DNA of 64,000 bases from positions 57,040,001 through 57,104,000 of the forward strand of contig OZ024741.1 of assembly GCA_964016885.1 (NCBI GenBank), in the 5' to 3' direction. Each line of letters begins with the position of its first letter. Position 1 is the stretch's first letter. The translations under genes and the position numbers were made by a program. This document shows positions 1-64,000 of this stretch, one piece after another. The notes beneath the pieces are model-generated. The model ran no database searches. It had not been told where the DNA came from and saw only the letters and a program-made list of their open reading frames with translations. The DNA comes from Eledone cirrhosa (Eukaryota).

Positions 1-532
1 CTGCTGTTGTTGTTATTGCTATATTTGTTGTTTTTGTTGTTGTTGATGTCATTGTTGCTACTTCTGTTGCTGTTCCTATCGCTGTTATTGTTGTAGGTCA
101 TACCAATTTATATCGACCCCTACTCGTTCAAGTCTCTCATATTTATTTATTTATATTTTTCTTCTTTTCTCTTCTCGTAAAAAACTTCTTTCCGGTTGTT
201 GTCACAAACGAAGGAAAAATCATTCTCTCTCGTCGCTTGTGTTGTTATACATATCGTGTCTACCTCACATCACATGTCTTACTAACCTGTCTGCCAACAA
301 AGAAAGCATCAAAAACATTTGCCAGGAATTCCTACATAACCAAAAACAAAAAGATAAACAAATTAATCAAAAGGAAAAAAAAAGGCTTTTATGTTCAAAG
401 ATCATGTGAAGATTTACGTTTTTGGAAAGCTTTCAAATCTGCCAGGGAATCGGATCAAGAATGGAGGAAATCGTAAATGTAGCTGTCATATCGGTTTTAC
501 AATACAGAATAAACTGATATTTTGATTATGTA

Positions 533-563
<31 letters not shown>

Positions 564-564
564 G

Positions 565-735
565 ATTCTTATATAGGCACAAGGCCAGCAATTATTCCAG
601 TGTATTACTGGTATTTTTTTATCGACCCCGTAAGGATGAAAGGCAAAGTTAGCCTCGGCGGGATTTGAACTCAGATCGTAAAGGGCCGCAACTCTTTGCT
701 GCAAAGCATGGCGTACGACCCTCTACCGATACTGA
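565..735 (-). mobile_element. tRNA-derived SINE, family 1 (other copies ~3280-3410+, 20540-20755-, 22880-23095-, 24655-24780-, 25020-25140+, 28195-28360-, 28495-28610+, 28735-28840-, 30080-30470-, 32790-32920-)
   Basis: B box GAGTTCAAATCC on minus; conserved body CTTTGCCTTTCATCC...GGGGTCGATAAAA; (TAA)n tails. Confidence 0.85.
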
Positions 736-879
736 ATAATAATAATAATAATTCTTTATTGGCCACAAAGGTCGACATATGGGGGAAATAGACAGGGACA
801 GTGTGGGTTTACAATGAAATCGAATCGAGTACAAAGAAAGATAACAAAATACATAATAACAATAAAACTCCCCAATAGG

Positions 880-2035
880 GGGGACCACCCAGAGGCGACA
901 CAAGAACCCCAACAATCCTAAACCAACCGACGCTCCATAAGCACACGAGGAGCCCCCCCCCCCCTTTCCAAATCACCCAGCTTGCTGGCACATGGTCAGA
1001 GTAGGCCCATTCACATGGGCCATCTTCGCAATATTCATCGGCATTTTAACAAATGTACTTGGGGGTGGGGAGTACTTCTTTCTCCACCCTCACCTTCCTT
1101 TCCAAGTGGAACTTGAAAAGGTTGATGAGGGTTTGGCCGAAGAGTAAAGGGTCCTTTCAGCCGCATCCACTACATAACCTCTTTCGCTATAGCCACCAAG
1201 AAGAGGAAAACTGCTTATCCTTCCCAGCCAAAAGAAGGCGACGGATCGATTTTCACGACGGACTCAGTCAATAGCCAAATCCGTCCAACACGCAATAATA
1301 GCTGTTCGACAAAATTCCATAAGTCGGACACTGGATGAGTGCATGAATGGTTTCGTCGCTCTGCGCGCATCTCAAACAGGAGTATAATTTATTATATCAG
1401 CATTATCCGACCCATAGAGGGAAGTGAGCGCCTAACAACATTTCAGATGCCAGGCGCCCTATCTCGGTCTTCATTTGACTTACGACTGCAGATCAATCAA
1501 AGAGACGAGCTGCGGAAAGACCTGTCTGACAAACTGCAACCACACCTGTTCACCATTCAGGAATATCTGGAGATGCCGTAGCCTCAATGGGTGTTTACAC
1601 ATCATCAACCAAGACAGTACGAACAGAAATGAGGAGAGATGGCATCTTCGACGGACCGAACGCGCAATCTAGAACAGTTCCGATAGGTGGCCGTTGGTTT
1701 TGACCACCGCGCAAATGCTGCTATGCACTGCAGCGATCCAGCCTCTGAAGACGGGGCCGCATCGGCTGCCTTGAGGACAGCGTCGAGGTATCGATGGTCG
1801 ACAATACTAAAAGCATTCGATTGATTCAAATTGATCAGAGCCTCACCGAAACTAGGTTTACTCCCTACTCTCTCTATGATGTATCTCATGAGGTGGGGGT
1901 TGTCGAGTATGGACCTGGTCTAGATTGCGCACGTCTGCATCCCCCCCTCCTACGAGGCCCTCGACGACAAGCGCCATCCTCGTTGCTAGCACTTTAGCCA
2001 AAATCTTAAACTCTGTGTTTAGCAGAGTTATACAT
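880..2035 (-). mobile_element. L1/Tx1-type LINE ORF2 remnant
   Basis: ITLLNTEFKILAKVLATRM and ALINLNQSNAFSIVDHRYL (RT motifs), frameshifted. Confidence 0.8.
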
Positions 2036-2180
2036 TTCGCGTAGGCACACACACAGACACACACATATATATATAGAGAGATTTTGAGTTTATGTTGGTT
2101 GTATACCAACACCTCAGTATGCAGGCTGGAGCACTCGACGAAGTGCGCAGGTTGGTTTGGTTACTCCGGAGTAGTGTAAA

Positions 2181-2602
2181 ATAAAGTTAAATAAAAGTCA
2201 AATTATTAAAATTTAGCTTCGTTTATTACTGCTATATATATTTCAGTGACAGCCATCTTTGGCTGTGACCTCTTCAGGCAGTTTGAATTAGTATGGTATA
2301 GACAAGTACATATGTTGTTTAGGTGTATAATATTGTCAATACTCTGATATGCCCAGTTCCTTGTTGGGTTGTTAATTCACTGAGGAATTGATATGACTCC
2401 AGTTCCTCAGTGAATTAACAACCCAACAAGGAACTGGGCATATCAGAGTATTGACAATATTATACACCTAAACAACATATGTACTTGTCTATACCATACT
2501 AATTCAAACTGCCTGAAGAGGTCACAGCCAAAGATGGCTGTCACTGAAATATATATAGCAGTAATAAACGAAGCTAAATTTTAATCATTTGACTTTTATT
2601 TA

Positions 2603-2609
<7 letters not shown>
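2181..2609. repeat. Near-perfect fold-back (arms ~210 bp, loop 2391-2399) of an HHR-containing pLTR-like unit, followed by (TA)n
   Basis: 2181-2390 is the reverse complement of 2400-2609 with about 2 mismatches. Confidence 0.92.
2508..2562 (+). ncRNA. Type I hammerhead ribozyme (mirror copy 2228-2282 minus)
   Basis: ACTGC-CTGAAGA-GGTCACAGCC aaagat GGCTGTCACT-GAAA-TATATA-TA-GCAGT. Confidence 0.7.
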
Positions 2610-2677
<68 letters not shown>

Positions 2678-3055
2678 GCATGTGTGTGTGTGTGTTGATT
2701 GATTTATTGATTCATGTTACACACCGAAGATGAATTTGCACAGACACACCCCAACCATTGGCCCACAGAGGGTAGGATGGAGTTTTAGGGCCATTTGACC
2801 GATATTTCCAGAAGCAACGTTTGTGATAGATAAATCGAGAAAAAAGTGACTTCAGATTTAAGAAATGACAACCGGAAAATTGCACAGACAAAAATAGTTT
2901 TAATTATAAGAGTTACATGGTTGGGTTTCTTTCTATTCTTGTCTTTACTAAACTCTAGTTTCCTTATATGAATTTTATTTTTTATTATATATCTCTTAAT
3001 AAATCCATCCCTGTTTGTCTTTATACAGTTATATGGTTATATATGAACCTATATA

Positions 3056-3249
3056 CAGACCTGCCAACCTCTAAAAACCCAAACAGGGAGTACCATGAAA
3101 AAAATGTCCTAAAACGGGGAGAAATGAGGCAAAATGGGAAGAGTTTACGTAATGAAAGCTATACCCATTTTCACAAGAGAAAACATCTTCCAACCACCCC
3201 AAAGTGGGTAGTAGATCTCCCCGTCGGACGGGGAGAGTTGACAGGTTTG
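3056..3249. mobile_element. MITE with TIR CAGACCTGCCAAC (second copy 27286-27465)
   Basis: Two dispersed similar copies with inverted ends ...GTTGACAGGT(T/C)T. Confidence 0.78.
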
Positions 3250-4376
3250 TATATATGCAGCGAAGTGGTAGAGTCGCTAGATCGTAGGATAGAATGCTTT
3301 GCGGTATTCCTTCCGGCTCTGTGGTATCTGAGTTCAAATCTAGCCGAGGTCAATGTTTTCCTTTAGGCCTTTCGAAGTCGAATATTGACAGGTGTACCAG
3401 TCAGGTATTGACACCGACCTTCCCTACCCCACAATCGCTGGAAGAAATCGGCTGTGTTCAATCATAGAGAGGGATGGGTTCTGCCAAGTTTTAAAATGCC
3501 TAAGATACGCACTATAACACTTCGGCGCTTTTATAACTCTATTAGGAGTTCAGGGCGCATCGACATGAACATATAGAAATTTGAATATCTGCGCATTGCT
3601 ATGCATATTTATGGATTTAATTATTTATCTATGTATCTTCGTTTACGTCTATTTTCAAATAATCGCTTTTCTTAATTACTCCTCATTACACATTCACTAT
3701 ACAAATTAGTTTAGTATTTACGTCAGGACCATTTCAATCAATTCAATATTACTTTACAACTTTTACACTAAATCACACCATTACACCGCTTTGAAGTCAA
3801 ACATTCTTTTATAGAAGCCAACTATCTCATAGACATTTAAAATATAATTTGTTTTCATTCCTATCCCAAACAAAGTAAGTTTAGCTAATCTACAAACATT
3901 TTTTATGACATCAATTTTTCTATCATTTCGTACGATCAAATATATTTTATAGCTTCTTTAATTACATTAATTTGAATAATTTTTACTCCTTATCTCTAAA
4001 TCTAAACCTTTTAAATGTTACAAGCATTAAAATCAATTCATTGCTTTAATTCAAATCTGGGCTTTCAAAATTAATCCGATACATCAAACTGCAACAAAAA
4101 CAAAACGATTTTTCCCCTCGCAAATACCAAGCATTAGTTGCTTCCTTTTCTCTAAATAATCAACCTGATTCCTTTGCCTATATTCTGTTGAACTTTATAT
4201 CCTCAACTAGCGTACAGATCTTTCACTAACACGCCATTTATTGGTTATATATTTATCATAATATGGAATTCAACGATTCATTTTTACACTTAATCCCACC
4301 TACGTTTTTTCATACTCCACTGTTTTGATGTCTTTTTTTCCCCTCTCCTTTTTCGTTTTGTACGTTTTAACTATGA

Positions 4377-4484
<108 letters not shown>

Positions 4485-5650
4485 TTGATGTCAGAGGTCG
4501 AATAGTTTACATACCGATTTGAGAATGAAGGCTGTTCGTCCTGCACATTGACCATGGGCTAAGTGGTGTTAGGGCCGTCCGTGCGGGACGCCTGAAGCCA
4601 GTGATTTGAAATTGTCTAAAAAGGTGTTTCTCCTCCATGAAAGTAAAAAGTAAATTCGGTTTTCCTGTTGATGAATATCAAAAGTTGTTGCAACCTGTGG
4701 AGCTTCGCCGGTTATCAAAGCTGGAGTTGCGGCCCGAGGTAAGTTAATGAAGTGCCCAATCAAGAATGCTCCACTGTGTGGATGTTGTTTCCCCCATATT
4801 GGAGCTCTCAGAGGAAACGGGACACGGGGGTGAAGATTTCTTTGTCCCTGCATCTAAAAGAGTGTGTATGCTGGGTAAAGCATCCCTTGAACTGACTGGC
4901 TGTTAGGCCAGTATAGTTCCTCTGGGTACTATCTGATGGTGCGAGAGTTAGAGATACGTCACAGTCATTGACAGGCAGGACTACACAGGGAGGACATTTG
5001 GCAGCTCCTCGGCAGATAGAGGTTAGTACGCGTGTTGATGTTAGTGTGTGTGTGGTGGGGTGGGGTGGGGGTCTGTTATAGCGTGCAGTATTGGAACCGA
5101 TACCATCTAGACAGGAATAGATAAACTTAACGTTACACACACACACACACACAAACACACACAAACACACACACACATATATATATATGTGTGTGTGTGT
5201 TTGTGTATATATATATATGACTGCCATGACTAAATTATAACCATCAACATAGTCAAGGTATGTCAGGCATCAACTTATTTTATCTGATGAGGACGTACTG
5301 TTGAAATAGCTCAGTATCTCTGAAATATGTATAATAAAATATATTTGATCACATGAATGTCTATATTTATTAATATTTTGAAGTAATATATATATATATA
5401 TAGTTCGGAATAACAGAAAACAAAAAACAGAGAAACGCAGGGGTAAATGTTACAAATATTATTAGTTTCACGCTTGGTGAGAGTGGGAGGGGGGTGCGAC
5501 GTTTCGGGCATAAGCCCTTCACACACACACACACACGTGTGTGTGTGTGTGTTAAGTATTCATCAGATTAATACTTAACTATTCCATCTGATGAAACGTT
5601 TCTGTAGGTTAGAAAGTGGAGGATATGTATATATATATATATATATACAC

Positions 5651-5698
<48 letters not shown>

Positions 5699-5783
5699 AA
5701 ATATATGTATATATGTACAATATATATATATATATATATGTATGATATACATACATACATACATACATACATACATACATACA

Positions 5784-5815
<32 letters not shown>

Positions 5816-6158
5816 GGAAATTACAAGTACAATCCATTAATGAAACAGTAAAAATATGTAAAACATTCCAAAAATGTTGCATCTAATAACTGCATATACA
5901 CATGTACAGATACAAAGCATATACACATGCAAACATACAACTCAAAACATCCACATCCACACATACAATAACATCCATATCTACACATCCATACATACAT
6001 ATCTACCTAGTTGATGTTGTGTAAATTCCAATGAGAGAGTCTTGTGTCTATGTTAGAAACCGACTCTCTCTCTATTGGTAAAACTTTGTGAAATTATAAA
6101 ACCAGAAGAACATACATACATACATACATACATCTATGTGTGTGTATAAAAGTATATG

Positions 6159-6205
<47 letters not shown>

Positions 6206-6535
6206 CATTAGTTAGTCAAGAATAGTGCAAAAACTTTCTGACACTTCTCACAAAATTCTATTCTTGTAGGAAACTAATCTCTATCTCTCTCTCTCTCTCT
6301 CTCATATATATGATATATGAGAGAGAGAGTGTGTGACAGAGAGCTACACACATACGTATGCATATAAATATATAAACGTACATAATATATACATTTACAT
6401 GTAAATATATATATATATGTGTGTGGTGTGTATGTGTGTGTGTGTGTATGTATGTATATGTACATACACACACACACATATATATATGTTGGCATATGTA
6501 TGTGCAAATATATAGATATAGATATATGTATATAT

Positions 6536-6566
<31 letters not shown>

Positions 6567-6746
6567 GGAAAGAATAAAACGATATTTCATTTCTCACTCT
6601 TAGTACGGTTGATATTGATACCTAAATATAAGTATGTATACGTACATACATATATGTGTACAGACGTACATATGTACATATATATATATATATATGTGTG
6701 TGTGTGTATGTGTGTGTACATATATTAATATATATATATTAATATA

Positions 6747-6808
<62 letters not shown>

Positions 6809-7258
6809 CATACATACATTCTCAAACGATATATATATAATTGTGTGTGCATGTGTGAGTGTGTCTGTGTATGTGTATGTATACTATTTCGTCACAACAA
6901 TGTGATGCAAAAGCAACTAAAAAAATTATGAAATTCAAATATAAAATAATATAATTTAATTTATATATACATCAAACTATTTGATAAACAGTGGCTGTCA
7001 AAAGTAGTTCCTATATAATCATTGTTAAAACTGCTTAGATCACTATCAGTTAAATTATATTCCAAACTGACATTATATAATTTGCATTATGTTATCTACG
7101 TGTAAGCTCTTTGTATGTAGAATGTGTTGGAGTGAATGCGTATCAATGTGCTTGTGTATATGTATGTGTGTCTATGTATGTATGTGTGTCTGTGTGTGTG
7201 CGTGCATTTGCAATTGTATGGGTGCATTCGTGTCGGTTTGCTTATACGTGTGCTTGTA

Positions 7259-7305
<47 letters not shown>

Positions 7306-7544
7306 ACATACATATACATATATTTACATATACATATATATATATGCGTGTGTGTGTGTGCGCGCGCGCGCACGTGCAGGTGTATATATGAGTATATATA
7401 TATCTGTAGGTGGGTGTGCGTCAGTTTGTGTGTGTGTTGTAAAACCATATACCGTAGTGGTTCGAGATTGATTTCTGACTGCGCGTTGTTCGTGAGCTAG
7501 ACGATTTAATTTACGTCGCTTAAGACCGCTCAGCTTGCAAAAAA

Positions 7545-7730
7545 TAGTTATACCAGTAATTCAAGTCGTCAGCCTTGTCTTATTTTATGTCACGCTGAAT
7601 CTCCCTGAGGACTATGTTAAGGGTGCATGTATCTGTGGAATGCTCAGCAACTTACACGTTAATTTCTCGAACAGACAGTTCCCGCTGGAATAACTGGAAC
7701 ACACATCGTCGTAACCGACGGAGGTCCAAC
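7545..7730 (-). mobile_element. SINE family 2 body (relatives 32290-32490 plus, 36180-36445)
   Basis: Reverse-complement similarity to CCGTCGGTT...GAACAGCCTGCTC.TGAAATT.ACGTG at 32296-32470. Confidence 0.6.
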
Positions 7731-7732
7731 AG

Positions 7733-7774
<42 letters not shown>

Positions 7775-9570
7775 GAAATAAATGAATAGCTATGGTTGTC
7801 CTGGATCCACTAGCATTAAACAACTTGTTAAAGCAATAATGATCGGATAACGAAAACAAAGTAAAAACAAAAAAGATAAATAGAATTCTGTGCTGAATAA
7901 ATCACGTGCTATATGTCTTTATCTCTTCATCTCTCTTAACTTTTGAAAATCATGAAACTTGTGAAACCGGTAATGTTATAAACTATTATTGTAAATAAAC
8001 CTTCTTAAAGACTCGAATTACATTTTTAACGAGTATTTTACAGGTTCCACGGAGTACGTATAAATCAATATGTTGGGAGGAAACAGACAGGGCGGAGTAG
8101 AAAAACTTATTTAATTACACATGCTAACTTGTGTTTCATCATCAAGTTACGTCACATGGTAAACGGGAGCTGTTTAGAGCTATTAATTGCTCCAATCACT
8201 CACTCATATTACAACGTTACGCAATGTATCAAAAGAAAATAAATACAATAGTTAGAAGGAAGAGGAAGAATTGGCAAGTTAACTTATGGGCTTCCAGCAA
8301 TTTTTGGTACTACATCAATAAGATATGCCATTGGCTGAGAAATAGTTAATCTAAAGATCAAAGGGAATATTATAAGTGGTGGGAGTGGCTGTTATAGTGA
8401 AAAATAAGTAGGCCAGAAATTCATTAATTTTAGTAGTATCAACATGCCTGTTATAGGTAAAGTAGAAGTTGAAATAGTGGAATTGGCACCATTCGTCTAT
8501 GTAATAAAACCAGCCATTTGAAATAGAGAAAATTAGAGAAAAATGGAAGTGGAGCAATAAGCTAGCTGGGATTATAATTCAAAAACGTTTTTAGGTATTT
8601 GTGCTAACAACTAGATATCATATCCTGTCTAGAATTTGGTAAGTTCTTTCCTGTCAAAATTCCTACTGCTTCCATCGCACAAAGATCACATTCCTTTCTT
8701 TCATGTCGATAGGGGAGGGGGGCGAATCGTAGAATTGACCACGACAGTTTATATTCTATTTTTTTCTTTTTTCACTTTTTAAATTCCCAAATTTTTTAAA
8801 TTCCATAGTTTTCGAAGCACCGGGTTTTTAAACGAATGGATGTGCACATACCATCTTTTCTTTAAAAAGTTGGATGTAAACCCGCATATCTAAATATACC
8901 ATGGCTCGTGGTAATTACGCAATGGCACACGATGATGTCACTCATGTATTTACCCGATAGGAGCAACTATCGGGTATTCTACAGTTACAATGTACTAGTG
9001 CATGTCAATTAAAATCCGTATTTATTATCTGTTACATAAATCTATAAACTCTACCTATAAACACATCACATATACACCCAGAAGAGGGTGCTAAACTTCT
9101 TTGAGTTTAAATTTGGCGTGAGAAGGGCTGCACTTGTTGGATATCAAAACTGCCCCCGACTGGGCCGTAAGTATTGAAAAATAAGAAGAAAAAAATAATT
9201 AAATTTACCAGCCTACTTTTTACCCTTGTAAATCGAAACATGACTTTTTAGTCCAGCGAGCTACGTCCACCACCTAATACTAACAAGCTGTATCACCCAC
9301 CTCTTGCTTCCTCCTTGCCATCGTTTATACATGATATGCTCGCTTATAGCCGAACTGCCGATATCGTGTTCCACAGTATGGCGAGTATATTGGATGACAT
9401 CACATCAAATAATTGTTACACAACCACTTTCATGTCTTTGAAATGTACATAAGATGACGTTATGATTCCATATATGTATTGCCTTAAGACACCCACTTCG
9501 TGGGGGGTGCTTACATCTGATTGCACAAAAGTCGGTCGATTGCTTGATCAACCAGCACTTTACTTGGAAT

Positions 9571-9700
<130 letters not shown>

Positions 9701-10401
9701 TCATATATCATCTAACTCCATGGATTTCAAACAAGATTAGATATCTTATGCGTTTGCAAAGAGTAACGTTGGTGGATAATTGTACTGAAATAGAGTTCCA
9801 TCAGGCCGATCAATCACTTCTTCATCTTCGAAAGACTGTCTTTTCCTTGCGTAGGTTTGTTAGTGGGGAAGATGGAGGAGAAAATAAACGCGTTGGAAGA
9901 GAAATAAAATATCTATCATTTTGAACGCATACACTTACGAAACATAGAAATTCAGACCTAGTCATCACACACACATACATTCAGGCGTCCTCCCCTCACA
10001 CACGCACACACAACACATATACACGCACACATAACACATATACACTAACACACTCTATTTATCTCACATTCCCAAATATACATACATCTACATATGCGCA
10101 AGCACATAGACGCAAAATTGTTACCGCTTTTCTGCACCTAGAAATGTGCAGCCAACAGTATTGCATACGTAAGCATATGTGTGTAGGTTGAGAAGTGAAA
10201 TAAAGCAAATAATTAGTGATAAATAAGAATTTTAGTTATCTGCTTTGTAAGCAATCAACTTAGCTACTCACATGAGCAATGGGCGTTTTGGATTCATTTG
10301 TTCTCGCTAATAACGTTTACATTTATCTCTAGACATTCTCTTTAACTGTAGTTAGGTCTTCTTGAGTAGAAAAGGAATGAAAAAATTAATTTGGCCAAAG
10401 G

Positions 10402-12228
10402 CAAATAGGAGTATAGGATGCATGCCACAAATAGGAGTATAGGATGCATGCCACAAATAGGAGTATAGGATGCATGCCACAAATAGGAGTATAGGATGCA
10501 TGCCACAAATAGGAGTATAGGATGCTTGCCACAAATAGGAGTATAGGATGCATGCCACAAATAGGAGTATAGGATGCATGCCACAAATAGGAGTATAGGA
10601 TGCTTGCCACAAATAGGAGTATAGGATGCATGCCACAAATAGGAGTATAGGATGCATGCCACAAATAGGAGTATAGGATGCATGCCACAAATAGGAGTAT
10701 AGGATGCTTGCCACAAATAGGAGTATAGGATGCATGCCACAAATAGGAGTATAGGATGCATGCCACAAATAGGAGTATAGGATGCTTGCCACAAATAGGA
10801 GTATAGGATACTTGCCACAAATAGGAGTATAGGATGCATGCCACAAATAGGAGTATAGGATGCTTGCCACAAATAGGAGTATAGGATGCATGCCACAAAT
10901 AGGAGTATAGGATGCTTGCCACAAATAGGAGTATATGATGCATGCCACAAATAGGAGTATAGGATGCATGCCACAAATAGGAGTATAGGATGCTTGCCAC
11001 AAATAGGAGTATAGGATACTTGCCACAAATAGGAGTATAGGATGCATGCCACAAATAGGAGTATAGGATGCTTGCCACAAATAGGAGTATAGGATGCATG
11101 CCACAAATAGGAGTATAGGATGCATGCCACAAATAGGAGTATAGGATGCATGCCACAAATAGGAGTATAGGATACTTGCCACAAATAGGAGTATAGGATG
11201 CATGCCACAAATAGGAGTATAGGATGCATGCCACAAATAGGAGTATAGGATGCATGCCACAAATAGGAGTATAGGATGCTTGCCACAAATAGGAGTATAG
11301 GATGCATGCCACAAATAGGAGTATAGGATGCTTTCCACAAATAGGAGTATAGGATGCTTGCCACAAATAGGAGTATAGGATACTTGCCACAAATAGGAGT
11401 ATAGGATGCATGCCACAAATAGGAGTATAGGATGCTTGCCACAAATAGGAGTATAGGATGCATGCCACAAATAGGAGTATAGGATGCTTGCCACAAATAG
11501 GAGTATAGGATGCATGCCACAAATAGGAGTATAGGATGCATGCCACAAATAGGAGTATAGGATGCTTGCCACAAATAGGAGTATAGGATACTTGCCACAA
11601 ATAGGAGTATAGGATGCATGCCACAAATAGGAGTATAGGATGCTTGCCACAAATAGGAGTATAGGATGCATGCCACAAATAGGAGTATAGGATGCATGCC
11701 ACAAATAGGAGTATAGGATGCATGCCACAAATAGGAGTATAGGATACTTGCCACAAATAGGAGTATAGGATGCATGCCACAAATAGGAGTATAGGATGCA
11801 TGCCACAAATAGGAGTATAGGATGCATGCCACAAATAGGAGTATAGGATGCTTGCCACAAATAGGAGTATAGGATGCATGCCACAAATAGGAGTATAGGA
11901 TGCTTTCCACAAATAGGAGTATAGGATGCTTGCCACAAATAGGAGTATAGGATGCATGCCACAAATAGGAGTATAGGATACTTGCCACAAATAGGAGTAT
12001 AGGAGTATAGGATGCTTGCCACAAATAGGAGTATAGGATACTTGCCGCAACTAGGACTATAGGATACTTGCCACAGATAGGAGTATAGGATGCTTGCCAC
12101 AAATAGGAGTATAGGATGCTTTCCACAAATAGGAGTATAGGATACTTGCCGCAACTAGGACTATAGGATACTTGCCACAAATAGGAGTATAGGATACTTG
12201 CCGCAACTAGGACTATAGGATACTTGCC
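10402..12228. repeat. 26-bp minisatellite, ~70 units, GCCACAAATAGGAGTATAGGAT(GCAT/GCTT/ACTT)
   Basis: Directly visible; the 26-aa periodic ORFs in three minus frames are a by-product. Confidence 0.97.
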
Positions 12229-13099
12229 GTTTTACCAAGCCATATGGGTAATACAAATATACACATACACCGACAACACACGCACATATATACGTTCATG
12301 TATATATTTATATACATATAGATACGTATTCTCCGGGTTTTATATTGATTTTCTGGGGATATGTTGATGATACCTGATCGCATTAAAATTGAAACGTGCG
12401 TAGAAGTTAATAAAATGATTTCAAGTATCATCTTAGGCTTTTCAATTTAATTAGAATATGTATGTATATATGTATGTTATGTATGTGTATATGCATGGGT
12501 GCATGTGTATGTATATGCGCGGGGATATGGAAATAGTCGGGCTGGACACCCGATCGCGCGGTTAAACCGCTGGGAGTGAAGGACCCCTAGCCTTTGTCAG
12601 GGCATTCTCCTAGGACAAAGGTTCTCAACAGGGGCATATGACCCCCTGGGAGCATTTCGGAGCTCCAGGAGGACGTTTGGAGCTTTGGGGGACGATAGGG
12701 GGCGCTGGAAGGCTCTTTACTTTGGTAACTTTTATAAGCCATATCTGTACGTCTCTGAGACAGCCAGTGTGAATGCATTTGAATGAGCATGCAGACAGCA
12801 TAACTATGATCTGAACGCAGCTGCGAGCAGGTGTGCACGCGTGTCTAGACATTAGTTGGCAATTGACATTCTAAAAACAGAAAAACCTACAGTCAACTGG
12901 GTCAAGGACACTTTGAGCACAGCCAGTTAGAATCTTGTCTCTCCTTCACAGATAATAATATATTTCATGTCTGAAATTATTGATTCAACCGCAACGAATT
13001 AACACTATGCAGATCTATTATATTCCCAATTGTATGAATAATATTACAAATAAAAAAGAAAAGGAAAAGGAAAACAGAAAAGAAAAAACACAGAAGCGG

Positions 13100-13697
13100 G
13101 TATCACACACAGATCTAGGACCACATACAGCACATAAGCAGGTAATACATACATCTAGGACCATATACAACACACAAGCAGGTAATACATACATCTAGGA
13201 CTATATGCAACACACAGGTAGGTAATACACATATCTAGAACCACATACAACACACTAGCAGGTAATACATACATCTAGGACCATATACAACACACAAGCA
13301 GGTAATACATACATCTAGGACTATATACAACACACAGGTAGGTAATACACACATCTAGGACGACATACAAGACACAGGCAGGTAATATATACATCTAGGA
13401 CCGCATAGAACACATAAGCAGGTAATACATACATCTAGGACCACATACAACACATCAGCAGGTAATACATACAGCTGGGACCACATGCAATACATAAGCA
13501 AGTAGCATACACATCTGGGACCACATACAACACACAGGCAGGTAATACATACATCTAGGACCACATACAACACATCAGCAGGTAATACATACAGCTGGGA
13601 CCACATGCAATACATAAGCAAGTAGCATACACATCTGGGACCACATACAACACACAGGCAGGTAATACATACATCTAGGACCACATACAACACATAT
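13100..13697. repeat. 40-bp minisatellite (~15 units, 120-bp trimer periodicity) inside the hAT element
   Basis: CAGGTAATACATACATCTAGGACCACATACAACACA-like units; 13441-13560 is identical to 13561-13680. Confidence 0.92.
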
Positions 13698-13699
13698 TG

Positions 13700-14722
13700 T
13701 ATCATGTGCCTCGGACGGCGCAAGAGCAATGGTCGGCCAACATAAGGGTCTCGTCACTCTTCTGAAGAGAGAAAATCCATCTGTATTTGCTGTTCATCGA
13801 CATTTGGCTGCGAAGAAACTCAGCGAGCCGCTGAGCAAATCCTTGCAGGTGGCCATTGATGTCATCAATTTTATCAAACGTCATGTCCTCAATGAACGAA
13901 ATTTCCGGCAACTGTGCCAAGATAATGACGAAGAATTCGTCGAGCTGCTCCTTCATACTGAAGTGAGGTGACTTTCAAAGGGCAAGTGCCTTACTCACTT
14001 GTTTGAATTGTTCAACTCTATCATTGAGTTTCTTCGAGGATGCAACACAGAACTGTACAAGAAAACTCTGGATGTGAGGCAAGACTGCGCCTATCTCACC
14101 AACATCTTCGACAAATGCAATAGCTCATTATGGCTTTGCAGGGGGAGAGGATCCCCTTGCTTAAAGCAAGGAATGCTGTGAAAACATTCCTGGCTAATTG
14201 AAAGGAATCTTTGTTGACGGGAATTCTATAATTTTCCTAGTGTCGCCAATGTTCAAAATATTGTGAACGATGACCAACTCTAAATTTATACCACTCACCT
14301 CCGTGCGCTACAAGACAACATGAGAGAATGGTTTGTCGACCTTTTGCAGATGGATATCCCAATGTGGATAGCAGATCCCTTGACAGCTAACATCGACGAT
14401 TTGGACATTAAATTTCAGGAAGAATTCATTGAACATCAAACAGTTGACATGATCAAAATTAGATTTTCCCAAATAGGTGACTCTCTTTTTTGGGATGCAA
14501 GAGGAAATTCAGCGTCGATTTCCACTCCTACATGCAGAGGCTAAGAGATTTGCTCTACATTTTCCAAGCTCATACTTAGTCGAGAGGGAGTTTGGTGCTG
14601 TTTCCAGACTGCACAGTAAGGCTCGCTACCGCTACAATGTAATTACACGTGGAGATCTCCGGCTACGTCTTATGAAAATTCATCCTGACATCAAAGAGTT
14701 AGCTAGACTCCATGAAGCTTAA
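13700..14722 (+). pseudogene. hAT transposase remnant (ZBED5/SCAND3/Buster-like)
   Basis: DGARAMVG, HLAAK, INFIK, LLLHTEVR*LSKG, FPSSYLVEREF, RGDLRLRL; stops and frameshifts. Confidence 0.88.
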
Positions 14723-16308
14723 GGGTCGCATTGAAATGAGGTCAAAGTTAAAGTAAATCGATTTATCCGAAAACTTGGATATGCTATTGTTACGAAGCAA
14801 ACTAACAATTTTTTTATTTGTAGTTGCAGTCTCACTGGACTGGAAACCATCTACCACAATTCATTTACTCATTTGTTGTATATGTTTTACCATTTACTAA
14901 TAAATATACCCTCTTACGTGGTCATGAAAACCCTCTTGCGTGGTCTCTAAGCTCACAAAGCGGAGGAGACATCAAGTTAGATATCAACATTTATTCTGTC
15001 CGTTTCATTAAAGGGAAAATTGGAAAGCTTTGAAATGATATAATTGCCACTTTCTTCCAGATAAGAGCACCCTTTGGATAGACAGAGTTGCTCTTGTATA
15101 AATATTCAAAATAGCTGGTATCGCCTGGTGGGAATATAACAAATTCAACTGGTCCTTATTCATAAAAAAGAACATTATGTTTCTCTTTTTAAATTTATAT
15201 ACTTCCTTTCAAGTAATGTATTTATACTCTCAACTGCTTGCAATGGTATCTTTGGAATATTGTTTATCAATTTTTTTAGTAATCTACTGATATCAAAATC
15301 AGTAGTATATTGAAAAATGGAAAAAATAGGGGGGGGGTCGTAATTTCGAGGGGCAAAAGGGGGCGTTTGGCCTAAATGGGTTGAGAAGTGTGTTCTAGAA
15401 GGCAACTCGGGAAACTGGAATAACTCCGATATAAAACCTGCAGCTCTAGTTACCGGGTTATAGCTACTGTCGCTCAGAGAGTGGGATTGGCTCAGTGCAC
15501 AGTCTTTCTTCACTTTAAAAAATATCTTCACGCACAGGCATTGCACGATAGAATTAATTAATAATGGTATATCGTGCAATGGCCATACTCGATAACGAGG
15601 GGGCAGCCATCATGTATGTGTGTATGTATGCATGTATGTAGGGTGCTCTCCCTTGGTTGCTAAAGACTAGTGGCTTTCCGCAACCAAGACCCCATCATAT
15701 TTGAATGAACTTTCCCAGCCGCTACAATTACTCCCCTCTCAAATTGTCATACGAGATAGCACACAAGAGAGAAAAATGAGAGTAATTTGTATACCGTATG
15801 TATGTATGTTTGTATGTATGTATTATATGTGTATTTATGGATGGATGTGTGTATGTAGGGTGCTCTCCCTTGGTTGCTAAAGACTAGTGGTGAAATTCAC
15901 CAATTCTAAAATTCATAGCAAAGCTATAAAAATGTTTATTTGTAAGAAACATTTCGTATATGATTCAATATACAACCTCATGTATCAATCACTCTATGTC
16001 AGAGTATCACTACCTCTCATTAATTAGAACCCGCAAGCTTTTGCTCTGTATGTAAATGTGTTTCGTCAGCCGATGTTCATAAGCATAAATACTATAAGCT
16101 TTTAACTTATTTTCTTCTTAGCATCCAAGCGGAGTTAACTCTTCTGAAGACAATTAAATAACAAGAAACTATACCGTTAGGGTGCTCTCCGTTGTTGCTA
16201 AAGACTACTGGTGAACTTCACCGCTTCTAAAATTTATAACGAGGCTTTAAAGATGTTTATTCACATGAACATTTCGTATACGACTCAATATACAACACCA
16301 CTCATATA

Positions 16309-16404
16309 CAGGGTGTCCCCAAAAATGTATACACACTTTGATTAACTGTACAGGCAATATTTATTAGAATGCTGTTGAAGTGTGTATACATTTTTGGGGA
16401 CACA

Positions 16405-16407
<3 letters not shown>
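16309..16407. mobile_element. Tc1/mariner-type ~100-bp MITE (relative at 63253-63330)
   Basis: TA-CAGGGTGTCCCCAAAAATGTATACAC...GTGTATACATTTTTGGGGACACACTG-TA. Confidence 0.8.
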
Positions 16408-16469
<62 letters not shown>

Positions 16470-17335
16470 ATTTAATATAGAAGAAATGACTTCTACAACT
16501 GTTTCATTCGAAGGAAACCATCAGTAAACAGTTCTAGTCCTGTAGAAGCTATTTCTATATCAGATATTGTATATACTCTACAATGTATTGAGTAGCTTAC
16601 TGACTGTGGTTACCCCCGATTGAACCTGGGATTCACACACACACACACACACACACATGTGTATATATATATATATACGTGTGTTTGGGTGTGTGCATAC
16701 AGATAATTTCTCTTATACCACCTAAACAAACAACAAAATTCAACAAATCTAAACATAAAATACAATTTTCCGGTTAAATGAAAATAAAATTAAATCTACA
16801 TCAGACAAATCATTCGACTGATGACCTATGTTTGCCTGAGAAATGCTATATCATAAATTTATTGAACTCTTAATGCACAAAAAGACAGAGCATTTCAATT
16901 TGTTAACATAACGAGACATTTTTTTTTTTTACGAGAGTCGGCTAAAGGGTCATAGGTTGACGGCGATACTCACGTGCGCGTTTATTTTTCAACACAGTCA
17001 TTGTAAAGAAACAAGCCAGAGTTGAAATTAATGCGTGCAAGATTTCACAGCTATAGCAATCACTCCTTCACAGTCAGCCTATGAACGTTTCAGCTGACCT
17101 CCGTACAGAACATCGGTAACGTCATGTTTCACATCGCCATCTTGTGTTTTTTTTTGCTTAATCAGCTACGATAGACTCCTCTGAGGATCGTTCTGGATAA
17201 TAACGTATGGTCATAATAGGGAAGTGCTCACACGCAATGTAAACACACACATATATGTTTACTTATTGAGAGTTGTGTATGTGCCTTCCTCTGGGTTTGT
17301 GTGTGTTTCAATGACACATGATAAAGGATTCGGAC

Positions 17336-17372
<37 letters not shown>

Positions 17373-17570
17373 TTATCTCCAGACATTCTCTAACTGTAGT
17401 TAGGTCTTAGGTGTTCTTGAGTAGAAAAGGAAAACAAAAAATGAATTTGGCCAAAGGCAAATATATATATATATATACATATATACGATTACATATATAT
17501 ATACATATATACATATATATATATATATACATATATATACATACACACACACACACACATACACACACAT

Positions 17571-17619
<49 letters not shown>

Positions 17620-17980
17620 CACACACACGCATTCTCACTCACACATCCACGCAGATATGCCCATGTACATACATACGCACATACACAGGCACATAGACAC
17701 ACTTACGCACTCATGCACATAGACACATACATACTCACACACAGACACGCACACATACACACAGACAGCTACCCACATACGAACATACATACACGTACAA
17801 ATACACACAGATATGTGCATACAGATATAAAAAGTTTCACTTTAGATGTCTGATTAAGATATATGAAAAAAAAAACTTGAGATTTATTAGACAATATAGT
17901 AAGAACTGTTTAATTTATATGAACAAGTTCTGAGTGTCATTTTAATAATGAAATTACATTGGAATTATAGTAAATTGGAA

Positions 17981-18017
17981 ATATGTATGTATGTATGTAT
18001 ATATGTATGTATGTATG

Positions 18018-18108
<91 letters not shown>

Positions 18109-18118
18109 ATATATATAC

Positions 18119-18184
<66 letters not shown>

Positions 18185-18194
18185 ATATATATAC

Positions 18195-18251
<57 letters not shown>

Positions 18252-18305
18252 CATATATATATACATATATATATATGTGTGTGTGTATATATATATATAC
18301 ATATA

Positions 18306-18372
<67 letters not shown>

Positions 18373-18376
18373 ATAC

Positions 18377-18441
<65 letters not shown>
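17981..18441. repeat. Compound (TA)n/(TG)n/(TATG)n microsatellite, representative of dozens in the window
   Basis: Direct reading. Confidence 0.97.
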
Positions 18442-18443
<2 letters not shown>

Positions 18444-18688
18444 CTGTCTAATACAAATACACATATAAACACAAAGTCTTATTCGCACGCATGCTCGTAC
18501 AAACACATGCACAAACACACGTACGTACTCACAACCACTTTCTCTCTCTCCCTCTCTCTCACCCTCTTTCTATCTATATATCTATCTCACTCTCTCCCAA
18601 CCTCTTTCTCTCTGTTATATACAAACACACCTAAAATACAAACATGTATTTCACACACGCATGCGCGTACACACCCACACATACACAT

Positions 18689-18730
<42 letters not shown>

Positions 18731-20379
18731 TGTGTGTGAGTATTATACACAAACACACATACTAACACAAACACACTGTCTCTCATACCCATGTATATTA
18801 CTAGACAAAAATGTGTATCTTTGATCTGAGCTTAGTGAAAGAAAAATCAATTTAAACTGGAAATAACTTATTCCTACACAGCAAATAGTTTCAATATGTC
18901 ATTATATGCACAGTTTGGAATGGACCTTCGTCGGTTTCGACTACGAGTGTTCCATTTATTCGAAAAACGGAACAGACTGCTCTTGAAATAGGGGTGTAAT
19001 GTGGTGTAATATCACAGCTGTTAGAGAGTTGGACAAAAAGCTTCGTGGTATTTAACCCTTGTTGATACCATGCCGAACCTGGTTCTACCATACATGAATA
19101 TTTGTATTTAAATGATTATATTTATTTGAGTAGGCGAATTGGTTATTAGAACGTCGGATAAAAGGCTTTGCAGTAGTCGTTCCAGTTCTCTATGGCTTTT
19201 GTGGAAGCAACTTTTTATCAGCACCAACTTTCGTTGAATATATTTATAATATTTTTTGTGGAATAATTTTTGATATAAAATAGATGAACATTTACTTTGA
19301 AATTGTCATATGTAATGTGTTTTCAAATATGTTCTTTTTTTTTTTTTTTACAGCAGATATTTTAGTGTTTTGGTGTTTTTTCGGGGAGTATTACTGACAG
19401 TGTTAGATGATGGTGGATTGTCAGTATCAGTAAAGCGTCAGACAATTGCCTCTTCCTCCACGAATTTGCTAGCCTTGTGCCAATGTCAGAAATCATTATG
19501 ACACGCAGTATTGGTAGACTGAAGATCTGGTTCGTGCTTTCCCGATAAAATCCTCTCGAGATCAGGCGTTTGTATGACAATAATCTTTATTTGTTACTTA
19601 TGCAACGTTGAATTATATATTTTGCTCATATCATATCTTGTCAGCTTTCACTTCATTTCTACTATCAACTTAAACATTTATTTATCATTGTTGTCATTGC
19701 CATCGCTTGTTTACTACAAGCTCTCTGAAATTCATATTTTAAATTTATTATTATCATAGTTTATTTACTACGGGCTCACGTTGTCCAGCTACCTCACTCG
19801 CATCATATACACCTATGCTACACCTAGACACGTTGCCTGGATATTCAACTCCCTTGGTTAGCTTTACAATGTGTGTCCTTTCTCCCAGTTTTGCAATCCT
19901 CCCCATTCTTCCAAATAAAATAATTTCTACTTACAGTCTAGTAAACTGAGGAACTTAGTTTTTTATACTTCTTTCTTTCATACAGTCCACACTCATTCGT
20001 GTCGAATTCTGTGTTGGTCATAACACTATATGACCCACTCCACAGCCATGGGTATTTCCACAACGCTGCTACGTGGCAAAGATGTTTAGCTACTTATCTA
20101 TTAACCGTAGGATATTTTTAAATGTTCACATTAGTTATGCAAATTTGGATAAAAGTTCTATAATGCGTCTCTCTGAGTTCTGCGCCTTATTCAGTTGCCG
20201 TATTGCCCTTAATGGAAACGTCGTCCCTGGCTCCACTTTTTATCCCAGACGTCGTGATATTCATGCATTTCCGCACACATATTGTCCATTTTTAGTGAAG
20301 TAAAGTAGCGAGTAATTCAATTGAATCAGTTGAGCGATAAAAATCTGTTTGTTTTGATATTTTTCATTAGATTTATAAA

Positions 20380-20497
20380 ACTAGGGATGCAGTACAGTCG
20401 GAGCTCACTGGAGAACTGCTCCAGTACCTCTATGAACAACTAGGGATGCAGTACAGTCGGAGCTCACAGGAGAACTGCTCCAGTACCTCTATGAACA
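20380..20497. repeat. 59-bp tandem duplication
   Basis: ACTAGGGATGCAGTACAGTCGGAGCTCAC...ATGAACA twice, one mismatch. Confidence 0.92.
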
Positions 20498-20539
20498 GTG
20501 ACATTTCCAAAATACATATTATACATATAGATACAATAA

Positions 20540-20755
20540 TGGTTTCTTATATAGGCACAAGGCCAGTAATTTTGGGGGAGGGGAAAGTTGATTAAATCTA
20601 CCCCAGTACGTGACTGGTACTTTATTTTATCGACCACGTAAGGATGAAAGGCAAAGTTAACCTCGGCGGGATTTGAACTCAGATCATAAAGGGCCGTAAC
20701 TCTATGCTGAAAAGCATGGCGTCCGATCCTCTACCGATACTGCCAATCTACTGCC
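20540..20755 (-). mobile_element. SINE family 1, full-length copy
   Basis: A-box-like TGGCAGTATCGGT and B box on minus. Confidence 0.85.
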
Positions 20756-21181
20756 CTATATATATACAATAATAAAGACTGAATTTTTTTTTTACTTTGA
20801 GTTTACTCACATATGGGATGACGCCGGTCAACGAAAATTCTCGCATTTTTTTCTAATCTCCCATTTCCGAATCTTTTGATCCAGTTATAACATTTTTATA
20901 CTCAACAATTTTTACGTTTGATTATGCTTTCAGTATACTTCCACTCTTAAGTATACCCAGTCATATTAGTAAGACTACATCTCTAATGGACGATGATCTG
21001 TAGAATACTTGCCAATGTAGAAGTATTTTTTCTCTCTAACAACCCTATAGCTTCTAAGCAAACAACGTTAGCGTCTTTCTTTCGCGAGGAACCAACTGAT
21101 GAATGCAACAAGAATAACGTATTAAAGACTAATAAATGTAAAAGAGACATTGTAAGTTATAAGTAAAAATAAAGTTACGTT

Positions 21182-21244
<63 letters not shown>

Positions 21245-21439
21245 CAGTAAGAGGTAACCAAGACTGCGAAAATTGGTTTAAAGTATTAATCCCTTCTTTT
21301 TTTTTTCTGCAAGGAAATGCGCATCTTTGACATGTTTATATGTCTATATACTAATAATGTGTAAATTTACATAGTTATTTACGTAGCTTCGGTTATCTCT
21401 ATACAGATATATATACAGATATAACTTTATCGTAAATCT

Positions 21440-23280
21440 TGGCTGCTTAGCTCACACAACTTAATATATAGTAAAGATGCTTTGGGATGATTATATAATA
21501 CCATGAATGCTTCACATCTAAAGGCAAGTCATTCAATTCTTCATTGCCAAAATGACAGGTTACGTCCTGATCACTGAGCCTTATTGTAACTTCAAAAGAA
21601 AAAGGAAATTGACATTAGAACAGGGTTCCCGCACCAGCATTACAGAGATAATTAATCACTTAGCCATTAATATGAATATGGAAAATTTCCAGTATATCAA
21701 GCAGCTAAATGACGATATTTTCTCTTCTCAAGGAAGAATCAATGAGTTTTAGGCATTAATTCTAATAATTTCTTTCAAATGTAAAAGTAATAAGAAAGTT
21801 GATCCTCATTTTCATGTTTTATCTCTGAACAGCCTGATCAGAAAGCTACTACCATTACAAAGAATCTATTGAACTCTATTATCAATCACGGATTTCGTGA
21901 ATATTATTTGAAATACAGCTTTTCTAAATTTTCCAGTGACGGAGCGAACGTAATGCTTGGTATCAACCATTATCAATGAATATTACTGTGATGTAATGAT
22001 TTATCGTTGTTTTTAATAACGGTTTAGAACTAGTAGATGATTCGGTGAGAGATGTTGAGGGAATTAATCGCTGTCAATTATGTATGGATAAGTTTACTCT
22101 AAGTCACCTCTAAGTGTACCTCTCCATTAAGACACCAAATTTCTAAAATAGACCATGATTTGGGGGTCAAGTGGATATCTAGCACGTTTTTAACAGTTTC
22201 AGAACTGGCAAATTATGAAATACTGTGTTCTTTTATATAATCGATGAAAGATAAAACAAAATCTAGAAATCACAGAAAAACTTATGAAAAGACTTTTCAC
22301 GGAATAGTTTCTATTGAACGTATTCCTAATGTATGACATGTTACATTAATTTGATTTACTGTCAGTGTTTACAGATACATGATTGTTTATGCCAGTAAAT
22401 TGATCTCACACAGAATAAAATTATTGCAAGAACTAAAAGAAAAATCAGTTATAAAACTCTAAAAGCTCAAGAGACAATTCAAAAAGAGGGGTGTTTGGAA
22501 AGATTTCTTTAACAGAAAACAACATATAATCATCGAAAATTTCTTACAAATCTTATAAACAATTTTCTGCGCCGTATATTTAAACATCATTGAAAGAGTC
22601 TTAAACTCCTAAACTTCGAACTAAGTATAAATCCCTGCGAAATTCAATATATGTCTTCTATAAAAGATACTGGCCTGATGAAATATCATTTAATTATGAA
22701 GACGCTACAAAATCTCTCTTGGAAAGATGTTTAAGCCTTTTCATTTCTCTATAATAGATACCTTTAGAGATTTTATAGAGGACCATGAACACCACGTCCC
22801 CTAAGATTTACGCCCATTACTCTTCATAATTTATTCCTATTAGTACTAAGAGAGGATTCTTTTACTTGAACTTAATAATGGTTTCTAATTTAAGCACAAA
22901 GCCAGCAATTTAGGGTGAAGAGAAAGTCGATTAAACCAACACCCAGTATTGATTGTTACTTTATTTTATCGACCATGGAAGGATGAAAAGCAAAGTGAAC
23001 CACGGCAGGATTTGAACTCGGAACGCAAAATGTTGGATTAAATGCCATAAATCATTTTGTTCGATGCTCTAACAATTCTGTCAGTCAATCACACAGGTAT
23101 GAATTTGATGATAAAAATGACCTGTTCAAGAAATCTTATAAATCATGTATCAACACTTACGTTTCAGTAAACGAAGTAGACATCCTCTCTCTCTCTCTCT
23201 CTGAGTGGAACCTTGAGACGTATGTCACATCATGGTTGCAGTACCACAGATCAGCAGATTGCGCCAAGACATGTATTGCT
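21440..23280 (+). pseudogene. Highly decayed hAT transposase (KIAA1586/ZNF862-like), interrupted by a SINE
   Basis: SDGANVMLG (~21936), xLEL...DSVRDVEGIN (~22020), IPIST (~22834), EWN.ETYVTSWL..HRSAD (~23203). Confidence 0.6.
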
Positions 23281-23435
23281 TTAGACCGGAGAAGCTAGGG
23301 GGCTGCGGTGAGAAGGTCCAGGAGGGCGCTGCGGCTTAAGGGGGTGGTAGAGATGATATAATAGTATATTAAATATTAAATGATACATATTATATATAAA
23401 TATAGTAAAATAAAAATATATATATATTATATTTA

Positions 23436-23740
23436 TCTATATATCTAAAACAGAGAATGTCTGTCTGTCTGTCCACCCAACCGATTGTTTTCAAACTTTA
23501 CACATGTAAGACTTATGGTCCTGTGAGTGCTTTGAGAAATAAAATTTCAAATTTTCATTGCCCTAGGGACCGCATTAGACGATTTAGCGATCTCTCTCTA
23601 TAATTCTTAGTCTTTCTCTTTTTAGATAGATACATAGATATAACGTCGCGCCCTTATAATATCTGTCTGTATGTTTGGCTATCTGCATTACGACATTATG
23701 ACGCGGTGTGTGTGTGTATATATATATGTGTATATATATA

Positions 23741-23790
<50 letters not shown>

Positions 23791-24121
23791 TGTAACGTTT
23801 TTCGAAATATTTACTTCTGCGTTCACAGATTGATTTTTTTTAGTTTCAGAAGATCCCGTTAAGGGTGAAATTAGCGATTCTTTGCTTAAACTTTAATCTG
23901 TTATTTTAATATATATATATGTAGATAAATCTACCATTATTTCTAAAGACAGCATATATATGCGTAGGTATGTATATTCCCTCTGATAGTTTGTAAATTT
24001 TTTACATAGATCTATATGATATACATACCAACACACACATATATATCCTAGAAACGATCGTAAAATGATGAATTTTTAATATAAGGAACTGTTTCTTTGT
24101 TTTTATTCATTGTTTTTATTA

Positions 24122-24188
<67 letters not shown>

Positions 24189-24334
24189 TATATTCGTGTA
24201 CAGATATTTTTGCATACACAATAACAAAATATAAACAAACGTATTTATTTCACGAGGCTCGATAAGGATAAATATATATCAAATATATAAGAACCCTAGA
24301 GCAAATCCTGAGCAGCGCCGAGCCATTCTGCTAG
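23436..24334 (+). mobile_element. Non-autonomous Helitron-like element
   Basis: 5' TC (A|TCTATATATCTAAAA, then TCTG repeats); GC-rich 3' end GAGCAGCGCCGAGCCATTCTGCTAG|T; the 5' part recurs inverted at ~53420-53583. Confidence 0.6.
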
Positions 24335-25177
24335 TTATATATAAATTAACGAGTTTATTTATTATATATTATTTACAATTTGCGTGTAGGCAGGTGTTTC
24401 TGGAAATAGGGTTGGAGGCGCTGAGGGTATTACGTGGCCGTGAGGGGCAGGGGGCGGTGGCCCCAAAAATTTAAGAACTTCTGCTTTAGACCAACTGCTA
24501 AAAACCGTCACTTGCAATCGAATATGATTTGATAGATGCTTTCACTAAAAGTGTTATGGTCCTAATGCAGTCGCGAACAAACACAGACACACTATCGGCT
24601 CTCCCTCCCAGCGGAATATCCAGAATGTGACAACCAGGAGGAGAGAGGGACCAGCATTAGACTAGTACTTTTTTTAATCGATCCTGAAATGGAAAACGTC
24701 AAAGTGTATCTTAGCAGGGTTTGAACTCAGAACAGAGAGACACAGAAGAAACTACACAATGACTCTGCCAAATTAACCACCTAAACAAATAAATTACATC
24801 TAACCTTTTGTTGAAATTATCGCGTCACTTGATTAGTAGGTAATTATTTTTAAATTGGTAAAATATATATAATATTATTTATTAGTCTTTTCATTAAGTT
24901 GCTTGATGAATTTATGTTATGTTTAATTAGTGTGTCCAAGTTGCACTGCGCAACTGTTTGTCATATCATTAATAAGGTATTATACCTTATTGAATCACTT
25001 ATATATAGAAAGGAAGTGGCTAATTGGCGGAATCGTTAGAAAATTAGATAGAATGTTTTAAAATTCAGGTTGTCGGGACCCTGCTTTCAAATCCTGCTGC
25101 TAAGGATGTCGATAAATAAAATACCAGCCCAGTACTGGGGATGATTATTTCTCCCCAACATCTCTCTCTCTCTCTCT

Positions 25178-25211
<34 letters not shown>

Positions 25212-25513
25212 ACGCCACACCACTCACTCTGCTAAAGAAGATAAATTGGTGTTCAAAGATGGAGAGGAATGGGTTTCTTTCGCGAGATTTAAATGTTCAA
25301 GGCTGCGTCCCAACGACCTCTCTAGGACTTCAGATCCTATGACATACACTCAAATGTAGCGAGAGACTATAATCTCTTTAATGTAGTAACCACTCCGTAA
25401 TAGCTGGGTGTGACATATGTGCAAGTATTTTGTAGGATGTGGCACCTAAAAGGAATAGCACTGCTTCCTTGTGTATAAGACATGGAGGAGAAACTCTACA
25501 TGTTGATCTAAAG

Positions 25514-26500
25514 CAGGAGTCTCAAACATGCGGCCCGCAAACTACTTTTCTATTACCCCTTCCATACTCTTCCAGTAGCAGCATCAGAATTAAATTTGAC
25601 CTGCCAACCTAATGTAAACAGACAATCAGTTTTAAGATCAGCCAGGGTCTGACCATGTTTCTCCCCAGGGAAAGGTAAAATATACTTTTTAATATTTCAG
25701 TCGCTTTCACTTCAGGATCAAATGCATGTGGCTTGTTTCAAAAACCTATTGTTGTTGTGGTGGTGGAAGGGTGAATGAAATTATAGAAAACTCACACAAC
25801 AGAAAGAACATGAGGACATTTGTTTTTGTTTCAAAATATGAGAGGGGTAGATTTGACAACTCATACTGGCATGGAGGGTCTACTTGATTTGACAGACAAC
25901 TAATACTACAGCAGAAGTGAGAAATCTTTGCTTCATACCTTAAGGAGAAATAGATTTATCAACTCATGTAAGCATAAGGAAAGTGAATCTGATAGAAAAT
26001 CATTGAGAGCGGATTGTTAAATAAACAGCAAATTCAAAGAAGAACGTATTTTTTTTTATCAACCACACAACCGAATAAGAAAAAGAAGAAATGCCGTTGA
26101 GAACCAAAGTTTTCAGGAAAAGTGGGAATATTTGTATTTTGTAACAAGTACAATGCTTGATGTGGCTGCATGATATTGCCGTACGAAAAGAATAACATAA
26201 GGAGACATTGTGAAACAACACAGTTATCAGTATAATGCATTAACTGGAAAGATAAGAAGAAAAGGTAGAACGGCTTAAGATAGCTCCTTAGAAGCAACAG
26301 AATGGGTTTTTTTCAACTTGAATGAAATAAGTGAAAATGCCGTAAGTGCAAGTTTTGTTCTCCACGACCATTCACTGAAGATAATTTCATCAAAGATAAT
26401 TTTATCAAAGACTGTATTTTAAAAGCTAGTGAAATCCTCTGTACCAAGACAAGGAACATATTTGAAAGTATTTGCTTGAAACCTATTACCAACAAGTGGC
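25514..26500 (+). mobile_element. hAT (GTF2IRD2/SPIN-like) 5' end and N-terminal transposase remnant
   Basis: CAGGAGTCTCAAACATGCGGCCCGC end; FQEKW, KNNIRRHCETT, RPFTE..FIKDCILKASEILC. Confidence 0.65.
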
Positions 26501-26506
26501 TACCTC

Positions 26507-26541
<35 letters not shown>

Positions 26542-26840
26542 TGTGTGTGTGTGTGGTGTGATTTGGGGAATTACTGGTGGTGGCATCTAAACGAGCACTC
26601 GATGCACAGGCAGAGTGTATATATTATATTAGGAAAACGGTGAGGTTTCGTTTACATGCATTTTTTTTTATTATTGTGTATCGATCTGTTACGCGCGTTT
26701 CTCAGAGGATTGGTTCAGATTCACACATAGAATTTATGGATCCGATTCCATTATTTATATCCGACTCCATTACTGAATACGCATGTGTTTTTTCCACCTT
26801 TTCCCCGTTCCTTCCTCTTATCACTTTTTACTTTCTATTT

Positions 26841-26880
26841 ATCTTCTGATGAAGGACTAGTGTTCAAAACGTTAAAATTC
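26841..26880 (+). ncRNA. Degenerate minimal hammerhead relic in a pLTR-like remnant
   Basis: CTGATGA-AGGAC tagt GTTC-AAAA-CG-TT; GAAA is mutated. Confidence 0.35.
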
Positions 26881-26958
26881 TCTTTCTGTTATTTCATGCG
26901 TTAAACTAATATATTTCTTCCATGTACGATGTCGTTTGTTTTGTTATTTCTGTTTACC

Positions 26959-27080
<122 letters not shown>

Positions 27081-27285
27081 TGCCGAAAATATCATTTCGG
27101 TCAAGTTTATTAAAAGAATAAAGTTTACTCACAATTAGATAAATAAAATTATTTATCTAAATAACGATATATTTCGAGGAAAATATATATAGATTATAGA
27201 ATGTATAGTAATCATTCATGATTTGAATCCTCCCCATCAGGTTACAACTGTGACTAGATTCCTTGCCTAACTTCGAGGACCATCG

Positions 27286-27465
27286 CAGACCTGCCAACCT
27301 CTAAAAACCTAAACGGGGAGTACCATGAAAAAAAGTGCCCCCAAAACGAGGAGAAATGAGGCAAAATGGGGAGATTTTACATAATGAAAGCTATACCCAT
27401 TTTCACAAGAGAAGACATCTCTCACCCACCCCAAAGTGGGTGGGAGGGGGGAGTTGACAGGTCTA
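27286..27465. mobile_element. MITE, same family as 3056-3249
   Basis: Sequence similarity along the whole length. Confidence 0.78.
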
Positions 27466-27504
27466 CCATCAATATAATAGAGACATTTCTATTCTAATTC
27501 AACA

Positions 27505-27890
27505 AGGCCAGCAGGCTTAGACCGCGGAGATGGTAAACGCCTGGACGGACCACTCTCTTCCCATTCGAAGGAGGTAGATCCCTCATCTGGGACGCCACCT
27601 GCTGCGGCAAGTTCTCCAACTTAGTCGTTTCGGCCACAAACCCCGGCATCGGAGCCCGCCTCACAGAAGAACGTAATATAAACAAATACCGGAATTTGTT
27701 CGGCCGCTTCCTCTTCGCACCGGTCGCCATCGAGACCTCAGGCGTCCTTGGACCTCTTACTGCCGAGCTCCTCCACAAGATCGGGGCGTCGGCGGTCAGT
27801 CTGTAAGAAGGAGCCCGCGGGGTTGGGTGGCTGTTGCAGCGAGTGTCACTGGCCATCGTCCGGGGGAATGCTTTTGCCTTCTGTCAATGG
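27505..27890 (+). mobile_element. CRE RLE fragment
   Basis: GDGKRLDRTT.FPF..GRSLIWDAT, PVAIETSG, QRVSLAIVRGNA. Confidence 0.8.
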
Positions 27891-29462
27891 AACGCAGCAC
27901 TTCTGCCCTCTTGCCCTAGGACCAAAGCCCAATCATCCACCCCTTTCACCCCTCCCCTCTCTTCTGCGACATCAGAGCTCTTGCTATCCCCTCCCCTTCC
28001 AGTTCTTTTTCTTCTTTCTTTCTCTCTTTTTTTTCTATATTTCCCTATTCTTTCTTTCTTTTTGTTTCTCCTTTTTATTATTTCTATATTGAAAATAAAC
28101 ATTGTATATAGATAAATGAAAAAAAAAAATTCAACAGTTGATGAGTCAGTGTCGTTAATATATTTAGCTGTTCTGATAATTTTTCTTCTTTTGGCAGAAG
28201 GCCAGCAAATATACAGTGTATTACTGGTACTTTATTTTATCGACCCCATAAGGATGAAAGGCAAAGTTAACCTTGGAGGGATTCGAACTCAGAACGTAAA
28301 GGGCCATAATTCCAAGCTGCAAAGCAAGGTGTCTGACGCTCTACCGATATTGCCAATCCAATGGCTAATTGGAAGTGTCCTTTGTCTAGCTAGGTTTTCT
28401 TAATAACAGCAGTTCCTCTTGAACTTGTTTTCGCCCAGTGTTGGTGTATTTTAAAGGAATTTTTTCAAACAACTAGTTAAAAAACATAAGGCGTCGAAGT
28501 GGATGAGTCGTCAGAATGTCAGATAAAAGGTTTGTGGTATTCGTTCCGGCTCTCTGAGTTCAACTTAACCTTTCGTTCTTTCGAGGTCAATAAATAAAGT
28601 ACTCTCAGGTCTTGAATAATCGTCCCTCCTCGCCCGTTTTCATATTTTTCCAACCCCCCAAACCCCACTCCACTTATTAAATGTTACTAATCTATCTCCT
28701 GAATTTTATTGATGCAGCAGCTGGAGATTCTAATAATTGTTTCTACTTTTGGCACAAGGCCAGCAATTACTGGTGCTTTATTTTATCGACCCCGTAAGGA
28801 TGAAAGGCAATGTTAACCTCGGCGAGATTTGAACTTAGACCGTCTCCATTTATTCCAACCTCCCACTTACAAGAATTTAAGCAAATGTCCAAACCCCCCA
28901 CTATTATTTGGGACCCGAGAGTACCTGTCATGTATTGGGTCGACACTTTCTGTAACTCTCTCTCCCTATCTCTCTCTCTCTTTTTCTCTGGAAAAAGGTC
29001 GGTTGTGTTCGGACCTAGAGAGGCATGACTCCGCCAGGTTTTAAAGTGTTTAAAATGTATATGTTAACATGAGAAATTCAGGGCCAATTCATTTATAAAT
29101 TGAATTCCTTTTTAATCTTTATTTACTCAGCAAAGCGTGTTGGTATATTTATAATATCGTTTTTAAACATTAAAATACTAGTTAGAGGCAGCAAGCTGCT
29201 AATATACTGATAACAATGATATTAAGAAGCAAAACTTATAGCTATATGGATGAACAACAATTTTGCCAAACTGTGGGTACGGATTTACTCAAATAATAAA
29301 AGTTTGCACCAAAAAGACATTGTTATCATTTTTATCGGTATATCTTCAACATAGAGCTTCTAACTAGTTACCGAATATTTAAACTCTATCTCAATGTGTG
29401 TGTGAGTATAAAGGTGTGTGTGACTGTACCATAAACAAGGTAATATATTTAAAACAGTGGAA

Positions 29463-29548
<86 letters not shown>

Positions 29549-30483
29549 GAAGAAAAACACTGAAAATACTTAAATTCTGGTTTAAGCTTTTTTTTTACGT
29601 ACCCAAAAGTGTGACTTTTTCTGTGACATTTCCCCGTGTATACATAAGCACGTGCAGCTACCAACTACAATGCATTTAGAATAATCCTGTAGTACATTGG
29701 CCATAAATGGAACAAACAAGTAGTTTTAGTCTTTATCTTAATATCTCCCTCATTTTTAGGGGGAGGGGATATGATTGTTTTGGGAAAGCAGATACAATGC
29801 AGATTAAAACTACAATAGAGTAAAGTAAGAAAAACAAAACAAAACAACAGTTTACAGTTTTATCTTACTTTTCGTGATATTTCGAGGTTAGGATCTCTTT
29901 TCAAAAGAAAAGAGACGAACTGTGATTGTGAATGCTAGCAGCTATTTTTTTTAACAATTACTGAAATAAACTTTTATTTTCAAATGCTATTGTAATTATC
30001 CCAATATCGTGTTTCCTCTTTAGGTTTGGGTTTGAATTCTAAAAACGAATGACACAATAAAGCAGATAAATACGTTTTCTCATTTAGGTACAAGGCCAGC
30101 ATTTTAGAGAGAGGGGAGGTAAGTCGGGACCTCGGAAAGATGAAAGACAAAGTTGACCTAGGAGAGATTTGAACTCAGAGCGTAGACACCCAGACCGAGC
30201 ACCACATGACATTCCATTCAACGCTATTGCATGTTTGCTAGTTTCTCACCTTTTTATTATTAGAAAAAGGACTGAAATTTTGTGTGGAAGGGAAAATCGA
30301 TTATATCGACCTCGGTACTTGATTGGTACTTTATCCCATTCCTGTATTCCAGGAAGATGAAAGGCAAAGATGATGTCCACGGGATTTGAACTCATAACGT
30401 GACGGGACACACACAAATAACGCTATGCACTGTGTTTGACGCTTTAACGATTCTGTCAGTCCACTGCCTTTATAAAACAAACA

Positions 30484-30807
30484 CGACTGTCCCCCGGTAT
30501 TCGCGGGGGTTATGCGCCTATGGCATCCGCAAAGTGGAAAACCGCGAATATTGGACGTGATCGATAAAATTGTCTATAAACGTCAAAATATAACGTAAAA
30601 TATAATTATAAACGATAGGCCGGCAAATACGGTATATTATATAATTTAGCGTTAAAAATATATATATTGCCACGAAAAAAGCCATAAAAAATTCGCGGAA
30701 GATATTTACGATTCCGCGAATATGTGGTGATTTCCACGAACAATTATTAGTTAGGTTCTAAGGATAATCCCGCGAATAACCGGGACCGCGAATGCCGGGG
30801 TACACTG
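30484..30807. mobile_element. pogo/Tigger-like MITE
   Basis: CCCCCGGTATTCGCGG ... CCGCGAATGCCGGGGTACACTG-TA. Confidence 0.7.
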
Positions 30808-33653
30808 TATCTGTGTACACATGTAGGGAAAAAGGTGTCCAGTAAATGAAAAAATGCAGAAATTGTCTTCAGATTTCATAATATAAATAACCACATGTAA
30901 CCACCAACTTTTAGTACACTTAGAACAATCCTGTAACACAGAGGCCCCTAAACTTTTTGCATGAAAGGACCACATTAACATTCCAAATTTAGATGAGGGC
31001 CGCATATTAGAATTATCCATACTATCAAAAACAGTTCACGTTTTATGATGACAGACTTGCACTTAAAATTGCTGCGTTTTCAATGAAAACTCTTTGGACA
31101 CACGTTTTTTCCCAAGAAAGTCTATTGAAGTCTGACGTGTTATCTATATATTGATGGACATAGGGAAACAGACACACGTCTTTTGTCCTTTTTTGAAGTT
31201 GCGTTGTCTATAAGTTCAACCCCCACTCACACATATATACATATGAAGTATGACGAACAGAGAGACCGAGAAACAGGTTTCCTTTCTACTACTACTATTT
31301 TGCAAAGTTGTTTGAATTTATATAAAATTTGGCGCAAATATTTGAAACGTAGCAAAAAATCCTGTCATGCCGTTGCTGGTTACGTGCAATCTGCTGGATA
31401 AGAGCATAATTCTTATTATGCGGACCTAGGGTCAAAGGTTGACGGGAGGGTCCTTGCTGTAATACATTCTATTATAAAGAGAAGCAAAAAAACTTACTCA
31501 ATTTTAAAGTTAAACATATATTTTAACAACTTCTAAAACGTACTTTCATCTTTAAAATCAATCGTAGCAATTACAAAGCTGTTTCTTTCCGCTGTAGATG
31601 TGGTTCGGGTGATTTTGCAAACGAATAACGTAATGAGGTAGATAAATATACCCACGTGTAGGGAAAAAAATTACTAAACATGCCCACATGTTTAGTAAAT
31701 TAAACAAGGGTTAGACATTGCGTTCAGATTTCAAAATGCTAAAACTTTAGTAGACTGATTTATTACTACAGATCTATAATTATGCTAAGCTTAATAAATA
31801 TGAAATATTTTCAAATATTGTAATGATTGATGGTTAAATAGAACTGACGATAACGATGAAATGCCATTCCTAGCAACTTGTAAAGATTTACCGATTGTTT
31901 TATTCTTTGACGTAATCTACGACTCAGTGAACCTTGCTTTAATATTCAGCATCGCAGATTGTCGAACGATTCTTGTATTACTGATGTATTTATTCTCAGT
32001 ACAATGTAATATTATCCAATGTGGTTCATGCGTAATCATTTCATTCTGATAAAAGAAATATGAGATGGCATTCGTTCATCCAACCCTTTCTCTCTTTCCT
32101 TTTAATGTTATGCTAATCAACTCCTTTGGTTGAGGCAGTTCACAGTAGATTTTACTTTAACTCTTCTTTTATATTGGTCTCCTTGCCATCGTCGTTGATT
32201 GAAGTCTCTCGCTACAAAGTAAAGTATCATTCTGCCTGTATCAGATGGATTTTACGCAAGATGGGTTGTTGTTGACAAGCTAATATGTTCGAGATCCGTC
32301 GGTTCCGACCAAGTGTTCTAGTTGTTCGATGAACGGAACAGCCTGCTCATGAAATTGACGTGTAAGTGGCTGAGACTTCCAAAGACACGTGTACCGTTAA
32401 CGCAGTTCGCAGAAAGATTCGGTGTAACGCAGTATGTGACGAGGCTGGTACTTTGAACTACAGATTACAACTATTTTTTTTTTCTCTGAGTAGACAGGAG
32501 CTACGTGAAATATAATGTCTTGCTCAATGATACAACGCGCTACCGGGAATCGAATCACACAGACACACACATCACACTGCGCACGCACATGCACTCATAC
32601 GAAAATACATTTACACATACACACAGTCCGTAGCAGAATCAGGGATCGTTTCCAACGGGGAGATAGACAGAAGCAATTAGTGTCTCGAGCTAGAAGTCGA
32701 AAACTGGAACAGATTCTGGCGGGGCCCATCTTGCTCCACGTCGGAAGACAACCAATTTCTCCCAGAAAAAAAAAATCAACCACAGTACTCCACTGGTACT
32801 TTATTTGTCAACACAGGCAAAGTTGACCTCGGAGGAATTAGAATTGGAGCACGGTGAGCCAGAACAAATACTGAAATATTTTTAATCCGATGCTTTAACG
32901 ACTCTGTCAAATCCCCGCCTTCCAGTCATTATTATAATGTTCTGTTAATGAAGTCTAAAAGAGAAGGAAGTAGATAAAAATAAGAGAAACTAACGAGTAG
33001 AATTCAAATATCAACGCCAAATTTCTTTAAATGAAGATGGGAATTAGTTTTTAATAATATATAAATGTAACTTATATATCTTTCCCAATGGTCCCTTAAT
33101 TGATTGTCTAATAAAAGCAGGTGATATATAAGTAATGTATGTGTGTGTTTGCCTATATGTCTTTCTGTATGTGTATGTGTGTCTGCGTGTAGGGATATAT
33201 ATACATGTGTCTCTGTGTGTATAAAAGATATGTCTGTGCATACGTGTACATATCAACGTGGGCAGTTGTGTGAATATAGAAACGTAATAGTGTGTGTATA
33301 TGTGTATATGTGTATATGTGTGGGTATGTGTGTGTTTGTGTGCGTGTACAGATATGTGTGTGTGTGTAGAGAGAGAGAGATATATATGTATGTCTGTGCG
33401 TGTGCAGCTTCGTGTGTGTATATGAAATATGTGAGTGCGTATATGAGTCAACAAAGATTTGTGAGTGTGCGCGTGTGTTTATGTATGTGGGTGGGTAGAA
33501 GGGGTGTGTATGAAGGACCACATTTAAAAAATTGAATTAAACTGTCTCTATTATTGATGAATACCAGAGGGGGGGGGGTAAGATTGAGATGTAGAAGAGT
33601 GTGAGGGCAGCTAGATACATAGACGTATCGTAAATGATGGTGGTGGTGGTGAC

Positions 33654-33693
<40 letters not shown>

Positions 33694-34407
33694 TGATGGT
33701 GGTGGCGATGATGATGATGATGATGGTGATGATGATGTGATGGTGGTGATGATGATGATATAGATGGGGTAGTAGTGGTGGTGGTGTTAGTGTTCGATCT
33801 ACTGCAACAGCTACTACTGCTGCTCAGCTCATGATGACGACGATAATGGTAATCATGATGATAATTGTTTCTACTTTTTGGCACAAGGCCAGCAAAAGGT
33901 AAACATGTATTTTTGATGGAGTTTAAACCAGATTTTAAGTTTTTTCAGTGGGGATTTTTTCTCACATCTTTATAGATTGTATCATTGTTTTAAATAAGTG
34001 ACCCTTTTTAATGGCGTGAATGCGGCGAATTGGCAGTCGTTAAAACATTGGATTACCTACCAACCTACCAAGTAACAACCTATCAATCAACTTACCTACT
34101 TACTCACCTACCTACCAACATACCTACTCCCCACCTACCTATTCTACCTACCTACCTCCATATATCTTTACCTACCTAACCTAACGTAATCTACCAATCT
34201 ACCAACCTACCTACCAATTTATCTAACCAACTTGCCTACCCATCTATCTCCCCGCTCGCTACCTTCCCTTGTCTTCCTACCTCCTTATCTACCTACATAC
34301 CGATCAACCCACCTCCCTACCTACCTACCTACATACATACATACCTACATACATACATACATACATACATACATACATACATACATACATACATACATAC
34401 ATACATA

Positions 34408-34654
34408 CCCATCATTATTGGAGCTACGGTTATATACCAACCCGCTTGGACCAAAGTATGACTGAACTTGGATTTACGGACAAAGAACGCAGCTCCCTAA
34501 TTCATAGTCTACAAATGGCTGCGATAGCTGGCACCTTCAATATTTGCAAAACATTCTTGCGATTCAAGGGATGACAATTTCTTTTCTTTTACAACCTTGC
34601 CACCAGGAAGGTGTCCGGTCAAAAAATATATTCGAAATTAAGAGAAAGAGATAA
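34408..34654 (+). mobile_element. R4/Dong-like non-LTR 3' end embedded in (CATA)n
   Basis: PIIIGA.GYIP..L...MTELG....LQMAAIAGTFNICKTFL*, the C-terminal signature of R4/Dong RLE proteins. Confidence 0.6.
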
Positions 34655-35243
34655 CATACATACATACATACATACATACATACATACATACATACATACA
34701 TGGTGGCTGCCAACTCGTTTTCGAGTACGGCCACTACTTTATATCCTACTGATGCGCTGAACGAGTGTGACTTTTTAGTCCAGCCAGCGACTTGAAAACT
34801 CTGGTACAAACACTACACTTGTGACAATTATTGACACATAGTGCTGGGCCCTTGGTACCATGTGACGACAAGTGCAGAGAGATCTCCAGATATAAAGCAA
34901 TGCCTGTGCCGTGAAGCTTTTATAGTGAGCAAAGGCACTGCACAAAGCCAGTCCCACTCTCTTAACCAAGATGATATTTGCCAAAAAGAAGAACAAGTCA
35001 ACATCATGGTTGCAGGTGTTATATCAGAGTTTTCCTTCTCCTAGAATTCTGCCTTGACAAAGGCTAAGGGGTCATCTCTCCCGGTGATTTTGGATGGCCA
35101 TTGACTCTTAAGAGCTCCTTTGCCCATACATACATACATACATACATACATACATACATACATACATACATGCATACATGCATACATACATACATACATA
35201 CATACATACATACATACATACATACATACATACATACATACAT

Positions 35244-35660
35244 ACATGATGGCTGACCCTCGTTATCAAGTATGGCCATTGCATGATATAACATTATTAA
35301 TAATTATCAATTAAGCTATCGTGCAATACCTGTGTGTAGTGAGGAAAGACTGTGCACTGAGCCAATCCCACTCTCTGGGGGAGAATAGCTATAACCCGAA
35401 AAGAAGAAAAGATCAACATCATCGGTAACTACTGAGCCGCAGGTTTTACATCGGAGTTATCCCAGTTTCCTGAGTTGCCTTCTCCTAGAAGAATGCCCTG
35501 ACAAAGGCTCGGTGTCCTTCACTCCAAGTGGTTTAACCGCGTGGTACAGGTGTATATACATATTTACACACTTTTGGATGGTCATTGGTTTTGTGGTGGT
35601 CTTTTATGTCCTTTAACTAACTCTCCATAAAAGAGTTGTTTTCGTATTCTAGAATCCTTC

Positions 35661-35662
<2 letters not shown>
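35244..35662. mobile_element. Dispersed repeat bounded by (CATA)n; relatives at 34699-35125 and, split by the hAT, 12520-12615 + 15393-15613 (opposite orientation)
   Basis: Shared CATGATGGCTG...CTCGTTATC, GCACTGAGCCAATCCCACTCTC, GAGTTGCCTTCTCCTAGAAGAATGCCCTGACAAAGGCT. Confidence 0.75.
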
Positions 35663-35691
<29 letters not shown>

Positions 35692-35822
35692 CATACATAC
35701 ATACATACTAATATAATTTCATTTATTTCACTACATTGTCAGCCATACATACGGTTACCTGAAACGTTAAAAACGTGGGACTGAACAAGGATTTATCCAA
35801 AAATGAAACCGACATTTTAAAC

Positions 35823-35987
35823 CGGGCATGGGCAAACTTTTTCGAGCAGTGGGCCGCATAAGATGTCGCTCATGATAAAACGTGCCGCACTACTAAAAGA
35901 TTTCAAGGCAGTTTTGAAATTAGACGTGCCATTCAGAAAGCCAAACAGGCCACATGCGGCTTGCGGACCGCAGTTTACCCATGACTG
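35823..35987. mobile_element. hAT-type MITE with 8-bp TSD TTTTAAAC
   Basis: TIRs CGGGCATGGGCAAACT / AGTTTACCCATGACTG; TSD at 35815-35822 and 35988-35995. Confidence 0.85.
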
Positions 35988-36269
35988 TTTTAAACATTAG
36001 TGTAGAACTAACAAGATATGATAGATATCTGTGGAGAAAATAAAATATTATTTAAGAAATGTACATACCAAATTATTTAGGATTGCCACATACAGACGAG
36101 TGAAAGCCTACTCCATAGGTTAGGTTAGTGCCCCTCCCCTATCCATGGTTCATACTGGATCTTGATGCAGATAGATTGTATGTGTGACAAAGCTGGTCCT
36201 TTGAATTTCATATACTACCCGTTTTTGTCAGCTGAGCGGATTGGAGCAACATGAAAATAAATGCCTTCG

Positions 36270-37085
36270 AGTCTGAAACCGATGCTTGAGGACAGTCACC
36301 AAATAACAATGGTTGAACCTATCGAAACCCTTCGATTGATCCAAATTAACCAGAGCTCCGCCGAATCCACCCTGCTGGGAATCGAATTCATGACCTTAGG
36401 CCGTCAACTGAACACTCTAAGTGCTAAGCCACGCACATGGTATGTTTGAAGGTCACGCAAGAGATAGAAGAGAAATCACTTTAATTTAGTCAGGCGAAAA
36501 TTGGGACAAAGTACAATGGTCAGACAGCAAATTATGACAGATGTGACCTGTCAGGGAAGCTTCCTGTTAGCCCATTTCTGGGTGGGCAAGGCTACCTTAC
36601 ATGTAACCTCGTTCCAGTTCCTGTCCACCTGGAGATTCGGACCGAGCTAGAACTCAAGCATTTTGACCTATCTGTAGGTACAACGTTCCATGACTATCCG
36701 ATGGCGTGAACTTGCTTCTCAAGGTGCCGAGCCACATGATCACCGATTGTTCGGAGTCACTTTATATCTTGTCACAGCCTTGTACTCTTTTAGAACGATG
36801 TCGAACACCTCTACTTCCATAGGGCACCATGCATAGGCTGAAACAGCTCTTCCTAGTTCGAAAAACATGCCTCCCAATAGTTCTAGATCCTACAGTAATG
36901 GCGCGAGAACCATCACATACAGAAGAAGGGAGAGAAAATACTCTTTATTGATAAAGTACGTGATACAAAACAGTTCCGAACAGATATTGCTCTGCGTTAA
37001 TGAGAGCAATCTCTGAAAACGGGGCTGAAACTGGTGCCTAAGGACAGCCATCAATTGATCCAAATTGATCAGAGCACCACCGCAT
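36270..37085 (-). mobile_element. L1/Tx1-type LINE RT fragments
   Basis: GALINLDQ, LSLLLYVMVLAPL, and an LDQSKGFDR-like piece similar to 1770-1850. Confidence 0.6.
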
Positions 37086-37614
37086 CCATGATTATGGTGA
37101 TGATGATGATGGCGATGATGAGTATGATAATGATGCTGATGCTGATGATGATGACGGTGATGACGTTGATGATGTTGATGAAAATGATACAGATAGTGAG
37201 GATATTGATGATAATTGTGGTGGTGGTGGTGGTGGTGGTGGTGGATGACGATCTGGATGATGATGATGATGATGACGATGAATATCAAAAACATATCAAA
37301 TTACATTTTTCTGTATACATAGTAAAGAAGAAGAGGTGGGAAAGAAAGACGTCTGTTCAATTCCAAAAACAGCTGTAACGACAAATGATAAATGAGAATG
37401 ATTAAGGCAAGAATAAAGATAAAACCATTTGAAAGACGATAATGGTAAGTACTGATTTATCTACAGACAAATGAATGGAACATAAGAAGAAACTAACGAT
37501 CACAGATGTCAAAGGGTCAAACGACGTATATACAACAGACCCACTCACATATATATATTTGAGTGGGTTTGTGCGTACGTGTATATATATATATATGACT
37601 GTGTTTGTGTGCGC

Positions 37615-37651
<37 letters not shown>

Positions 37652-37896
37652 TCGTTCTTTGTACCTTTTACCCTTTCTAGCAGTCTCTCTCTCTGTTAGC
37701 CTCCTCCTCAACTTTCACTCACTCATTCTCTGTCACTACCTCTCCTCCTCCTCTTTCCTCCTCCTCCTTCAAGTTTGACCTGTGTGAAATTCTTTTCTCG
37801 CGCGTCCTGGTCAAGCTGGTATGGAATTTTTTTTCTCTCTCACTTTCGTCTGCGACTTCACAAAACTTATGTTTACCGAATTCGTAGACCAGACCC

Positions 37897-37996
37897 CTTC
37901 TTCTTCTTCTTCTTCTTCTTCTTCTTCTTCTTCTTCTTCTTCTTCTTCTTCTTCTTCTTCTTCTTCTTCTTCTTCTTCTTCTTCTTCTTCTTCTTC
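37897..37996. repeat. (TTC)n microsatellite; (GAA)n also at ~42165-42230
   Basis: Direct reading. Confidence 0.97.
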
Positions 37997-38340
37997 CCCC
38001 CCGTTAGACTTGTGCGAAATTCCTTCCTTTCTCACATTTCAACCAGGTTTGATGGTCTTTTGTCTCCTGTTCACGATTTCACCGAGTTTATATTCATAGA
38101 GATCTGGGACTTGTCTATTTCTTCTCACTTTCCGTTGCTTAAACCATTTTGTTTGTTACCCTAACGTCCCCTTTATTTACGTGTCCCAACGACTTTTTTT
38201 AGCCGTTGTTCGCACCAACCTGAAGCATATGGCCCTTAAAGCGATGAAATGCCTGGGACGGTTGGAGGGTCACTGATGAAGGACTCACTTTTTCATATGC
38301 ACCACCATTTGCAACGGGCAGCCATCATTATTATCATATT

Positions 38341-38386
<46 letters not shown>

Positions 38387-38412
38387 TATATAATATTTAA
38401 AAAAAAAAAATG

Positions 38413-38490
<78 letters not shown>

Positions 38491-38506
38491 TATAATATAT
38501 ACACAT

Positions 38507-40889
<2,383 letters not shown>

Positions 40890-41174
40890 TATAATATATA
40901 CACATATAATATATATATATATATATATTTATATGTGCAAGTGCATATACACACACACACACACATACCTAAACATCTGTAAGTAAACCTTTGCCTGTGC
41001 ACACACATGCCACAAGGTACAAAGAAACCTCTACTAAAAACCGTTTCTTTCTTTCTATTTTTTAGTAAGAATTTATCTATCAAATACTCTATAAACCTCT
41101 TTATTGACAAATGTAAATCCCCCCTCTCCGCCCAAGGACCCCTTTCAATCATGTTTATATCTATATTTGTATTT

Positions 41175-41375
41175 CTGTCGCTCTCCGAGAGGTTTGCTGT
41201 CGTGCCCTTGGCAGTGGAGATTTGTGGTGTCCTTGGCACTAGGGCTACCTCCCTACTTCCCACCGTAGGCGCTTAGCTGACCAGCCACAGGTGTAAGCCT
41301 CGCGAGATGAAATGGCTCTTCCAGCGTATCCCCCTTACCATCGTCCGGGGAAACACCTTCGCCATTCTGTCCGCC
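41175..41375 (+). mobile_element. CRE RLE fragment
   Basis: FAVVPLAVEICGVLG, QR...IVRGN. Confidence 0.75.
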
Positions 41376-43264
41376 GGGAGTGTGGGGCGGCCAACACGTT
41401 GGATCCCATTTGCTCATAAAACAGAGAGATGGGGAGGCCGAGAGTGTTGGAGGCGCTGATAATGGGAGTTCGTCTCTTCTGCAGCTAGAAATCTGTAGCG
41501 TAATATTATATATGTGTTACTGTAGTTTGTGAATATTTAGCTGCAATGGTAGTCATTGGGTTTTTTCTATTTACTTCATTCTGTTATTCTTGCTTTTATC
41601 TGCAAACCCTAAATATAAACTTGAGCTCTTTACGTAATGGAGCCACACACACAAACACTCCCACACACACACACGCGCGCATACATACCCACGCACACAC
41701 ACACATACACATACATATACACCCACACACATACACAGTCTAGAGAACAACAAAATGCCATCTGGAATTATATTCTGAATAGAATAGAAATTTCTATTTA
41801 AATAAAGAGAATTTTCGTTTAATTTAAGTCATTTTTATTGGTCTAATGAATAAATGAATTAATCTAACCATTCTATTGAAATTAAAATAATGGTATTTTT
41901 GTTGGCAGCTACCGCCTGGTTTTGTTGTCAAACCATCCCTCACAAGGGGGAGCTTTGAAATGCACTTGTTTAAGTCCCATAAAACCAATCAAATGTGAAG
42001 AAAAATAACCCCCTACTGGGAAAGCATCTATAGATAGCTAAAATACTGACCGTTCTTTGAACTATCGACATCATACTCCAATATTGCAATTTTGTTCGCC
42101 CAAACACCTCTCTGACCTAGGAATAAGTGGGCGACAGCGGCGGTGGTGGAGAAGGAGGAGGAAAAGAAGAAGAAGAAGAAGAAGAAGAAGAAGAAGAAGA
42201 AGAAGAAGAAGAAGAAGAAGAAGAAGAAGACAATAACAAAAAGCAAGTTATATTTGTGGGATATAGATAGGTGGCCACAAAATTATAGAAGTAATAGTTT
42301 TATTTTATTGTGTTATTCTATCTTTTCATTTCTTGTGAGGTTTGGGGCCAAAAGTTCAATCAACACCGGGGTCGATATCTGGCAATTTGGGGATCTGTGG
42401 TTTATATTGTGAATCGGATAGCATTTTTTAGTGTAATACAAAATGTTCGTGTTTATGGGAGCTTCAATGTCTTGTATACTGTATATGAGCAATTCTATAA
42501 TACTGGATATTATTAGACCATGCAGAGAAACAACATCTGCTGTTTAGAGCTGAAAGTAGCCTTAAAATAAGAAACCCAGCATTTATTTTAGTTTGCAGTA
42601 TTAGTTCCTTGGCGAAAGTCTTATGATAAATATTTTATTCCATGAAGACATTTCCACAAAAGAAGGCAATACATCATTAACTCAGCAGGCTGATTACTTG
42701 TCAAATCTCGCTACAGCAATAACTTTGGGGATTATTGATTTAGCTGAATTATTAATTTCAACTACAATAAAGTTGCTATAACTATTTATTTTTTCTCTAT
42801 TTATTTTTGTACAGATCATTCGAAAAATTATATTATTAAACAAGGATTTATTTGAAGGAGGAAAAGAGACTGAGAAGTCTCTAATAAAGAGTTAAGAATG
42901 ATTATAGATTCAACGAAAATTACAATTACAGATTCAGCATATTTTTGTCAGAATGAAGGGTAAAATATGTTCTTTTACATTGTGACTTCAAATCCCTTCC
43001 GACGAGACTGTCTTTCATTCCTAGAAGATCGTTAAGATAAATAGCAGTCAAGTACTAAGGTTGATTGAGATGACAGTGCACGAAACCTGCTGCGAATAGT
43101 AGCAATCATTAATTCTTTATTTTTATTAGCAAAATACCCAAATGACTTCATTGACTCCTTCCTACAATAATTTCCTTTCTTAGAGTTCAAATCATCGGAT
43201 TCAATTCTTTGTGAAGGGATTTCATTGCTTTTCGCAGAACTAATTTAGGCAGTGTCAAGTGAAC

Positions 43265-43410
43265 ATATCGTGGTCGAATAGTTCGCTTCACAATCATGGG
43301 ATCCCGAATTGGATCCCACAGCATAGCATCTTCGGCAAGAGTCATTTACCATAACCTCCACTCAATCCAAACCGTGTGAGTGAAATTGGGTCAACGGAAA
43401 CTGTGTGGCA
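43265..43410 (+). mobile_element. Degenerate tRNA/CORE-type SINE ending in (CA)n
   Basis: CTTCGGCAAGAGTC...GTGAGTGAAATTGGGT..ACGGAAACTG. Confidence 0.5.
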
Positions 43411-43425
43411 CACACGCACGTGTAT

Positions 43426-43484
<59 letters not shown>

Positions 43485-43538
43485 AACCTAATATAACTGT
43501 AAAAGTTGCCTCCTGTGTTTTATTTGTTCATTTATCAA

Positions 43539-43645
<107 letters not shown>

Positions 43646-44244
43646 AAACATGGGAAGAAAGAGGAAAACTGCGTGGTTGCACATGGGTTACATATTATAA
43701 AATTAGTCCCTCATCAGTGATTTGCCAACCATCATTGGTATTTCATCGCATTAAAAATCATATACCTCAGGTTGGTGCGAGCAATAACTAAAATAAGCTA
43801 TTGGGACAAGTAAATCGCGTAAAGCGAGTGAGACAAGTAAACAACATAGAAGGAAAAGCAAACCGAAGGTAGGAAAAAAAGCAAGCAACATGATAGTTAT
43901 CCGATCAGCATAAGCTGGGTGAATTTCATGAGCGGTCAGAAAACAGACCGTCCGACGTGAATGAGATGTGAGAAAGAAAGAATCCCACTACTAACGAACG
44001 GGAGGAAGTGAGAAGGGGAGAAACAGAGAGTGAGTGAGTGGAAGTGCGAGGAAGAGGTCAGTCGAGAGAAAGTGTAACTGACAGAGGGGGCGAAAGAAGG
44101 TGAGAGAAACAGAGAGAACGGGGGAGCAGAAAGAGAGAAACTGACAATCGCAGTCGAGGTAAATATGTATAAAAAACATGGGAAGAAAGAGGAAAACTGC
44201 GTGGTTGCACAAGGGTTACATATTATAAAATTAGTCCCTCATCA

Positions 44245-44250
<6 letters not shown>
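43646..44250 (-). repeat. Unit with ~75-bp terminal direct repeats between (TA)n tracts; probable solo pLTR, related to ~38200-38290
   Basis: AAACATGGGAAGAAAGAGG...CCCTCATCAGTGAT at ~43647 and ~44173; CTGATGAG on minus. Confidence 0.6.
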
Positions 44251-44301
<51 letters not shown>

Positions 44302-44441
44302 AATGTAGAAAAGAAACACACGAGTTGATATATATAAACAAATACTAAAAAAGAAAAAAGAATACAGTAGAAAATGCTGGAGTGATGTTTTCAGTATAAT
44401 ATCAAAACATTTATTTATAAAGTGGGATTTCCGCATTTAAT

Positions 44442-44481
44442 CGTGGTACCGGTTCCGGCATTATATGCTTTTTCAGCGACG
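44442..44481 (-). ncRNA. Degenerate minimal hammerhead relic
   Basis: Minus strand: CGTCG-CTGAAAA-AGCAT ata ATGCC-GGAA-CCGG-TA-CCACG. Confidence 0.4.
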
Positions 44482-45032
44482 GAAGTGTAAAGTGCAGTTG
44501 AGTTACATATTTATACGAATAATAATAAAATGGAGAAGAAAAATTATTAGTTTTTACATACATATTTACAGAGGAAAGTTCATGTTTATGTCCGAGACTC
44601 TCTTTCGCTCTGTGCTAGTTGACCAACATAAGTGGTTGGATTAAGAAGCATTTAGAAAATTTGAAATCTAAAATGTTTATGCCTTCACGCAGATATCCGT
44701 ATTAGTCGATCACTATATATAATAACTGAGAAAATCAGGTAAAGTATCCGTAGAGAGGGAAAAGGTGGGCCAAACATTTTATAGATGCTATTGCAGGAAT
44801 CAACTTCTTACGTCCACTTTTTTCCGATTTTTGCAACTATTATTTACGGTGGTCAATCATTATTATGGTCATTTAGGTTGGGGCGCACACATTTTAAATT
44901 TCATATACATATATATCTACCAACTCATAATATTATAATATTATAAAATTAAATCAAAAATGTTTTAACACCTCAAGTGAAGTCATTCTTTTCCTTTTTT
45001 TCAAATATATAAATTTAAATTTCATATATATA

Positions 45033-45129
<97 letters not shown>

Positions 45130-45460
45130 ACTTTGATAGGTTTCGGCCAGTTTTGGCCGAGGCCATGTCTAAAACTTAATAGCACCACCTGCTGGCGAAG
45201 TCTTTCAAATCAGGATTTGTTCACCATGGCCCACTCAAGTAAAGAGCTATTGTTTACGGACATATCCAGGTGTAGGAGGTTTATCCGGGATTTCTCGAAG
45301 GAATTTGTTCAAAGACTTCTTGAACTTTATGGGGTCTGTTTCTGTTTTGATATATATATATATATAGTAATAATAATAAATGTGAAGACTAAAATCCAAA
45401 GAGGGCTCGATAAGGATAAATATATATCAAATATATAAGAACCCTAGCGCAAATATTTAT

Positions 45461-48400
45461 TAAAATAACAGATTATTTAAGCAAAGAATCGCTGCTTTCA
45501 CCCATAACGGGATTTTCTGAAACTAAATAAAATCAATCTGTGAACGCAGAAGTAAATATTTCGAAAAACGTTGCAACCGAAGGAAAACAGGAAGACGATA
45601 TTTTGGTTCGTGAAGACGTTCCCTGGCAATGAATGGAAAAAAGCGAAGATAATACGTCGTTATGTGGAACGTTGAGAACAATTACACGCAAAGACAAAAC
45701 CACATTTATGGTATAAATGGAGTCGTAGACTAATATTCTATTTAGGAAACCGAATGATTCTCGGCTTCAGAGTTAAGAATAATGTAAAAAAAATTAGTAG
45801 AACGAAAATGACAGACGTTATTAAAATCATAGAAGTAATAATAATTAAATATATACATACACGCATCTATATACGTACAACACGTGCATACGCGAAAACA
45901 CCCGCCATGCATGCTTATACATGCACGTACACATAAACACGCGCACACATACATAAACCCGCGCGACACATGTACCCGCACACATACGAACGCATACACC
46001 AAATACACATAAAAATATGTGTGTGTGTATACATATAATTATATAAACGTATATAAATATACACACATATAAACGTATATAACGCACGCACGCGCATACC
46101 TACAGGTAAATACACATATGTTCACCAAATGTACGTCAACCAAAACACAATGTACACATATACACACCTTACATACGTGCAAACACGCATACACACAAAC
46201 ACAAAATACACATATACACATATACCAGTATATATAATATATATAATATATACACCTATAACAAATACAAACAAATATACGTACGAGAACGTATACATAC
46301 CTTCACAAAACATACGGGTAAAGTAACTTACCTATACAAATAAGTAATGGTATAAACATAAAATATACTTAGCTACCACATCAAGACGTAAATTATCCGC
46401 GTATTGTTCGTACTATCCGTTAGGGTATAATGTGGGGCTGTAATACAGGAAAGTTTTGTGCAATTTGTGTTTACAAGCCGAAATTGCCTCAGATATTTTG
46501 TTTAAGATGTGGTTATTGGCGTAAGTATTTCCAGGGCTTCAGCGGCACAAAGATCGCATGGTCTTTTATTTCTGTTATACGATGGTCTTATTTCCATTAT
46601 ACGATCTAGCTTTAGCTAGGATCTCCCAGTGTAACCTATATTGGGTGTTGTTGTCTTATAGACTCCAGATATAAGCTGAAAGTGATGACATATTCCTTCT
46701 TAAAGGGTTAAGAAAAGAATGGGTGTGCATGTAAAGACGCTGCTTGAATCTATTGGTGGTTAACCCTATGTAGGCCCTACTAGACCTGGGTGTGTCAACG
46801 TTACATTTGTAGACAATGTTACTGGAGAGGCATTTTCCGGAGAGAGGGCAGTCAACCCGATTCCTACAATTACAGTTAGTACTAGCTACAAGGTTGCACC
46901 TGTTCCTACGTCTAGGTAATTTAGCTAAATTTGAAGCAGTGATGTTATGTGCAAAGCTAGGAGTCGTAGAGTAAGATGTTTTAATGGTATTTCTATTAAA
47001 AATGTTATTATATTTATATGTTGAGGGGAAATGCTTCTTAATAAGGGAGAGAAAGATATTAGCTAATGGTGTGGCCACCTCCCTATTATATGGTGGGTTA
47101 TACCATATAATGCATCGGGATCTAGTTTTCCTTGGTTTATGCTCATACTTAGTATATGCTACCTTATCGACAAATCCACTCTGAGCAAGAGCTTCATTAT
47201 AATATGTGAAATGGTCGGTGAAAATATGCTCATTTGTAGATAGACGGGAAAGCCTCAAAGAAAAGTTTCTTACCAGATTCTTGGTTATGCTGGCAGGATG
47301 GTTTAAATGCTTACTTGTGTAATTAAGCATATCATTCGGCTTTCTATACGGGTAGTGCAAGCCATTCGACAAATTGAGGGTAACGTCGAGGTAATTAACA
47401 ACCGAGAGGTTGGCCTCAACCTGTATGGAGAGGTTGAAGCCTTTAAAGAAGGTTGTGAATTCTTTTCTAAACCTGTCGCAAGCGCGTGGACCGCACTTTG
47501 TCATGGTCAAAAGACCGCCACCGCCCACATTGGGGAATTCTTCCTTGATAGAGAAAAGAAGGAAAAGGCCGATAAGATCTGCAACCTCCGCCGAATCGCT
47601 GGCGCCCATACTGACGTCGAATGGGGTACTATTAGATTTTTTATCCAAATAGAGTCGTCGAAATTAATCACCGACTTACGAGCATTGAGGATGACATCAA
47701 CTTCGAAATCCTTAACCACCGTGAGCGTTTTAGCGAAATTGATAGCTCTAAGAAGAAGTGGTAAAGTGATGGAGGAGTAGTAGTTATTGATGTCGAATTG
47801 GATAAAACGGCAATGTTCCTTGTTGCATATGCCATTGAAGCAATCAATCACCGCGAAAGAATTATTCCACAATGCAAGAGGGGCCAAGCTTCTAATTTCA
47901 GGTATAATTCTATCTAAAATCCTTTTACTATGTCTACCTAAATCAGACTTCGTAGGGTTAATTAGCCGAATAGAGGGGCTGTTGGTGAAATTGGATTTGT
48001 GATCCTTCAGGGTAAATTGGGGAGAAATAGGGTCCAGAGGTTCAATCCGGTCCTGGATGTTGAGTTCAGAAGTGATTTTAAACCCAGCATCGTTTATGTC
48101 ATTAATGACACTCCGATTGGTTTTCCCGTATTCCTTAGTTACAGCATTATGTAGAAGATAATTTACGTCTTGGTGTGGTAGCTACGTATATTTTATGTTT
48201 ATACCATTACTTATTTGTATAGGTAAGTATACCTTATCCGTATGTTTTATGAAGGTACGTATACGTTCTCGTACGTATATATGTTTGTATTTATTATAGG
48301 TGTATATATTATATTATATATACTGGTATATCTGTATATGGTTATGGGTATATGTGTATTTTGTGTTTGTGTGTGCATGCGTGTATGCTTGTTTGCACGT

Positions 48401-49119
48401 ATGTAAGGTGTGTATATGTGTACATTGTGTTTTGGTTGACATACGTTTGGTGAAGATATGTGTATTTACCTGTAGGTATGTGTGTGCGTACGTTATATAA
48501 GTATTTATGTGTGTATATTTATATACATTTAAATAGTTATATGTATACACACACACACACATATATATTTTTGATGTGTATTTGGTGTATAGGTTCGTAT
48601 GTGTGTGGGTTTATGTATGTCGCGCGGGTTTATGTATGTATGCGCGTGTTTATGTGTACGCGCATGTATATGCATGCATGGCGGGTGTTTTCGCGTATGC
48701 ACGTGTTGTACGTATATAGATGCGTGTATGTATATATTTAATTATTATTACTTCTATGATTTTAATAACGTCTGTCATTTTCATTCTACTAATGTATTTA
48801 CATTATTCTTAACTCTGAAGCCGAGAATCATTCGGTTTCCTGAATAGAATATTAGTCTACGACTCCATTTATACCATAAACGTGGTTTTGTCTTTGCGTG
48901 TAATTGTTCTCATTGTACCAGATAACGACGTATTATCTTCACTTTTTTCCGTTCATTGCCAGGAAACATCTTCAGGAATCAAAGTATCATCTTCCTGTTT
49001 TCCTTCGGTTGCAACGTTTTCCGAAATATTTACTTATTGATTGATTTTTTTTAGTTTCAGAAGATCCCGTTACGGGTGAATGCAGCGATTCTTTGCTTAA
49101 ACTTTAATCTGTTATTTTA

Positions 49120-49120
<1 letters not shown>
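45461..49120 (-). mobile_element. Decayed, 5'-truncated Naiad-like PLE with ~940-bp inverted pLTRs (45461-46397 and 48157-49120)
   Basis: Minus-strand frameshifted peptides FIQFDINNYYSSI, FDVSMGASDSAEV, YLDVTL, YRKPN, WYNPP, CNCRNRVDCPLSGKC, YIGLT, homologous to the 56824 ORF; the flanks are mutual reverse complements. Confidence 0.88.
46430..48156 (-). pseudogene. Frameshifted PLE RT/GIY-YIG ORF
   Basis: ORF pieces 47507-47887 and 46656-47648; YRDD motif missing (GGGGLLTM); stop after IWSL. Confidence 0.85.
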
Positions 49121-49175
<55 letters not shown>

Positions 49176-49259
49176 CACCACTGTATTCTAATTAACACAC
49201 ATACACGCATATATATATATATATATATATATACATACATACATACATACATACATACA

Positions 49260-49394
<135 letters not shown>

Positions 49395-50021
49395 TAGAAA
49401 GTGAGGGTTTTTTTACAAAATGAAAAATAACCGAGGTGTCCTACACGAGTGAAAGTATAAAGAAAAAAAGATGAAATCGAAAATGCAACTGGAGTCTTAT
49501 TTTTAAAAAAATATATATATTTATTTGGTTCCTTTACCGGTTTCGCAGTTCTTCTGCTTTTCAAAAGTAGAGTTGAGATGGAGGGTCTGTGGTTCTTCTC
49601 ACATCTGGTTGGTCTCTGAATGTTACTTGTTTTATATGGAAAAAGTCGCTCGAAATGCCAGGTTTTTCGAGAAGTAATTTGATTGGTTGGTCAATAATTA
49701 TAATAAATTTCGCGCCAGTTCTCGTTACAAAGTTCTTCAAACAAGGGGGGGGTTGTCACAGGTTGTTTTTTTCATATATGAGTGTTTGAATTTCTTTTTA
49801 CTTAAAAAAGAGAAGGGGCTCACGAAAGCTTTTTTTTAATAAACGTAATTTGATTGGTTATAAATGAAATTATGGCTGTCACGTGAACAAGTTTTCATTA
49901 AATTTTCGCGCCCTTATTCTGTAGCCTTTTCAGAGAATTTTATGACATGCAAAAGATAATGGTCAAGAGAAATGGGATGGGAGAATTGTTCTGGTTCAGT
50001 GAATATGGTTAGTTCGCTGGG
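49395..50021 (-). repeat. Probable inverted pLTR at the 5' truncation of the 50022 PLE
   Basis: Abuts (TA)n and the ORF, and carries a minus-strand HHR. Confidence 0.5.
49532..49567 (-). ncRNA. Minimal hammerhead ribozyme, U3-A8 variant
   Basis: Minus strand: CTT-TTGAAAA-GCAG aagaa CTGC-GAAA-CCGG-TA-AAG; palindromic CCGG in place of stem III. Confidence 0.6.
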
Positions 50022-51950
50022 GTGTCAGAATGGGAGATTATCCATGAACTAAAAAACAATACGGACATTATAATTAAGGAAGCGGACAAGGGAACTACTG
50101 TTGTCATTATGGAGGCTGAAAAATATAAAAATTCTATGTTCTCTCTCTTACAAAATACTAATTACTATGAAAGAGTAAAAAACTACCAGCAATCAAAAAC
50201 AATGACCAGATTAAACACACTGATTTATCGATACCAGGAAGACCTAACTAAAAAGGAAAACGATTATTTAACACATTTTGAATACAAAACCAGCAACCTT
50301 TACGGACTTCCGAAGATCCACAAGTGTAAAATAATTAATGATGCCTGTAAACAATCCACCTCAGCCTGCGTGAACACACAATACCCCACAGACCTTAAAT
50401 TAAGATCAATTGTAGCGGGCCCACAATGTGAAACACACAGACTGAGCAACTTTATAGACATACTACTAAAACCAATTCTCAAACACATATCAAGCCTTGT
50501 AAGAGACGATCTGGACCTTTTAAACCACCTCCCCAAACATGTCAACAACGACACTATTATTGTGTTTTTTTATGTAGTGAATTTCTACACAACAATCCCA
50601 CACAAATACGGACTAGAAGCAATAGGATTCTGGCTAGAGAAATATCCCAATGAGATACCTGACAGAATAGAAAAAAGCTTCATCACCGAGGGATTAAAAT
50701 TCATCTTACAGAACAACTGTTTTGATTTCGATGGCAATACTTACAAGCAAATATCGGGGACTGCGATGGGTACAAAAGCCGCTCCAACTTATGCCAACTT
50801 AGTCATGGCATACTTAGAAGTCCAGATATATGAACAGTTCAAATCAAAATACGGATTGAACTTCCACAAATATTTATCAGAGAATTGGAAACGCTACTTG
50901 GATGATTGTCTCATTCTTTGGTCCCACACACTCGACCAACTGAAGGATTTCAAAAACTTAATAAACGGCATCAATAACCACATCCAATTCACAATGGAAT
51001 ACAGCCAAGATCAACTCCCATTTCTGGACATCTTAATCTTAAAAAAAGACACAAATATTGAAACTGACATACACTACAAACCAACAGATTCCAAACAATA
51101 CCTGCTATTCACCTCCAACCATCCAAAACACACGAAGACGAACATTCCTTTTAACCTAGCAAGAAGAATTTGCACAATTGTCTCCAATTATGAAACGCGA
51201 AATAAAAGACTTCAAGAATTAAAGGAAATTCTACTCGAAAGAGAGTACCCACTATTACTAATAAATAATGGAATAGAAAAGGCTAAAGCAATAGGCATTG
51301 ATGAATTACGAAAACAGAAACAAATTCAAGGTACGTTCAATATTCTATCATATATCTCAACACACAACCCAAGAAATGCGGAAGCTTACAACACTATTCA
51401 CAAGAACATCCCACTACTAAAACAAAACCCAAGAATGAAAAAAGCCCTTGAAACACACAAAATAATCAAAAGCAAAAGACAACCGAAATCACTGAAAACA
51501 TTACTCACCAATGCCAATTTACCTACCACAAACCCACAACCAAGTGTCAAAAAATGTGGTCGCTCTAATTGTGGAACCTGCACTCACCTCATTGAAGGCA
51601 ACACGTATACATTTAAATCAGGACAAAATTTTACTGTAAAAAATCACTTCACTTGCTCATCAAAAAATCTAATTTATGCCATTAAATGTAAAGGATGCAA
51701 TGAAGATTATATAGGACAAACTAAACTCACACTCAGAAACAGAATGACAGTTCATCGCTAACAATTACGAGATCCAACCACGAGACAGATACCACTAAGC
51801 GCACATCTAGACATATGCGCAAGTAATAAGACACCCAAATTCCAAGTCTTCCCATTTTACCTTTGCGCTAACAATACAACAGAACAAATACGAATAAATA
51901 AGGAAAATATGTTTATTCAAAAATATAGACCAGCATTAAATATGGTTTAA
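50022..51950 (+). pseudogene. PLE (Neptune-like) RT + GIY-YIG ORF, 5'-truncated, premature TAA at 51759
   Basis: ADKG, LYGLPKIHK, GTAMGTKAAPTYANL, WKRYLDDC, FLDI, YKPT, CGRSNCGTC, LIYAIKCKGC...YIGQT. The frame continues after the stop (QLRDPT...KENMFIQKYRPALNMV*). The RT motif-A Asp appears mutated (FFYVVNFYTTIPH). Confidence 0.9.
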
Positions 51951-52145
51951 TATACATTATGTCAACACCATAACATGCTAACCATCCAAACTGACACATA
52001 CACACACACATAACACCTACTTTAGAAAATGAAAACCCGAACTAAATAAACCTTAACATACGTATGCACTGACAATACAACAGAACAAATACGAATAAGG
52101 AAAATATGTTCATTAAAAAATATTCCTACTAAAGGAATCATTTTC

Positions 52146-52232
<87 letters not shown>

Positions 52233-52794
52233 TCTTCATCTTAACATGCTAACCATACTCCCACACACATAACACCCATACACACACATAACAACCCCCA
52301 CACCCACATACACAACTCCCCTCCCCCATTTCTACTAATAGAATCACTTTCCTACACACATATATACACACACACAAAATATATATTCTCTCCATCTTAA
52401 TATACTCCCACACACACACACACATAACACCCATATACACACACACACAACTCCCTCCCCCATTTCTACTAATAGAATGATCTTCCAATACACACACACA
52501 CACACACACACACAAGCACACAAATAAACATACATATCTTTACTTTCTTTTTTCCCACTCACCCACAATTACGGAAATAAATGACAAAACTAAATACATG
52601 ACGCTTTACCCCTCTAATACAATTAGGATACCTCTCTCTACTCCCCTTAAAATTCGATAAATCTACATACATGCTGCAACTTTCTCTTATATACGCTTAA
52701 ACCCACTCCTTACAAACTTCCTTTAGGAACTCGGAAGAAAGAAGGGAGAAAGAAATGAAGGATGAGAGAGAGAACGTTTGTTTTTGAGTATGGA

Positions 52795-53275
52795 ACGGTC
52801 AAACATTGCCGGCCGCATTCCACGCCATACTGCCCTCAACGAGGTCATTAAGCATGGCTTGGACGCTGCAGGCTTCCCTTCCCAGCTCGAGCCGGTGGGG
52901 CTGGATCGAGGGGACGGCAAAAGGCCAGATGGCATGACTATCTTCCCGTTCCGCGGTGGCAAACCCCTCGTCTGGGATGCCACTTGCACTGACACTTTCT
53001 GCAGCTGCAACCTGGTGCAGTCTGCGACTGACCCAGGTTCTACTGCACGTCGGGCTGAGGGGGCCAAACTCCTCAAATACCGGGCGCTCTCCGATAGCTT
53101 TGTGGTCGTTCCACTGGCAGTGGAAACTTCTGGTGTCCTCGGCCCCAGGGCTACCTCCTTACTCACCACCATAGGCGCTGAGCTGGCTAGCCGCAGGTGT
53201 GAGCCCCGCGAGTTGGAGTGGATTTTCCAGCGCGTCTCCCTTGCCATCCTCCGGGGGAAACGCCTTCTCCATTCT
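52795..53275 (+). mobile_element. CRE-clade non-LTR 3' fragment (restriction-like endonuclease domain)
   Basis: RHTALN, LEPVGL.RGDGKRPDGMT..P...GKPLVWDATC.DT, K..KY, PLAVETSG..G, QRVSLAILRG. Confidence 0.85.
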
Positions 53276-53419
53276 GTCCGCCAGGGCTGTGGGTGGGCCC
53301 CATCGCGTACCAATACATTAGTTGAATACCAACGTAGTTTTGTCTTTGCGTGTAATTGTTTTTGGCGTTATATCTATGTATCTATCTAAAAAGAAAGACT
53401 AAGGGAGAGAGAGAGAGAT

Positions 53420-53583
53420 CGCTTTTTCGCCTAGGGGGTTAAAAATTTGAAATCTTTGCTCAAAACACTCAGAGGACCATAAGTATTACATGTGTAAAGT
53501 TTGAAAACAATCGGTCGGGTGGTTCTCGAGTTTTAGGGAGTCAGACAGACAGACAGACATTCTCTGTTTTAAATATATAGATT
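53420..53583 (-). mobile_element. Helitron-like 5' fragment
   Basis: Reverse-complement similarity to 23436-23570. Confidence 0.55.
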
Positions 53584-53597
53584 AGTATATATATATG

Positions 53598-53686
<89 letters not shown>

Positions 53687-53770
53687 TAATATATAAATAT
53701 ATATAAATGAAGTATTTCCGTCGGAAAGGTACAGGAAAAAAGAGTGCTCTATGTAGGCTACAGAGCTTAT

Positions 53771-54022
53771 TAGTTATGTAATAAACAACATAAGATAATT
53801 ATTTCATTTACCAGTGGTTTCTTGAAGGCAGATGTTATGTCTGTCTTCAGTCGTCAGAATGAAAAATAACATGGTGTTTTTATTAAATATGGATTAAATC
53901 CATATTTAATAAAAACACTATGTTAATTATTCATTCTGACGACTGAAGACAGACATAACATCTGCCTTCAAGAAACCACTGGTAAATGAAATAATTATCT
54001 TATGTTGTTTATTACATAACTA
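53771..54022. repeat. Fold-back of an HHR-containing unit (centre ~53896)
   Basis: TAGTTATGTAATAAAC...GTTTATTACATAACTA; near-perfect arms of ~125 bp. Confidence 0.9.
53930..53990 (+). ncRNA. Type I hammerhead ribozyme (mirror copy 53803-53863 minus), GUA cleavage after 53984
   Basis: TTCATT-CTGACGA-CTGAAGACAGA cataaca TCTGCCTTCAA-GAAA-CCA c TGG-TA-AATGAA. Confidence 0.72.
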
Positions 54023-54153
54023 TATATATATATATATGTTTCTTCCTTACGTAACCGTAGGGACACGGGTATACAATACCTAACTCCTATTAACCTAAGT
54101 ATATATATATATATATGACACGGGTATACAATACCTAACTCCTATTAACCTAA

Positions 54154-54211
<58 letters not shown>

Positions 54212-54610
54212 TTAGGTTAATAGGAGTTAGGTATTGTATACCCGTGTCCTTACGGTTACGTAAGGAAGAAACATTGTAAGCCAATAAAAAAATTGTTGAT
54301 GTTGTAGACGCTCTTCTGTTCTTTATCATATATATATATATGTGTGTGAATGAAGTAATTCCATCGGAAAAGTCCAGGAAAAAAGAGTGCTCTATGTAGG
54401 CAGCTCCAACCGGGATTGATCAATGCATATTCTATATTACATATACGATTGGCACTTTCCAGCCCGATTAGTTGAGCACTCTACAGTTTTCAGGAATTTA
54501 ACCAACATACACCATGGACCTTTATGATTTGGATTATTCTATCAAAAATATACCCACTCATTTTTGTTTTTGTTTTTATAATCCAAATTCAATAAACAAA
54601 CCATGATTTT

Positions 54611-54668
54611 TTCATTCTGAGGATTGAAAGCAAAACCTTTTGCTTTTAAGAAACCACTGGTAAATGGA
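54611..54668 (+). ncRNA. Type I hammerhead ribozyme, relative of 53930 with a different stem II
   Basis: TTCATT-CTGAGGA-TTGAAAGCAAAA cc TTTTGCTTTTAA-GAAA-CCA c TGG-TA-AATGGA. Confidence 0.72.
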
Positions 54669-54701
54669 ATAATTGCCTTATGTTGTTTATTACCTAATAA
54701 T

Positions 54702-54729
<28 letters not shown>

Positions 54730-54732
<3 letters not shown>

Positions 54733-55448
54733 GGAACCAGTAAGACCCCGACAGCTGAGCTCAAGCCGTTTCGACGGCTAATTCTGGACTAAATGAGAAT
54801 TTATCCTGGTATTTAAATAGCCGATCTTCTCAAGGGGTAATTCCATATATGGTCAAAGTGATTGTCAAAAATCAGTAGTAATTCTGTGGTTGCAAATTAG
54901 TAGGGGAGATGGTGGCTAAACCTGCCAGTAGGAGAAAGAGGGGAGGGGGTGGAGTAGCCCCAATCAAGCGTTTGTAGTGCCAGCTACAGCTGGGCATGAG
55001 GTCAAAGAAGATACAGGGAAGGGGGAGGGGGAGGAAGTCGGAACGGTAGGTAGAACAATGGAGGGTAGAAATATATAGGAAAGAAAAAATACTGAGAGTG
55101 AAGTAAAGCAAATAGGTGTAAAGAAAAACAAATGAGTGTAAAGAAAAAATTTAAGTTAATTAAATTCTACGACCTAGGTCTCTAGCTATTGTTAGTCTAG
55201 AATAAATAAATAAAGAAAGAAAGAAGTAAAGAAAGAAATAAAGAAATAACGAAATAAGTAAAAGAACTAGGTGGGACGGATAAGGCGAGGACCCTTTTAA
55301 GAGGTATAAGTACGTAAATGATACGGTGACGGGTCAACAAAAGGGGCCAAAATACTAAAGAGACTACCACGAAATAAACAATAAAGGTTTCCATCCCGGG
55401 CACAATTCCAGCAACCACCCAGTGCAGCAAAGTGAACTAATACGAGAT
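54730..55448 (-). repeat. Inverted partial pLTR (5' inversion)
   Basis: Reverse complement of 56083-56800; the ORF track gives matching peptides on opposite strands (55197-55430 minus vs 56101-56334 plus). Confidence 0.92.
54745..54838 (-). ncRNA. Hammerhead ribozyme copy in inverted pLTR
   Basis: Reverse complement of 56692-56785. Confidence 0.72.
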
Positions 55449-56880
55449 GACGGACCAACTCCTAAACAAGAAAGATGAACTGGTTACTGCATGTAAACAT
55501 AGATTGCGTAGGACTTACCTCGCCCTCAAACCCCATAATGACCGGGGGGGGGGGTAGACTAGGGCTATAACACCCCACTTGCCGATTTTGCAATGGGTAA
55601 CCCCTGCTTGCCAAGGGAGACGTAAGATCTTCTTTGTATTCTTTTATCGCTTCCTTTATTTCCTTCCTTCCCCCCTCTCTCTTTAGTCCTTCCACCCCAG
55701 CCCTTCTCCTTTGTCGGCGTCTTTTCTCGCCCACCCGAGGCTGCCCTTTGGCCCCTTGTAGCCTTAGTACCCCCACCCCCTCCCCTAGTCTAGGATAGAT
55801 TTGGTGGACTCCGCCCTTTATAGCAGTTGGTTTAGACCCCGGATATTTGTCCCCTTTTTCCGACCGCTCCCACTATTCTCTGTGCCCTCTATATTTCTTA
55901 GTGGCACTTATGCCTTATTTTCTCGTTTCAGTATTTCTTTCTTCGCTTTTCTTTTGGGCGGGGTGCATTCTGAATTTATTCTTCCGTATTCTACCTTTAC
56001 TTCGTACGAACTTTCATGTAGCTTGTTTTAGATCCTTTAGAGTTAGCATTAGTATATATTTTTCTCGGGACTCAGAATTATTATCTCGTATTAGTTCACT
56101 TTGCTGCACTGGGTGGTTGCTGGAATTGTGCCCGGGATGGAAACCTTTATTGTTTATTTCGTGGTAGTCTCTTTAGTATTTTGGCCCCTTTTGTTGACCC
56201 GTCACCGTATCATTTACGTACTTATACCTCTTAAAAGGGTCCTCGCCTTATCCGTCCCACCTAGTTCTTTTACTTATTTCGTTATTTCTTTATTTCTTTC
56301 TTTACTTCTTTCTTTCTTTATTTATTTATTCTAGACTAACAATAGCTAGAGACCTAGGTCGTAGAATTTAATTAACTTAAATTTTTTCTTTACACTCATT
56401 TGTTTTTCTTTACACTTATTTGCTTTTCTTCACTCTCAGTATTTTTTCTTTCCTATATATTTCTACCCTCCATTGTTCTACCTACCGTTCCGACTTCCTC
56501 CCCCTCCCCCTTCCCTGTATCTTCTTTGACCTCATGCCCAGCTGTAGCTGGCACTACAAACGCTTGATTGGGGCTACTCCACCCCGCCCCTCTTTCTCCT
56601 ACTGGCAGGTTTAGCCACCATCTCCCCTACTAATTTGCAACCACAGAATTACTACTGATTTTTGACAATCACTTTGACCATATATGGAATTACCCCTTGA
56701 GAAGATCGGCTATTTAAATACCAGGATAAATTCTCATTTAGTCCAGAATTAGCCGTCGAAACGGCTTGAGCTCAGCTGTCGGGGTCTTACTGGTTCCTAT
56801 TACCCACTCTACTACCTCAAGTATTGAGTACTTTGGTGCGTTATGGTCCACCTGGTTCCTTACCACATTTCCTTCGTTAT
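55449..56880 (+). repeat. 5' pseudo-LTR (direct repeat of 59019-60452)
   Basis: Starts GACGGACCAACTCC, ends CCTTCGTTAT; only a few substitutions/indels versus the 3' copy. Confidence 0.93.
56692..56785 (+). ncRNA. Type I hammerhead ribozyme, U3-A8 core variant, predicted cleavage after GUC at 56780
   Basis: ACCCC-TTGAGAA-[GATCGGCTA...TAGCCGTC]-GAAA-[CGGCT tgagctc AGCTG]-TC-GGGGT; stems I, II and III all pair. Confidence 0.75.
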
Positions 56881-59133
56881 CTAGCTCCTACCCCCGTAGT
56901 AGAGCACTTTCCGACCCTACCACGCCGTATCCAGACTTTTCCGCTAAGCCCAATTCATTTCACCCGCACCATGCGAAAACACAACATTGACTTCTCTACC
57001 AAGAACATCCCAATCCCACCGAAAAAACTTTACCTTCGGATGCTCACGCAAAAAATCGATCTATTTGCGAAAAGACTTAGATGGAGAACTTTTTTCTATG
57101 ACAGATATTGCGACAACCAAGACTTCGGCACCAAGGAGAGATTCGGATTTATTACCTACAAATCTCCGCCCCTGAACCCCTTGCTCGCACCCTTCGAGAA
57201 TGACCTCTTCCAACTGGTCAAGAACATTAAATTTAAACCCAGACACAACCGATTCCTACAAAAACTCCGTAGCAACCTAACAGAGTATGATAACACAAAT
57301 GACATCATGGTGCATTCGGATAAAACTGGGAACCTATACTTTGTCAACCCTGACAGATACCACACACTGATCAGGAGCAGCCTAAACTCCACCTATAAAA
57401 AGGCCAACCACTCTTGCATCGAGGACATAAATCGAGATGGACAACAAATCACCTCCAGCCTCGGGGTCGCCGACCGCACGGAACCTCTAGACCCACGGAC
57501 ACCATACTTCACACTGAAGGACCATAAATCCGATTTTGACCGTAAACCCTCTATCAGGCTTATTAACCCAACGAAGTCCGACATAGGGAGAATCAGCAAA
57601 AAAATCCTAGACCGCGTGATACCAAAAGTCAAGCAACACACCCGACTTAGCCTATGGATCAACACCCAGGAAGTAATCTCCTGGTTCAGCAATATGGAGG
57701 ATAAACGAGAAACTAAATTCATACAGTTCGACATAGAGAGCTACTATGCTTCAATCACCTTACCGCTACTTACTGCCGCCTTGGACTTCGCCGAATCACT
57801 TGTGCCCATCACCGACCAGGAAAGAAAAATCATCCTCCACGCCAGGAAGACAGTCTTACTCTTTGACGACTCTAAATGGATAAAAAGAGCTCCCGACTCA
57901 CCCTTCGACGTCAGCATGGGCGCCACGGATTCGGCGGAGGTCACAGATTTTATAGGATTATTCCTAATAGCCAAACTCACTGATATGTTTCCTGCATTCG
58001 GTGGTGGATTGTACCGTGATGATGGGCTCCTTACCCTTAAAGGGTACAACCCCAGTAGTACAGATCGGGTCCGGAAACAATTAATCAGATTCTTCCGAGA
58101 CTGGGGATTTAAAATAACCCTACAAACGTCCCTGACCAGAGTAAACTTCCTGGACGTGACCCTCGACCTCGAAAACGACCTGTACTACCCATACAGGAAA
58201 CCTAATGACAATCTGCACTACATCCACCGCCGATCAAACAATCCTAGGAACATCACAAACAACCTGGTCAAAAACATCTCCCTCCGCATATCCCGTTTAT
58301 CAGCTAATGAGCGGATATTCGATGAACATGCGCCTTATTACAACCAGGCCCTCAAGCGGAGTGGTTTCCGGGAGGAAATATCCTACTGTCCAGCTCCCAT
58401 TAGCGGAACCAGCAGGAGACACCGCCGCTCACGCAATGTAACATGGTTCAATCCTCCCCACAACGCAGAGGTGACAATTCCCATCGGGAAACTATTCTTT
58501 AGGCTCATTGAAAAACACTTCCCATTACAACACCGCTACCACAACATAATTAACAAAAATACCATCAAACTCTCTTACAGCACTACACCAAACTTCGCAC
58601 AAAACATCGTCTCCTCTAACAACAAAAAACTCAACCCCGATGGCAGAAATAACCTAAATAGCAGTGGAGAACCGACCAGGAGGTGTAACTGCCCGGATAG
58701 ATCTATTTGCCCACTCGACAATAGATGCAGAGACCGTAATGTGATCTACCAGTGCAACGTGAGGACGGATACCTCCAACAAAGCCTATATAGGACTTACC
58801 GCATGTGACTTCAAGACCCGGCTATACCAACATAGACATACCTTCCGAAACCCGGCCCGGCGTCACGCCACTACACTTTCGGGCCACATATGGGACCTCA
58901 AGGACAACAACATCACCTATGATCTCACTTGGAGATTACTGTCCAGAGCCAATTCTTACACGGGAGGACGCCGTCCGTGCAATTTATGCTCGGAGGAAAC
59001 TTTACAAATGCTCTTTTCGACGGACCAACTCCTAAACAAGAAAGATGAACTGGTTACTGCATGTAAACATAGATTGCGTAGGACTTACCTCGCCCTCAAA
59101 CCCCATAATGACCCGGGGGGGGGGGTAGACTAG
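56824..59133 (+). CDS. PLE reverse transcriptase + GIY-YIG endonuclease, uninterrupted (first ATG at 56971, MRKHNIDFSTKNIPIP; true start uncertain)
   Basis: Motifs DKTGN, TLKDHK, RLINP, QFDIESYYASI, MGATDSAEV, LYRDDGL, FLDVTL, YRKPN; Cys linker CNCPDRSICPLDNRC; GIY-YIG VIYQC...YIGLT...FKTR..QH; CNLC..E; LLNKKDELVTACKH. Confidence 0.92.
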   Translation: MSTLVRYGPPGSLPHFLRYLAPTPVVEHFPTLPRRIQTFPLSPIHFTRTMRKHNIDFSTKNIPIPPKKLYLRMLTQKIDLFAKRLRWRTFFYDRYCDNQDFGTKERFGFITYKSPPLNPLLAPFENDLFQLVKNIKFKPRHNRFLQKLRSNLTEYDNTNDIMVHSDKTGNLYFVNPDRYHTLIRSSLNSTYKKANHSCIEDINRDGQQITSSLGVADRTEPLDPRTPYFTLKDHKSDFDRKPSIRLINPTKSDIGRISKKILDRVIPKVKQHTRLSLWINTQEVISWFSNMEDKRETKFIQFDIESYYASITLPLLTAALDFAESLVPITDQERKIILHARKTVLLFDDSKWIKRAPDSPFDVSMGATDSAEVTDFIGLFLIAKLTDMFPAFGGGLYRDDGLLTLKGYNPSSTDRVRKQLIRFFRDWGFKITLQTSLTRVNFLDVTLDLENDLYYPYRKPNDNLHYIHRRSNNPRNITNNLVKNISLRISRLSANERIFDEHAPYYNQALKRSGFREEISYCPAPISGTSRRHRRSRNVTWFNPPHNAEVTIPIGKLFFRLIEKHFPLQHRYHNIINKNTIKLSYSTTPNFAQNIVSSNNKKLNPDGRNNLNSSGEPTRRCNCPDRSICPLDNRCRDRNVIYQCNVRTDTSNKAYIGLTACDFKTRLYQHRHTFRNPARRHATTLSGHIWDLKDNNITYDLTWRLLSRANSYTGGRRPCNLCSEETLQMLFSTDQLLNKKDELVTACKHRLRRTYLALKPHNDPGGGVD

Positions 59134-60448
59134 GGCTATAACACCCCACTTGCCGATTTTGCAATGGGTAACCCCTGCTTGCCAAGGGAGACGTAAGATC
59201 TTCTTTGTATTCTTTTATCGCTTCCTTTATTTCCTTCCTTCCCCCCTCTCTCCTTAGTCCTTCCACCCCAGCTCTTCTCCTTTGTCGGCGTCTTTTCTCG
59301 CCCACCCGAGGCTGCCCTTTGGCCCCTTGTAGCCTTAGTACCCCCACCCCCTCCCCTAGTCTAGGATAGATTTGGTGGACTCCGCCCTTTATAGCAGTTG
59401 GTTTAGACCCCGGATATTTGTCCCCTTTTTCCGACCGCTCCCACTATTCTCTGTGCCCTCTATATTTCTTAGTGGCACTTATGCCTTATTTTCTCGTTTC
59501 AGTATTTCTTTCTTCGCTTTTCTTTTGGGCGGGGTGCATTCTGAATTTATTCTTCCGTATTCTACCTTTACTTCGTACGAACTTTCATGTAGCTTGTTTT
59601 AGATCCTTTAGAGTTAGCATTAGTATATATTTTTCTCGGGACTCAGAATTATTATCTCGTATTAGTTCACTTTGCTGCACTGGGTGGTTGCTGGAATTGT
59701 GCCCGGGATGGAAACCTTTATTGTTTATTTCGTGGTAGTCTCTTTAGTATTTTGGCCCCTTTTGTTGACCCGTCACCGTATCATTTACGTACTTATACCT
59801 CTTAAAAGGGTCCTCGCCTTATCCGTCCCACCTAGTTCTTTTACTTATTTCGTTATTTCTTTATTTCTTTCTTTACTTCTTTCTTTCTTTATTTATTTAT
59901 TCTAGACTAACAATAGCTAGAGACCTAGGTCGTAGAATTTAATTAACTTAAATTTTTTCTTTACACTCATTTGTTTTTCTTTACACTTATTTGCTTTTCT
60001 TCACTCTCAGTATTTTTTCTTTCCTATATATTTCTACCCTCCATTGTTCTACCTACCGTTCCGACTTCCTCCCCCTCCCCCTTCCCTGTATCTTCTTTGA
60101 CCTCATGCCCAGCTGTAGCTGGCACTACAAACGCTTGATTGGGGCTACTCCACCCCCTCCCCTCTTTCTCCTACTGGCAGGTTTAGCCACCATCTCCCCT
60201 ACTAATTTGCAACCACAGAATTACTACTGATTTTTGACAATCACTTTGACCATATATGGAATTACCCCTTGAGAAGATCGGCTATTTAAATACCAGGATA
60301 AATTCTCATTTAGTCCAGAATTAGCCGTCGAAACGGCTTGAGCTCAGCTGTCGGGGTCTTACTGGTTCCTATTACCCACTCTACTACCTCAAGTATTGAG
60401 TACTTTGGTGCGTTATGGTCCACCTGGTTCCTTACCACATTTCCTTCG

Positions 60449-60452
<4 letters not shown>
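59019..60452 (+). repeat. 3' pseudo-LTR, includes the ORF end, runs into (TA)n
   Basis: Direct repeat of 55449-56880. Confidence 0.93.
60264..60357 (+). ncRNA. Hammerhead ribozyme copy in 3' pLTR (cleavage after 60352)
   Basis: Identical to 56692-56785. Confidence 0.75.
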
Positions 60453-60496
<44 letters not shown>

Positions 60497-60675
60497 TGAA
60501 ACGAAGCCGTCGAATAGGACGGATATATCTTCGGTCGTTTTTCCCACTCATTCAATAATTTAATTAAATCAGTATCATTAAGACCAACACAAGAAATTTA
60601 AAGTGGATGTATATATATATTATAAGAAATTTAGTGGATGTATTTGTATATATAAGGGACGCGTAAAGTTCTGAT

Positions 60676-61050
60676 GTTAAAGTGGGGTTCATTGTATTGA
60701 AAGGTCAGTTTAGGTGTGGATATAGAATTAATCGTTTGTCTTGTGGGGCATGTGTGTGTGTGTTTATCCCTTGTATCAAGATTAAATTGTTTTTTAGGGG
60801 TTGTAGAAAAAGGTAAGAATAAAGATAAATAGAATTATAGATATAAATATGATTGAAAAGTGTCCTGAGGGGGGGGGGTGCAGAGACATTCATGTTTATA
60901 TCTATATTTTTATTTATCTTTATCCTTACTTTTTTCTACAACCCCTAAAAAACAATTTTGTTTTCTTGATACACACACACACACATACCACAAGATTAAT
61001 TCTATACCCACACCTAAACTGACCCTCAACACAATGAACTTCATTTTAAC
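60676..61050. mobile_element. Imperfect long inverted repeat (fold-back/MITE-like)
   Basis: CAGTTTAGGTGTGG...TAGGGGTTGTAGAAAA is mirrored by TTTTCTACAACCCCTA...CCACACCTAAACTG; centre ~60870. Confidence 0.75.
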
Positions 61051-61434
61051 CCCCACCCACATACATTAAAAAGCCAGCTGACCATTAGTTTGAATTGTAA
61101 GAACATTTTCTATTTCTATTTTAACCAAATGAATTCAATTGAATTCCTGACCTGTTGAACCCTTACTTCCACCATCACCACCACACCACCACCTTCATCA
61201 CCCCACATCATTCTTCACCACCACACTTCCATAAAGAAAATATATAAGAAGACATTTTCACAGAAAAGTCACATATATTCGAACTGCTCACAAAACATTA
61301 AAAAAAACATTTAAAAAAAATATTTTATACTTAATATCTAATATTTAATAAGACTGTTATACCAATCAAAACTGTCGGATTAAAGAAAAAATAATCTTTA
61401 AATATACTTCTGTACATTTTCACCTTCCAGTGAC

Positions 61435-61605
61435 GCCACCTACTGCAACACATTCTCCGCCTCGAGAAGAACGTAAAATAAACAAATACCGGGGTTTGTT
61501 CGACCGCTTCCTCTTCGCGCCCGTTACCGTCGAGAGCTCAGGCGTACTTGGACCCCGATCAACCGAGCTCCTCCGCAAGACCAGAAAGTTGGTGGCCCGA
61601 CTGAG
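61435..61605 (+). mobile_element. CRE RLE fragment
   Basis: EERKINKYRGL..RFLFAPVTVESSGVLGP. Confidence 0.75.
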
Positions 61606-61649
61606 GAGAAACATTATTATTATTATTGTATATTCGGCGGTATAGGGGT

Positions 61650-61835
61650 GGTGGTTTGGCAGTATCGGTAGAGGGTCAGACAACATGCTTTGTAGCACAG
61701 AGTTACGCCCCTTTCTGATCTGAGTTCAAATCCTGCCGAGGTTAACTTTGCCATTCATCCTTACGGGGTCGATAAAATAAAGTAGCAGTCATGCACTGGG
61801 TAATCGCTGGCCTTGTGCGTAAAGTAGAGATAATT
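61650..61835 (+). mobile_element. SINE family 1
   Basis: TGGCAGTATCGGTAGA...GAGTTCAAATCC...GGGGTCGATAAAATAAAG. Confidence 0.85.
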
Positions 61836-61904
61836 ATTTTTCTATTTATAATATGAATGTCCACAGGTACCTAACATAACTTTAATCATTTATCAATATT
61901 TTAG

Positions 61905-62400
61905 ACAAATCACAGAGGCAATAAACATAAAAGAATTACAACCAAAATTAAATAGAAAATATGAGTGGAACAGCAACATCACAACTTACAATTAAGGACA
62001 AAATGAAAACACACACACACATAGAACAAACAACCAACCGGTAACATGTAAATAAACAAATAAATAAACGAATATAAACACACACAGACACCCGGATGTG
62101 GCGCATGCGCAGACTGAGCACACAACACACACACAGAAACAAAATGGCGTAGGACAGAACAAAGGAGAGGCACAAAAACAAAGAAAAGAATCCCCAGTCA
62201 CTGAAGAGGTCACATAATGTGTGACGAAAGAACTTTGAGAATATATAAACAACTATCTGGTTGTGGAACCAACCAACCAACCAGAAATTTATAAATTTAT
62301 AAATTCCTAAATTTATAAATTTATTATAATAAATTGAAGTGAAAGCAACTGGTGCGTGTGTTTCTTATTGGCAACATGACCCTCCCAAAGTATAACAATA
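61905..62400 (+). mobile_element. Short 3' copy of the 38507-40780 PLE (ORF end + pLTR, HHR-like motif at 62197-62239)
   Basis: Highly similar to 40323-40780, with the same 3' terminus CCTCCCAAAGTATAACAA(TA)n. Confidence 0.88.
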
Positions 62401-62484
62401 TATATATATATATATGTTTCGAGGGGTAACCACAGTTAAATAAACTTACTCAAAACATTGATAGAGTATAGGCATCTTCATCGG

Positions 62485-62670
62485 TGGGTTGGCAGTATCG
62501 GTAGAGGATCGGACGCTATGCTTTGCAGCATAGAGTTACGGCCCTTTACGGTCTGCGTTCAAATCCCGCCGAGGTTAACTTTGCCTTTCATGCCTATAGG
62601 TTCGATAAAATAAAGCACCAGTAATGCACTGGAATAATTGATGGCCTTGTGCCAAAAGTAGAAACAATTA
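62485..62670 (+). mobile_element. SINE family 1
   Basis: Same consensus as 61650-61835. Confidence 0.85.
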
Positions 62671-63103
62671 TATATAGAATGACAGAACAAGAACTGTTTC
62701 ATTAATCAGTGGGATTGTTAGTTCTGATTAGTTATAAATGTCTCAGTTAGTAGTTGAGGGTGATGGTAAGGGGATCCTATCTAATGAAGCAAGTATCTAG
62801 TGGTGGATGATGAGGAGGAAAGGGGGAGAAGTCACCTGATTAATGAGGGGAGGGAGCGGAGGAAAGAGAGTGAAAAAGGGGATGAGGAAGAAGAAATAAA
62901 ATCAGGTGAAGTAGAGTGCTAGTGGTATGTGGGAGGGAAGGGGGTAGCCAAGTTTCTTTGAGTAGACAGAAAGAAGGATTCAAAAGAGAAAAGAGAATCT
63001 ATTTTATACATGCATGACTAGTTTTGGTCAAGTAAACAAGTGGGTAGGAAAACAAAAGTTCTTAGTGCTGAATTGTATGTGTTAACCACACACACACACA
63101 CAC

Positions 63104-63154
<51 letters not shown>

Positions 63155-63183
63155 TATATAATATTTTTTTTTTTAAATGTTTA

Positions 63184-63248
<65 letters not shown>

Positions 63249-63252
63249 TATA

Positions 63253-63330
63253 TATGGTGTCCCCCAAAACTGTATACATATATTTATTAGAATGCTGTTG
63301 AAGAGTGTATACATTTTTGGGGTCACCATG
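63253..63330. mobile_element. Tc1/mariner-type MITE
   Basis: Similar to 16309-16407, including internal TTTATTAGAATGCTGTTGAAG. Confidence 0.72.
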
Positions 63331-63499
63331 TATAGAAAGAGGGAGAGAAAGAGAGAGTGAGGGAAAGAGTGAGAGAGATGGGGGGATTGAAATTGAATTG
63401 GGATTAGATTTTGCCGTATTTTAAATAAAGAAAATAGTCTATGCCTGCAGAAATCCTTTCTATGGTAATAATTCCATAGCTGGAGGCAAACACCAACTG

Positions 63500-63870
63500 T
63501 TTAACGAAAACTGGAATATCCTTTTAAGATTTACAATGTTTGTCACAAGTATGAAAATACACTGTTGACAGGTGCAATGTGTCCGAACACGGAAGAGCCG
63601 AACTCCTACCATCATTGTCCCCCATCTCTCTCGCCCTCCCCATCTCTCTGTATTGTGAGCAAATGGGGTCCCACATGCTGGCAGACAGAATGGAGAAGGC
63701 GTTTCCTCGGAGGAGGGTAAAGGAGATACGCTGGAAGAGCCATTCCTTCTGGTATCCTCCAGTTTATGGAGGAGCTGATAACTTTGTTAGAACTCAATGC
63801 AGCCTTGAAGAGATGGTTCCAATGAGATCAGGCGGTGAATGCTATAGCTCTGTAGTAGGCTCTCATCGAA
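63500..63870 (-). mobile_element. Possible decayed LINE RT fragment
   Basis: Weak PD.I / N.RIP / GxR-like motifs on minus. Confidence 0.3.
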
Positions 63871-63879
63871 GATTCTACT

Positions 63880-63984
<105 letters not shown>

Positions 63985-64000
63985 GTGTGTGTGAGAGAGA

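Follow-up and report, generated by a model that had tools for sequence, protein, structure and literature searches.

The window, a 64,000-nucleotide stretch of the Eledone cirrhosa genome, contains what is, by its motifs and architecture, an intact Hydra-clade Penelope-like element (PLE) with a hammerhead in each pLTR. From the ends of the ~16,500 arms of its family in the genome, we consider it about an even chance that this element combines twin-primed reverse transcription, cleavage of a minority of its RNAs by U3-A8 hammerheads, and over-unit copies drawn from a re-ligated circle. The new part is the record left by the genomic arm ends, whereas the U3-A8 hammerhead is a known, rare form of self-cleaving RNA. 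Natural U3-A8 cores are described by Perreault 2011 (PMC3088659), and in Cercyon PLEs of Schistosoma mansoni by Cervera and de la Pena 2014 (PMC4209133), which already holds both U3-A8 in PLEs and the RNA circle put forward in the first-pass annotation.

The element (Table 1) encodes a single ORF in which the RT comes first and GIY-YIG is C-terminal, an order supported by alignment with 15 homologs. Its motifs are RWR at 37 (homologs show RWK or RWR), DKT at 117, in place of DKG, and YRDDG at 348, followed in the C-terminal half by CxCX5C at 572 (CNCPDRSIC), YIG at 606 (YIGLT), CxxC at 670 (CNLC) and CxH at 698 (CKH). A Pfam search of the ORF protein gave no match at E<=1; its top homolog has a GIY-YIG match in Pfam. 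Shared with the Hydra-clade C-terminal EN+ PLEs (Craig et al. 2021, PMC8557442) are RW(K/R), DKT, the CxCX5C linker and C-terminal GIY-YIG, the CxxC and CxH around a conserved E and N, as well as (TA)n targets, a pLTR hammerhead and an inverted 5'-truncated copy; the N-terminus is visibly homologous to Hydra-1_Obim. Insertion into (TA)n is seen at the flanks of the element in the window and in nearly all terminal arms examined. In contrast to that clade, the unit measures 3.57 kb rather than generally <3 kb. Its hammerhead combines a UUGA core with a 37-nt insert and a stem III of 6 bp, where every Hydra-clade hammerhead row of File S2 (PMC8557442) shows CUGA, a loop 2 that is short and only 3-4 bp in stem III. 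The original label 'Penelope/Naiad-like' thus holds for an intact PLE and fails for Naiad: Naiad PLEs resemble it in length, in their (TA)n targets and tails, and in forming partial tandems and inverted copies, but their endonuclease is N-terminal, their motif is DKA and they lack a canonical hammerhead, as opposed to the C-terminal endonuclease, DKT and full hammerhead found here. The frame is free of stops from 56770 to 59133 with its first in-frame ATG at 56971, as annotated. A meaning of its opening near the cut is not supported: 14 of 15 homologs begin no more than a few residues away from the Met at 56971, and the frame upstream of it carries stops in 6/7 sister-subfamily copies, so that a translation start at the cut was rejected.

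Table 1. Features of the element in the window (positions of the 64,000-nt stretch).
Feature	Position	Strand	Remarks
Whole two-armed PLE insertion	54730..60452		in (TA)n target
Inverted short arm	54730..55448	-	matches 59654-60372; 3' end ~20 nt past cut
Third hammerhead copy, inverted	54745..54838	-	predicted C17 at 54750; missed by first-pass annotation
Upstream partial unit = 5' pLTR	55449..56780	+	matches 59019-60352
5' type I hammerhead	56686..56797	+	core UUGAGAA 56697-56703; predicted C17 at 56780
Putative transcription start	56734..56743	+	64/100 arms end at -33..-44; contigs from public runs have joints at 56736-56750
Post-cut segment	56781..56880	+	holds both putative RT starts (+18-20; +98-100)
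Out-of-frame uORF, 13 codons	56843..56884	+	ATG at 56843; missed by first-pass annotation
RT + C-terminal GIY-YIG ORF, 720 aa	56971..59133	+	intact; Hydra clade
3' UTR	59134..60263	+	rich in pyrimidines
3' hammerhead	60258..60369	+	predicted C17 at 60352
3' tail	60353..60452	+	ends ~100 nt past cut; (TA)n next

Each pLTR carries a complete type I hammerhead with the UUGAGAA core, and the anatomy first described for it is borne out from the sequence: the predicted cuts after 56780 and 60352 lie 3,572 nt apart, the long stem II loop (claimed as ~38 nt) is a 37-nt insert, and the palindrome UGAGCUCA occupies loop III (56767-56774). In the 5' copy, stem I pairs ACCCC (56692-56696) with GGGGU (56781-56785) and can be extended by a 6-bp helix (56686-56691/56792-56797); the core U3 U4 G5 A6 G7 A8 A9 (56697-56703), stem II (56704-56712/56750-56757), G12 A13 A14 (56758-56760) and a stem III of 6 bp with a 7-nt loop (56761-56766/56774-56779) complete the fold. 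All the marks of type I are present, i.e. three helices, an open stem I, U4 G5 A6, A9, G12 A13 A14, A15.1-U16.1 and H17, and the Watson-Crick 3-8 pair occurs as U3-A8 in the window copy and its own subfamily. With 6 bp in stem III, a need for the dimer raised earlier is not supported, even though two such RNAs are predicted to form a stable intermolecular duplex (-26.3 vs 2 x -4.9 kcal/mol).

It is conservation that argues against a chance resemblance to a hammerhead: U4 G5 A6, A8, A9 and GAAA are invariant across 32 copies from four subfamilies and stem I is 100% paired, with N7 and the stem II bulge free to vary. Covariation in the 32-copy alignment was not significant (score reached by 42/500 shuffles), the 105-nt fold was no more stable than shuffles (z -0.83), and an Rfam scan of 50000-64000 gave no hammerhead match at E<=5, just TA-repeat noise. 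When stem I is extended, the commonest family allele has the hammerhead as its lowest-energy fold (-27.5 kcal/mol, ~39% of the ensemble). The window copy has a rare C at 56733 (1/153 sampled copies), common to all three window hammerheads, with which a core-sequestering fold is predicted to be favoured by 1 kcal/mol (~25%). The Watson-Crick 3-8 pair is not kept in all copies: 16/32 aligned copies have an unpaired C3·A8, all but one of them in sister subfamilies. Nor is U3-A8 a clean compensatory swap, because these sister subfamilies (1,494 matches) combine C3 with A8, the latter found in 100/100 of their matches listed. The U3 copies cluster among C3 copies in a subfamily tree that leaves the direction of change unset (58/170 rows, with 14/126 main-family rows taken at random; midpoint root, bootstrap not settled), and both U3-A8 subfamilies trace to one origin. 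A literature search for kinetic data on C3·A8 hammerheads found none.

The 3' ends of the arms bear on how copying begins. In 96/105 two-armed insertions, one end at ~+20 past the cut is paired with one at ~+100, whereas two long ends occur in 0/105 and two short ones in 2/105; none of the arms in two sampled sets (0/29 and 0/100) has its 3' end at the cut. These positions do not support a linear 56781-60352 RNA as a 3'-primed template. The RT likely primes both (TA)n target strands from within the RNA, at one site ~20 nt and another ~100 nt beyond the cut, and the 'tail' would be the 80 nt separating the inferred start sites at +18-20 and +98-100. Given the pairing, twin priming from a single RNA or RNP is highly probable, in agreement with the in vitro start sites and two-strand cutting of Poseidon PAc of Anolis (Frangieh et al. 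2024, PMC11167929). The available portion of that report likewise has two internal RT start sites downstream of the hammerhead delimiting a tail, cutting and extension of both target strands, and AT-rich targets; its tail measures 30-40 nt, as against ~80 nt within the 5' UTR here, and that portion describes neither a one-short-one-long pairing nor 5'-end peaks.

The 5' ends of 64/100 sampled arms fall at -33..-44 from the cut and none at -45..-73. It is at about -40, and not at the cut, that RNA 5' ends appear to be most frequent. The stretch 56734-56743 holds what we take to be two overlapping initiator-like motifs, with A at 56736 (-44) and 56740 (-40). Most RNAs would accordingly start at about -44/-40, within stem II, where the RT would run off; an RNA begun there would carry just half a ribozyme at its 5' end. 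We regard it as fairly probable that such starts and run-off generated the thousands of ~200-bp hairpin insertions of the family. Re-priming by the RT after -33..-44 stops is seen at five loci (L202, L217, L230, L233 and L249), and after run-off it targets sites +161 to +317. In Drosophila Penelope, too, the promoter is internal to the pLTR (PMC2377424). A comparison by eye with downstream promoter consensuses gave no clear or convincing match. A search for RNA data sets with the element listed none; it listed four public runs of unrecorded kind, all from one study. In two of these runs joints at -30..-44 recur and depth is ~50-fold higher over the short-arm region, so that the short insertions are not assembly artefacts, though the runs may stem from the same sample. 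Splicing or trans-splicing at TTTAG/CCAG near -40 was considered and set aside, the joins examined showing no leader or upstream exon.

Longer arms behave differently from those that stop on their first pass. On contig C1 (50 positions, excluding L223, L241 and L243), 15/15 young full or near-full arms run >=83 nt past the cut, through both stops (p<1e-12 if they stopped as first-pass arms do), which fits a circular or uncleaved template. Just this set is unbiased, the 37 full-unit arms having come mostly from a query requiring upstream sequence; the sole full-unit arm ending at +1 is L250, whose partner arm extends 6 nt past the cut. The unit junction is exact in 29/29 crossing arms. Differences between the partial and the downstream unit are not inherited between insertions (2/111 sites recur, both in low-complexity DNA), and 11 private alleles, including C56733, are common to both. 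We propose that RNAs cut at both hammerheads would be ligated and that the RT would cross the junction; meeting no end, it could exceed one unit and regenerate the pLTR. Circularisation of a cleaved unit RNA is plausible, and that a re-ligated circle is the template for over-unit copies we hold to be evenly balanced. Tandem arrays were rejected as proof of rolling-circle copying, since they are not clean products: in arrays C, E and F, neighbouring units are near-identical beside one that is more diverged, and the alternating variants of array A stop short of the partial unit. A dimer circle as the source of the alternating variants suits array B, but neither the partial unit of array A nor array F, which is without alternation.

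Over-unit arms might alternatively come from uncleaved read-through transcripts begun far upstream, with cleavage trimming or destroying RNA and no circle forming, as in the PAc model, for which the available text reports that hammerhead mutants insert normally in vitro and that no RNA-seq reads ended at the hammerhead cut (PMC11167929). The exact junctions suit uncleaved RNA equally, the C3·A8 subfamilies also produced many long arms (among their 1,494 matches), and the arrays show duplication at the DNA level. However, if nothing regenerated it, the upstream partial unit should become shorter with each generation, whereas its mean is 1.1 kb (in a biased sample), resembling ordinary long arms by a rough estimate from spacings, and the lack of inheritance of the partial-versus-unit differences also speaks against read-through. 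Long arms per -40-type insertion number 0.65 in the main U3-A8 family vs 0.37 in C3·A8, a weak hint as the search patterns were unmatched. On this evidence we judge read-through to be somewhat unlikely. A jump or strand transfer of the RT from the RNA 5' end (-40 or +1) to the 3' end of a linear RNA, be it the same molecule or a different one, is distinctly improbable: the observed re-priming, an additional G at the cut in 2/30 loci, the chimeric L070, whose partial and unit differ at 11/619 columns and hence had two templates, and the alternating variants of arrays A and B, which could mean the same, all accord with it, but full-length arms back at -40 should then mostly stop, which 0/15 do, and run-off joins have untemplated bases while the crossing junctions are exact.

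Cleavage at the predicted bond is backed by genomic arms ending there. There are 122 insertions in which the two arms each stop at the cut, as against ~13 expected for ~8,000 insertions with an independent stop in ~4% of arms (simple arithmetic), an excess that counts towards twin priming. Among 50 such joins listed and categorised by hand, untemplated bases lie between two arms ending exactly at +1 in 22, 21 are blunt or show a CG overlap, and 7 have a 1-6 nt templated extension; at L251, each of three segments starts at +1. Joins deeper inside the tail occur in just 39 insertions, 23 of which keep one arm within 1 nt of +1 (hand count). The 2-nt overlap does not cause the +1 peak, since by hand count 0/50 joins listed use the 6-nt palindrome CAGCTG adjoining the cut and 12/50 the 8-nt loop palindrome. 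Relative to -40-type joins, cut-site joins number 122/3,328 (3.7%) and 70/1,157 (6.1%) in the U3-A8 subfamilies and 55/4,027 (1.4%) in the C3·A8 sisters (Fisher tests, p 5e-10 and 1e-15), which, given the shared origin of the former two, amounts to one evolutionary contrast that other lineage differences could underlie. The ratio for the second U3-A8 subfamily had been predicted ahead of its measurement. The C3·A8 subfamilies spread widely despite their unpaired core, with some +1 stops there too. Cut-site stops make up only 5/100 sampled arms, out of 3 insertions. Hammerhead cleavage in vivo of a minority of RNAs is thus likely from these genomic ends, and cleaved RNAs with their 5' end at +1 quite probably produce the cut-site arms. 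That the hammerhead is inactive in vivo, the +1 and -40 ends being RT pauses or microhomology joins in a folded RNP, is very improbable, for although the 21/50 joins listed can be read as CG overlap and the window copy is predicted to be partly misfolded, untemplated bases separate arms ending at +1, the longer adjoining palindrome gives no joins among those listed, +1 stops are rarer where the 3-8 pair is broken even with a nearly identical 3' half, and second-pass full-length arms never pause at -40.

Joined together, these observations admit a more tentative reading, to which we give less than even credence: the family would keep a genome-wide fossil record of the complete PLE cycle, in which the promoter within the hammerhead would yield half-ribozyme mRNAs and abortive hairpin insertions, twin RTs primed internally would find a productive template solely in cut and re-ligated 3.57-kb coding circles, and a change from C3·A8 to U3-A8 would have measurably raised cleavage in vivo. 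Two further known systems offer parallels. First, the Cercyon hammerheads, in the available part of PMC4209133, share the U3-A8 core missed by standard descriptors, a long stem II, an extra base after the A9 region and a palindromic loop III, and cleavage with circularisation was likewise proposed for them; those motifs are minimal and dimer-dependent, whereas the window hammerhead has a full stem III, and that part gives no in vivo evidence, as opposed to the genomic ends that mark the cut and the C3·A8 sister contrast found here. Second, in non-LTR retrozymes (PMC7229834; bioRxiv 10.64898/2026.07.22.740005) a type I hammerhead also bounds the unit repeat, and circular RNA with rolling-circle insertion has been proposed; retrozymes are small and non-coding and their circles have been shown, in contrast to the autonomous 3,572-nt unit with its 720-aa ORF, for which a circle is proposed.

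Finally, the role of the hammerhead in PLEs has been stated to be unclear (PMC8557442), and one in vitro study, in its available portion, found PLE hammerheads dispensable (PMC11167929). This young, high-copy family provides countable genomic read-outs of the steps of PLE copying, at exact positions (56736/56740, 56781, +20 and +100), which bear on the regeneration of pLTRs and on the inverted arms and tails of PLEs, along with natural U3-A8 and C3·A8 versions of one ribozyme. If a coding RNA circle is indeed the template for transposition, PLEs would be linked directly with retrozymes and with viroid-like replicons.

The hammerhead fold in each pLTR of the Penelope-like element (PLE), the predicted cuts after 56780 and 60352, their 3,572-nt spacing and the reading frame proved on checking the sequence to be as the first-pass annotation had given them, while its interpretation, the release by self-cleavage of a unit-length RNA carrying the ORF, is partly supported. 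The insertion is two-armed, head-to-head, has three hammerheads and lies wholly within (TA)n (see table). An Rfam scan did not detect its hammerhead motif, and the stability of the short fold is nothing unusual. For the common family allele, folding with a longer stem I gives the hammerhead as the best prediction; the rare C56733 of the window copy is predicted to favor a misfold slightly. An alignment of 32 copies representing four subfamilies shows invariant catalytic residues and a fully paired stem I; N7 and a bulge vary, and no covariation reached significance.

Of 8,000 candidates scored against the 720-aa ORF, 1,998 are homologs, and the best 120 are mostly ~40% identical over near-full length. 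The motifs of the element match those given for the Hydra clade in PMC8557442; it is not a Naiad, as 'Naiad-like' had implied. The homologs start in line with the Met at 56971, which makes the frame that is open upstream of it, from 56770 (earlier noted as stop-free from the cut itself), 5' UTR. An ORF of 717-723 codons is intact in 21/37 young full units. The family is young, nearest neighbors among 40 units mostly showing 0-23 differences per ~2,580 columns.

Features of the insertion and its flanks (window positions), and loci with mini-multimers
Feature	Position	Remark
Inverted arm	54730-55448	head-to-head with direct arm
Direct arm, partial unit	55449-56780	upstream of full unit
Direct arm, full unit	56781-60352	followed by 100-nt tail
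Imperfect inverted repeat	60754-60988	102 nt
Direct repeat	61650-61799 / 62483-62632	150 nt, 85%
Stretch like the element's 3' UTR	61792-61818	27 nt, 81%
Mini-multimer loci	L202, L216, L217, L229, L230, L232, L233, L238, L245, L249, L251	

In the 3.0-Gb assembly to which the window belongs, occurrences number 16,463 for the 16-mer following the cut, 2,171 for the hammerhead's 5' half and 310 for sequence continuing beyond +100 (+1 being 56781, the first base past the predicted cut). We sampled 100 arms within the initial 29 Mb of one contig, C1. Their 3' ends fall at +20 in 46 and at +97-100 in 45, with an uncertainty of 2 nt because both sites terminate in TAT. Among 105 paired insertions, 96 combine one short and one long end, two have two short ends, none has two long ones, and seven have a damaged end. 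As the arms end at +20 or +97-100, the primed end is not that of a linear RNA terminating at the cut. Separately, a 5' end at +18-20, the short priming site, is seen in fragments at L093:6670-6750 and at 12143-12169 of array D, one of the multi-unit tandem copies (arrays A-F).

The 5' ends of the same sample lie at -33..-44 in 64/100 arms, with peaks at -40 and -39, and in none at -45..-73; of the rest, 10 go further, 21 lie at -29..-2 and 5 at +1/+2. The upper edge and main peak coincide with the A of two initiator-like motifs, at 56736 and 56740, and the RT re-primes on arriving at the -33..-44 stop, as a template end would predict. We infer a promoter inside stem II, which would yield RNAs with only half a ribozyme at the 5' end. 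In mini-multimers, the RT apparently re-primes at ~+161, +191-214, +246 or +315 after run-off. Hairpin insertions of ~200 bp, with two arms ending at ~-40, number in the thousands across the assembly (e.g. L153, L160, L164; exact-pattern matches 3,328 + 4,027 + 1,157), and these MITE-like hairpins appear to be abortive PLE products.

A base other than C precedes +1 at 610 places in the assembly, the first 30 of which comprise 22 true stops, six point changes at C17 and two cases with an extra G. Both arms stop 0-6 nt from the cut in 122 insertions, with untemplated bases between exact +1 ends in 22 of the 50 listed. As controls, there are 39 joins deeper in the tail, 23 of them with one arm still at +1, and 183 joins with 7-36-nt gaps, where the adjacent 6-nt palindrome was used in none of the 50 listed. 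Sister subfamilies (loci L256-L285) have C3 with A8, an unpaired core, and G8 in none of 100 listed matches. Their cut-site joins amount to 55 per 4,027 promoter-type joins (1.4%), as against 122 per 3,328 (3.7%) and 70 per 1,157 (6.1%) in the first and second U3-A8 subfamilies, which form a single contrast because the U3 subfamilies share one origin. Cut-site stops are thus a minority class, though one that withstands the controls above. Cleavage in vivo, tracking the 3-8 pair, is likely.

For the long arms, all C1 positions continuing beyond +100 were examined (n=50; 47 resolved). They include 15 young arms of full or near-full length, all of which continue for 83 nt or more beyond the cut in the upstream direction, none stopping at -33..-44, and unit-crossing junctions are exact in 29/29. 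Within insertions, partial and full units differ at 114 of 39,235 columns, with 2/111 difference sites recurring between insertions, and have 11 private alleles in common in 17,281 columns. Because full arms cross the cut, junctions are exact, differences rarely recur and private alleles are shared, the pLTR is evidently regenerated from the unit, and the template of productive copies would have no end at -40 or +1. The simplest explanation for the long arms is a ligated circle; uncleaved read-through RNA may alternatively have been the template. Arrays of 2.4-4.5 units were not counted as support, later DNA duplication being evident in them.

Several copies are odd in themselves. In array A (L062-L063; 19170-22741 of a 27-kb stretch of C1), a 55-nt ORF piece is repeated ~64 times head-to-tail exactly at the arm junction, which may stem from reiterative copying by the RT or from a minisatellite that grew later. 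In the 4.5-unit arrays A (L061-L062) and B (L064-L066), variants alternate with a two-unit period (three substitutions and a G-run in A, one substitution in B). One arm at L087:3126-8051 has a 62-nt internal duplication in both partial and full unit, and at L070:2034-7006 there are differences in 11/619 columns between the upstream partial unit and the unit, which has a 430-nt deletion. At L068, L085, L087, L089, L098, L225 and L246, insertions of new and of old subfamilies are found clustered within or next to shared (TA)n tracts. Just upstream of the element, a hairpin around (TA)n at 54036-54274 is probably another short insertion; its arms measure 81 nt, and it includes a direct duplication of 55 nt.

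Neither the ribozyme variant nor the circle hypothesis is new. In the consulted parts of the respective papers, Cercyon PLEs have U3-A8 hammerheads (~1,300 matches), with cleavage, circularization and more-than-unit reverse transcription proposed and in vivo evidence stated to be absent (PMC4209133); natural U3-A8 cores are active (PMC3088659); the Penelope promoter lies within the pLTR (PMC2377424); and RT initiates internally at two sites with both strands cut, protein assists cleavage, core mutants are without effect on insertion, and RNA ends at the cut are absent (PMC11167929). In the consulted parts of these papers and of a literature including bioRxiv 10.64898/2026.07.22.740005, PMC6765202, PMC7151607 and PMC7229834, we found neither a use of genomic arm ends as cleavage evidence nor a statement of the one-short-one-long rule. 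What the analysis adds is genomic evidence that twin priming takes place at internal sites, that a promoter likely sits within the ribozyme, that cleavage likely occurs in vivo and follows the 3-8 pair, and that productive copies come from an apparently endless template.
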